Shown here: in pieces, positions 1-32,000 of the stretch | Numbering within the stretch: position 1 is the first letter of the stretch | Layout: every line of letters begins with the position of its first letter | The notes under the pieces: generated by a model | The model's input: only the letters and a program-made list of their open reading frames with translations | What the model was told of the DNA's origin: nothing | Database searches by the model: none | Source of the DNA: Breznakia sp. PF5-3 | GTDB taxonomy: Bacteria; Bacillota_I; Bacilli_A; Erysipelotrichales; Erysipelotrichaceae | Assembly (NCBI RefSeq): GCF_029504745.1 | Contig: NZ_JAQFIQ010000004.1 | Coordinates: 57,219 to 89,218, forward strand | Direction: 5' to 3' | Length of the DNA stretch: 32,000 nt | Made by a program: the position numbers and the translations under genes

Positions 1-173
1 CAGAATATGAATATCATGAAAATGTATTTAATATATATGATACGGAAATCGATAGAGCAAAGCTGAATTCAACACTTGTTGTAAATGGTGTGTTAGTATC
101 TTCTATTTTTGAACAAAACGAAAGTGTAGAAGATATGTTTATTGAAATGATGGGAGGAGCAAATTATGTTTAA
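1..173 (+). CDS. 3' end of an ABC transporter ATP-binding subunit (partial, runs off the left edge)
   Basis: Frame 3 is open from the window edge to TAA at 171-173. The translated tail ...NESVEDMFIEMMGGANYV resembles the C-terminus of ABC ATPases. Its stop overlaps the ATG (166) of the downstream permease. Confidence 0.5.
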   Translation, partial: EYEYHENVFNIYDTEIDRAKLNSTLVVNGVLVSSIFEQNESVEDMFIEMMGGANYV

Positions 174-930
174 TTTAATAAAAGCAGATTTATATCGCTT
201 ATTTAAAACAAAAAGCTATTATGTAGTAGGAGCAATCTTAGTATTCTTTATTCTAACTTTGATGTATTCTTTAGGAGATATGATCAATTCAGGAATAACT
301 ACAGAACAATTTGATTATGGATTTGACATTCATAACCCACAATTGATTGATTTATTATATAACGTATTTATGAATACAGTATTACCAATGATTATTGGTA
401 TTGGAGCAGCAATGTATGTCTGTACAGATTACAGTAGTGGATATATTAAAAATATTGCTTCAAGTGTAAATAACAAAGCCACAATTGCCTTATCAAAGTT
501 TATTACGATGATAATAGGAGTAACTATATATTTCATTCTCATGATTTTACTGACTTACATTTTAGGAACACTGTTTATTGGCAATGTGGATATTGGTGAT
601 GTAGGAGCAATATTACAATATACAGGGATGTCCCTTTTCCTTAACTTGGTAATTATTGCCCTAGTGATTTTAGCAGCTAGCTTCTTAAGAAGCAGTGCTG
701 CTACGATCACATTAATCGTAGTAGTTGTGATGACAGCGCAATTAGGATATCAAGCACTTGATCAATTCTTAGGATTGGATTTAGCAGAATATTCTCCTAT
801 TATGAACATTGGATTATTAACACCTGCGAATACAGAATTGTGGGGAACAATGTTAATCAGTGGTGCTGTTTTTATGGCAATTTATATTGCTGGATCACTT
901 GTTGCGATGGAGAAAAAAGATATTACATAA
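166..930 (+). CDS. ABC-2 type transporter permease (multi-pass membrane protein)
   Basis: 254 aa with about six hydrophobic helices. Translationally coupled to the upstream ATPase tail. No catalytic motifs. Followed by an intrinsic terminator. Confidence 0.65.
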   Translation: MFNLIKADLYRLFKTKSYYVVGAILVFFILTLMYSLGDMINSGITTEQFDYGFDIHNPQLIDLLYNVFMNTVLPMIIGIGAAMYVCTDYSSGYIKNIASSVNNKATIALSKFITMIIGVTIYFILMILLTYILGTLFIGNVDIGDVGAILQYTGMSLFLNLVIIALVILAASFLRSSAATITLIVVVVMTAQLGYQALDQFLGLDLAEYSPIMNIGLLTPANTELWGTMLISGAVFMAIYIAGSLVAMEKKDIT

Positions 931-955
931 AAGAGGTTTTAAACCTCTTTTTTTT
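931..955 (+). terminator. Rho-independent terminator
   Basis: Stem AAGAGGTTT (931-939) / AAACCTCTT (941-949), followed by a T-run. Confidence 0.8.
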
Positions 956-1025
956 GATATAAAGATATAACATAGGATTGATAAATAGCTATTATTAAAG
1001 GTAATTTGTAGAACAAATGTATATA

Positions 1026-1043
1026 TTGTGAAAAAGTTAACAA
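1026..1043. promoter_or_regulatory. Rex (redox repressor) operator, distal box
   Basis: TTGTGAAAAAGTTAACAA has one mismatch to the Firmicute Rex consensus TTGTGAA-N4-TTCACAA. It lies just upstream of the -35 of the adhE promoter. Confidence 0.6.
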
Positions 1044-1048
1044 AATTC

Positions 1049-1077
1049 TTGATTAACTTATTTTTATATGGTAATAT
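1049..1077 (+). promoter_or_regulatory. sigma-A type promoter of adhE
   Basis: TTGATT (1049-1054), 17-nt spacer, TAATAT (1072-1077) preceded by TGg (extended -10). Confidence 0.55.
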
Positions 1078-1093
1078 ATTCACAACGAAATAG

Positions 1094-1111
1094 TAGTGAA
1101 AGTTTTCACAA
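1094..1111. promoter_or_regulatory. Rex operator, proximal box
   Basis: TAGTGAAAGTTTTCACAA has one mismatch to TTGTGAA-N4-TTCACAA. It lies between the -10 and the adhE RBS (GGAGG at about 1121). Confidence 0.7.
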
Positions 1112-1129
1112 TCGTGCACAGGAGGAATT

Positions 1130-3760
1130 ATGGCAAAAGAAACAAAAGTAGAAAAGACTGAAATTAGTCCAGCTCAAAAAGAGGTTAATACCTTAGTTGA
1201 AAAAGGACTAGTGGCTTTAGAAGCATTTAGACAACTTGATCAAGAAGCAGTCGACTATATTGTTGCAAAAGCAAGTGTGGCGGCACTTGACCAACATGGG
1301 GTGTTGGCAGAAGCAGCAGTAAATGAAACTGGGCGTGGGGTTTTTGAAGATAAAGCAACAAAGAATTTGTTTGCTTGTGAACATGTAATCAACTACATGA
1401 GAGATTTAAAAACAGTTGGTGTTATCAACCGTGACGAAGAAGCAGGGATTGTTGAAATTGCAGATCCAGTTGGAGTTGTTTGTGGAATTGTACCAACAAC
1501 AAATCCAACATCAACAGCAATTTTCAAATCACTTATTTGTTTGAAAACAAGAAATCCTATTGTTTTCTCTTTTCATCCAAGTGCTAACCGTTGTTCTCAA
1601 CAAGCAGCAAAAGTTGTTTATGATGCGGCAGTAGCAGCAGGTGCTCCAGAAAACTGTATCCAATGGATTGATACACCTTCGATGGAAGGAACAAATGCTT
1701 TAATGAACCATGATGGAATTTCAACAATTCTAGCAACTGGTGGGAATGCAATGGTTCGTGCAGCATATTCATGTGGAAAACCTGCATTAGGAGTAGGAGC
1801 TGGAAATGTTCCTGCATATATTGAGAAAACAGCAAACGTTAAACAAGCAGCAGCAGATATCGTATTATCAAAAGCATTTGATAATGGAATGATTTGTGCT
1901 TCTGAGCAAGCAGCGATTGTTGATGAAGAAATTTATGAAGAAGTGAAGAAAGAATTTAAAGAGTACCATGCATATTTTGCAACAGCAAAAGAAAAAGCGA
2001 TGTTAGAAGCATTTATGTTTGGTGTAAATAAAGCTAGTGAAGCAGAGAATGCAAAACTGAATCCAAATGTAGTTGGTAAACCAGCAGCATGGATTGCTGA
2101 ACAAGCAGGATTTAAAGTTCCTGAAAGAACAAACATTATCTGTGTAGAATGTAAAGAAGTTGGAGTTAAAGAACCATTAACAAGAGAAAAATTATCTCCT
2201 GTATTAGCGTTTATTAAATCAGATAGTACAGAAGATGGTATGAATAAGTCAGAAGCAATGGTTGAATTTAATGGATTGGGTCACTCTGCTGCAATTCATA
2301 CAGCAAGTGAAGAATTATCTGTTGAATTTGGTAAAAAAGTAAAAGCAATTCGTGTTATTTGGAATTCACCATCAACATTTGGTGGTATTGGTAATGTATA
2401 TAATGCATTTATTCCTTCATTGACATTAGGTTGTGGATCTTATGGTAGAAACTCAGTAGGTGATAATGTAGGACCAATCAACTTGATCAATGTTAAAAAA
2501 GTAGGGAGACGTAAAAACAATATGCAATGGTTTAAAGTTCCATCAAAAATCTATTTTGAAAGAGATTCAATTGAATATTTACAACAAATGCAAGGTATTA
2601 ACCGTGCGATGATTGTAACCGATAAAGCTATGGTCGACTTAGGGTTTGTAGATAAGATTACAAAACAATTAGCAGCTAGAGATAATAATGTAAAAGTACA
2701 ATTATTCTGTGATGTAGAACCGGATCCAGATATTACGACAGTAAATAAAGGTGTTGAAATCATGCGTTCTTTTGAACCAGATACAATCATTGCCCTAGGT
2801 GGAGGATCTGCAATGGATGCTGCCAAAGGAATGTGGTTATTCTATGAAGCACCAGACGTATGTTTTGATGATTTAAAACAAAAGTTTATGGATATTCGTA
2901 AACGTGCATTTAAATACCCAGAATTAGGAAAGAAAGCAAAAATGGTAAGTATTCCTACAACAAGTGGAACGGGATCAGAGGTAACTCCATTTGCTGTTAT
3001 TTCAGATAAAGAAAACAATAAGAAATACCCACTTGCAGATTATGCATTAACACCAAATGTAGCAATCATTGATGCATCTTTCACTACAAACTTACCAGCA
3101 GTTGTTACAGCGGATACAGGTATGGATGTGTTAACACATGCTACCGAAGCACTTGTTGCTGTATTGGCTAGTGATTATACAGATGGATTGGCATTACAAG
3201 CAATTCAAATGGTATTTGAATACTTACCTAGAGCTGTGAAGAATGGTAAAAATGATCCAGAAGCACGTGAAAAAATGCATAATGCATCAGCAATGGCAGG
3301 AATGGCATTTGCAAATGCATTCTTAGGAATGTGTCACTCAATGGCGCATAAGATTGGTGGAGTTCACCACACGCCTCATGGACGTACAAATGCAATTTTA
3401 TTACCATACGTAATTCGTTACAATGGACAAAAACCAGATAAATTACCTGTATGGCCAAAATATAATTACTATAGAGCAGATAAATTATATGCAAAGGTAG
3501 CTCGTTTAATTGGATTAAATGTTAAAGATGATGCTGATGGTGTAGAAAAATTTGCTCAAGCAGTTGAAAAATTGATGAAAGAAGTTGGCATTGAAAACAA
3601 CTTTAAAGCACAAGGTATTGAAGAAAAAGCATGGATGGATTCAGTTCATGAAATTGCAATGCTTGCTTATGAGGATCAATGTTCACCAGCAAACCCAAGA
3701 TTACCAATCGTTTCTGATATGGAAGAAATCTTGAAAAAAGCTTATAAAGGTGAAAAATAG
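1130..3760 (+). CDS. adhE: bifunctional acetaldehyde-CoA / alcohol dehydrogenase
   Basis: 876 aa. The N-terminal aldehyde dehydrogenase half has the catalytic Cys context (FDNGMICASEQ). The C-terminal iron-containing alcohol dehydrogenase half has GGGSAMDAAK and the His cluster HSMAHKIGGVHHTPHG. Strong RBS. Confidence 0.97.
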   Translation: MAKETKVEKTEISPAQKEVNTLVEKGLVALEAFRQLDQEAVDYIVAKASVAALDQHGVLAEAAVNETGRGVFEDKATKNLFACEHVINYMRDLKTVGVINRDEEAGIVEIADPVGVVCGIVPTTNPTSTAIFKSLICLKTRNPIVFSFHPSANRCSQQAAKVVYDAAVAAGAPENCIQWIDTPSMEGTNALMNHDGISTILATGGNAMVRAAYSCGKPALGVGAGNVPAYIEKTANVKQAAADIVLSKAFDNGMICASEQAAIVDEEIYEEVKKEFKEYHAYFATAKEKAMLEAFMFGVNKASEAENAKLNPNVVGKPAAWIAEQAGFKVPERTNIICVECKEVGVKEPLTREKLSPVLAFIKSDSTEDGMNKSEAMVEFNGLGHSAAIHTASEELSVEFGKKVKAIRVIWNSPSTFGGIGNVYNAFIPSLTLGCGSYGRNSVGDNVGPINLINVKKVGRRKNNMQWFKVPSKIYFERDSIEYLQQMQGINRAMIVTDKAMVDLGFVDKITKQLAARDNNVKVQLFCDVEPDPDITTVNKGVEIMRSFEPDTIIALGGGSAMDAAKGMWLFYEAPDVCFDDLKQKFMDIRKRAFKYPELGKKAKMVSIPTTSGTGSEVTPFAVISDKENNKKYPLADYALTPNVAIIDASFTTNLPAVVTADTGMDVLTHATEALVAVLASDYTDGLALQAIQMVFEYLPRAVKNGKNDPEAREKMHNASAMAGMAFANAFLGMCHSMAHKIGGVHHTPHGRTNAILLPYVIRYNGQKPDKLPVWPKYNYYRADKLYAKVARLIGLNVKDDADGVEKFAQAVEKLMKEVGIENNFKAQGIEEKAWMDSVHEIAMLAYEDQCSPANPRLPIVSDMEEILKKAYKGEK

Positions 3761-3769
3761 ATAGTTTGA

Positions 3770-3798
3770 AAAGTCTCATTCAGTATGAGACTTTTTTT
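3770..3798 (+). terminator. Rho-independent terminator of adhE
   Basis: Stem AAAGTCTCAT (3770-3779) / ATGAGACTTT (3785-3794), followed by a T-run. Confidence 0.85.
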
Positions 3799-3882
3799 GG
3801 TTTTCTTTCGTTATTCTTTTGACTAAATTCTATATATATATGTAAATGCATGTGCTATAATATAGGATAAGACGGAGGATAT

Positions 3883-4890
3883 ATGAAGATCTTATTATAT
3901 TTTGAAAATGAAAAGATGTTGAAAACTTCTGGGATAGGAAGAGCAATGAAACATCAGATGGAAGCATTGGAAAGTCAAGGAATAGAGTATACGACAGATC
4001 CAGATGCAACGGATTATGATATTCTACATGTGAATACATATATGATTAATAGTTCCCGTCTGATTGCAAAAGCAAAAAAAGAAGGTAAAAAAGTGGTTGT
4101 TCATGCACATAGTACGGAAGAAGATTTTCGTGATTCTTTTGTATTGAGTAATCAGTTGTCACCAATCTTTAAAAAAATCATAATGAATGTGTATTCGCAA
4201 GGAGACTATATATTGACACCAACTCCTTATTCAAAGAAAATATTAGAAAGTTATGGATTAACACAACCAATTGAAGATATTTCAAATGGTATTGATATTT
4301 GTCGTTTTGATCATGATGAAGAAAAAATAAAAGCATTCCGTAAATATTTTAGTTTAAAAGCGGATGATAAAGTGGTCATCAGTGTAGGTTTATATTTTGA
4401 ACGTAAAGGGATTTTAGACTTTGTTGAAGTGGCGAAACAACTTCCAGAATACAAATTTATATGGTTTGGTCATACACCACTGTATACAATTCCAAAACAT
4501 ATTCGCGATGTGATTCAAGAGGATCATCCAACGAATGTTTTATTTCCAGGATATGTAAAAGGGGCTGTTATTGAAGGTGCTTTCAGTGGCAGTGATGCTT
4601 TCTTTTTTCCTAGTAATGAAGAAACAGAGGGAATTGTTGTATTAGAAGCTTTAGCTTCACACCAAAATGTAATCGTTCGTGATATTCCGGTATTTGATCC
4701 TTGGTTAGTAGATAAAGTAAATTGCTACAAAGGGAAAGATAATGACGAATTCAAACAGTTAGTAGAGGGTGTTGTGGAAGCAACTTTACCGTCTACTAAA
4801 GAAGCGGGTCGAAAGACAGCAGAAGAACGTAGTATTAGTCAAATTGGAGTAAAATTAAAGGGAATTTATGAGAAGGTATTGAAGCAATAG
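3883..4890 (+). CDS. family 4 glycosyltransferase (GT-B; likely membrane glycolipid synthase)
   Basis: 335 aa. The N-terminus MKILLYFENEKMLKTSGIGRA is typical of the family, and the C-terminal half has the E-x7-E region (ETEGIVVLEALAS). First gene of a GT4 / flippase-like / GT4 cluster. Confidence 0.8.
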   Translation: MKILLYFENEKMLKTSGIGRAMKHQMEALESQGIEYTTDPDATDYDILHVNTYMINSSRLIAKAKKEGKKVVVHAHSTEEDFRDSFVLSNQLSPIFKKIIMNVYSQGDYILTPTPYSKKILESYGLTQPIEDISNGIDICRFDHDEEKIKAFRKYFSLKADDKVVISVGLYFERKGILDFVEVAKQLPEYKFIWFGHTPLYTIPKHIRDVIQEDHPTNVLFPGYVKGAVIEGAFSGSDAFFFPSNEETEGIVVLEALASHQNVIVRDIPVFDPWLVDKVNCYKGKDNDEFKQLVEGVVEATLPSTKEAGRKTAEERSISQIGVKLKGIYEKVLKQ

Positions 4891-4898
4891 AGGTTTCT

Positions 4899-5966
4899 AT
4901 GAAAAAGAAAAGTTATATAATTAATTTTTTATTGATAATTGGGCTTACCATTTTCGCATTGTGGTTTGCTTTAAAAGATAATTTTAGAGAAGTTATGCAT
5001 TTGCTTGGTAATATTAAATGGTATGCATTTATTTTTATTATTATCTATGGATTATCTTATAATTTAATCATCGGTTTGATTTATAAAATCTTAGGAAAAA
5101 CCTATAAAGCAGGCTATAAATACAAAGAGGGAGTACAAGTAGCTTTTGTAGGTGCTTTTTTTAGTGGTGTAACACCAAGTGCTACTGGTGGACAGTTTGC
5201 ACAGGCTTATATTATGAAGCAACAAGGAATTAAGATTAGTAATGGAGCTAGTATTCTATGGATAGATTTTATTATCTATCAAAGTGTAATGGTAGCGTAT
5301 AGTACTATTTTGATGATTTTAAAATTTTCTTATTATTATACAGAACATTCATCATTCTTTTTATTGGTTTTAATAGGATATGTTGTCAATAGTATGGTAA
5401 TTTTATTGTTATATACGATGGCAAAATTCCCTAAAATTTATAAGCGATTGAGTTCATGGGTTGTAAAATTATTAGCAAGATTGAAAGTTGTGAAAGATCC
5501 AGTTGCAACAATTACAAAATGGAATTTGCAGTTGGAAAGTTTTACCAATGAGATTCAAAGTATAAAACAGCATAAAGGAATGGTTGTAAAATGTATTCTT
5601 TTGAATGTAATTAGACTAACAGTGTTGTATTCATTGCCATTATTTATTGCATATACAATGGGCTTAAATGTTGGTGTTGATATGTTATTAGATATTATTA
5701 CAATGAGTGCGTTTGTAAATATTGCAAATGCGTTTTTCCCAGTACCTGGTGCAAGTGGGGGAACAGAGGCGGCTTTTATGCTTATCTTTTCAACTTTGTT
5801 TGCAACTGCAGAGGCAAATAGTATTATGATTCTTTGGCGGTTTTCAACCTATCATATGATTATCTTCATTGGTGGGATTACCTTTGTGTATTTAAAGCAA
5901 AAATATGATAAACGAAATAGTACTTTAATAAATGAGGAGGATTATTATGAGGATCGGAATCTTTAG
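4899..5966 (+). CDS. LPG-synthase-TM (MprF flippase-domain-like) integral membrane protein
   Basis: 355 aa and polytopic. Has a Gly-rich loop PVPGASGGTEAAF like the PGGxGxxE loop of the lysylphosphatidylglycerol synthase TM family. Sandwiched between two GT4 genes. Confidence 0.65.
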   Translation: MKKKSYIINFLLIIGLTIFALWFALKDNFREVMHLLGNIKWYAFIFIIIYGLSYNLIIGLIYKILGKTYKAGYKYKEGVQVAFVGAFFSGVTPSATGGQFAQAYIMKQQGIKISNGASILWIDFIIYQSVMVAYSTILMILKFSYYYTEHSSFFLLVLIGYVVNSMVILLLYTMAKFPKIYKRLSSWVVKLLARLKVVKDPVATITKWNLQLESFTNEIQSIKQHKGMVVKCILLNVIRLTVLYSLPLFIAYTMGLNVGVDMLLDIITMSAFVNIANAFFPVPGASGGTEAAFMLIFSTLFATAEANSIMILWRFSTYHMIIFIGGITFVYLKQKYDKRNSTLINEEDYYEDRNL

Positions 5967-7935
5967 TGATACCTACACACCAGATATAAACGGAGTGGTT
6001 TCATCTGTTGTAACATTACAAAACGCTTTGGAGGCTCATGGTCATGAAGTGTATATTATTACATCTCATAAAGGTTTTATACATTCTACTAGAGAAGGAA
6101 ATGTATTGCGAATGCCTGGGTTAGAGTTGAAATGGTTATATGGATATATTTTGAGCACACCATATCATTTTACGGTGAAAGAAGAAGTAGAAAAATTAAA
6201 CTTAGATGTGATTCATGTGCAAACAGAATTCGGGGTAGGTGTCTTTGCGAGAATCGTTGCTCGTAATTTACATATCCCTGTAGTTTATACATATCATACG
6301 ATGTATGAAGATTATACACATTATATCAATCGTTTTGATTTGGATAGTTTGGAAACTTTTTCTAAGAAGGTGTTTAGTTCTTTCACAAAGTTTCTTTGTG
6401 AATCGGTAACGGCGATTATTGCACCAAGTGAAAAAACGAAAGAAGCGCTTATTCGCTATGGGGTAAAAAGACCAATTCACATTATCCCAACAGGGTTGGA
6501 TTTGGAAGCTTTTAAACCTGAAAATGTGAAAAAGGATTTATGTATTTCAATTAAAGAGCAATTTGGAATTAGTGATTCTACGAAGTTAATAACGTATATA
6601 GGTAGAATTGCTCCAGAGAAGAGTATGGAGATTATCATTGATGGTTTTCAATATGTAAAAGATCCAAATGTTATGATGATGATTGTTGGTGGTGGACCAA
6701 CATTGGATGATTTACGTAAGCAAGCCAAGGATTTGGGTATTGCTGATCGAATTATTTTTACGGATAAGCAACCACGAGAAGATATGCCAGCTTATTATGC
6801 AATCAGTGATGCTTTTGTTTCTGCATCGTTAAGTGAGACACAAGGGATGACCTTTATTGAATCCTTAGCTGCAGGACTTCCTGTCTTTGCACGTAAAGAC
6901 GAAGTATTAGAAGAATTGGTTTTTGAAGGTGATACAGGTTTTTATTTTGCTACTCCTGAGGAGTTCGCCGAAAAAACGGATGCGTTCTTCGCTTTGTCGA
7001 AAGAACAACGTGTAGCGTTTAAACAGCGTTGTATGGAAGTAGTTAAAAAATATGATATTGAGAATTTTTATACTTCTGTATATCATGCTTATGAACAAGC
7101 GATTGAAGATTATGAAGAGTGCTTTCTTATTGAATCTATTAAAACAAGTGATGATTGCATGCGTTTATATTTGATCAACAAGAAATCTAATGAAGAAGTT
7201 ACGTTACTTGTATCTTTGGATGATTATTTAAAATATGAAATAAAAAAAGATGGTATTTTAGAATATAGTTTGTATGAAGTTTTAAAAGATAAGGAACGTT
7301 CTCTTACTGCTTATCGTGGAGCACTTAAGAAGTTACGTTCTAAAGACCGTACCCGTAAAGAAATGTACGACTTTTTGATTAATATGGAAAATCCTTTGGA
7401 TATTAAAACCATTAATGATCTTATTGATGTTTTAGAAGAAAAAGGATATATCAATGATGAAGCTTATACACTTATGCAACTTGAAAAAATGGATAAATCT
7501 TTGTATGGAAAGCAAAAGATGATTCGTCAATTGGTGAGTAAGGGAATCCCTTATGAAATGATTGAAGAACAACTAGAGCGTTTTGATGAATCACATGAAC
7601 ATACGAAGGCGTTTAAATTGGCTTTGGGATATCAAGATACAATTAAAAATAAATCAGTGAATGAAAAGAAAGAAATCATCAAAACAAAATTGATTAGTAA
7701 TGGCTTTAGTTCATCTTTAGCTTCTGAGATTGTTCTTGATTTAAATTTTGAAGATGATATCTTAAAAGAGAGTGTAGCATTGCAAAAAGTAATTGATAAA
7801 GCTTATCGTAATTATAGTCGCAAATACGATGGGAAAGCATTAAATGATAGAATTAAGCAATATGCATTACGTAAAGGATTTATGTATGATGATGTTGTAC
7901 ACGCAATAGAAATGAGGGAATTAAATGGAGAATAA
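5947..7935 (+). CDS. GT4 glycosyltransferase (to about nt 7110) fused in frame to a full-length RecX-like region (about 7120-7935)
   Basis: I prefer the ATG at 5947 (MRIGIFSD..., GAGGAGG 7 nt upstream) to the ORF-track start at 5932. The N-terminal ~390 aa are GT4 (GRIAPEKS, ETQGMTFIESLAAG). The C-terminal ~270 aa resemble Firmicute RecX (ALKKLRSKDRTRKEMYDFL, repeated helical units, EEKGYINDEAY). There is no stop codon and no in-frame start with an RBS at the junction. Confidence 0.8.
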   Translation: MRIGIFSDTYTPDINGVVSSVVTLQNALEAHGHEVYIITSHKGFIHSTREGNVLRMPGLELKWLYGYILSTPYHFTVKEEVEKLNLDVIHVQTEFGVGVFARIVARNLHIPVVYTYHTMYEDYTHYINRFDLDSLETFSKKVFSSFTKFLCESVTAIIAPSEKTKEALIRYGVKRPIHIIPTGLDLEAFKPENVKKDLCISIKEQFGISDSTKLITYIGRIAPEKSMEIIIDGFQYVKDPNVMMMIVGGGPTLDDLRKQAKDLGIADRIIFTDKQPREDMPAYYAISDAFVSASLSETQGMTFIESLAAGLPVFARKDEVLEELVFEGDTGFYFATPEEFAEKTDAFFALSKEQRVAFKQRCMEVVKKYDIENFYTSVYHAYEQAIEDYEECFLIESIKTSDDCMRLYLINKKSNEEVTLLVSLDDYLKYEIKKDGILEYSLYEVLKDKERSLTAYRGALKKLRSKDRTRKEMYDFLINMENPLDIKTINDLIDVLEEKGYINDEAYTLMQLEKMDKSLYGKQKMIRQLVSKGIPYEMIEEQLERFDESHEHTKAFKLALGYQDTIKNKSVNEKKEIIKTKLISNGFSSSLASEIVLDLNFEDDILKESVALQKVIDKAYRNYSRKYDGKALNDRIKQYALRKGFMYDDVVHAIEMRELNGE

Positions 7936-8869
7936 AAAAGTAAGAGATTTGCAAAATGGAGATCATGTTAAAATAAAATTATTAATATTTCAAGTAAATA
8001 AAGGAATTACCAATAAAGGAGCTCCATATCTTTCTTTTCAATTACAAGATAGTACAGGAGTAATGGATGCAAAATATTGGAATGTAAGTGATGCAGAAAT
8101 CAATAAATATAAAGCAGGAATGATTTGTAGGTTTAATGCAGATATTTTATCACATAACAATCAATTACAAATTCGTGTCTCAAGTATTGAAGTATTAGAT
8201 CGCAATAATGAAGATCTCAATGAATTTGTACGTAGTAGCAGTATAGGAAAAGAAGAATTGAAATTTAAAATCAATCAAGTAATTGAATCTATTGAAAATG
8301 ATACATATCAAAAGCTTGTGAAGGCAACCCTTTTAGAGTATGAAAAAGATTTCTTTACCTATCCAGCAGCAAGTAAGAATCATCATAACTTTGTTGGTGG
8401 CTTAGCAACTCATGTATTGGGGATGATTGAAATCGGGGAGTTCTTGTGTAAACAGTATGAAATGCTGGATCGTGATTTACTTTTGAGCGGAATTCTAATG
8501 CACGACATTGGAAAAATTATTGAGTTGAGTGGACCTGTGATTATTGAATACACAACCGAAGGTAAATTATTGGGTCATATCTCAATCATGCAAGCAAAAC
8601 TTTATGAAATTGCGAGTCGTATGAATATTGATAACGAAGAACTTACCTTACTTCGTCATATGATATTATCACATCATGGTGCTTATGAGTTCGGTTCACC
8701 AGTTTTACCAATGGTACCAGAAGCTGAAATATTAAGTTTGATAGATAATATTGATGCGAAAATGAACACACTTGAAAAAGCTTATGATCATGTAGAACCT
8801 GGAACTTTTACACCAAGGATCTTCGCGATGGAAAATCGTTCATTTTATAAAGCTAAAAATAAAAAATAG
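7925..8869 (+). CDS. yhaM: 3'-5' exoribonuclease YhaM (OB-fold + HD domain)
   Basis: 314 aa. N-terminal OB-fold segment, then HD-domain motifs (HHNFVGGLATH, MHDIGK, SHHG). The start overlaps the previous stop by 11 nt. Confidence 0.9.
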   Translation: MENKKVRDLQNGDHVKIKLLIFQVNKGITNKGAPYLSFQLQDSTGVMDAKYWNVSDAEINKYKAGMICRFNADILSHNNQLQIRVSSIEVLDRNNEDLNEFVRSSSIGKEELKFKINQVIESIENDTYQKLVKATLLEYEKDFFTYPAASKNHHNFVGGLATHVLGMIEIGEFLCKQYEMLDRDLLLSGILMHDIGKIIELSGPVIIEYTTEGKLLGHISIMQAKLYEIASRMNIDNEELTLLRHMILSHHGAYEFGSPVLPMVPEAEILSLIDNIDAKMNTLEKAYDHVEPGTFTPRIFAMENRSFYKAKNKK

Positions 8870-8873
8870 AGAT

Positions 8874-8957
8874 CTAGGTGGTATGTTCCTTCTATGTAGT
8901 AAACAAAAGGATTGTTGAAACTATAAAGAGGGAACATAGCATTTAGGTTTCTTTTTT
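8874..8957 (+). terminator. long imperfect hairpin followed by a T-run (probable terminator)
   Basis: ATGTTCCTTCT (8883-8893) pairs with AGAGGGAACAT (8927-8937), with extensions. The T-run at 8952-8957 is about 10 nt from the stem, so this is not a textbook terminator. Confidence 0.4.
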
Positions 8958-9040
8958 ATTAAAAATTTTTAATGTTAAATTTGATTTTCCTTCATACATG
9001 AGCAATGAAAACGATGTATACTATGTTTAGGAGGTAAGAT

Positions 9041-9340
9041 ATGAAGCTTATTCAAAAACATAAAAAAATGATTATTGCATGCTTGATCATATTAATTATT
9101 GCTGTTTTCGCGGGTAGTATCCTTATCTTTCAATTTGTTGCAAGCAATGTTGCTTACAGTAAAGAGCAGGCGCAGGATATTGTTCTTGAACAATTTCCTG
9201 GAAAAGTTATAGAAGCGGATGTTGAACACGAACTTTTAAATACATATTATGAATTTACGATATTAGATCAGCAATCTCAGGAAATCGAAGTTGTGGTGGA
9301 TGCGAAAAATGGATCCATTGTAGAAGTGGATTATGATTAA
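9041..9340 (+). CDS. PepSY domain membrane-anchored protein
   Basis: 99 aa: N-terminal TM helix plus one PepSY-like unit (...YYEFTILDQQSQEIEVVVDAKNGSIVEVDYD). Confidence 0.65.
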   Translation: MKLIQKHKKMIIACLIILIIAVFAGSILIFQFVASNVAYSKEQAQDIVLEQFPGKVIEADVEHELLNTYYEFTILDQQSQEIEVVVDAKNGSIVEVDYD

Positions 9341-9355
9341 AGGAGGAAGGGTGTC

Positions 9356-10015
9356 ATGGCAAAAATATTAATTGTTGAAGATGAAAAGAATATGCTTGAT
9401 TTATTGCGCTTGGAATTAACTCATGAACACTACGAGGTGGATTGTGCACAAACAGGAAGAGATGCATTGGATAAAGCACTTGTAAATGAATATGATTTAA
9501 TTTTGTTAGATTTAATGTTGCCACAGATGAATGGTGTTGAAGTATGCCGGCGAATTCGTTTAGAAAAAAGTACACCAATTATCATGTTAACAGCAAGAGA
9601 TGCCGTTATGGATAAAGTGAATGGATTGGCATCAGGAGCTGATGATTATCTTGCTAAACCCTTTGCAATGGAAGAATTGTTTGCTAGAATACATGCTTTA
9701 TTAAGACGCAGTACACAAACTTTATCAAATATTAATTATCGAGATTTAGTGTTACATATCGATGCTTTCCAAGTATGGAAAAAGGATCAAGAAATTTTAT
9801 TGACAGTAAAAGAGTTTCAACTTTTAAAACTATTTATGAAACATCCTAGAAAAGTATTTCATCGTGATGAGTTGATTGAAGAGATATGGGGATATGAAAA
9901 TGATGCGGAGACTAATGTTGTTGATGTATATATTCGCCATTTACGAAATAAGCTAGAAAGTGATAACGACACATATATTCATACGGTACGTGGAGTGGGG
10001 TATCGATTCGAATGA
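9356..10015 (+). CDS. OmpR-family response regulator
   Basis: 219 aa. Receiver domain (DLILLDLMLP, acceptor Asp context; K in LAKPF) plus a winged-helix output domain (VRGVGYRF). Confidence 0.93.
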   Translation: MAKILIVEDEKNMLDLLRLELTHEHYEVDCAQTGRDALDKALVNEYDLILLDLMLPQMNGVEVCRRIRLEKSTPIIMLTARDAVMDKVNGLASGADDYLAKPFAMEELFARIHALLRRSTQTLSNINYRDLVLHIDAFQVWKKDQEILLTVKEFQLLKLFMKHPRKVFHRDELIEEIWGYENDAETNVVDVYIRHLRNKLESDNDTYIHTVRGVGYRFE

Positions 10016-11076
10016 GACGTAAAAATATAAGATTTCGATTGACTCTTATCACTTCAATTATCATTTTAAGTTTTCTAGTTATTACAACGATTTTGTTTTC
10101 TCTTTTCCTTACATACTTTAGTCAAATCATTGAAAAAGTATACGGCATTGATGATGATATCTTAACTCCTTTTTACAGTATTATATTTATTGCTCTGGGG
10201 TTGTTAATCGTCTTTGCACTTATTGCTAGTATTTTAGGAGGAACCTTTGTTTCAGAACATTTTTTAACTACGGTTTCAAAATTTACAGATCAAATTAAGA
10301 AGATTCGGGAAGGTGGTCTTGATCAACGTTTGCCATTATCCAATAATGATGAATTAGATACTCTAGGATCGGAGTTTAATTCCTTGATGGATGATATAGA
10401 GGATTCTATGGAGAAACAAAATCAATTTGTATCTGATGCATCTCATGAATTAAAAACGCCATTGGCAATCTTGAATGGTAATTTGGATATGCTGAGCCGT
10501 TGGGGGAAAGAGGATCCAGAAATATTGGAAAATGCTCTGGAAGTTAGTAAGCTTGAAGTATCAAGAATGATTACATTAACAAATGAGTTATTACAGCTAA
10601 CACGGGGATTTGATGAAAGAGATGAGGTTGCCGCCCTTTCTATTAATCCAATTATTTCACGTATTATAAGTGAGTATCAAAAATTATATCCTGATTTTAA
10701 GATTGCATTTCATACAGAGAACCCAAAGGATATCTATCTTCGGGTTGAACATTTTGAACAAATTATTCTAATTTTATTAGATAATGCAATAAAGCACAGT
10801 CGTGAAGAAACAAAGTCTATAGAAATTCTTCATCAGGAAAACAGACTAGAAGTAAAAGACTATGGAGTAGGAATCAAAGAAGCTCACAGAGATAAAATAT
10901 TTGATCGTTTCTATCGTGTTGATGAAGCAAGAGAAAATAATCAAAATAGTTTTGGTTTAGGTTTATCAATTTTAAAGCGTATTAGTGAATGGTATCATTT
11001 TGATATTGCTATTGAAAGTAAAGAAGGACAGTATACAGTATTTATTATTACATTTAATGGAGGCAAAAATACATGA
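10012..11076 (+). CDS. sensor histidine kinase (2 TM, HAMP, HisKA, HATPase_c)
   Basis: 354 aa. H-box SHELKTPL, N-box LLDNAIKHS, and DRFYRVD / GLGLSI boxes. ATGA overlap with the response regulator gene. Confidence 0.92.
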   Translation: MRRKNIRFRLTLITSIIILSFLVITTILFSLFLTYFSQIIEKVYGIDDDILTPFYSIIFIALGLLIVFALIASILGGTFVSEHFLTTVSKFTDQIKKIREGGLDQRLPLSNNDELDTLGSEFNSLMDDIEDSMEKQNQFVSDASHELKTPLAILNGNLDMLSRWGKEDPEILENALEVSKLEVSRMITLTNELLQLTRGFDERDEVAALSINPIISRIISEYQKLYPDFKIAFHTENPKDIYLRVEHFEQIILILLDNAIKHSREETKSIEILHQENRLEVKDYGVGIKEAHRDKIFDRFYRVDEARENNQNSFGLGLSILKRISEWYHFDIAIESKEGQYTVFIITFNGGKNT

Positions 11077-11582
11077 AAAAGTATATTATCGGATGTTTGA
11101 TTTTAATGGTGGTAATTGTTGGTGGATGTAGAAATGATGATAGAAATCAAGCAAATAACCCAAAGGAAACAAGTAAAGCTGAAATCACTTTAGAAGAAGC
11201 GAAAGAAATTGCATTAAAAGAAGTAAATGGTGGTGTCGTGAAAGCAAATCAGGATTCTGATGATGGAATTACATATTATGAAATTGATATTGTGAAAGAT
11301 GGTATCAAGTATGATTTTGAAATTGATCTAAGTGGAACTATTATATCAAAAGAAATCGATGATGATTATGTGGATGCAACAAATAAAAATTATATTTCTC
11401 AAGCTAAGGCTGAAGAAATTGCTTTAGCCAAAGTAGGTGGCGGATCAGTAGAAAAAAGTAAACTAGAACATGATGATGGGATAGCATATTATGAAATTGA
11501 CATTGTGAAAGATAATATTCGTTATGATGTAGAAGTTTCTGCTACGGATGGAAATGTTATAAAATATGAAATCGATGACTAA
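11073..11582 (+). CDS. lipoprotein with two PepSY domains
   Basis: 169 aa. Lipobox-like VVIVGGC. Two internal repeats (...DDGITYYEIDIVKDGIKYDFEIDLSGTI... and ...DDGIAYYEIDIVKDNIRYDVEVSATDGNV...). ATGA overlap with the kinase gene. Confidence 0.75.
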   Translation: MKKYIIGCLILMVVIVGGCRNDDRNQANNPKETSKAEITLEEAKEIALKEVNGGVVKANQDSDDGITYYEIDIVKDGIKYDFEIDLSGTIISKEIDDDYVDATNKNYISQAKAEEIALAKVGGGSVEKSKLEHDDGIAYYEIDIVKDNIRYDVEVSATDGNVIKYEIDD

Positions 11583-11609
11583 GAGTAAATTTTCATTTAC
11601 TCTTTTTTT
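11582..11609 (+). terminator. Rho-independent terminator
   Basis: AGAGTAAAT (11582-11590) / ATTTACTCT (11595-11603), followed by TTTTTT. Confidence 0.85.
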
Positions 11610-11612
11610 AAT

Positions 11613-11641
11613 TTGTAATCGAAAAATAATCATATTATAAT
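11613..11641 (+). promoter_or_regulatory. sigma-A promoter for the glycerate kinase gene
   Basis: TTGTAA (11613-11618), 17-nt spacer, TATAAT (11636-11641). RBS GGAGAA precedes the ATG at 11660. Confidence 0.6.
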
Positions 11642-11659
11642 AGGACAAAAGGAGAACTT

Positions 11660-12796
11660 ATGAATGTTTTTGTAGCTTGTGATTCTTATAAGGGCTGTAT
11701 GAGCAGCAAAACTGTGAATCAAATTGTAAAGAAGGCCATATTAGCTGTAAATGATAAAAATGAAGTTACTACTTTTAGTATGGGAGATGGTGGAGAAGGA
11801 ACGGTAGATGCTTTTGTAGATGCATGTAAGGGGACAATGGTTAAAAAGAAAGTCCATGATGCCTATTTCAAATCTTTGGAAGCAAAATATGGTTTAATCG
11901 ATGATGGTAAAACGGCAGTTATTGAAGTTGCAAGTTGTATAGGACTTAATATGTATGAGCGTGAAAAACGTCATCCTCTTTATGCTACAAGTTATGGTGT
12001 AGGTGAGTTGTTAATGGATGCTTATAGGCGAAAAGTTAACAAAATTATTATTGCTCTTGGCGGTAGTTCCACCAATGATGGTGGTATGGGAATGCTTCAA
12101 GCATTAGGCGCTAGATTTTATGATCAAAATAATATGAAGTTGAAATCCAATGCTATTAACTTAAAAAAGATTGAACGAATTGATCTTTCAAAGTTTCAAT
12201 TTATGAATGATATTGAAATCATTGCTGCATGTGATGTGAAAAATAAGTTGTTAGGTGAGCAAGGGGCTACTTATACATTTGGGAAACAAAAAGGATTGTA
12301 TGCAAATCAGATAAAGAAAATTGATAAAGCTATGGAAAACTATGCTACAAAGTTTTTATCACTAGGATATGATATTGCCAAGGAAGAAGGGAGTGGAGCA
12401 GCTGGTGGCATTGGAGCAGCCTTATCTTTATTAGGAGCTAAACATATAGGTGGGTTGGATCTGTTACGGTCGTATAGTGATTTCGATAAAATGATTAAAA
12501 ATAGTAACCTCGTTATCACAGGCGAAGGACAAAGTGATTTTCAAACATTGTATGGAAAAGTTCCAGTAGGTGTAGTTGAAATTGCCAATCAATACAATAA
12601 ACCTTGTATTTGCATAAGTGGCGCTTTAGGAGTAGAATATAATAAGTTATACGATAAAGGGTTTATTGGCATTTATAGTGTAGCAGATCGTGCTATGAGC
12701 TTTGCACAAGCTTTAGAGTTAGCACCAGAAAAGTTATATGCTTGTGCATATACGATATTTAAAACAATTAATTATTATGTGGAGGAAGGTAAATGA
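11660..12796 (+). CDS. glxK: glycerate kinase
   Basis: 378 aa. N-terminal CDSYKGCMSS (family DSFKGS motif), GGSSTNDGGMGMLQALG, ITGEGQSD...GKVPVGV. Confidence 0.88.
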   Translation: MNVFVACDSYKGCMSSKTVNQIVKKAILAVNDKNEVTTFSMGDGGEGTVDAFVDACKGTMVKKKVHDAYFKSLEAKYGLIDDGKTAVIEVASCIGLNMYEREKRHPLYATSYGVGELLMDAYRRKVNKIIIALGGSSTNDGGMGMLQALGARFYDQNNMKLKSNAINLKKIERIDLSKFQFMNDIEIIAACDVKNKLLGEQGATYTFGKQKGLYANQIKKIDKAMENYATKFLSLGYDIAKEEGSGAAGGIGAALSLLGAKHIGGLDLLRSYSDFDKMIKNSNLVITGEGQSDFQTLYGKVPVGVVEIANQYNKPCICISGALGVEYNKLYDKGFIGIYSVADRAMSFAQALELAPEKLYACAYTIFKTINYYVEEGK

Positions 12797-13233
12797 AAAA
12801 AATAGCATTGATATGCAGTTGCTTGCTTGTCGTTTTTATGAGTAGCTGTAGTGCTTCTTATGAGAGAAGTACAAAACCAGGGGAAATTGTTCAAATTACA
12901 TACGATGAATATAAAGAGATGAAAAAAACAGATGATACTTATATGGTATTGATTACGCAGACATATTGTTCACATTGTAAAACATACAAAAAAGAAACTT
13001 TGGATGTATATTTACCAGAACATGGATTAACAATCTATGAATTAAATCTAACAAATGAAAAGAATGCAAATAAAGTTTTTAATGAGTTAAAAGAAGAATT
13101 TGATGGTGAATTCTCTGGTACACCAGCAACTTTAATCTTTGAAGATGGAGAGAATAAGGTAATGCATTCAGGAGTTTTAAAAGAAGGCGAATTGGATGAT
13201 TATGTAACTAGTTATCAATTAGATAAAAAATAA
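12793..13233 (+). CDS. thioredoxin-fold lipoprotein (CxxC)
   Basis: 146 aa. Signal peptide with lipobox (FMSSCS) and a CSHC redox motif in a thioredoxin-like context. ATGA overlap with glxK. Confidence 0.65.
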   Translation: MKKIALICSCLLVVFMSSCSASYERSTKPGEIVQITYDEYKEMKKTDDTYMVLITQTYCSHCKTYKKETLDVYLPEHGLTIYELNLTNEKNANKVFNELKEEFDGEFSGTPATLIFEDGENKVMHSGVLKEGELDDYVTSYQLDKK

Positions 13234-13244
13234 AAATTATTAAG

Positions 13245-13284
13245 ACAGATAAGACGAATTTTAGTTTCTTATCTGTTTTCTTTA
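13245..13284 (+). terminator. Rho-independent terminator
   Basis: ACAGATAAG (13245-13253) / CTTATCTGT (13268-13276), followed by a T-rich tail. Confidence 0.8.
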
Positions 13285-13324
13285 TGTTATAGTTAATATT
13301 GTAAACCGAAGAAGAGGAATTGAA

Positions 13325-13714
13325 ATGAAAGAATTTGAAAACAATGCATTGTTTTGGCAGAAGCTAGATACAATTTTTTTATCTAGTACCTTAAAGATTG
13401 AGAGGGCTAAGGATACACAACATCCAAAGTATGCAAACATGGTGTATCCAGTTGATTATGGATATTTGCAAGATACAATTGGTAGTGATAATGAGCCAAT
13501 TGATGTTTTTAGCGGGAAAGAGAAAAACAGACAAGTACAAGCGATTGTCGTATCTGCAGATATTTTAAAAAGAGACTGTGAAGTAAAAATCATTATGGGA
13601 TGTAGTGAAGCGGAAATCCATTCAATTTTAGTTTTTTTAAATCAGACAGAATCACAGAAAGCAGTTTTGCTTAGACGTGGACAAGAGGTTCCTGAATGGG
13701 CGAGTAATAGTTAA
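13325..13714 (+). CDS. short inorganic-pyrophosphatase-like protein (family I-like core motif)
   Basis: 129 aa. YPVDYGYLQDTIGSDNEPIDVFS parallels the family I PPase motif YPxNYGxxPxTxxxDGDPxDVLV. The protein is shorter than typical PPases and the later acidic motifs are not evident. Confidence 0.45.
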   Translation: MKEFENNALFWQKLDTIFLSSTLKIERAKDTQHPKYANMVYPVDYGYLQDTIGSDNEPIDVFSGKEKNRQVQAIVVSADILKRDCEVKIIMGCSEAEIHSILVFLNQTESQKAVLLRRGQEVPEWASNS

Positions 13715-13766
13715 TTACTTGCTTTTCTTTTTATTTGTTTTTAAAATTATAGATGTGAGGAAAGAG

Positions 13767-14588
13767 ATGCAAAAATTTAAATTAGTTTTACAACAATTTT
13801 CTTCCTTTGAAGGAAGTTTATTTCGATATTCATTAGCGTTTAGTTTTTTACTAGCGCTTTTTCCTGTTCTAATTGTAATTGTTATGTTATTTCATAATTC
13901 TGTTTTAGATGTAGGATTATTGTTAGATTATCTGTATCATTTTGTTCCAGAAAAGCTAATTGAAGATTTTGTTGTTTTCATTATGGATAAGAACTATCCT
14001 AGTACCCTGACCCTTATTTTGTCACTTGTAGCAGCTTTAAATTTAGCTAGTAGAAGTATTTTTTCTTTTATGATGATCAGTGCTAAAAATGAGAGCTATA
14101 ATATTCCAAAACTTTTTGTTCGGGTTAAATCTTATATATTGTTTATTGTGTTAGTAGTGAGTGTTGGATTTATTGGCGTGTTAGCAAGTTTCTTCAATTA
14201 TCCAGCAAGTGTTACTTTTGGTATAGGTTTATTTGTATTGTTTTATATTTTATATCGAACTCTTACCTTTGAAAAAAGACCGCTGCATTTTGGAATTATA
14301 GGGGCTATTTTTTCAACGGTGTCAATCATGTTAGCAAGTCAATTATTTTTACTTATTGTGGATCATTTTACTTCATATCAAAATATTTATGGACCAATGG
14401 CAAGTTTAGTAATTGCACTTTTATCAATTTATTTAATAGCTAGTCTTATATATTTTGGATATTGTTTGAATTGGGTATATGGACCTTGTTATCCAGAAAG
14501 AACATATAAACATGAAAAACTTTATGATACAATGATGGATATAATATCAAATATAAAGAAAAAAATTAAGGGAATCATAAAAAGATGA
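13767..14588 (+). CDS. YihY/BrkB-family integral membrane protein
   Basis: I prefer the ATG at 13767 (GAGGAAAG RBS) to the GTG at 13677, which overlaps the previous gene. Polytopic, with N-terminal LAFSFLLALFPVLIVIV typical of the family. Confidence 0.6.
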   Translation: MQKFKLVLQQFSSFEGSLFRYSLAFSFLLALFPVLIVIVMLFHNSVLDVGLLLDYLYHFVPEKLIEDFVVFIMDKNYPSTLTLILSLVAALNLASRSIFSFMMISAKNESYNIPKLFVRVKSYILFIVLVVSVGFIGVLASFFNYPASVTFGIGLFVLFYILYRTLTFEKRPLHFGIIGAIFSTVSIMLASQLFLLIVDHFTSYQNIYGPMASLVIALLSIYLIASLIYFGYCLNWVYGPCYPERTYKHEKLYDTMMDIISNIKKKIKGIIKR

Positions 14589-15898
14589 AAGTAAAAATTG
14601 AAAAAATTGGAATTAATGGGGAAGGTATTGCATATATAAATAAGCAACCTGTTTTTATTGATGGTGTATTACCTGATGAAATTGTGGATATAGAAATCAT
14701 TAAACATTTTCCTCGTTATAAGATAGGGAAAATGAAGCAAATAGTAAAGAATAGTACAGAACGTGTTATACCCAAATGTAGTGTTTGGAAAGAGTGTCAA
14801 GCATGTACTCTTATGCATGCTGATTATGATAAGCAATTGTTGTATAAGCGTATGATTTTAAGTGAATCTTTGCAAAAGTATGCAGGTATAAGTGAAAGTA
14901 AAGTTCATGGTGTTATTAAAAATGAAAATGTTTTTGGCTATCGTAATAGCTTAAAATTACCATTTCATATGCATAATAAGAAATTGGTATTAGGAATGTA
15001 TGCAAAAGAATCAAATCGCTTTGTACAAGTAAAGAACTGTATCGTCCATGAAGAACAATTAGAAACTATAAAAATGAATATTTTGAAGATTCTAAATAAA
15101 TATCATTATGAGGCATTTTCTAATCAACATAAAAATGGCTTGCGATATCTTGTTTTGCGAGGAATTCATGGTGTTTTCCAATGTACGATTGTAAGTGGAA
15201 ATACGATTTTCTTGAAAGAGTGTATAGATGAGATTATGGAAATTGATGGCTTAGTGTCTTTATGGCAGTCCATTAATATGTCTAAGAAAAGTGTACAATT
15301 GTTTGGTAACCAAATGATGCTTTTAGCTGGTAAGAAGAAAATCAAGTTTAAGTTTAAAGGTTTGACGATTAGTTTATCACCAAAAGCCTTTTTTCAGCTT
15401 AATACAGGGCAAGCAGAGCGATTATATGATCTTGTTGAAGAATTTATCAGTGATACTCCAAAATTGATTGTAGAAGCTTATTGTGGGGTTGGTATCATGT
15501 CTTTGATGTTAGCAAAGAAAGCAGAGAAAGTAATTGGTATTGAAGTGATCTCAGATGCGATTGCGAATGCACGTAGAAATGCTGATATGAATAAAATAAA
15601 TAATGTGGAATTTTATTGTGGTGATGCAGGAAAAGAGTTAGTAAAGATATCAAAAAAACAAGCAATTGATGTTTTAGTAGTAGATCCTCCAAGAAGTGGA
15701 TTGGATGAAACGATGATTACCTGTATTTTAAAAAGTAATATTAAAAAAATAATTTATGTATCTTGTAACCCAGCAACATTAGGTAAAAATATCAAAACAT
15801 TAAGTAAAAAATATGAAGTTGAAGAAGTAATACCTGTAGATATGTTTTCTAATACTGCACATGTGGAGAGTGTGGCGTTACTAACAAAGTCAAAATAA
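14585..15898 (+). CDS. rlmD: 23S rRNA (uracil-C5)-methyltransferase, RumA/RlmD(RlmCD) type
   Basis: 437 aa. N-terminal TRAM-like domain, Cys cluster (CSVWKECQACTLMH), SAM-methyltransferase motifs (VVDPPRSG, YVSCNPATL). Confidence 0.9.
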   Translation: MKVKIEKIGINGEGIAYINKQPVFIDGVLPDEIVDIEIIKHFPRYKIGKMKQIVKNSTERVIPKCSVWKECQACTLMHADYDKQLLYKRMILSESLQKYAGISESKVHGVIKNENVFGYRNSLKLPFHMHNKKLVLGMYAKESNRFVQVKNCIVHEEQLETIKMNILKILNKYHYEAFSNQHKNGLRYLVLRGIHGVFQCTIVSGNTIFLKECIDEIMEIDGLVSLWQSINMSKKSVQLFGNQMMLLAGKKKIKFKFKGLTISLSPKAFFQLNTGQAERLYDLVEEFISDTPKLIVEAYCGVGIMSLMLAKKAEKVIGIEVISDAIANARRNADMNKINNVEFYCGDAGKELVKISKKQAIDVLVVDPPRSGLDETMITCILKSNIKKIIYVSCNPATLGKNIKTLSKKYEVEEVIPVDMFSNTAHVESVALLTKSK

Positions 15899-15934
15899 CG
15901 CCAAAAATGCTTGTTTTATGAGGATTTAAAGGCA

Positions 15935-15966
15935 CTCAAGATTTTGGTCTTGAGGGTCTTTTTTGT
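15935..15966 (+). terminator. probable Rho-independent terminator of rlmD
   Basis: CTCAAGA (15935-15941) / TCTTGAG (15948-15954). The T-run at 15959-15964 follows a 4-nt gap. Confidence 0.55.
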
Positions 15967-15973
15967 GTTAAAA

Positions 15974-15985
15974 AAGCTGAAATGA
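15974..15985. repeat. left copy of the 12-bp direct repeat AAGCTGAAATGA
   Basis: Exact match to 17244-17255. Confidence 0.9.
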
Positions 15986-16284
15986 CGCGGTTTTAGTAGG
16001 TAGCGTTGACATTGTAGGTTTGCTGTTGTGGTGGAGCCTCTACTGATCTTGCAGAAGTGGTAGGTTTTAAAAAATTACACCTGAGGGTAGAAAATTTTAC
16101 TCCCTAGATAATTGATAAGATTATTAAGTTTAGTTAGTACGACGAGGCCAGCCATAATTTTTACATTTAATATGGTTAAGAAATTTCACATATCAAGTAG
16201 TTCTTGAGGAAGACGAGGATTTTTTGATTAATTGTGATATAGTAGATACATTGAATTATCTTCCAGATAATAATTATCCTCATA

Positions 16285-16330
16285 AAAATCCAGAGATCAT
16301 CAGAATAATGATTACTGGATTTTTATTTTA
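16285..16330 (+). terminator. strong intrinsic terminator with no intact upstream gene
   Basis: AAAATCCAG (16285-16293) / CTGGATTTT (16315-16323) with a 21-nt loop, followed by TTTTATTTTA. No ORF of 60 aa or more ends here. Confidence 0.65.
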
Positions 16331-16437
16331 TGGAGTATTTGGAAGCGGAAGAATGTCAATTCCAAGATTTCGCAACTCTTGAAATAAGCCTGCTTCATAT
16401 GGAATAGGAGCATGAAAGTAAACTTTGAAAAGAATAC

Positions 16438-16508
16438 GCTAACAAATTGACAAAACGTTAGTTTGAAATTGATACGAATATATGCTAACGTATAGATATG
16501 ATGTTAGC
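16438..16508. promoter_or_regulatory. two inverted-repeat pairs (GCTAAC-N13-GTTAGY), candidate AbiEi operator; TTGACA at 16447-16452
   Basis: Pair 1 is GCTAAC 16438-16443 / GTTAGT 16457-16462. Pair 2 is GCTAAC 16484-16489 / GTTAGC 16503-16508. Both have 13-nt spacers and lie directly upstream of the abiEi start. Confidence 0.5.
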
Positions 16509-16536
16509 TTTAAATTATCAGAAAGAAGGTGCTCTC

Positions 16537-17136
16537 ATGTCAAAAAAAGAAAATAGTCTAGATATAAATCAAGATTTTATTACATTTAGTCAAGTAAAGG
16601 AGGAGGGTGTTCCTTACTCAGTTATTCGGAAGAAGCTCGATTCTGGTGAGCTTGAAAAAGCTGGTAGAGGTATCTATCGAAAGCCTGATGTCTATGTTGA
16701 TGAGTCATATACACTGCAGTATCGCTATCCTAAGGGTGTATATTCACTTGAAACAGCGCTCTGGCTACATGGTTTGTCACTGACAGTTCCATTTGAACCA
16801 ACGATGAGTTTTCCTTATGGGACTAATACCAAGCTGATTAAGGAAGCAGGTATCAAACCTATAATTCTCCGCTCAAACTACGAGGAAGGAATAGTAGAGG
16901 TGAGAACACCTGGGGGACAGATAGTTCGAGTCTATGAGATTGAAAGAACTTTAACTGAGAGTCTTCGGGGCGTTTATAAAATGGATGTTCAAATAATTGC
17001 TCCGGCATTTAAGATGTATGCAAGCAAAGGGAAAATCAACTTTTCCAAGTTGCTTAAGTACGCTAAGATGTTTAAAGTAGAGAAAAAAGTTCAGTCGTAC
17101 TTGGAGGTGTTATTGGTGGAGGGCTTACATATGTAA
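16537..17136 (+). CDS. AbiEi-family (type IV TA) antitoxin / transcriptional regulator, orphan
   Basis: I prefer the ATG at 16537 (GAAGGTG RBS) to 16498. The N-terminal winged-helix has the family-typical ...GELEKAGRGIYRKPD motif, followed by the C-terminal AbiEi domain. No AbiEii nucleotidyltransferase ORF follows. Confidence 0.75.
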   Translation: MSKKENSLDINQDFITFSQVKEEGVPYSVIRKKLDSGELEKAGRGIYRKPDVYVDESYTLQYRYPKGVYSLETALWLHGLSLTVPFEPTMSFPYGTNTKLIKEAGIKPIILRSNYEEGIVEVRTPGGQIVRVYEIERTLTESLRGVYKMDVQIIAPAFKMYASKGKINFSKLLKYAKMFKVEKKVQSYLEVLLVEGLHM

Positions 17137-17243
17137 GTTTTAAGTTGTGTTGTGATAAATTGCAATCATCTTTACAAAATACTTTGTTATCTAATCCAGA
17201 TTATAATGTGATAGATGTTGAAAATATTCTTGTAATTGAATAG

Positions 17244-17255
17244 AAGCTGAAATGA
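17244..17255. repeat. right copy of the 12-bp direct repeat AAGCTGAAATGA
   Basis: Exact match to 15974-15985. Confidence 0.9.
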
Positions 17256-17314
17256 AGTATGGCATGTGAAAATCCTTTTTTTACTAAAACGTAAAAACTA
17301 GTATAGCTTATTTG

Positions 17315-17358
17315 AAAAAAGAAACAAAGCCCTAGAATGAAATGATTCATGGGCTTTG
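17315..17358 (-). terminator. Rho-independent terminator of the sigma/anti-sigma operon
   Basis: On the minus strand: CAAAGCCC (rc of 17351-17358) / GGGCTTTG (rc of 17325-17332), followed by TTTCTTTTTT. Confidence 0.85.
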
Positions 17359-17387
17359 TTATTTATAATAATATGTTAGATAATGAT

Positions 17388-18578
17388 TTATTCTTCAGGT
17401 GTTGGCATAAGCTCGGTAGCTGATACCATTGCCACAATACAAGGTATTTCTCCAGGTGCAGCGTTGGTTTCAATATCATCTGGTATTTTGATTAAGACTA
17501 AGTATGAGGGATATACATAGTTATTGGTACTCCAATGACGACTATCATATAATTCAATACCCAATACATCTTTATAAGTTTCATCACTTAATGCATTTTG
17601 GATAATTGTCTGATAAGTCGTATCAGCGTTATCAAAATATGGAATCTGTATTGGACCACATGCGTAATCGTTTTTCAAGTTTTCTAGTGCTTGTTTAGTG
17701 CTGATCATTTTTTTGTCAGCTACTTTAGTTAAAGTGAAATTATTTGGCAATGATATACTAAGTTCCTTTCCGTTATCTCCCTCAAATAAATCATAGTCCA
17801 TTCGCTCAAATGATTTCATCATATCATTAACATCACTACGGGTTACATAGCCCTTTCCATTTGATTCTGGGGGAGTATCAAATGCACTTGTATAAGTATA
17901 TGGTTCATAGGGGTTACCAGTAAGCTCCTCCAAAATTTTAATTGCAAAATTATTAGCAGCTTCACTGTCTTCTATACCATATTCTTTTGGGTTTTTAAAC
18001 CAAATGGTTACATATATATGTGCATCGATAGAAAATGAAACACCATTAGGATAAGAATACGTAATGCTTGTTTTTACTCCCTGTTCAGTTGCATCATCTG
18101 TGATTGTTCTATCTTTAGAATCTAGATTTAGTATTTTTTCGATTGGTTCTGCATATTGTTTATCAAATTGTTCTTGTGAAACTATATCTGTGATACTTTG
18201 AATGATACGTCCATCTTGCGAATAGTCTAATCTAATATTTTCATAAACTGGTAAGGTGTCATACAATGCTATATCAGAGATTTCTAAATTGTTTGGATAT
18301 GCAGCATCCTTTTTTAAATAAATAAGTCCATCGTCTCCTTTGCGAGAATTAGATCCAGCATCCTTTGTTTGTGATATATCCTCTTTTTTAGGATTTGAAT
18401 TCATTTTTTGTAGTGTAAATACACTTATAATCATTAAACATACAACGATAGCTAGAGCCATAATAGGTTTCATGTTATTCTTTGTTACTTTTTCATTTGA
18501 TATTTCTTGAAGATGCTCTTTTAGTTTATTGTTTTCATTTATTTCATCTATATAGGTTTTATAATTTTTTTTGTTCAT
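17388..18578 (-). CDS. single-pass membrane protein with a large extracytoplasmic domain; putative anti-sigma factor
   Basis: 396 aa: ~35-aa cytoplasmic N-terminus, one TM (IMALAIVVCLMIISVFTL), ~335-aa external domain with no motif I recognise. ATGA overlap with the upstream ECF sigma gene. Confidence 0.5.
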   Translation of the reverse strand: MNKKNYKTYIDEINENNKLKEHLQEISNEKVTKNNMKPIMALAIVVCLMIISVFTLQKMNSNPKKEDISQTKDAGSNSRKGDDGLIYLKKDAAYPNNLEISDIALYDTLPVYENIRLDYSQDGRIIQSITDIVSQEQFDKQYAEPIEKILNLDSKDRTITDDATEQGVKTSITYSYPNGVSFSIDAHIYVTIWFKNPKEYGIEDSEAANNFAIKILEELTGNPYEPYTYTSAFDTPPESNGKGYVTRSDVNDMMKSFERMDYDLFEGDNGKELSISLPNNFTLTKVADKKMISTKQALENLKNDYACGPIQIPYFDNADTTYQTIIQNALSDETYKDVLGIELYDSRHWSTNNYVYPSYLVLIKIPDDIETNAAPGEIPCIVAMVSATELMPTPEE

Positions 18579-19036
18579 GATGATTCCTCCATTTGAGATT
18601 TAAGATATTTTAATGAGTTTTTTATATCACGAGAGACAGAACTAATGCTACGACCTGTCATATCTGATATTTCTTTATAGGTGTAACCTTCAATATAATA
18701 CAGATATACTATTGTGCGTTCTTCTTTTGAAAGTGCCATAAGTTCATCGTGTACTTGAATGCTTTCTTTGCTAATGATAAATTCATTAATATCAACATCG
18801 ACATGTTTCTTCTTGAAGAAACGGCGATGCAAGCTATTGCATTGATTTATAGTGACACGAACTAACCAATTTTTTAAGTGTTCTTCACTTTCAAAAGGCT
18901 TACTTTTATATAATTTGATATAGACTTCCTGTGCAATGTCTTGGGCATCATGAAAACTTGACGTGTTTGCCAAAGCAACATGAAAAACGAGATTGGAATA
19001 TTTATCTATATATTCTTCAAACTGTGAATGATCCAT
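18575..19036 (-). CDS. ECF-type (group 4) sigma-70 family RNA polymerase sigma factor
   Basis: 153 aa. Region 2 (DAQDIAQEVYIKLYK...WLVRVTINQC) and region 4 HTH (EERTIVYLYYIEGYTYKEISDMTGRSISSVSRDIKNSLKYLK). Confidence 0.88.
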   Translation of the reverse strand: MDHSQFEEYIDKYSNLVFHVALANTSSFHDAQDIAQEVYIKLYKSKPFESEEHLKNWLVRVTINQCNSLHRRFFKKKHVDVDINEFIISKESIQVHDELMALSKEERTIVYLYYIEGYTYKEISDMTGRSISSVSRDIKNSLKYLKSQMEESS

Positions 19037-19145
19037 TGTAAATAATCCTCTAAACTTTCTAACTCATCTTATCATAACTTTTTTAAAATAGGACAGACAA
19101 GTAATAATGGATCCATGGTATCGCTAATTACTTATCTAACAATAC

Positions 19146-19171
19146 TACGTTTGACTTTATCTTTTTTTTCA
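19146..19171 (-). promoter_or_regulatory. candidate ECF-type autoregulated promoter
   Basis: The minus strand reads TGAAAA-N16-CGTA, resembling the SigW-type TGAAAC-N16-CGTA. It lies about 110 nt upstream of the sigma gene ATG. Confidence 0.35.
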
Positions 19172-19266
19172 TAAATCGTAAATTTTTTAATAAATGAATT
19201 ATGGATAGCTTGCAAAAGGTTGGTAGTAAGTATGTACTTAAGGTATACTTATCATGAGGTGAAGTC

Positions 19267-20196
19267 ATGATAACGCAAAATACGGTTGATGAATTTATCA
19301 ATAAAATGAAAGAAGAAGGCTATGTTGTACGTGAAAATGTAGCTTTGAAAGATTATACGAGTTTAGAGATTGGAGGACCTGCAAGATTGCTTGCAGAACC
19401 TTATTGTAGTGATGAAATCAAATGTTTAGTAACGGAAGCAAAACGACTTAATATACCGTTTTATGTTTTAGGAAATGGTTCGAATGTGCTAGCTTCAGAC
19501 TTTGGGTTTCAAGGATTAATAATTGTTACGAAAACAAATTTTAATCAAATCATGATTGATGATGATACAAATATAATTGCGCAGTCTGGTGCTACTTTAA
19601 AAGATGTTTGTAGCTATGCATATGAACACAGTTTAAGTGGACTAGAGTTTGCCTGGGGAATTCCTGCTACGGTAGGTGGAGCAGCATATATGAATGCTGG
19701 CGCTTATGGTGGTGAGATGAAAGATGTAATGATTCATTGTAGTTATATGGATGGTGATGGAAACTTTCATATGCTGAATAGTGATGAATTGTTTTTTTCT
19801 TATCGCCATAGTTTTTTTAGCGATAAAAATGTTGTGATTTTAGAAGCAAAATTTGGTTTATGGAATGGTAATCAAACCAAAATAAAAGAACTGATGGATG
19901 ATTTGTTGGAGCGAAGAAAGGCAAAGCAACCGCTTGAGTATCCAAGCGCCGGAAGCACCTTTAAGCGTCCTGAGGGGAATTATGCATCAGCTCTAATTGA
20001 GCAATCGGGTATGAAAGGGTATAAACATAAAAATGCAATGGTAAGCGATAAGCATGCAGGATTTGTAATTAATCACAATCATGCTACAAGTAAAGAGTTT
20101 TTGGAGCTTATTGATATTGTGAAGAAAGAAGTAAAAGCAAAAACAGGTTATGAACTTGAATGTGAAGTGCGTATTATTGGAGAAGAAGCTGATTAG
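19267..20196 (+). CDS. murB: UDP-N-acetylenolpyruvoylglucosamine reductase
   Basis: 309 aa. FAD-binding domain (FYVLGNGSNVL) and the C-terminal MurB motif (PSAGSTFKRP). Confidence 0.95.
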   Translation: MITQNTVDEFINKMKEEGYVVRENVALKDYTSLEIGGPARLLAEPYCSDEIKCLVTEAKRLNIPFYVLGNGSNVLASDFGFQGLIIVTKTNFNQIMIDDDTNIIAQSGATLKDVCSYAYEHSLSGLEFAWGIPATVGGAAYMNAGAYGGEMKDVMIHCSYMDGDGNFHMLNSDELFFSYRHSFFSDKNVVILEAKFGLWNGNQTKIKELMDDLLERRKAKQPLEYPSAGSTFKRPEGNYASALIEQSGMKGYKHKNAMVSDKHAGFVINHNHATSKEFLELIDIVKKEVKAKTGYELECEVRIIGEEAD

Positions 20197-20206
20197 AAAT
20201 CAGCTT
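20186..20206. terminator. bidirectional hairpin shared by the convergent murB and PTS EIICB genes
   Basis: AAGCTGATT (20186-20194) / AATCAGCTT (20198-20206). The arms contain the last codons and stops of both genes. A T-rich run follows on the + strand. Confidence 0.55.
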
Positions 20207-21630
20207 TTATTTTGGGACTGCATTTCTTCAATAACGTCCATTATATAACTGGCATGCGGTCCATATACAACTTGGATTTCATTTCCTAATTTTAGATATT
20301 CCAGTGCCCCTGTTTTTTTTATTTCATCAAAAGAAAATTTATCAACGTCTAATAAACGAAAGCGAAGTCTTGTAATACAACAATCCATAAAAGTTATATT
20401 ATCTAAAGTACCACAATCACGAATTAAAATTGATGCGATTTGGAGCGCTTCTTCTTTTGTTAGATTGGTAGATAAAAATTGTGTATCTTCACTTACTTCA
20501 CGACCTAATGTATGCATATTAAATTTTTTAATAACATAAGTAAAGGTAAAGTAATATAAGAAGAAGATAAAAATACCTAACACTACCAACATAATAGGGG
20601 TTTTAGAAAATGGCATATTGAAACTTAAAATGAAGTCAATGAATCCTGCACTGAAACTAAATCCAGCAATCCATTGAAATTGTGCAGCAATGAATACACA
20701 AATTCCAGTTATTATTGCATGTAATAAATATAGTGGTGGAGCAATAAACATAAAAGCAAACTCGAGAGGCTCGGTTACACCTGTGAAAAAAGATGCAAAA
20801 GCAGCTGATAATAAGAATGATTTTATCTTTTCACGATTCTGTGGATAAGCTGTTTTCAACATGGCAAAGGCAACACCAGGAAGGCCAAACATCATGATGG
20901 GAAAAAATCCAGCTTGATACATTCCTGTAACACCCAAAGTTCCTGTAGAAGCCCAGAAGTTCCCAATGTCATTAATTCCAATGACATCAAACCAGAATAC
21001 AGAGTTTAGAGCATGATGCATTCCAATCGGAATTAATAAACGGTTAAAAAATGCATATATCCCAGCACCTAAAGGTCCTAACCCACTTACCAAAGCTCCA
21101 AATGAAATTAAACCTTCGTAAATGAAAGGCCATAAAAAGTATAAAATGATGGCAACAATAATTGTTATTAAAATAGTAATTAGTAGAATAACTAAATACT
21201 TGTTAACTTGTTGGAATGTTTTTTTATTGAAGCGATTGTATATCCCTGAAGCAATCACTCCTGATAGAATACCAATAAATTGATTATCAATTTTTTCAAA
21301 AGCGATGGGAATTGCCCCGCTAGTTTCACTTTGATAACTAGCAACACTATCACTTCCTAATAGGGAAGTAATAATTAAGAATGTTAATAACCCATTAAAC
21401 GCACTAAAACCACTTTGATCATCACTAAGGCCATAAGCCACACCTACAGCAAAGGTCATAGGCATAAAGCTCAATAGTGCATTTCCAGTAGTTTTTAAAA
21501 TGATTGCAAAGAAATAAATAGTAGAATTATCGATTTGTTCAAAGGAGTAACCTAATCCTGTGAGAATTGCAGCAATGGGAAAGATTGCAATGGGAAGTAA
21601 TAAGGATTTCCCAATTTTTTGTAAAGTCAT
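20200..21630 (-). CDS. PTS glucose/GlcNAc-family transporter subunit EIICB (intact)
   Basis: 476 aa. EIIC has the GITE-type motif (GVTEPLEFAFMF). The C-terminal EIIB has the phosphorylatable Cys motif (DCCITRLRF). No SD; the start follows the antiterminator stop as TAAtATG. Confidence 0.9.
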   Translation of the reverse strand: MTLQKIGKSLLLPIAIFPIAAILTGLGYSFEQIDNSTIYFFAIILKTTGNALLSFMPMTFAVGVAYGLSDDQSGFSAFNGLLTFLIITSLLGSDSVASYQSETSGAIPIAFEKIDNQFIGILSGVIASGIYNRFNKKTFQQVNKYLVILLITILITIIVAIILYFLWPFIYEGLISFGALVSGLGPLGAGIYAFFNRLLIPIGMHHALNSVFWFDVIGINDIGNFWASTGTLGVTGMYQAGFFPIMMFGLPGVAFAMLKTAYPQNREKIKSFLLSAAFASFFTGVTEPLEFAFMFIAPPLYLLHAIITGICVFIAAQFQWIAGFSFSAGFIDFILSFNMPFSKTPIMLVVLGIFIFFLYYFTFTYVIKKFNMHTLGREVSEDTQFLSTNLTKEEALQIASILIRDCGTLDNITFMDCCITRLRFRLLDVDKFSFDEIKKTGALEYLKLGNEIQVVYGPHASYIMDVIEEMQSQNKS

Positions 21631-21631
21631 A

Positions 21632-22456
21632 TTAGTTTATGATTTTATTGATATGAATCATCAGGTAAACTTTTTCATCCTGTGTGAGTTCATACTTATA
21701 GTTCATCTTAACAATTTCATAAATGTTTTCAATGCAACGCTCCATCAATGCATGATTACCCACAAGCAAGGTATATAGTTGATCCAAATCGATAGGTTCT
21801 TTTTTAGTATTTTGAAAAATATGCTGGGCTAGAAATTTCAGATGTGTTAACAACCGAGAATAATCAAGTTCATTTTCATCAAAAGATAAATGAAAGGTAT
21901 TTTCAATAATCGTTTGAATATCTTTAATAAATCGCAATATCTTGGTTGCATTTCCAGTGGTTGTCCCCATATTTGCATTCACAATATGCATAGCGATATA
22001 ACTTGCTTCATGCTCACCTAATTCAATTTTAGTATTTGCTTCAATTAATTTTAGTGACCACAAGCCCAGTTTAAATTCATCTTTATACAAAGTTCTAATT
22101 TCGGTAAGCATCAAATTTGGCATTTGCATATTTCGTTTTTTTCTTTCGACAGCATACCAAAGGTGATCGGTAAGTGAAATTAAAATTTGATTGCTTAAAG
22201 TAATATTTAATTCTTTGGTTGCTTTGCTAGCAATTGCTTCTGCAATTTGAAAGTATAGAACTGGTGTGCGATTCAATAATTGATTGATTTGAGTACGTTG
22301 TTTATCTTCAAATGTATACTTTTTATCAATCTTTTTTTCGTCAACAAAATCATTGGCTTTTTTTTGAAAACCAATTCCATTTCCGGTTAGGATAACTTCT
22401 TTATCACCATCTTTTGCGGCTATGATATTGTTATTATAAATACGGACAATTTTCAT
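21632..22456 (-). CDS. BglG/LicT/GlcT-family transcription antiterminator (CAT + PRD1 + PRD2)
   Basis: 274 aa. N-terminal CAT domain MKIVRIYNNNIIAA...GNGIGFQKK. Two PRD regions with conserved His contexts (LTDHL..., YIAMHI..., LLTHLKF...). Confidence 0.9.
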   Translation of the reverse strand: MKIVRIYNNNIIAAKDGDKEVILTGNGIGFQKKANDFVDEKKIDKKYTFEDKQRTQINQLLNRTPVLYFQIAEAIASKATKELNITLSNQILISLTDHLWYAVERKKRNMQMPNLMLTEIRTLYKDEFKLGLWSLKLIEANTKIELGEHEASYIAMHIVNANMGTTTGNATKILRFIKDIQTIIENTFHLSFDENELDYSRLLTHLKFLAQHIFQNTKKEPIDLDQLYTLLVGNHALMERCIENIYEIVKMNYKYELTQDEKVYLMIHINKIIN

Positions 22457-22467
22457 AAAGTTTCCTC

Positions 22468-23742
22468 CTAAAATACTAAAGATTGCATTTCTTCTTTTTG
22501 CAATTCTTCCAATGCTTTTGTTAGTTTATCACCATCTTTATCTATTTTTAAAATCAAAATATTCGCTTCTTTTTCATAAGGGATAGCAAAGCCCAAATCT
22601 TGAAATTTCTGCATATCTACAAAACTTATGGATATCACAAAAACTTCTATTCCCAAATTAGGAAGGTATTGAAAACGAATTATGTTTTCAATACCACCAA
22701 ATGCATGAAATAAGTTTTGAACAGTTTTATCATCATGTTTTTTTGTATTGATTACTCCTATATCAAAATGAATATTTAACTTTTGAAATAAGGTATAGAA
22801 AATCACCCCATATGCAATGCTTGCACCTATTCCGAGCAGTGGGATAGGAATACTACTATTATTATATACTATTATGAGCAAACCAGTTAAAAATATATGA
22901 ATACCATAAAGAATTGGACTACTCATAAAAATGATAATATCAAATAACATACCATTTCCACCTACTATACTATTTAAGAAAATCATTATAAATAAGGATA
23001 AATATAAATTTTTAAGTTGTTTGTTTGAATGAAGATAAACAATAATTAGTACTATTGGAGTTATATACATTGTAATGCTTGAAAGAAATGCTTGGCTTTC
23101 AATATCAAACATGGGAAGCAATGAAAATCCAATAGGGGTTAATAGTTTTTGAATACTGGCAATCCATCCATCACTAATGAAATGAAATTGTTTTATTCCA
23201 TTAATTAGGGTGATTAAACCTTCAACAATATATGGCCAAGTAAAAAAAAGAATACTTGATATGAAAATCATAATACAACCAGTTATAATAGGAACCAAAC
23301 GTTTTCCACTAAAGAATGCAAATCCTTGAGGAAGTTGAACACTTGAAAAATGATTATAAATCCAAGCACTTATAATTCCACACAAAATTCCAATAAATGG
23401 TGTTTGAATATAAACAAAGGTTGGATCTAATTGGTAGGTAGTACTTTCTAGTGCCTTTTGAAATGTATCGTTTGTTAGAATTTGAGTAACTACAATGTAG
23501 CTAATGATACCGCTTAAAATACTTGTTCCATCCATTTTTAAAGTTAGAAAAAAAGTAACACTTGCTGCAAGTAAGAGTGGCAAATGGTGAAAATATAAAG
23601 GTTCTAGATTTATTAGAAAATATAATCCAGAGAATTGAAAAGTCTCATAAAAAAAACTACCAATTAAACTTAATCCAGTAATTATCGGCAATATTAAAAG
23701 TGGCAACAGTAAACCGAGACAGTATCTTTTATAGGTATTCAC
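22468..23742 (-). CDS. degenerate PTS EIIC(B)-like membrane protein (predicted non-phosphorylatable, GITE motif lost)
   Basis: 424 aa, GTG start with an AGGGGG RBS. The EIIC-like N-terminus (LLLPLLILPIITGL) and polytopic body parallel the neighbouring EIICB. VGGNGMLFD replaces GVTEPLEF. The EIIB-like tail (FGGIENIIRFQYLPNLGIEV) has no cysteine. Confidence 0.7.
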   Translation of the reverse strand: MNTYKRYCLGLLLPLLILPIITGLSLIGSFFYETFQFSGLYFLINLEPLYFHHLPLLLAASVTFFLTLKMDGTSILSGIISYIVVTQILTNDTFQKALESTTYQLDPTFVYIQTPFIGILCGIISAWIYNHFSSVQLPQGFAFFSGKRLVPIITGCIMIFISSILFFTWPYIVEGLITLINGIKQFHFISDGWIASIQKLLTPIGFSLLPMFDIESQAFLSSITMYITPIVLIIVYLHSNKQLKNLYLSLFIMIFLNSIVGGNGMLFDIIIFMSSPILYGIHIFLTGLLIIVYNNSSIPIPLLGIGASIAYGVIFYTLFQKLNIHFDIGVINTKKHDDKTVQNLFHAFGGIENIIRFQYLPNLGIEVFVISISFVDMQKFQDLGFAIPYEKEANILILKIDKDGDKLTKALEELQKEEMQSLVF

Positions 23743-23782
23743 CTGCAGTACCCCCTATTTATTTTTCCCCTTAATCGCCTTC

Positions 23783-23811
23783 ATTATATGAAGTACAAAG
23801 GGGTTTGTCAA
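23783..23811 (-). promoter_or_regulatory. consensus sigma-A promoter of the EIIC'-antiterminator-EIICB operon
   Basis: The minus strand reads TTGACA (rc 23806-23811), 17 nt, TATAAT (rc 23783-23788). The leader to the GTG is only about 40 nt and has no hairpin. Confidence 0.75.
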
Positions 23812-23831
23812 TTTTTTATTTATGTGATTAT

Positions 23832-23860
23832 TTGACAAATTCGAATATTTACAGTAGCAT
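23832..23860 (+). promoter_or_regulatory. candidate promoter of the EIIA gene (divergent, back-to-back -35 boxes)
   Basis: TTGACA (23832-23837), 17 nt, TAGCAT (23855-23860). RBS AAGGGGG precedes the ATG at 23890. Confidence 0.5.
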
Positions 23861-23889
23861 ACTGATTGAAGAAAACAAGGGGGTAAAAA

Positions 23890-24369
23890 ATGTTTCAACG
23901 ATTTTCTAAGCGGAAAAAACATTTGGATATTTTTGCTCCAGTAGACGGTCAGACAATGAGTCTTGATCAAGTAGATGACCCTGTATTTTCTGGAAGAATT
24001 ATGGGTGAAGGAATTGCGATTAACACGCATTGTGGTAAAGTATATGCGCCAGCAGATGGAACAATTGCAGTATTGGCCAAAACCAAACATGCAGTTGCCA
24101 TGAAATTGAATAATGGAATTGAATTGTTAATTCATGTTGGCATCCATACAGATACATTAACAGGCAATGAATGTTTATCCCACGTAGAAACTGGACAAAG
24201 AGTAAAAAAAGGAGAATTACTTCTAACGTTTGATTCAAAGAAGATGTGTAAAGAAACCGATATTGTTGTTCCAATTATTGTGTTGAATAGTTCACAACAT
24301 CCAATTTGTCACTTGAAAATAGGGACAAAAGCGGTTGTGAATGAAACGGTATTGTTTGAAGTGCAATAA
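23890..24369 (+). CDS. PTS glucose-family EIIA component
   Basis: 159 aa. EIIA-Glc fold motifs: DPVFSGRIMGEGIAI, and the active-site His region GIELLIHVGIHTDTL. Confidence 0.92.
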   Translation: MFQRFSKRKKHLDIFAPVDGQTMSLDQVDDPVFSGRIMGEGIAINTHCGKVYAPADGTIAVLAKTKHAVAMKLNNGIELLIHVGIHTDTLTGNECLSHVETGQRVKKGELLLTFDSKKMCKETDIVVPIIVLNSSQHPICHLKIGTKAVVNETVLFEVQ

Positions 24370-24376
24370 CTGGATA

Positions 24377-24404
24377 TTGACAACAACAAATATCGTGTTA
24401 AAAT
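24377..24404 (+). promoter_or_regulatory. promoter preceding the RAT element
   Basis: TTGACA (24377-24382), 16 nt, TGtTAAAAT (extended -10, 24396-24404). Confidence 0.6.
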
Positions 24405-24432
24405 GAAATTGACAGGTAGAATAGATAAGGTT

Positions 24433-24459
24433 GGATTGTAACTAGTAATAGGCAAGACT
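24433..24459 (+). promoter_or_regulatory. RAT (ribonucleic antiterminator) target of a BglG/LicT-family protein
   Basis: GGATTGTAACTAGTAATAGGCAAGACT compared with B. subtilis RATs (e.g. GGAUUGUGACUGGUAAAGCAGGCAAGACC). It folds as GG/UUG...CAA/CU with a CUA-GUAA-UAG apical stem and GNRA loop. Its 3' part overlaps the 5' arm of the terminator. Confidence 0.8.
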
Positions 24460-24505
24460 AACGAAATCACAGTGATGTGTTTTTGTTAATCTTGCCTTTT
24501 TGTTT
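24450..24505 (+). terminator. RAT-overlapping intrinsic terminator
   Basis: AGGCAAGACTAAC (24450-24462) pairs with GTTAATCTTGCCT (24485-24497): 13 bp with one C.A mismatch, followed by TTTTTGTTT. Confidence 0.8.
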
Positions 24506-24916
24506 CTTCCGCGATTGTCTATTGTAGTACTTGTTTCTCTTACACATCATCTGTGAGAAAACGATCCAAATGTTTTTGATACCGCAATATTAAAAACCAC
24601 ATAGGTGTGTGTGATATGATAATGATTTTTTATGCTCATATAAATGACAGGCATGAGCAATAAAAATTTAGTCATGGGGATGGAAACGCATTCATAAGTA
24701 AACACTAATAATCCAACAGGTTTCATTTCAAACTTCTTAGCAGGTTGATTATTGGGTTATGATAGGTTCCCCATATAAAATTTCGATGTTTTCAAAAACA
24801 ACTGAATTTTGGAAACTATCATAAATTGGTTTTATATTATGAATGGAGAAACAAGTACTAGGGTAGATAATCTGGTTCCCAAGAAGGAAAGGGATTTTAA
24901 CACACCAAATATGTAA

Positions 24917-24950
24917 TAACAGTGGATTTACACATAGGAATCCACTGTTA
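24917..24950. repeat. perfect 12-bp inverted repeat TAACAGTGGATT-N10-AATCCACTGTTA
   Basis: Seen directly in the sequence. No adjacent U-run on either strand. About 50 bp upstream of the TGaTATAAT box (about 25003-25011) of the next gene. Confidence 0.7.
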
Positions 24951-25035
24951 TACATATATTGTGAAAAAGGGATTTGGATAATTTTTTTTCTTTATTAAAT
25001 CTATGATATAATAGCTAGGCAATAAAGGGGAAAAG

Positions 25036-25866
25036 ATGAAAAAGCAATTAGAAAATAGTATTATCAAAACCTATCGAAAAGATATTTGGTCAAAATTTAT
25101 GAAGGCTTTACGAGAGTATGCATTAATTCAAAGCGATGATGTCATAGCCGTTTGTATCTCAGGAGGAAAAGATAGCATGTTGATGGCAAAATGTTTTGCT
25201 ATTCTCTCACGCTTTACAGAGGTTCCATTCACAGTAAAATATATTGTAATGGATCCAGGGTATAAGCAAGAAAATCTAGAGAAGATTAAAAGCAATGCCA
25301 AAAAGTTAGAAATTCCGATTGAAATATTTTCAACTCAAATTTTTGAAACAGTAGAAAAAATTGATAAAAACCCATGCTATTTATGTGCACGGATGCGTAG
25401 AGGGTATCTCTATAATTATGCACAAAAGCTCGGTTGTAATAAAATTGCACTTGGTCATCATTATGATGATGTAATCGAAACAAACTTGATGAATATTTTC
25501 TATGCTGGTGAAATTCGTACCATGATGCCAAAGCTTCATTCACAAAATTTTAAAGGTATGGAATTGATTCGTCCTTTATATTTAGTGAAGGAAGATGCTA
25601 TTATTCGTTGGAAAGAGTGGAATGATTTAGATTTCTTAGAATGTGCATGTCGGTTTACGGAAGAAAATGATAGTAATTTAAAAGAACAGACGAGTAAACG
25701 AAAAGAAATAAAAGACTTAATCAAAAAATATAAGGAAATAAACCCTTATTTAGATAGTAATATTTTTCATTCTATGGCGAATGTAAATATTAGTAAAGTT
25801 CTTTCTTATTATGATGAGGAAAAAGAAGTAAACTTTCTAGATACATATGATTCTAAAGAAAGTTAA
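25036..25866 (+). CDS. PP-loop ATPase, TtcA-like tRNA thiolation enzyme
   Basis: 276 aa. PP-loop SGGKDS, a CxxC context (PCYLCARMRRG), GHHYDD, and later Cys residues (ECACRF). Confidence 0.75.
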   Translation: MKKQLENSIIKTYRKDIWSKFMKALREYALIQSDDVIAVCISGGKDSMLMAKCFAILSRFTEVPFTVKYIVMDPGYKQENLEKIKSNAKKLEIPIEIFSTQIFETVEKIDKNPCYLCARMRRGYLYNYAQKLGCNKIALGHHYDDVIETNLMNIFYAGEIRTMMPKLHSQNFKGMELIRPLYLVKEDAIIRWKEWNDLDFLECACRFTEENDSNLKEQTSKRKEIKDLIKKYKEINPYLDSNIFHSMANVNISKVLSYYDEEKEVNFLDTYDSKES

Positions 25867-25925
25867 TTAAGTTGTTTTTTAATTATTTATATATTAAAAT
25901 AAAGAGGTGACTGGGGGGTTCAAAA

Positions 25926-26645
25926 ATGAACGTTATAGTATGTAAAGATAAAAAAGAAGTAGCTGAAAAAGCGTATGAAGTGATGAAAGAAGTGGTTGTA
26001 AATAAACCAACTGCGGTATTGGGATTGGCAACAGGCTCTAGTCCAATTGGATTATATGGGGAAATGATTGCTGATTATAAAGCAGGGAATGTTAGCTATA
26101 AGGATGTTACAACATTTAATTTGGATGAATATGTAGGAATTGCAAAAGATCATCCAGAAAGTTATTCAACATTCATGCACAAAGAATTGTTTGACCATAT
26201 TGATGTGAAAGAAGCGAATGTACATTTGCCTTATGGAAACACACAAGCAGATTGTGATGCTTATGAAAAGGCGATGAGTGATGTTCGTGTAGATATTCAA
26301 GTATTGGGAATTGGAAGAAATGGGCATATTGGGTTCAATGAACCAGGAACTTCTTTTGATTCACTTACACACATTGTGAGTTTAGATCAAAAAACAATTG
26401 AAGATAATGCTAGATTCTTCGATAATGATGTAACCAAAGTCCCAAAGCAAGCAATTTCAATGGGAATTGCGACAATTATGAAAGCAAAGAAAATCTTGTT
26501 AATTGCAACAGGAGAAAATAAAGCTGATGCGGTTGAAGCTATGGTAAATGGGCCAATCGATGAATCCATGCCTGCATCAATCTTACAAAACCATGATAAC
26601 GTTGTAGTTTTTGTAGATGAAGCAGCAGCAAGTAAGTTGAAATAA
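25926..26645 (+). CDS. nagB: glucosamine-6-phosphate deaminase
   Basis: 239 aa. GLATGSSP, FNLDEYVG, GIGRNGHIGFNEPG. Confidence 0.95.
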   Translation: MNVIVCKDKKEVAEKAYEVMKEVVVNKPTAVLGLATGSSPIGLYGEMIADYKAGNVSYKDVTTFNLDEYVGIAKDHPESYSTFMHKELFDHIDVKEANVHLPYGNTQADCDAYEKAMSDVRVDIQVLGIGRNGHIGFNEPGTSFDSLTHIVSLDQKTIEDNARFFDNDVTKVPKQAISMGIATIMKAKKILLIATGENKADAVEAMVNGPIDESMPASILQNHDNVVVFVDEAAASKLK

Positions 26646-26667
26646 AGAGTCTTGGACTCTTTTTTTA
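26645..26667 (+). terminator. Rho-independent terminator of nagB
   Basis: AAGAGTC (26645-26651) / GACTCTT (26655-26661), followed by a T-run. Confidence 0.8.
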
Positions 26668-26731
26668 GTGGTTGCAAAAAAATGGAACTATGCTAAGGTT
26701 AGTGATATAATTTTAAGTAACAGGAGGATGT

Positions 26732-27562
26732 ATGATCAAAGCAATATGTATGGATTTGGATGGAACTTTATTGACAAGTGAAAAAACAATTAGTTCAAAA
26801 ACGCAACAGGGATTGAAATCCTATGCGAAGCAAGGAGTGCAATTAATTCTAGCTAGTGGACGTACGAGAAAGCGTATGCAAGATTATGCCGATATAATTG
26901 ACCTTGAAGTTAGTGATGGAAAAATAATTGAATCAAATGGAGTTGCTATATATGATTATGAAAAGGATTCTTATGAAGTAATCAGAAGGATGAAATTTGG
27001 TGAGGTAAAAGAAATTGTTGATTTTTTAAAAACCCAAAAGGTTGAAATCTTGATTATGGGTGAAGAAAATGTGTTTATTATATTAGCTCCAGGCGAAAAA
27101 GAGAGTAGCTATATCCGCAGCAGTAGCAATATGGAAGGATTAAAAAATAGAAAATTCTTTTATATTAAGGATATAGATGAAATTAATGAAGCAGTTAATA
27201 AAGTTTGTGTTTTTGAAAATGAAAAGCTTGTTAATGAACTATATGAAAAGTTATCAAAAGATACATTTAAACATGCATATTGGTGTGGTAGAACATTACC
27301 TGTGTGGTTAGAAATTGGTCCAGCATCAGTTAGTAAAGGAAATGCTTTAGTTAAGATCATGGAACGTTATCAATGGAAGGATGATGAAGTCATCGTATTT
27401 GGTGATGGAGAAAATGATTTATCGATGTTAGGAACTGTAAAAAACAGTGTTGCTATGGGAAATGCAATGGAAAGTGTAAAAGCTGCATGTGCATTTGAAT
27501 GTGGCACAAATGATGAAGATGGAATTATAAATTTCTTAAAGGAGAAGGAGGAAATATTATGA
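26732..27562 (+). CDS. Cof-type HAD-IIB family hydrolase (sugar-phosphate phosphatase-like)
   Basis: 276 aa. Motif I MDLDGTLL, motif IV GDGENDLSM, and a cap domain in between. Confidence 0.88.
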   Translation: MIKAICMDLDGTLLTSEKTISSKTQQGLKSYAKQGVQLILASGRTRKRMQDYADIIDLEVSDGKIIESNGVAIYDYEKDSYEVIRRMKFGEVKEIVDFLKTQKVEILIMGEENVFIILAPGEKESSYIRSSSNMEGLKNRKFFYIKDIDEINEAVNKVCVFENEKLVNELYEKLSKDTFKHAYWCGRTLPVWLEIGPASVSKGNALVKIMERYQWKDDEVIVFGDGENDLSMLGTVKNSVAMGNAMESVKAACAFECGTNDEDGIINFLKEKEEIL

Positions 27563-27864
27563 AAATAGTAAGCGGTAGTGAATTTGAAAATGTAATTAAA
27601 GAAGGTGTTGTATTAGTAGATTTTTATGCAGATTGGTGTGGGCCATGTAAGATGCAAGCACCAGTGTTAGAAGAAGTAAGCAAGGAAATGGAAAATGTCA
27701 CAATTGTGAAATTAAATGTTGATAATGACCCTGCAATTGCACAAAAATACAATGTCATGTCAATTCCAACATTAGTATTGTTTAAAAATGGTGATGAATT
27801 GGCTACAACGGTAGGTTTTCAAGCAAAGCCACAATTGATTGACTTCATTAAGCAAGGATTGTAA
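27559..27864 (+). CDS. trxA: thioredoxin
   Basis: 101 aa with the WCGPC active site. ATGA overlap with the HAD gene. Confidence 0.93.
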   Translation: MKIVSGSEFENVIKEGVVLVDFYADWCGPCKMQAPVLEEVSKEMENVTIVKLNVDNDPAIAQKYNVMSIPTLVLFKNGDELATTVGFQAKPQLIDFIKQGL

Positions 27865-27865
27865 G

Positions 27866-28714
27866 ATGAAGCGCGCCTTTAAAGCAATAGGGATTATAGT
27901 AATTGTTGTTTTATTGATTGGTGGTTGTAGTTATGGTGTTTATAAATATAAGGTTTCACAAAGTGGAAGCTTAAATGTTTTAATTATTGGAATTGATTCA
28001 CGTGAGGGGTTAGATGGAGCACGTAGTGATTCTTTGATGGTTGCACATATTGATCAAGATCATAAAGAAATAAAGTTAATTTCAATTCCTAGAGATGCCT
28101 ATGTTCATATTCCTTCGGTAGATCGAAATGATAAAATCACACATGCATATGCATATGCAAAAAAAGAGGGAACGATTGAAACCATGGAGTATTTGTTTGA
28201 AACAGATTTTGAGTATTATATTGAAGTGGATTTTGAAAAAATGATAGCACTGGTAGATTCTATTGGTGGTATTGATTTAACTCCAACAGCAACCTTTTGC
28301 GAAATGGATGAGAAGGACAATGCACAAAGCTATTGTTTTGAAGAAGGACAGAGTGTTCATATGAATGGTGCTATGGCACTTTCATATTCACGTCATCGAA
28401 AGAGTGATAGTGACCTTTATCGTGCTGCTCGACAACAAGAAGTTATCAAAGCAATGGTTTCCAAAGTGAAGAGTTCGGGTGTTTTTGACATTTATAATTT
28501 TTATAAAGATGTTAAAGAAATAAGTGATACGAATTTGGATTTATGGGAGTTAATTGGATATGCTGATATGGCATTTAATGATTTTCGTTTAGAACAAGAA
28601 GTTGCAGAAGGTCAAGGTATGATGATGTGGGATGAGTATTATGGACAGGATCTTTACTTTTTCATCCTTGATGAAACTTGGGCGCAAGAAAAAATTGAAT
28701 ATTTTCAAAGATAG
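27866..28714 (+). CDS. LytR-CpsA-Psr (LCP) family cell-wall polymer transferase
   Basis: I prefer the ATG at 27866 (MKRAFKAIG...) to the TTG at 27839. N-terminal TM, then LNVLIIGIDSREG...ARSDSLMVAHID and SIPRD motifs. Confidence 0.88.
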   Translation: MKRAFKAIGIIVIVVLLIGGCSYGVYKYKVSQSGSLNVLIIGIDSREGLDGARSDSLMVAHIDQDHKEIKLISIPRDAYVHIPSVDRNDKITHAYAYAKKEGTIETMEYLFETDFEYYIEVDFEKMIALVDSIGGIDLTPTATFCEMDEKDNAQSYCFEEGQSVHMNGAMALSYSRHRKSDSDLYRAARQQEVIKAMVSKVKSSGVFDIYNFYKDVKEISDTNLDLWELIGYADMAFNDFRLEQEVAEGQGMMMWDEYYGQDLYFFILDETWAQEKIEYFQR

Positions 28715-28738
28715 GTGATTATTACCTATCTTTTTTAT
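28710..28738 (+). terminator. Rho-independent terminator
   Basis: GATAGGT (28710-28716) / ACCTATC (28724-28730), followed by TTTTTTATTTT. It includes the LCP stop codon. Confidence 0.8.
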
Positions 28739-28819
28739 TTTATAAAATCATCGTCTTGATATACTTAATTATAATGAAATTTGTTTATATTGGTGGTAAA
28801 ATAAATACAGGAGGGAATT

Positions 28820-29671
28820 ATGAGACAAAAACACAAGCAATTATTAGGTGTCTTAGTGGTTGTTTTATGTGCATTTCTACTGTTTCATCAGCCAATTGTG
28901 GCAGAGGTTGGAAACTCTGGTGGCTTTGGTGGAGGATCAAGCGGTGGAGGCGGAAGCTGGGGAGGCTCAGGAGGCTTTTTTGTTTTCGGAGGTGGTCCAG
29001 TAGCTATTATTATTTTTATTATTTTTATAGCTATTCGCTTATATGCTTCTTCTAAACAATCAGATAGAGGTACAAGTAGTCGCTCAGCATTTAATACTTC
29101 ATATATAAATGAAGATGCAGTGATTGCTAAAATCAAAGAAAATGATCCAAACTTTTCTGCTGAAAAGTTTAGAGGTTATGTTGGTGAAATTTACATTACA
29201 TTACAAGAAGCATGGGAAGCAAAGGATTGGAAAGCAGTAAGACCGTTTGAAAGCAATGCTTTGTTTAATATGCATAATCGACAATTACAAGAATATATTG
29301 ATAAGAATTGGACAAATCATTTAAATATGCAAGATGTAAGACAAGTTACATTAGCAAGCTATAAAATTGATGGTGATCAAGAAGTATTGAGCGTTCGTGT
29401 GAATGCATGTTGCATTGACTATACAACGGATGATAATACAGGTAAAGTAATTAGTGGGAATGAAAGACAGTTGAATGAACGTTCATATCGCTTTGAATTT
29501 ATTCGTAGCGTAGGTGTTAAGACCGATGTAGAGGTTGGTTTAAATCCAACCAATTGTCCAAATTGTGGGGCACCTACACAGGTTACATCTAGCGGAGAAT
29601 GTGAGTATTGTCATTCTGTAATTACCAATGGAAAGTATGGATGGGTGTTGAATAAGTATGGTGCGTGGTAA
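28820..29671 (+). CDS. signal peptide + Gly-rich exported linker + TM + Tim44-like domain + C4 zinc-ribbon protein (paralog 1)
   Basis: 283 aa with an AGGAGGG RBS. Hydrophobic N-terminus, GGFGGGSSGGGGSWGGSGG tract, TM (VAIIIFIIFIAI). Tim44-like core (FRGYVGEIYITLQEAWEAKDWKAVRPFES...). CPNCGAP...CEYC. Confidence 0.8.
   Translation: MRQKHKQLLGVLVVVLCAFLLFHQPIVAEVGNSGGFGGGSSGGGGSWGGSGGFFVFGGGPVAIIIFIIFIAIRLYASSKQSDRGTSSRSAFNTSYINEDAVIAKIKENDPNFSAEKFRGYVGEIYITLQEAWEAKDWKAVRPFESNALFNMHNRQLQEYIDKNWTNHLNMQDVRQVTLASYKIDGDQEVLSVRVNACCIDYTTDDNTGKVISGNERQLNERSYRFEFIRSVGVKTDVEVGLNPTNCPNCGAPTQVTSSGECEYCHSVITNGKYGWVLNKYGAW
28910..28996 (+). repeat. low-complexity GGN-codon tract (Gly-rich linker of paralog 1)
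   Basis: Encodes GNSGGFGGGSSGGGGSWGGSGGFFVFGGG. It generates spurious overlapping ORFs in other frames and on the other strand. Confidence 0.9.
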
Positions 29672-30575
29672 ACGAATAGTATTTGTTTTGCTAACAACCA
29701 TTTTATTCTTTTGCTCAATGAATGATATCAAAGCAGAAGTAGGAAACTCAGGAGGCTTTGATGGAGGATCTGATAGTGGAGGATCTGGTGGTTCATCAGG
29801 AGGATGGAGTTCTGGTGGTGGGTCTGATTTTAGTTCAGATGGAGGATCAGGATCTAGTAGCCCAATATCCATACTTATTTTTGCAGGGTTTTGGGGTGTT
29901 TCTATGTATGTGCAATATACTCGTAAGAAAAAGAATGACGAACCATACATTGTAAATGAAATAGATAACTCTGCGTTTAATAAGGATTATTACGATGAAG
30001 AAAGTATTGTTGAAGAGATTAGAAAAAGTGATCCTAATTTTGATTTATTAAAATTTAAAGATTATGTTGGCGATTTATATGTAATGTTACAGAAGTCATG
30101 GGAAGCAAAGGATTGGAAGCAAATTCGTTTGTTTGAAAGTGACACTTTGTTTAATATGCATAGAAGACAGTTACAGGAATATATAGACGAGCAAAAAACA
30201 AATTATTTAAAATATCAGACAGTTGATTCAGTGTGTATTACAGAATATCGAAAAGATACTTCATTGGAAATTTTGGTTGTTCGTTTGAATGCTTATTGTG
30301 TAGACTATATAACAAGTGATGTAACTGGAGCTTTATTAGATGGAGATAAGGAGAAGGTTAATGATAGGTCTTATTATTTAGAATTCATAAGATCAATAGG
30401 CGTACAGAGCGATCCAGAGATATCGCCAAAATTGACAAATTGTCCTAATTGTGGAGCTCCACTTCAAGTATCAGAAAGTGGAGAATGTGAATATTGTCGT
30501 TCTGTAATTACTAATGGAAAATATGGATGGGTATTAAATAAATATGGAGCTTGGAGAACAGCAAGGAGGAAATAA
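29658..30575 (+). CDS. signal peptide + Gly/Ser/Asp-rich exported linker + TM + Tim44-like domain + C4 zinc-ribbon protein (paralog 2)
   Basis: 305 aa, overlapping paralog 1 by 14 nt. Same architecture. The C-terminal 39 aa match paralog 1 at 35 positions. Confidence 0.8.
   Translation: MVRGKRIVFVLLTTILFFCSMNDIKAEVGNSGGFDGGSDSGGSGGSSGGWSSGGGSDFSSDGGSGSSSPISILIFAGFWGVSMYVQYTRKKKNDEPYIVNEIDNSAFNKDYYDEESIVEEIRKSDPNFDLLKFKDYVGDLYVMLQKSWEAKDWKQIRLFESDTLFNMHRRQLQEYIDEQKTNYLKYQTVDSVCITEYRKDTSLEILVVRLNAYCVDYITSDVTGALLDGDKEKVNDRSYYLEFIRSIGVQSDPEISPKLTNCPNCGAPLQVSESGECEYCRSVITNGKYGWVLNKYGAWRTARRK
29742..29861 (+). repeat. low-complexity GGN/AGY/GAY-codon tract (Gly/Ser/Asp linker of paralog 2)
   Basis: Encodes GNSGGFDGGSDSGGSGGSSGGWSSGGGSDFSSDGGSGSSS. 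Confidence 0.9.
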
Positions 30576-30578
30576 GAA

Positions 30579-31811
30579 ATGGGTTTAATTAGAGCAGCAG
30601 TGGCTTCTGCTAGAACAACACTAGCAGATCAATGGGTAGAGTATTTCTACTGTGATTCATTAAGCAATGATGAATTATTAAAAAAAGGTGAAAAAACGGT
30701 TAGCAGTGGTAGTAATACGAAAGGAAGTCCTAATATTATTACGGATGGAACTGGAATAGCAGTTAATGAAGGACAAGGAGTTCTTATTGTAGAAGATGGA
30801 AAAGTTGTAGAGTTTACGATGGAACCAGGACGTTTTACTTGGAATAGTTCATCAGAGCCTAGTTTGTTTAGCGGTGGTTTTCAAGGGTTAAAAGATTCTT
30901 TTAAAACATTTGGAAAACGTTTTACAATGGGTGGTACACCAGGGAAAGATCAACGTGTATACTTCATCAATTTAAAAGAGATTTTTGACAATAAATTTGG
31001 TACATCTACACCAATGCCTTACAAAGATCCAACATACCGAGGAATCTATATTCGTTATTTTGGACAGTATACAATTAAAATTGAAGATCCAATTCGTTTC
31101 TATACAAATGTAAGTGGAAATGTTGAACGTGTATATTTAAAAAGTGATTTGATGCAACAAGGGCATGCAGAATTTGTAAATGCATTAGATGTAGCGATTG
31201 CGAAATGTAGTGATGAAAACTATCAATACAATGATTTGCCTAAAAAACAAATAGAAATTGCTAAGTTTATGAACGATGCACTTGACGATGATTGGAAGGA
31301 AAGACGTGGAGTTGTAATTTCTTCGGTAGCAATTGAAAAAGTTACACCAGATGATGAATCAAGAGCACGTATTGAAAAGATTGATGATGCTATTATGATG
31401 TCAGATCAACGTGTTGCAGCAGGACGATTAGCAGAAGCGCAAGCAAATGCAATGGAAAAAGCAGCTGAAAATGATGCAGGTGCAATGCAAGGATTCTTAG
31501 GTATGGGCTTTGCTGCTCAAGCTGGTGGAATGAATACTGGAAATATGTTTGAAGGAACCAACCAACAAGAAAATAGTCCGTTCTTTGAAAACAATCCACA
31601 ACATACAGCATCTGATGCTGAACCGTTCATTGAACCAGCACAAGCACCAAGCAATGAGTGGAAGTGTAAAAAATGTGGACATATGAATAGTGGAAAATTC
31701 TGTAGTGAATGTGGTGATGCGAAACCAGATGATGGAAAATGGACATGTGAATGTGGACATGAGAACACAGGGAAATTCTGTGGAGATTGTGGAAAGAAAA
31801 AACCAGAGTAG
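30579..31811 (+). CDS. SPFH/Band-7-like protein (virion-core-protein-like, COG4260-type) with a C-terminal double zinc ribbon
   Basis: 410 aa. The AGGAGG RBS lies inside the end of paralog 2, with a 3-nt gap. The N-terminus MGLIRAAVASARTTLADQWVEYFYCD is typical of this SPFH subfamily. A Gly/Met/Ala/Gln-rich linker follows, then WKCKKCGHMNSGKFCSECG and WTCECGHENTGKFCGDCG. Confidence 0.75.
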   Translation: MGLIRAAVASARTTLADQWVEYFYCDSLSNDELLKKGEKTVSSGSNTKGSPNIITDGTGIAVNEGQGVLIVEDGKVVEFTMEPGRFTWNSSSEPSLFSGGFQGLKDSFKTFGKRFTMGGTPGKDQRVYFINLKEIFDNKFGTSTPMPYKDPTYRGIYIRYFGQYTIKIEDPIRFYTNVSGNVERVYLKSDLMQQGHAEFVNALDVAIAKCSDENYQYNDLPKKQIEIAKFMNDALDDDWKERRGVVISSVAIEKVTPDDESRARIEKIDDAIMMSDQRVAAGRLAEAQANAMEKAAENDAGAMQGFLGMGFAAQAGGMNTGNMFEGTNQQENSPFFENNPQHTASDAEPFIEPAQAPSNEWKCKKCGHMNSGKFCSECGDAKPDDGKWTCECGHENTGKFCGDCGKKKPE

Positions 31812-31827
31812 TAAAAAGAAGATAAAG

Positions 31828-31873
31828 GATATTATTGTAATCGATTTTGATTGATACAGTAGTATCTTTTTTT
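31828..31873 (+). terminator. Rho-independent terminator of the three-gene module
   Basis: GATATTATTG (31828-31837) pairs with CAGTAGTATC (31857-31866), including two G.U pairs, followed by TTTTTTT. Confidence 0.7.
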
Positions 31874-32000
31874 ATGGATTGGATTTTATAGTGAAAAAAA
31901 CAAAGGCTTGAATGTCAGAAGAAATGCAACAATGAAGGAAAAAGAAGCAAAAGGTGATGGATAAACAAGAAAAATAATAAACTATATTCCTATATTGACA

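Follow-up and report, generated by a model that had tools for sequence, protein, structure and literature searches.

A degenerate NagE-type EIICB paralog encoded with an antiterminator and an intact permease in Breznakia: a candidate non-catalytic partner in an asymmetric EIIC dimer

Why does the gut bacterium Breznakia sp. PF5-3 keep, as the first gene of an operon, a NagE-type EIICB paralog that has lost the motifs by which such permeases bind and phosphorylate sugar, when an intact copy is encoded in the same operon? The question arose from an earlier note on this DNA, a window of 32,000 nucleotides (contig NZ_JAQFIQ010000004.1, positions 57,219 to 89,218 of the forward strand), which took the degenerate protein for a non-transporting pseudo-permease retained as a sensor or as a membrane tether of the antiterminator encoded next to it. 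Here the degenerate paralog is called psi and the intact EIICB is called B. We propose, with a probability of about one half, that psi and co-operonic B form an asymmetric EIIC heterodimer in which psi is the protomer without catalytic function. The main evidence for this is the long-term opposite constraint on one and the same segment in the two lineages.

The gene trio and its surroundings

The features of the locus are the following, with positions counted from the first letter of the window.

23783..23811, minus strand: sigma-A-type promoter of the trio, read directly as TTGACA, 17 nt, TATAAT
22468..23742, minus strand: psi, a degenerate NagE-type EIICB paralog of 424 aa, with a GTG start at 23742 and a TAG stop
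21632..22456, minus strand: LicT/BglG-family antiterminator of 274 aa, with CAT domain and two PRDs according to profile matches
20200..21630, minus strand: B, an intact NagE-type EIICB of 476 aa, in which GMHHALN, GVTEPLEF, the F326 thin gate and CITRLR are all kept
23890..24369, plus strand: divergent EIIA(Glc) gene, kept at this position in closer relatives
24424..24500, plus strand: conserved RAT that overlaps an intrinsic terminator, reads away from the trio and has a promoter of its own at 24378-24405

The three genes follow one another on the minus strand in the order psi, antiterminator, B and are tightly packed. The 424-aa reading frame is intact and has a ribosome binding site, as was claimed earlier, namely the Shine-Dalgarno sequence AGGGGG situated 8 nt 5' of the GTG. 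Its place as first gene, directly upstream of and coupled to a LicT/BglG-type antiterminator, is likewise borne out by the antiterminator RBS (AGGAGG), which overlaps the psi stop codon; translational coupling of the two genes is shared by all relatives, and the ATG of B lies 1 nt past the antiterminator stop. Two details of the earlier description had to be corrected. The intact EIICB is not three genes away; it lies two genes downstream of psi, with only the antiterminator gene in between. The RAT at 24433, which was taken for an element of this operon, is located on the opposite (plus) strand, 3' of the divergent EIIA gene and behind a promoter of its own, so it does not belong to the leader of the trio. 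This leader is short and contains neither a RAT nor a terminator on the minus strand, and a scan of the whole window at the Rfam gathering thresholds gave no match. The promoter of the trio is constitutive-looking, and the EIIA(Glc) from the divergent gene is presumably the IIA partner of B.

The antiterminator itself has a CAT RNA-binding domain and two PRDs (PF03123, 63.5 bits; PF00874, 101.6 bits in two stretches), and its four conserved histidines, His98, His157, His205 and His268, are situated in conserved PRD motifs, while its score against NF046042 LicT, 264 bits, is under the equivalog cut-off of 300. The RAT-terminator at 24424-24500 accompanies the trio in Erysipelotrichaceae loci, where it is transcribed away from the trio, and it is likely the RNA target of the antiterminator.

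Lost motifs, retained fold and selection on psi

Along psi, five segments can be told apart, the limits of the scaffold domain having been transferred from PtsG (PMC11930441).

23188..23742, minus strand: scaffold (dimerisation) domain, TM1-TM5 and amphipathic helix, residues 1-185, the only part matching EIIC profiles
23287..23334, minus strand: cytoplasmic loop LPQGFAFFSGKRLVPI, residues 137-152, better conserved than any other stretch in the psi family
22768..23187, minus strand: degenerate transport domain, residues 186-325, with the HP1b/His-His hairpin and the TM7-alpha3 thin-gate loop deleted and GITE replaced by GGNG
22534..22731, minus strand: EIIB(Glc)-fold domain, residues 338-403, without Cys or Arg, with FGGIENI kept and C.TRLR replaced by LPNLGI
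22471..22533, minus strand: psi-specific acidic C-terminal helix, residues 404-424, with a conserved hydrophobic L-x-[LIF] at its end

The paralogy with EIIC(B) proteins put forward in the earlier note is evident both from the N-terminal part, by profile and PtsG match, and from the fold of the tail. PF02378 (PTS_EIIC) matches psi with 56.3 bits (cut-off 30.7) over residues 12-227 only, and the NagE equivalog TIGR01998 matches residues 10-206 with 111.8 bits, below its cut-off of 553.2; by BLASTP psi is 26% identical to B over psi residues 3-292. An AF2 model of psi, predicted from an alignment of 19 family members (mean pLDDT 88.3, pTM 0.73), has the EIIC glucose-family fold, with Foldseek matches to PtsG 9a3b (E 2e-15) and also to 8qsr and MalT 5iws. 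There is no Pfam match to EIIB (PF00367) in psi; the tail of the model superposes in Foldseek on the EIIB(Glc) structures 3bp3_A, 1o2f_B and 3bp8_C with TM(target) of 0.85-0.87 and rmsd of 1.4-1.5 A over 75-79 residues.

Cryo-EM work on E. coli PtsG assigns glucose binding to residues H211, H212, T297 and E298 and the thin gate to F337 (PMC11930441, PMC11393339), and none of these sugar-binding positions is preserved in psi. In multiple alignments with B and canonical NagE proteins a deletion of 24 residues replaces the hairpin GMHHALNSVFWFD...GVTGMY (PtsG H211/H212), VGGNGMLFD stands where the intact copy has GVTEPLEF, with no conserved Glu near the GITE position, and the loop AGFSFSAGFIDF..., which corresponds to the PtsG F337 thin gate, is deleted. 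The tail retains GG-x-x-NI (FGGIENI), with LPNLGI in place of CITRLR (C-x-TRLR), i.e. the EIIB(Glc) fold is there without its phosphorylatable Cys; cysteines are found at psi positions 8, 121 and 156 only, and the C-terminal domain is Cys-free. Both losses that had been read from the window earlier, that of the GITE-type motif and that of the EIIB cysteine, withstood the alignments, in which neither the GITE Glu nor the EIIB Cys is present in a shifted position, and the hairpin and thin-gate loop are gone too. The hairpin deletion, GGNG, the deletion of the F337 loop and the lost EIIB motif are common to all 19-20 psi members. PtsG and NagE-type EIICBs thus share with psi the succession of scaffold TM1-5, cytoplasmic loop (near-canonical in psi), transport domain, linker and EIIB(Glc) domain, and PtsG differs from it in having H211, H212, T297, E298, the HP1b hairpin, F337 and the Cys421/Arg phospho-site. 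These observations support the conclusion that the known mechanism of sugar binding and phosphorylation is not available to psi.

A first search gave five psi relatives of 418-423 aa with 35-45% identity, one of them a 'hypothetical protein' of Erysipelotrichaceae bacterium MTC7, and about a dozen more full-length psi proteins, with identity down to 21%, came from a profile search of 1.8 billion representatives. The family now comprises about 20 diverged members with open reading frames, the same two deletions and a C-terminal helix ending in L-x-[LIF]. A word-based protein search with the family profile recovered just two distant members, and a pattern search with the close psi alignment, for which the loop itself was the sole usable pattern, returned mostly canonical NagE proteins and a single true psi, the second copy of MTC7. 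Full-length psi was found in six of 201 sampled genomes of the same family, which belong to three genera and include all three other genomes of the window's genus; one of the 201 has two copies, and none was found outside Erysipelotrichaceae among 399 genomes sampled across the phylum. The dead copy is conserved in relatives, a point on which the earlier note had made its reading depend: the order psi-antiterminator-B was present in all 14 loci examined, even where psi identity is 22-25% and the flanking genes are unrelated. Gene junctions in all trios are at most 13 nt or overlapping, which fits with the three proteins being made together.

Identity to the copies in the window is 22-45% for psi, 53-85% for the antiterminator and 46-73% for B, i.e. 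psi is the fastest-evolving of the three. Ratios of dN/dS were usable for two close pairs, more distant psi pairs being saturated. Between loci L005 and L022 (dS ~0.19) the ratio is 0.05 for psi and 0.012 for the antiterminator, with no value for B, and between L020 and L021 (dS ~0.19) it is 0.17 for psi, 0.020 for the antiterminator and 0.08 for B. These values indicate that psi is under purifying selection. Residues of the loop and of the EIIB core are invariant across the psi family, and one metagenomic trio (L029) has a frameshifted psi.

Opposite conservation of the cytoplasmic loop in psi and B

In published descriptions Glc-family EIIC proteins are symmetric homodimers whose two protomers gate one another's sugar site, and we know of no dimers in this family other than homodimers. 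In E. coli PtsG the cytoplasmic loop reaches the transport domain of the adjacent protomer, where F146' from across the dimer acts as a key gate to the occluded, inward-facing site; the contacts are R151-S21' and F146'(N)-S286, and inward-facing PtsG has F337 stacked on F146 (PMC11393339). This segment is conserved in opposite ways in the two EIICB-type proteins of the trio. LPxx[LF][AG]FFSG[KR]RxVPI is kept by psi in all 11 distinct trios aligned, and canonical NagE proteins keep the stretch too, whereas B in the same 11 trios has a 4-residue deletion, variable sequence and no FFxGKR. What remains in the B of the window is the following.

21193..21228, minus strand: degenerate TM4-TM5 connection of B, NKKTFQQVNKYL, residues 135-146, with the FFxGKR helix deleted, the least conserved stretch of the B EIIC domain

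In a joint alignment of 20 psi, 21 B and 31 canonical NagE proteins, the mean per-column pairwise identity of the loop is 0.60 in psi, 0.15 in B and 0.69 in canonical NagE, while the respective values for the HP1 sugar-binding hairpin are 0.21, 0.80 and 0.81. When 15 columns at a time are slid along the alignment, psi reaches its global maximum at the loop (0.65 vs a mean of 0.25), and at the same 15 columns the B EIIC domain has its global minimum (0.14 vs 0.55). The loss is reciprocal, psi keeping the loop that acts in trans in PtsG and B keeping the sugar site. AF2 predicts a discrete loop helix at psi 139-144, while in B TM4 (117-135) leads over 5 residues directly into TM5. According to the HMMER alignment to PtsG, F143 of psi corresponds to F146 and R148 to R151; F143 is invariant in the psi family and R148 nearly so (at least 90%). 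On the other side of the presumed contact, neither B nor canonical proteins vary at F326 of B (PtsG F337), and the six B proteins aligned all have the Ser equivalent to PtsG S286. The salt-bridge and hydrogen-bond pairs of the PtsG dimer, E50/K91 and N74/D75, were compared with psi alone, which does not retain them (N45/Q87). No other paralog could lend B a loop, since the genome encodes no second NagE-type EIICB.

The loop motif is missing in 21 of the 120 closest B homologues, and those 21 form one clade. All loop-less EIICBs with enough genomic context are found in a psi-antiterminator-B trio, six being without a context check. The loop was lost at the base of this single clade, therefore its perfect co-occurrence with psi amounts to one event and not to independent cases. 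In trees psi forms one clade and loop-less B one clade (SH-aLRT 100), and their inner branching matches, which indicates co-inheritance. In both full-length and scaffold-only NagE trees psi is placed on a long stem, and it may have originated either as a duplicate of B or from an upstream copy of the NagE1 type. The closest homologue of B is from Breznakia pachnodae, and the sister of the B clade is an EIICB of Clostridium sp. which retains the loop. The Clostridium locus consists of a RAT-terminator, an intact NagE-1, a terminator and an antiterminator overlapping an intact NagE-2. Coupling of antiterminator and EIICB is accordingly older than the loss of the loop, and an arrangement of two EIICBs around an antiterminator exists with both copies intact.

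A proposed division of roles and its alternatives

In the heterodimer that we propose, psi would supply the dimerisation (scaffold) domain together with the TM4-TM5 cytoplasmic loop, the latter acting in trans, and B would supply the sole working transport domain and the sole phosphorylatable EIIB. The own loop of B would face the dead transport domain of psi and would for that reason be free to decay. A B without loop and a psi without sugar site would each need the other copy, and such complementary degeneration after duplication would lock in both genes. In comparison with the Glc-family homodimers, the roles here appear to be divided between two different genes. Complementary loss has fixed heteromers among ABC exporters with one degenerate ATP site and in the fungal V-ATPase ring of Vma3, Vma11 and Vma16, where duplicated subunits each lose what the other keeps and both become obligatory; these belong to different protein families, and the psi:B complex is one proposed from sequence. 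In our search of the literature we came across neither a dead EIICB paralog nor a heterodimer among Glc-family EIIC proteins.

Several considerations count against the heterodimer. B might act as a gate-less homodimer, the loop of psi might be conserved just for the dimer interface of psi itself, and the weak conservation of the psi TM1-3 interface helices (0.29) is left unexplained. The model also does not explain the EIIB-fold domain of psi, its conserved C-terminal tail and the position of the antiterminator gene between psi and B, which leaves room for the idea that psi tethers the antiterminator to the membrane or modulates it, with the Cys-less EIIB domain and C-terminal tail of psi binding a PRD. 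The overlap of the psi stop with the antiterminator RBS and the gene order invariant in 14 loci would suit such a role, and so would a well folded EIIB(Glc) domain (TM 0.85-0.87) followed by a family-specific helix, neither of which is needed by the heterodimer. Unphosphorylated EIIB domains sequester Mlc and activate MtlR, which also counts in favor of a tether. There are precedents in the recruitment of BglG to the membrane by BglF and in the location of sacX upstream of sacY (PMC12591593). The conservation of the EIIB-like domain, 0.21 against a psi background of 0.25, argues against such binding. To our knowledge the control of antiterminators by EIIs always proceeds via the EIIB cysteine, which psi does not have, and a tether would be a less direct case than BglF and SacX, which need this cysteine. 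It would also leave unexplained why the trans-acting loop is the most conserved element of psi and why B has lost its loop; the strongest signal, a loop best kept in psi and lost in B, points first to a partnership of EIICBs and not to the antiterminator. A tether, by which psi would hold the antiterminator at the membrane or present it to the EIIB of B without phosphoryl transfer, is for us an unlikely explanation of psi, and it could coexist with the heterodimer.

A psi:B complex could also have psi as a brake, with transport halved or throttled and B being a low-flux sensor permease, or psi could form a homodimer with an unrelated membrane role. Such readings draw on the retained scaffold domain of psi and on the Clostridium locus, in which an antiterminator-coupled intact EIICB beside a separate RAT-controlled NagE suggests that the coupled copy is mainly a sensor. 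They are quite improbable, as for a brake the gate residues F143 and R148 need not survive such deep divergence, throttling of the sole NagE-type permease in the genome seems costly, and a psi homodimer leaves the co-inheritance with a loop-less B unexplained. That psi is a functionless pseudogene, decaying after the duplication of nagE, would account for the missing catalytic motifs, for its evolving faster than its neighbours and for the frameshifted metagenome copy, but hardly anything speaks for it once the open frame in about 20 members diverged to 21% identity, the invariant loop and EIIB core and the AF2 pLDDT of 88 are considered, and we regard it as ruled out by the selection data (dN/dS of 0.05-0.17). 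A plain ligand sensor was rejected as well, since no polar residue of the degenerate transport domain is invariant in the psi family and hence no ligand site is conserved, which makes such a role unlikely. From the pseudo-permease retained as a sensor, as the earlier note had it, loss of transport and retention stand, given the lost sugar motifs and purifying selection, and the sensor is not supported.

If the heterodimer is correct, the trio could work as follows. psi, B and the LicT-type antiterminator would be made together from the constitutive-looking promoter and would probably constitute both a GlcNAc-type uptake system and a sensor. The antiterminator would be controlled by the EIIB of B in the usual way, i.e. 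B EIIB~P would determine how the antiterminator is phosphorylated and with it the read-through at the RAT at 24433. The most complete form of this reading, in which an obligate asymmetric heterodimer brought about by complementary decay forms with the coupled antiterminator a constitutive three-protein module for sugar sensing and uptake that is read out through a RAT-gated non-coding RNA, is put forward tentatively, and we would sooner expect some part of it to fail than all of it to hold.

Several known systems resemble the trio in part. In B. subtilis sacX-sacY a PTS EII paralog is also encoded first and is followed by a BglG/SacY-type antiterminator (PMC12591593). SacX, an EIIBC(Suc), has a phospho-cysteine and controls SacY by phosphorylation, whereas psi has neither the cysteine nor the sugar site; the sacXY leader has a RAT and the trio operon has none, and the trio has a second, intact EIICB after the antiterminator. 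Therefore psi shares with a SacX-type regulator the position upstream of the antiterminator but not the EIIB-cysteine transfer to PRD1, a phosphoryl transfer which the intact B could perform in its place. In E. faecalis nagY-nagE an antiterminator is likewise followed by a NagE-type permease and there are further RAT-controlled targets elsewhere, but unlike in the trio the RAT is in the operon's own 5' UTR and there is no dead paralog (PMC9981650, PMC12502629); E. faecalis NagE is an EIICBA (PMC12591593). E. coli BglF is a PTS permease that holds the antiterminator BglG at the membrane (PMC12591593), while for psi such binding is conjectural, and BglF differs from it in being a working EIIBCA which acts through its cysteine.

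Apparently new in the Breznakia locus is a module of a PTS glucose-family permease and a PRD antiterminator with a dead, apparently obligate partner. If this is true, it would offer a natural single-site system for dissecting trans-gating and the elevator cycle and a clean bacterial case of the transition from a homomer to an obligate heteromer by reciprocal loss, and it would bear on the wiring of PRD antiterminators and permeases where the operon is not self-regulated. For PTS structural biology it would be a real surprise, the inference being one from sequence. The trio would also be a warning for annotation: psi is labelled 'PTS EIIC' or 'hypothetical', and B is labelled as an ordinary NagE.

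The trio in other genomes and its probable sister-group counterpart

A likely counterpart of the trio, in which the degenerate NagE-type EIICB paralog (psi) is followed by a LicT/BglG-type antiterminator and an intact EIICB (B), was found in the sister group, at locus L032:

2400-6476 of L032 (Clostridium sp., GCA_001513565.1), RAT-terminator, intact NagE-type EIICB, terminator, antiterminator, second intact EIICB

Here the antiterminator gene overlaps that of the second EIICB, which retains the TM4-TM5 cytoplasmic loop, and the arrangement resembles a psi-antiterminator-B trio that has not degenerated. Two complete trios, L024 and L027, are present in the single genome of Erysipelotrichaceae bacterium MTC7 (G128), each with a RAT nearby and, in L027, an additional RAT immediately 3' of B. 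In one metagenome contig (L029, 1939-3160) a frameshift divides psi into ORFs of 320 and 93 aa beside an intact antiterminator and B; the contig may be misassembled here, or psi may truly have been lost.

Translation start of B

In the window the antiterminator stop and the ATG of B are separated by 1 nt (21625-21640, -) and no Shine-Dalgarno sequence is visible before this ATG. Synthesis of B is probably dependent on translational coupling to the antiterminator gene.

RAT region and neighboring genes

On the plus strand the following features were identified:

24377-25035 (+), promoter, conserved RAT and terminator, then about 500 nt up to the TtcA-like gene
25036-25866 (+), TtcA-like PF01171 ATPase, downstream of the RAT region
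25926-26645 (+), NagB glucosamine-6-P deaminase
26732-27562 (+), HAD hydrolase

The approximately 500 nt between the RAT/terminator and the TtcA-like gene hold no ORF of at least 60 aa. The 24377-25035 region includes an inverted repeat with arms at 24524 (GTAGTACTTGTTTCTC) and 24846 (GAGAAACAAGTACTAG), which is also present in the related locus L006, with both arms altered. The order of the TtcA-like ATPase, NagB and HAD hydrolase genes is identical in the window and in the related loci L003 and L005, and this recurrence ties the locus to amino-sugar use.

Elsewhere in the genome two more RAT-like sites were observed, at C4:20835 (+) and C30:24332 (-). The BglG antiterminator family has 5 to 6 matches in this genome and its EIIC genes number about 23, which makes it very rich in PTS systems.

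Follow-up and report, generated by a model that had tools for sequence, protein, structure and literature searches.

The promoter-RAT-terminator switch that follows the EIIA gene of Breznakia sp. PF5-3 probably gates a stand-alone structured non-coding RNA, which belongs to an N-acetylglucosamine-type PTS/antiterminator module. The RNA was previously undescribed, is evolutionarily conserved and travels with the module in Breznakia-like gut bacteria. Direct support for this reading comes from the anatomy of the switch, the structure and covariation of the RNA, its plus-strand sense and its linkage to the module, as observed in a window of 32,000 nucleotides (contig NZ_JAQFIQ010000004.1, positions 57,219 to 89,218) and in related loci. 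A further and distinctly more tentative proposal is that the RNA, composed of the elements P1, P2 and P3, acts in trans, as a riboregulator or protein sponge of a new class, and is the main regulatory product of a PTS antiterminator that senses sugar. In textbooks, RAT/PRD antiterminators control sugar-catabolic operons, and to our knowledge their known outputs are protein-coding genes.

Table 1. Features of the switch, the RNA and the neighboring genes (positions are those of the window).
Feature	Position	Strand	Description
PTS EIIBC, N-acetylglucosamine-type	20200..21630	-	last gene of the antiterminator operon
BglG/SacY/LicT-family antiterminator	21632..22456	-	CAT RNA-binding domain and PRDs
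EIIC-like membrane protein, 424 aa, without EIIB	22468..23742	-	first gene of the antiterminator operon
Promoter of the EIIC-like/antiterminator/EIIBC operon	23783..23811	-	TTGACA-17-TATAAT, 12/12
PTS EIIA, glucose family	23890..24369	+	TIGR00830 PTBA, 125.9 bits, over the cut-off
Promoter of the RAT-gated RNA	24377..24404	+	sigma-70-type; TTGACA, 16 nt, TGtTAAAAT
RAT hairpin	24430..24462	+	GUUGGAUUGUAACUAGUAAUAGGCAAGACUAAC; core GGAUUGUAACUAGUAAUAGGCAAGACU at 24433-24459
Intrinsic terminator	24450..24509	+	stem 24450-24497, then U-tract
Structured non-coding RNA body (predicted)	24513-24872	+	P1, P2, P3
P1 5' arm	24513..24539	+	GAUUGUCUAUUGUAGUACUUGUUUCUC; half of a 27-nt inverted repeat
P2 hairpin	24572..24597	+	10-bp stem, conserved loop CCGCAA at 24582-24587, z = -4.5
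P3 hairpin	24633..24659	+	conserved loop AAUGACAGGC, loop 24640-24652
P1 3' arm	24846..24872	+	GAGAAACAAGUACUAGGGUAGAUAAUC; pairs with 24513-24539
13-bp hairpin 3' of P1	24916..24951	+	possible RNA 3' end; no U-tract directly after
Extended -10 of the ttcA-like gene	25004..25012	+	TGaTATAAT, kept in a four-way alignment

The promoter-RAT-terminator switch

The promoter that the original prediction placed downstream of the EIIA gene is present. It matches 11 of the 12 consensus positions (-35 TTGACA at 24377-24382, TAAAAT at 24399-24404) and carries an extended -10 TG at 24396-24397. Promoter-like sites are not enriched in the region near the RAT, where 17 were seen vs. 13.4 expected; the promoter of the RAT-gated RNA is credible because it is kept in relatives. 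TTGACA and TGnTAAAAT are both found in loci L003, L004, L005 and L009, and the equivalent position in strain MTC7 is occupied by TTGACT-17-TATCAT. From the position of these boxes, transcription is expected to begin at about 24411. The -35 box lies 7 nt from the EIIA stop codon, and EIIA transcripts also enter the RAT and terminator.

A scan of the whole window identified one RAT, at 24433-24458. The element has the BglG/SacY/LicT-type consensus (GGAUUGUUACUG...CAGGCAAAACC type), including the two internal loops, and its fold (-7.1 kcal/mol) consists of a lower stem, two internal loops and an apical CUA-GUAA-UAG, the structure that had been predicted. The alignment of 10 related RATs agrees with the fold: 96% of the cells were paired compared to 18-54% in slid controls, and the apical stem covaries. 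The family shares an extended consensus, GAUAAGGUUrGAUUGUwAC...rGCAArACyNrCGnAAUy.

The intrinsic terminator is far more stable (-24.5 kcal/mol, z = -6.2), and 5 of 15 pairs of its consensus show compensatory change. Its 5' arm and the 3' half of the RAT share 13 nt (24450-24462), so that the two folds are mutually exclusive, as in BglG/SacY/LicT-type switches. The terminator had been described as a 13-bp stem sharing an arm with the RAT; the overlap was borne out, but the stem is approximately 20 bp (8+8+4) and the 13 nt are the shared part.

The PTS/antiterminator module

As in switches of this type, CAT-PRD antiterminator and PTS EII genes lie near the RAT. The antiterminator contains Pfam PF03123 CAT_RBD and PF00874 PRD, and its best NCBIfam model was LicT (264 bits, under the 300-bit cut-off). 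It accompanies the same RAT consensus in every relative with a recognizable RAT and is presumed to be the RAT-binding protein. A scan of contigs with the antiterminator returned a single match, a Mammaliicoccus LicT-like locus of 34% identity. The EIIBC has Pfam PTS_EIIC and PTS_EIIB domains and matches NCBIfam TIGR01998 PTS-II-BC-nag (E = 8e-146, under the curated cut-off); it is presumed to be the sensor partner of the antiterminator. In the EIIC-like protein, Pfam PTS_EIIC covers residues 12-227 only, and a counterpart of 418-425 aa is present at the same position in all relatives. The 40-nt leader of the operon (start codon 23742) was examined for a RAT and none was found.

The EIIA gene evolves rapidly, with 45% identity between the proteins of the window and Breznakia pachnodae. 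Owing to this divergence and to an overly strict E-value threshold, a homologue search with EIIA recovered nothing but the query.

The NagE-like assignment of EIIBC, made by the NCBIfam profile, points to an amino sugar. Sister RATs with the same consensus were found 5' of hexosaminidase genes in relatives, GH84 in L006 and L011 and GH20 in L015; among the window ORFs scanned, no gene for a secreted glycan-degrading enzyme was found. We infer that the inducer is an amino sugar, probably GlcNAc.

A conserved structured RNA follows the switch

The original prediction rightly recognized a LicT/SacY-type promoter-RAT-terminator switch with no ORF after it. The interval 24506-25035 has no plus-strand ORF of at least 60 aa, the longest being 35 aa. 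When the interval was scanned for small ORFs in four relatives, no common ORF or Shine-Dalgarno site emerged, and ORFs of 59, 68, 35 and 111 aa had no match in Pfam. The accompanying statement that the switch had nothing obvious to regulate is refuted by the conserved structured RNA that lies behind it. The 27-nt inverted repeat and the RNA that it encloses were absent from the earlier account.

The arms of P1 were detected independently as the inverted repeat 24513-24539/24846-24872. They form a 27-bp long-range helix around a 306-nt interior, and a 15-nt core of P1 is identical in four lineages. The identity of this core contrasts with the 45% identity of the neighboring EIIA noted above. 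P2 shows compensatory change in 9 of 10 pairs among four lineages and is missing from a shorter form of the RNA in MTC7. The P3 loop motif is present in 5/5 lineages, and five of the seven pairs of its stem show compensatory change.

The RNA core alignment of five lineages had 92.8% of its cells paired vs. 37-52% in slid controls, with compensatory changes in 21 of 44 pairs, and none of 500 shuffles reached the observed values; these figures come from five lineages only and from an alignment hand-built on the invariant loops and the P1 core, which leans towards structure. The alignment was constructed by hand because MAFFT failed to align the short MTC7 form. The RNA also folds far more stably than shuffled sequences (z = -6.6, -4.8 and -6.95). 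There are 13 G.U pairs when the RNA is read in the plus sense compared to 3 A.C cells, favoring the plus strand.

The window gave no match to Rfam 15 at the gathering threshold. When 24300-25100 was searched at E <= 10, only chance matches were obtained, mostly to eukaryotic miRNA and snoRNA models. Several identities for the RNA were considered and rejected. A 6S RNA has no Rfam match to support it; a riboswitch likewise has none, and MTC7 lacks a downstream gene. There is no reverse transcriptase gene for a retron msr-msd. P3 is not a second RAT, since only AGGCA is in common and the UUGU...ACU half is missing, and its conserved ATGACA is not a -35 box, as no conserved -10 follows.

The RNA is linked to the module

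All parts of the RNA occur in five Erysipelotrichaceae lineages, except that MTC7 lacks P2, and the antiterminators are 69-85% identical. The lineages are represented by the window, L003, B. pachnodae (L004/L005), L009/L010 and MTC7 (L006/L007), and in each the interval 3' of the RAT is ORF-free. The range so far is narrow, these five lineages belonging to one Erysipelotrichaceae clade. A metagenome scan with the RAT consensus and a viral scan with the right arm of P1 gave 0 matches each. The metagenome scan with the right arm returned 4 single arms without a RAT, loop motif or partner arm; these are chance matches.

The possibility was considered that the RNA is a leader in cis, such that antitermination allows P1-P3 to be read into the ttcA-like, nagB and HAD phosphatase genes, coupling uptake to GlcN-6-P deaminase, with the fold serving as a processing or stability element. 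This is the rival that survives best. The RNA is on the strand of the ttcA-like gene and ends approximately 160 nt upstream of it, the order of RNA followed by ttcA-like is kept in four lineages, and the function of nagB ties it to a GlcNAc PTS. Moreover, some transcripts may read through into ttcA/nagB in the window and in some other lineages, because the hairpin at 24916-24951, a candidate 3' end of the RNA, lacks an adjacent U-tract and no terminator is recognizable in L003. However, L005, L009 and L006, three of the four other lineages, have a hairpin and U-rich tract after P1. An extended -10 of its own, at 25004-25012, precedes the ttcA-like gene, as had been predicted, and the box is kept in relatives. 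This box delimits the module and lies outside the switch.

The arrangement in MTC7 also weighs against a leader. There, the RAT and the short form of the RNA are divergent from the antiterminator operon and are followed by a terminator and a convergent gene. Elsewhere in MTC7, murB and ttcA are 10 nt apart in a murB-ttcA-nagB backbone without RAT or RNA, and a Bax1-ttcA-nagB stretch of another relative (L020) likewise has neither. Because this backbone occurs without them, the RNA belongs to the PTS/antiterminator module and not to ttcA/nagB. A long 5' UTR into ttcA/nagB, one of three alternatives originally offered, is therefore disfavored as the main role and we consider it unlikely: the RNA moves with the module, a terminator and convergent gene follow it in MTC7, the backbone of two relatives lacks it, ttcA has a conserved promoter of its own and terminator hairpins follow the RNA in most other lineages.

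Another explanation is that the RAT itself is the functional unit, either titrating the antiterminator as a decoy or giving the EIIA mRNA a conditional 3' end, the downstream RNA being a mere stabilizing appendage that does not act in trans. In the paralogous modules L011, L012 and L014, the RAT-terminator comes immediately after the EIIA stop codon and has neither a promoter nor cargo, and a second terminator and a convergent gene lie within 25-80 nt of it. The RAT after EIIA may thus have a role independent of a downstream RNA, since these cargo-free modules retain it, and EIIA transcripts in the window must enter the RAT and terminator as well. Nevertheless, the RAT is supplied by a dedicated conserved promoter, and P1, P2 and P3, which would be made only after antitermination, show the highest conservation and the most covariation within the interval. 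As a full account of the locus this explanation is improbable.

The 27-nt inverted repeat around an interior of variable length (52-306 nt) could also suggest a DNA element, such as an invertible promoter segment or what is left of a MITE or IS, the arms being its ends. The repeat is present in a single copy in the window and approximately 250 kb of related loci, and the viral and metagenome scans yielded none. The window ORFs that were scanned include no transposase or recombinase. All nine assemblies have the repeat in one orientation with respect to the RAT, the mismatches between the arms are mostly the plus-sense G.U pairs counted above, the interior hairpins covary and the arms are far better conserved than the interior. 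There is very little room left for a DNA element.

The last alternative, that a protein-coding cargo gene has decayed and left the 530 gene-free bp downstream of the complete switch, is contradicted by the five lineages, which have no ORF in the interval and no small ORF in common, have longest ORFs without a Pfam match and conserve paired RNA elements rather than a reading frame; we give it almost no credence. Of the alternatives first proposed, a non-coding RNA, here conserved and covarying, is the one that the comparison supports.

Relation to known regulatory systems

The RAT-terminator antitermination switches of Bacillus subtilis, reportedly described by Aymerich and Steinmetz in 1992, are a close model for the gate. 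In common with LicT, SacY, SacT and GlcT, the RAT is weak, about 29 nt long, with two internal loops and the form GGAUUGU...GGCAAGAC (PMC3105407, PMC5393181). The 3' half of the hairpin shares sequence with the 5' arm of a strong intrinsic terminator, and genes for a CAT-PRD-PRD antiterminator and a PTS EII lie close by. In those systems the RAT stands in the leader of a protein-coding sugar gene, which is not the case here: the cargo is an ORF-free structured RNA and not a catabolic gene or operon. Furthermore, the antiterminator's own operon is without a RAT, and the RAT has the family-specific extended consensus.

In Enterococcus faecalis, the antiterminator NagY controls nagE and hylA (PMC9981650) and works together with RNase III; RIP-seq of NagY recovered no sRNA (PMC12502629). 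The likeness of the present module to NagY-NagE, drawn from features of the module, has three parts. A BglG/SacY-family antiterminator is tied to a GlcNAc-type PTS in both; additional RATs precede genes for secreted glycan-degrading enzymes, hylA in E. faecalis and the GH84/GH20 genes in the relatives studied here; and RNase III takes part in NagY regulation, while the 27-bp duplex of P1 is of a size that RNase III can cut. There are also differences. NagY controls its own expression through a RAT in the 5' UTR of nagY-nagE, whereas the antiterminator operon described here has none. The only RAT in the window precedes a putative non-coding RNA, whereas no sRNA target came up in the RIP-seq of NagY. 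The gene order, EIIC-like, antiterminator and EIIBC with a separate divergent EIIA, is different as well.

EutX/Rli55, reported by DebRoy et al. and by Mellin et al. in 2014, is said to be a non-coding RNA under the control of a B12 riboswitch; its target is the ANTAR antiterminator EutV, which it sequesters. In both cases a conditional terminator decides whether a full-length stand-alone non-coding RNA is made, and the RNA carries a binding site, putative in the present case, for an antiterminator protein. The gate here is a RAT putatively bound by a PRD-family protein and not a metabolite riboswitch, and the P1, P2, P3 body is unrelated. By analogy, a sequestering role is one possibility for the Breznakia RNA. 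GlmY/GlmZ of enterobacteria, RNA regulators tied to amino-sugar metabolism and dependent on processing (PMC2377431, PMC6602413), are a possible analogy only; there is no similarity in sequence or structure, and the phylum, the sensing input (a PTS antiterminator here) and the nuclease all differ.

Proposed mechanism

Transcription would begin near 24411 and would also arrive from the EIIA gene, stopping by default at the strong terminator (24450-24497). The precedent of LicT, SacY and NagY suggests that the antiterminator should be active while EIIBC/EIIA transports its cognate amino sugar. The LicT/NagY-like protein (21632-22456) would then bind and stabilize the weak RAT (24430-24462), giving a predicted read-through RNA of about 450-550 nt. 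The body of this RNA, 24513-24872, would be closed by P1 and display the CCGCAA loop of P2 and the AAUGACAGGC loop of P3. RNase III probably cuts the 22-27-bp P1 duplex, which would free a stable core, and the conserved loops may contact a partner in trans, either an mRNA or a protein, making the RNA a regulatory output of the amino-sugar PTS.

A complementarity search with the P3 loop and P1 arms against the window, the related loci and the 5' UTRs of the module gave no conserved target. Only lineage-specific coincidences came up, for example GGGUACUGC at the ribosome-binding site of the EIIC-like gene in the window and GUGUACUUGUU inside the promoter spacer of MTC7.

If the proposal is correct, the cascade would run from the PTS to a PRD antiterminator to a non-coding RNA, the first stand-alone non-coding RNA known under BglG/SacY-family RAT control. 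RNase III would release the active core by cutting the conserved P1, and in the presence of GlcNAc Breznakia-like Erysipelotrichaceae could re-program genes for amino sugars, the cell wall or glycan foraging. Should the RNA act in trans, sugar sensing by the PTS would feed an RNA-based regulatory layer, a Gram-positive counterpart in spirit of EutX/Rli55 or GlmY/GlmZ, and the known RNA families would gain a member whose inducer, probably GlcNAc, is open to testing. The element is carried by B. pachnodae, a described species with a public genome assembly, in which the prediction is directly testable.

The PTS/antiterminator module

The closest named relatives of the antiterminator were from Breznakia pachnodae (76-77% identity) and then Erysipelotrichaceae bacterium MTC7 (69%). 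Its gene is the middle one of a minus-strand operon that also encodes a 424-aa EIIC-like protein and a NagE-like EIIBC, and the EIIA gene is divergent from this operon. The closest characterised analogue of the module is NagY/NagE of Enterococcus faecalis, whose RATs control nagY-nagE and hylA (PMC9981650). However, no RAT was found in the 40-nt leader of the antiterminator operon (23742-23811, minus strand), so the operon appears not to be autoregulated by antitermination, unlike nagY-nagE, sacPA and bglPH.

The EIIC-like protein matches PTS_EIIC only over its N-terminal ~227 residues and lacks an EIIB domain. Counterparts of 418-425 aa occupy the same place in every relative (L003-L018), beside a complete NagE-like EIIBC; a role as SacX-like sensor or as accessory permease is possible. 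Identity between the window and B. pachnodae was 77% for the antiterminator, 76% for the TtcA-like protein and 45% for EIIA (L005 6092-6571), and EIIA is, on these comparisons, the fast-evolving part of the module. A 111-aa ORF (23755-24090, minus strand) reaches into both the divergent promoter region and the opposite-strand start of the EIIA gene; neither NCBIfam nor Pfam gave a family match, and the ORF is most likely spurious. Elsewhere in the window, a gene for a sigma-70 r2/r4 (ECF-type) sigma factor (18575-19036, minus strand) overlaps by 4 nt the gene at 17388-18578 (minus strand), whose 396-aa product had no family match and is possibly the anti-sigma factor of its neighbour.

In MTC7 (L006/L007), at its paralogous locus (L011) and in a relative with 60% identity (L015), consensus RATs have the PTS operon on one side and giant hexosaminidase genes (GH84 or GH20) on the other. 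These neighbours, together with the NagE-like EIIBC, point to an amino-sugar (GlcNAc-type) system. An antiterminator module with 58% identity adjoins a giant Lyase_8 (hyaluronate-lyase-type) surface protein at L017/L018 (1-5514 and 6710-10248), a placement like that of hylA in the E. faecalis NagY regulon. The RAT pattern search found no RAT at this module; it may have diverged.

The promoter, RAT and terminator

The original prediction of a classic LicT-type switch downstream of the EIIA gene was borne out, as a good promoter, a weakly folding RAT with two internal loops and an overlapping strong terminator are all present (Table). The terminator shares its 5' arm with the RAT as described, 13 nt being common to both, but its stem is ~20 bp rather than 13 bp. 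Around the switch 17 promoter-like sites were found against 13.4 expected in this AT-rich region, so a single match is not significant; the switch promoter is credible because it is conserved in relatives. By pattern search, the 32-kb window holds no RAT other than this one (24433-24458).

Ten RATs of related loci have in common the extended consensus GAUAAGGUUrGAUUGUwAC...rGCAArACyNrCGnAAUy. In their alignment the RAT pairs formed in 96% of cells, compared with 18-54% when the partners were slid, and compensatory changes were present in the apical helix. The overlapping terminator had 15 consensus pairs in this family, five of them with a compensatory change. At its predicted 5' end (24408-24418) the RAT transcript has AUUGACAGGUA, which is similar to the conserved loop motif of P3, AAUGACAGGCA; the likeness is probably a coincidence, since it occurs only in the window and is absent from relatives.

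Features of the module, the switch and the RNA behind it (window coordinates unless a related locus is named)
Feature	Coordinates	Strand	Remarks
Antiterminator	21632-22456	-	CAT RNA-binding domain and PRDs
EIIC-like membrane protein gene, first of antiterminator operon	22468-23742	-	PTS_EIIC match
Antiterminator operon promoter	23811-23783	-	perfect TTGACA-17-TATAAT
EIIA gene	23890-24369	+	TIGR00830
Switch promoter (conserved island)	24377-24382 (TTGACA) to 24404	+	16-nt spacer; TGtTAAAAT ends at 24404
RAT (conserved island)	24430-24462	+	core GGAUUGUAACUAGUAAUAGGCAAGACU; apical CUA-GUAA-UAG; -7.1 kcal/mol
Terminator hairpin and U-tract (conserved island)	24450-24497	+	-24.5 kcal/mol, z = -6.2
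P1 arms	24513-24539 / 24846-24872	+	27-nt inverted repeat
Conserved island CUAUUGUAGUACUUGUUUCUC	24519-24539	+	
P2 hairpin	24572-24597	+	loop CCGCAA
Conserved island GCCGCAA		+	
P3 hairpin	24633-24659	+	loop with AAUGACAGGC
Conserved island GAGAAACAAGUACUAGGGUAGAUAA	24846-24870	+	
Paralogous cargo-free RAT-terminators	L011 6025-6118; L012 1457-1483; L014 155-242 (all minus strand)		

A conserved structured RNA behind the switch

No plus-strand ORF of at least 60 aa follows the terminator, as predicted; the longest is 35 aa. The order EIIA, a 430-660-bp gap, ttcA-like gene and nagB is kept in L003, B. pachnodae (L004/L005) and L009/L010, the antiterminators of L003 and L009/L010 being 85% and 73% identical to that of the window. 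A gene between the RAT and the ttcA-like gene, which the original prediction proposed to look for in relatives, was not found in them; they keep an ORF-free interval with the same RNA. A four-way alignment of the gap revealed conserved islands (promoter, RAT, terminator, CUAUUGUAGUACUUGUUUCUC, GCCGCAA and GAGAAACAAGUACUAGGGUAGAUAA, in that order) within an otherwise divergent, indel-rich interval. CUAUUGUAGUACUUGUUUCUC and GAGAAACAAGUACUAGGGUAGAUAA are mutual reverse complements, and a repeat finder independently recovered the P1 arms with 306 nt between them. The window has exactly two copies of the 15-nt P1 core, against 0.08 expected by chance, and each related locus also has two. The fold z-scores of the region were -6.6, -4.8 and -6.95 in the window, L003 and L005, and the two arms formed the closing helix in all three folds. 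The interval had no match in Rfam.

P1 is a long-range duplex of 22-27 bp across lineages. Compared with the window, L009 has G-C for one A-U pair and a U-A pair in place of a G-G mismatch, and several outer pairs are altered on both strands in MTC7. The P2 loop is invariant while its stems vary by lineage (GAUA/UAUU, GAUG/CAUC, AUUG/CAAU). The P3 loop motif is carried by 5/5 lineages, as AAAGACAGGC in L003, on stems of unrelated sequence. A core alignment was assembled manually, anchored on the invariant loops and the P1 core; it was made with the structure in mind and leans towards it, but its register is set by invariant sequence. Standard pairs filled 92.8% of its 209 cells versus 37-52% with the partners slid. 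In this alignment 21 of the 44 pairs showed compensatory changes (P1 7, P2 9, P3 5), and none of 500 shuffles matched the observed values. The non-Watson-Crick cells were mostly G.U in the plus sense (13 vs. 3 A.C), which favours an RNA read from the same strand as the promoter and RAT over a repeat acting at the DNA level or an RNA from the minus strand.

Thus the switch, first described as having nothing obvious to regulate, is followed by a conserved, covarying RNA. Comparison of five lineages of one clade showed that the interval encodes a structured plus-strand RNA, the predicted sole cargo of the switch, in agreement with the non-coding RNA among the alternatives first proposed. No further members were found in the JGI metagenome and viral collections. 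The RNA interior ranges from ~52 nt (MTC7) to 306 nt; in the window it is ~100-250 nt longer than in relatives (24598-24632, 24690-24845), with more local inverted repeats (I2-I4) formed by the additional sequence.

Stand-alone RNA or leader

The possibility was considered that the switch transcript runs on into the ttcA-like gene and nagB as a long 5' UTR. The window has a 13-bp hairpin (24916-24951) with no U-tract directly after it, and no terminator was seen after P1 in L003, so some read-through may occur in these two. However, a hairpin and U-tract follow P1 in L005, L009 and L006, and the ttcA-like gene keeps its own -10 box, as predicted, TGnTATAAT being conserved in relatives. MTC7 decides most of the question. 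There (L006/L007) the antiterminator operon and the promoter-RAT-terminator diverge from each other without an intervening EIIA gene. Behind the switch lies a shortened RNA made up of a 22-bp P1 and the P3 hairpin, the interior spanning only about 52-70 nt; an 11-bp hairpin with a U-rich tail comes next, and then a convergent gene, leaving no plus-strand gene for the switch to regulate.

Furthermore, the MTC7 backbone (L019) has the order murB, ttcA, PadR, HAAS, nagB, HAD, thioredoxin, LytR, Tim44, with murB and the ttcA-like gene 10 nt apart (2370-4107), and neither it nor that of another relative, L020, contains a RAT, P1 arm or P3 motif. In the Breznakia clade, and at 19267-25035 in the window, a ~4.8-kb PTS/antiterminator/EIIA/RAT-RNA block lies between murB and ttcA. 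Given the L019 and L020 backbones, this block looks like an inserted module, with the RNA linked to it rather than to ttcA-nagB. In B. pachnodae the murB-ttcA gap holds additional genes (acetyltransferase, SDF transporter, peptidase).

A paralogous module suggests another reading of the RAT, as a decoy or a conditional 3' end of the EIIA mRNA. In this module (antiterminator 63% identical; L011, L012 and L014), a RAT-terminator directly follows the EIIA stop codon without a promoter, and 25-80 nt further on there are another terminator and a convergent gene, leaving no cargo at all; this arrangement is kept between MTC7 and Breznakia spp. However, neither role explains the dedicated promoter or the conserved, covarying RNA beyond the terminator. 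Several features count against a MITE or inverton: the element is single-copy and keeps a single orientation across nine assemblies, it shows the G.U bias and covarying interior hairpins, and no recombinase was present among the window ORFs scanned. Loss or decay of a cargo gene, also proposed originally, is contradicted by conserved RNA elements with no small ORF shared among relatives and no Pfam match of local ORFs.

Proposed mechanism and known systems

The comparisons showed an RNA linked to the PTS/antiterminator module and the anatomy of a LicT-type switch. By analogy with LicT, SacY, GlcT and NagY, the antiterminator would bind the RAT when the PTS transports its sugar and HPr permits; the terminator would then be prevented from forming and an RNA of about 450-550 nt would be made. 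EIIA transcripts would also stop at, or read through, the same terminator, since the EIIA stop codon is only 7 nt from the -35 box.

The P1 duplex abuts the terminator U-tract, and 22-27 bp is the length that RNase III cuts. More speculatively, P1 is probably a processing stem by which RNase III would free the P2/P3 core from the RAT leader, and a trans partner would probably make contact through the invariant P2 and P3 loops. The P1 core is identical over 15 nt in four lineages, compared with 45% identity for EIIA and 76% for TtcA between the window and B. pachnodae. This extreme conservation suggests sequence-specific recognition of the duplex or a second pairing partner for its strands; complementarity searches of the window and related loci identified no pairing or trans partner.

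NagY cooperates with RNase III, a precedent for the proposed P1 processing, and NagY RIP-seq explicitly yielded no sRNA (PMC12502629). RAT leaders that yield short terminated transcripts are on record (PMC2965222). The literature searched yielded no case of a BglG/SacY-family RAT gating a stand-alone structured RNA. Conceptually closest is the non-coding RNA EutX/Rli55, whose gate is a riboswitch. What would be new here is that a canonical switch has cargo of a new type, an undescribed RNA family.

Follow-up and report, generated by a model that had tools for sequence, protein, structure and literature searches.

SPFH proteins are, to our knowledge, widespread, and their bacterial roles are mostly unclear. 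The only studied member without an anchor of its own that we know of is YdjI (SamI) from Bacillus subtilis, which has been characterized in one organism with one set of partners. An ECF (sigma-W) dependent promoter is a feature of its operon, pspA-ydjGHI (samGHI). YdjI is a soluble protein whose membrane localization requires the membrane proteins YdjG and YdjH, and its role includes the recruitment of PspA (PMC8581546). The developmental phenotypes of SamGHI are PspA-independent (bioRxiv 10.64898/2026.02.06.704340).

The locus described here is from Breznakia sp. PF5-3 (GCF_029504745.1, contig NZ_JAQFIQ010000004.1) and lies in a window, the whole stretch of DNA that was analyzed, of 32,000 nt (positions 57,219-89,218, forward strand). 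It encodes two Tim44-like proteins and an SPFH protein. The Tim44-SPFH pairing is widespread yet unstudied in gut bacteria, and no published account of Tim44 paired with SPFH, Band_7_1 or COG4260 was found in the literature. By analogy with known systems, the operon probably builds a membrane-stress or membrane-organizing complex without the usual PspA partner.

Organization of the Operon

The module consists of three co-directional ORFs on the + strand (28820-31811), which are arranged with their signals as follows.

28707..28743, + strand, intrinsic terminator of the upstream LCP-family gene, including the T-run (12-bp stem in the scan)
28774..28802, + strand, candidate sigma-70-type promoter (ATGAAA, 17-nt spacer, TAAAAT, extended -10 TG)
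28810..28815, + strand, Shine-Dalgarno sequence of gene 1, GGAGGG, from sequence reading
28820..29671, + strand, gene 1 (M2475_000376), 283 aa
29658..30575, + strand, gene 2 (M2475_000377), 305 aa
30579..31811, + strand, gene 3, 410 aa
~31821..31873, + strand, intrinsic terminator at the 3' end of the module, a fold followed by U7

The first-pass annotation had described a three-gene unit with a 14-nt overlap between genes 1 and 2, a 3-nt gap between genes 2 and 3, and flanking terminators, and all of these details hold in the ORF reading and in folding. The upstream hairpin (28707-28733) has a dG of -12.8 kcal/mol and a z of -4.66 against shuffled sequences; this terminator shields the module from transcription entering from the LCP-family gene. 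The downstream terminator has a dG of -18.6 kcal/mol and a z of -4.83, with equally good folds in 0 of 200 shuffles, and the module is a stand-alone operon with terminators on both sides. The downstream terminator was overlooked by a simple hairpin scan and was recovered by folding. Ribosome binding sites of the unit's own had also been proposed: GGAGGG precedes gene 1 and AAGGAGG precedes gene 3, and gene 2 has a weak Shine-Dalgarno sequence.

The candidate promoter, a weak match and the only one found, agrees with the consensus at 9/12 positions; matches this good are no commoner here than in shuffles, and its other support comes solely from its place between the terminator and the ribosome binding site. 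No riboswitch or leader is assigned upstream of the module because the Rfam scan of the 32-kb window returned zero matches. The neighbors are housekeeping genes whose synteny is stable in related genomes; this context features no obvious stress regulator and gives no hint of function.

The Tim44-like Proteins

In mitochondria, the domain of Tim44 and mL45 attaches soluble machinery to the inner membrane, Tim44 serving as the Hsp70 tether at TIM23 and mL45 as a tether between the ribosome and the membrane. Both gene 1 (E = 8.6e-25, aa 100-232, 88 bits) and gene 2 (E = 1.3e-19, aa 117-250, 71 bits) match the Pfam family Tim44 (PF04280), for which the gathering cut-off is 29.6 bits. Gene 1 was modeled by AF2 at a pLDDT of 81.9, with an N-terminal helix (3-22), a disordered Gly-rich region (27-58), a TM helix (60-82) and a folded domain. 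[quoted passage not shown] The features of the two proteins are the following.

Gene 1, aa 1-28, signal peptide, with predicted cleavage between PIVA and EVGN
Gene 1, aa 29-59, Gly-rich tract, predicted to be exported
Gene 1, aa 60-82, TM segment
Gene 1, aa 98-235, Tim44-like NTF2-fold domain
Gene 1, aa 246-264 (29555..29611, + strand), Cys4 ribbon of Cys246, Cys249, Cys261 and Cys264 (CPNCGAP...CEYC)
Gene 2, 30441..30497, + strand, Cys4 ribbon of Cys262, Cys265, Cys277 and Cys280

The ribbon of gene 1 is inserted ahead of the last beta-strand (aa 276-282). Its four cysteines are invariant in 35/35 aligned homologs, and a Cys4 ribbon is found in all 86 of the 86 full-length Tim44-ribbon members encoded at the genome loci. 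The N-terminus that follows the predicted cleavage site is also conserved, as [DE]-V-G and then a tract rich in Gly, Ser, Asp and Trp. Genes 1 and 2 are paralogs with 52% identity over aa 60-283. Gene 2 shares the architecture of gene 1; its Gly/Ser tract is longer and acidic, and it ends in a basic tail. The shared signal peptide, Gly-rich tract, TM segment, Tim44-like domain and Cys4 ribbon that had been read from the DNA are borne out. The second Tim44 gene is a duplication specific to the Breznakia lineage.

The SPFH Protein and Its Relation to YdjI

Gene 3 matches Band_7_1 (PF13421, E = 4e-15) and Band_7 (E = 7.8e-6) in Pfam. Its Foldseek matches are stomatin, HflK/C, erlin, prohibitin and flotillin, with E values of 2e-8 to 1e-5, and the Tim44-like and SPFH folds suggested for the module are therefore supported by Pfam (PF04280 and PF13421) and by AlphaFold and Foldseek alike. 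There is no TM segment in gene 3, which is organized as follows.

N-terminus, conserved helix (MGLIRA...)
aa 52-280, SPFH domain
aa 259-297, helical extension
Between the helical extension and the ribbons, low-complexity Gly/Met-rich linker
31665..31790, + strand, tandem zinc ribbons, n = 2 (WKCKKCG..FCSECG and WTCECG..FCGDCG)

The predicted pair of terminal Cys4 ribbons was confirmed at the level of the cysteine positions, which are Cys363, Cys366, Cys375 and Cys378 in the first ribbon and Cys390, Cys392, Cys401 and Cys404 in the second. These columns are at least 90% conserved, and the homologs carry 1 to 4 ribbons.

A resemblance of gene 3 to YdjI had been noted, and the comparison of the gene 3 family with YdjI/SamI by hhalign agrees with it (probability 99.2%, E = 9e-20, ~20-25% identity), the alignment being collinear over the SPFH domain, the helix, the Gly/Met-rich linker and the ribbon. 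BLASTP of gene 3 against YdjI gives 20% identity and an E value of 0.001. On these alignments, gene 3 is a distant homolog of YdjI/SamI; its function may have diverged from that of YdjI because the identity is only ~20-25%.

The other proteins of the B. subtilis operon have no such counterpart. Gene 1 and YdjG align by BLASTP and hhalign in the ribbon knuckles (CPNCG) only, and gene 1 shows no similarity to YdjH beyond the CPNCG knuckle. Searches by phmmer with YdjG and YdjH matched nothing in the window and nothing in the 80 related loci, and TPM_phosphatase has no Pfam match in genes 1-3. In line with the first-pass annotation, the module is not a set of plain ydjGHI orthologs, and the analogy with SamGHI is architectural only, because the Tim44-like proteins are without detectable homology to YdjG or YdjH. 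Ravi et al. reportedly ascribe an 'NTF2-like' middle domain to YdjG. Homology of the Tim44-like domain to this middle domain is not supported, as hhalign aligned the ribbons only, both with the two family alignments (probability 70%, 77 columns) and with a single sequence. A YdjG profile searched against PDB sequences recovered generic ribbons only.

The Tim44-SPFH Pair Across Genomes

Relatives of the Tim44-ribbon proteins are encoded in at least 456 species genomes. The family comprises ~1,500 clusters at 50% identity, with many of the species coming from gut or rumen samples. Among the best 80 species loci, which cover Erysipelotrichaceae, Bacilli, Clostridia and Bacteroidales, 79 have the SPFH-ribbon gene immediately downstream and in the same orientation, as does the window. 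The pair also occurs in a RefSeq-annotated Monoglobus record and in Pfam-labeled metagenome contigs of independent origin. The exact genes 1 and 3 were not found in the contig index, and close relatives were used in their place. One high-GC contig retains the pair although the gene order is inverted and two Tim44-ribbon units are fused into one protein. The exceptions are one locus (L022), in which the Tim44 gene has no adjoining SPFH gene, and one related Band_7_1 clade that lacks a Tim44 neighbor.

Copies of the Tim44 gene number from 1 to 3 per locus, with three in close relatives of the Breznakia module, and tandem duplication arose repeatedly and independently. Single-chain [Tim44-ribbon]x2 proteins also exist. 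The expected synteny in relatives is found for the Tim44-SPFH adjacency (79/80) but not for the trio; the conserved core is two genes, Tim44-ribbon and then SPFH-ribbon. All-vs-all clustering of the neighboring genes found no third conserved partner, only lineage-specific genes, namely those for LOG/SLOG and Asp-protease in Bacteroidales and, in a few Bacilli MAGs, those for HAD, for a pilin-like protein and for unknown proteins. The module is neither rare nor peculiar to this Breznakia genome; its family is large and extends through the Bacillota and Bacteroidales of the gut.

Proposed Function

The module is proposed to be a dedicated membrane scaffold, a PspA-free analogue of SamGHI in which the Tim44-like proteins anchor an SPFH oligomer; resting on analogy, this proposal is given an even chance of being right. 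Genes 1 and 2 would be bitopic inner-membrane proteins, each exposing a short Gly-rich N-terminal tract to the outside, crossing the membrane once, and carrying the Tim44-like NTF2-fold domain with its embedded zinc ribbon at the cytoplasmic face. The Tim44-ribbon units, as a homo- or hetero-dimer, would most likely be the membrane receptor for gene 3, which, having no anchor of its own, would reach the cytoplasmic face of the membrane through them. Gene 3 would oligomerize once recruited; all structurally characterized SPFH proteins that we know of do so. The oligomer may then organize or restrain a membrane patch or its receptor. The outcome would be a membrane-homeostasis or envelope-stress module like SamG/SamH-SamI with a non-homologous anchor. 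The Tim44-SPFH contact, the oligomerization, the cytoplasmic ribbons and the stress-related role are the four parts of this model that we infer. The repeated tandem duplication of the Tim44 gene and the single-chain double proteins are hints of a multimer.

The module may instead work in connection with PspA, as YdjI does. This alternative is favored by the homology of gene 3 to YdjI, for which PspA recruitment is part of the known role (PMC8581546). However, PspA is found within 6-10 kb at none of ~90 loci searched by phmmer and in Pfam-labeled contexts, and the developmental phenotypes of SamGHI need no PspA (bioRxiv 10.64898/2026.02.06.704340); a PspA-linked role is rather unlikely. The absence of a pspA/liaH-type neighbor had been claimed from the DNA, and it is upheld: the PspA_IM30 domain is absent from the 32-kb window, and phmmer gives no PspA match within 8 kb on either side in the 80 loci. 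The accompanying description of the module as PspA-independent holds in that there is no pspA gene within about 8-10 kb, and is shown no further than that distance.

A more specific version of the scaffold proposal is doubtful, namely that the pair works autonomously and without PspA in gut anaerobes to sense the envelope. The exported N-terminus would be the sensor, and the cytoplasmic Tim44-like dimer would either signal to an SPFH cage or be restrained by it. If true, this would be the first time that a function is assigned to a Tim44-domain protein of bacteria other than Alphaproteobacteria, and it would hint at an earlier role of Tim44-type domains as receptors for SPFH or membrane scaffolds, before the mitochondrial import motor recruited them.

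It is improbable that the Tim44-like proteins act like their mitochondrial counterparts and tether a chaperone (DnaK) or the ribosome/insertase to the membrane at a site fenced by the SPFH protein, in the service of quality control or of the biogenesis of membrane proteins. Two tethers, Tim44 (Hsp70 at TIM23) and mL45 (ribosome to membrane), are indeed the nearest matches in structure, and other SPFH proteins partner quality-control machinery, such as HflK/C, one of the fold matches, with FtsH; however, a chaperone, insertase or protease gene is never conserved beside the pair, and the Hsp70-binding N-terminal half of Tim44 is missing. An anti-phage or abortive-infection membrane system is very improbable: defense systems often contain zinc-ribbon proteins and membrane proteins, the patchy spread across phyla suggests horizontal transfer, and gene 2 has one weak PADLOC match (PD-T4-9_A, E = 0.021), but this best match is not significant, there is no meaningful PHROG match, relatives of gene 1 number 0 in 50,697 phage records with only one in plasmids, and the neighbors are housekeeping genes in stable synteny. 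The defense or mobile-element reading was put aside because PADLOC, PHROGs and phage genomes yielded nothing useful.

Under the preferred reading of a dedicated scaffold, SPFH proteins of the YdjI kind would have, in the Tim44-like membrane protein, a second dedicated receptor that is unrelated to the first and far more widespread. The pairing gives bacterial Tim44-domain proteins a concrete candidate partner, and offers a minimal two-gene system for asking how soluble SPFH scaffolds reach membranes and whether they can work without PspA.

Comparison with Known Systems

Like NfeD-stomatin (YbbJ-QmcA), HflK/C-FtsH and FloT-NfeD2, the module encodes an SPFH scaffold together with a dedicated membrane partner. 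In those systems the SPFH protein has its own TM or hairpin anchor and the partner is NfeD or a protease, whereas gene 3 is predicted to be soluble and its partner is Tim44-like.

In COG, bacterial Tim44-domain proteins are labeled 'predicted lipid-binding transport protein'. Alphaproteobacterial TimA and Tim44_TimA (NF033778, NF033779) resemble genes 1 and 2 in being bacterial Tim44-domain membrane proteins; however, they come from other taxa and have another architecture, TimA lacks the ribbon, and the NCBIfam scores (42.3 versus a cut-off of 80 bits and 23.6 versus 200 bits) fall far short of both cut-offs. Genes 1 and 2 share with the mitochondrial Tim44 C-terminal domain and mL45/Mba1 an NTF2-like fold preceded by helices and, as we infer for the bacterial proteins, a location on the inner side of an energy-coupling membrane. 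The C-terminal region of Tim44 recruits it to cardiolipin-containing membranes and acts as a docking platform (PMC4749553), a precedent for the proposed receptor. Genes 1 and 2 differ in that they are predicted to be integral, with a signal peptide and a TM segment, while the mitochondrial proteins are peripheral; they feature the C-terminal-type domain only, without the Hsp70-binding N-terminal half; they carry the Cys4 ribbon ahead of the last strand; and their partner gene encodes an SPFH protein, not a translocase.

The module and the samGHI operon are both translationally compact. In both, genes for zinc-ribbon membrane proteins precede the SPFH gene, and the last gene encodes an SPFH protein of the Band_7_1 family that lacks a TM segment and has a Gly/Met-rich linker ahead of one or more C-terminal zinc ribbons. 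The membrane partners differ: YdjG consists of two N-terminal TFIIB-type ribbons, an uncharacterized domain and a C-terminal TM segment, and YdjH is a TPM-domain protein, whereas genes 1 and 2 each combine a signal peptide and TM segment with a Tim44-like domain and one ribbon.

Organisation of the module and its surroundings

The module comprises three ORFs on the + strand, which the first-pass annotation had placed exactly. All three products match proteins of Breznakia sp. PF5-3 (Erysipelotrichaceae) at 100% identity.

28707-28733: upstream terminator, hairpin and U-run (dG -12.8 kcal/mol, z = -4.7)
28820-29671, + strand: gene 1, ORF of 283 aa, locus tag M2475_000376
28892-28915: A-[DE]-V-G motif (A[DE]VGN in the alignment) in gene 1, aa 25-32
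29658-30575, + strand: gene 2, ORF of 305 aa, locus tag M2475_000377
30579-31811, + strand: gene 3, ORF of 410 aa
about 31821-31873: downstream terminator, hairpin and U-run (dG -18.6 kcal/mol, z = -4.8)

Genes 1 and 2 overlap by 14 nt, genes 2 and 3 are separated by 3 nt, and strong Shine-Dalgarno sequences precede genes 1 and 3. The bracketing of the module by terminators was borne out, as both hairpins with their U-runs fold stably, and none of 200 shuffles was as stable as the downstream hairpin. A candidate sigma-70-like promoter, with a weak consensus match only, lies between the upstream terminator and the gene 1 RBS.

An LCP-family protein gene lies directly upstream of the module, and the window neighbours are housekeeping genes (PTS components, a BglG-type antiterminator, a PP-loop ATPase, NagB, a Cof-type HAD hydrolase and thioredoxin). 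A sister contig with synteny identical to the window, on which the SPFH gene is preceded by three Tim44 genes, extends past the window end into DUF6198 and an Mga-like regulator with a PTS/glycosidase cluster; a stretch of 10 kb to each side showed no PspA. The - strand segment at 17388-19036, some 10 kb upstream of the module, holds an ECF-type sigma factor (Sigma70_r2/r4) and, after it, an ORF of 396 aa that has no Pfam match and could encode an anti-sigma factor. In B. subtilis, the ydj operon is under ECF (sigma-W) control. The window also features a compact cluster of a small PepSY protein, an OmpR-type response regulator, a HAMP histidine kinase and a double-PepSY protein (9041-11582), and a cluster of a GT4 glycosyltransferase, an LPG_synthase_TM protein and a second GT4 glycosyltransferase (3883-7935), the last of which (667 aa) is an unusual fusion with a RecX_HTH3-like C-terminal segment. 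An ORF at 16498-17136 has a weak N-terminal match to AbiEi_4 (antitoxin/transcriptional regulator), and no AbiEii partner was seen among the scanned window ORFs of at least 90 aa.

The Tim44-ribbon proteins

Genes 1 and 2 share 52% identity over the part that runs from the TM helix to the C-terminus, and both match Tim44 (PF04280) in Pfam (8.6e-25 and 1.3e-19, respectively). The AlphaFold2 model of gene 1 (input alignment of 35 sequences; pLDDT 81.9) features a hydrophobic N-terminal helix (aa 3-22), a disordered Gly-rich stretch (aa 27-58), a TM helix (aa 60-82) and an alpha+beta domain beyond it. The top Foldseek matches of this model in the PDB are the yeast and human Tim44 C-terminal domains and mitoribosomal mL45 (E 3e-7 to 1e-5), which, together with the Pfam matches, upholds the Tim44-like fold first assigned from the sequence alone. 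NCBIfam TimA/Tim44-adaptor models scored far under their cut-offs. Because the final beta-strand comes after the Cys4 ribbon in the DSSP string of the model, the ribbon of gene 1 appears to be inserted within the fold.

All 86 full-length family members from the genome loci carry the C-terminal Cys4 ribbon, and about 85 of the 86, from both Bacillota and Bacteroidales, carry A-[DE]-V-G directly after a signal-peptide-like segment. The site has AxA or VxA at -3/-1, and beyond it come a low-complexity tract rich in Gly/Ser/Asp/Trp and a single TM helix. In these members the nearly invariant motif falls exactly at the predicted signal-peptidase site, so the mature protein would begin with the conserved [DE]VG and continue into the Gly/Ser/Asp/Trp-rich tract. 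A-[DE]-V-G is not known to be a processing or sorting motif. The TM helix is trailed by basic residues, and by the positive-inside rule the Tim44-like domain and ribbon should therefore be cytoplasmic.

The SPFH-ribbon protein

Gene 3 matches Band_7_1 (4e-15) as well as Band_7 in Pfam, and its model (pLDDT 72.5) retrieved stomatin, HflK/C, erlin, prohibitin and flotillin in Foldseek (E from 2e-8). These matches and two WxCxCG...FCxxCG ribbons in the sequence agree with the SPFH fold and double zinc ribbon proposed earlier. The protein also features a conserved N-terminal helix, in which M1, G2 and L3 are invariant, a helical extension and a Gly/Met-rich linker; no TM segment was found in gene 3.

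Conservation of the gene pair

Scanning a genome collection with the gene-1 family brought up relatives in at least 456 species genomes, and 1,528 clusters were obtained at E <= 1e-30 when 1.84 billion representatives were searched with a profile. The best 80 of the at least 456, for the most part MAGs from gut or rumen, belong to Erysipelotrichaceae, other Bacilli, Clostridia and Bacteroidales. ORFs were called around these 80 loci and searched with profiles from both family alignments. An SPFH-ribbon gene lies directly downstream on the same strand in 76, and in three more it is cut by the contig end and was detected by tblastn; the sole exception is L022, with a radical-SAM gene after the Tim44 gene. 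When all neighbouring ORFs were clustered all-vs-all, no third gene proved to be conserved beyond single lineages. The conserved unit is the Tim44-ribbon/SPFH-ribbon gene pair. Of the three-gene unit described in the first-pass annotation, the synteny of the two gene types thus holds (79 of the best 80 loci); the fixed trio does not, since a locus carries one to three Tim44-ribbon copies.

The pair is also present in independent Pfam-labelled contigs (rumen Bacteroidales-like, Lachnospirales, Oscillospiraceae and other contexts) and in a RefSeq-annotated Monoglobus record. In the high-GC contig L095 the order is inverted, and a Band_7_1 gene with a double ribbon lies 8 nt upstream of a gene for a fused double Tim44-ribbon protein. 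The pairing is kept across phyla, gene order and fusion state, which is strong evidence, drawn from gene context, that the Tim44-ribbon and SPFH-ribbon proteins function together.

Some loci have further associations. One, which is lineage-specific, occurs in 21-22 Bacteroidales loci, where a LOG/SLOG (Lysine_decarbox/LDcluster4) gene and a gene for a small retropepsin-like aspartyl protease come after the pair on the same strand (e.g. L025:6266-7422, L057:7122-7976, L061:3573-4055). In an Oscillospiraceae MAG (L089:10001-14866) a CBM9_2-annotated gene and two Band_7 (HflK/C-like) genes follow the Tim44/Band_7_1 pair, forming a three-SPFH cluster. No Tim44 gene neighbours the Band_7_1 gene in a related clade that has four ribbons and an 'RVVDRN...' insertion (L091:416-2170); the gene directly upstream encodes a multi-TM protein of 98 aa that has no Pfam match and may represent a different type of anchor.

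Copy number of the Tim44-ribbon genes

In a rough NJ tree the Breznakia gene-1-type and gene-2-type copies are sister clades, apart from independent duplications in Clostridia. In a close relative that shares the flanking synteny (L087:10001-13904 and L088), three Tim44-ribbon genes stand in tandem ahead of the SPFH gene, versus two in the window, so copy number is shifting over short evolutionary times. A shorter, divergent extra paralog (235-258 aa) with a plain N-terminal TM helix occurs in several loci of Clostridia and Bacilli, where it separates the full-length Tim44 gene(s) from the SPFH gene:

L027:9619-10377, short third paralog
L033:8878-9642, short third paralog
L035:2719-3495, short third paralog
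L036:2885-3649, short third paralog
L050:2731-3444, short third paralog
L055:8578-9336, short third paralog
L060:6115-6834, short third paralog
L079:8908-9615, short third paralog

These proteins lack the signal peptide and Gly tract and retain a CPNCG...C.YC ribbon; one region is matched only weakly by the gene-1 (Tim44-ribbon) family profile and is below Pfam detection. Two complete units of Tim44-like domain and Cys4 ribbon occur in the single polypeptides P0362, P0407, P0434 and P0493 and at L095:1244-2926. The recurrent duplication and fusion suggests that the working unit has at least two Tim44-ribbon protomers.

Proposed function and comparison with YdjGHI

In the B. subtilis-type pspA-ydjGHI locus used as reference (L006; its YdjG shares 99% identity with B. 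subtilis proteins), Pfam assigns two TFIIB-type ribbons only to YdjG, a TPM domain to YdjH, and Band_7_1 (8e-43) and a ribbon to YdjI. BLASTP aligned gene 3 with YdjI at 20% identity (E = 0.001), and the gene-3 family profile matched YdjI with 99.2% probability over the full length, through the SPFH domain, helix, Gly/Met-rich linker and ribbon. The two are distant homologs with a common architecture. Gene 1 could be aligned with YdjG or YdjH at the ribbon knuckles only, also in family-versus-family hhalign.

The absence of an adjacent pspA was corroborated: no PspA_IM30 domain is present in the 32-kb window, and phmmer with PspA, YdjG and YdjH, which has limited sensitivity for divergent PspA, found nothing within 8 kb either side in the 80 loci. 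PspA was likewise not found in six Pfam-labelled contexts. Since gene 1 aligns to YdjG/YdjH at the ribbon only and no PspA was found nearby, the genes are not plain orthologs of ydjGHI next to pspA.

YdjI is soluble and requires YdjG and YdjH for membrane localisation (PMC8581546). SamGHI, the same proteins, have PspA-independent functions, and SamI puts a brake on the membrane complex formed by SamGH (bioRxiv 10.64898/2026.02.06.704340). The C-terminal region of Tim44 is a membrane-recruitment and docking platform (PMC4749553). By analogy with these three points, the strict pairing and the lack of a TM helix in gene 3 best support a model in which the Tim44-ribbon proteins would be membrane receptors that anchor the SPFH protein. 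Once recruited, the SPFH protein would oligomerise on the cytoplasmic face and could organise or regulate a membrane patch or the Tim44-ribbon receptor itself.

Dependence of the module on a PspA encoded elsewhere ranks lower; the searches for PspA covered the surroundings of the pair, and the SamGHI work describes functions that do not need it. A Tim44/mL45-like tether for a chaperone or ribosome, which would draw on the structural matches of gene 1, also ranks below the receptor model. Searches against PADLOC, PHROGs and phage genomes speak against a role in phage defence.

Our literature search found no paper tying Tim44-like proteins to SPFH, Band_7_1 or COG4260, and public annotations read only 'TIM44-like domain-containing protein' and 'SPFH domain-containing protein'. 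YdjG has been described as ribbons, an NTF2-like domain and a TM helix (Ravi et al., PMC11237479); if it carries an NTF2-like domain, the Tim44-ribbon and YdjG anchors may be analogous in architecture. B. subtilis already provides a known case of an anchor-less Band_7_1 SPFH protein that has dedicated membrane partners; what is new is the Tim44-ribbon type of partner, the PspA-free organisation and how broadly the pair is distributed.
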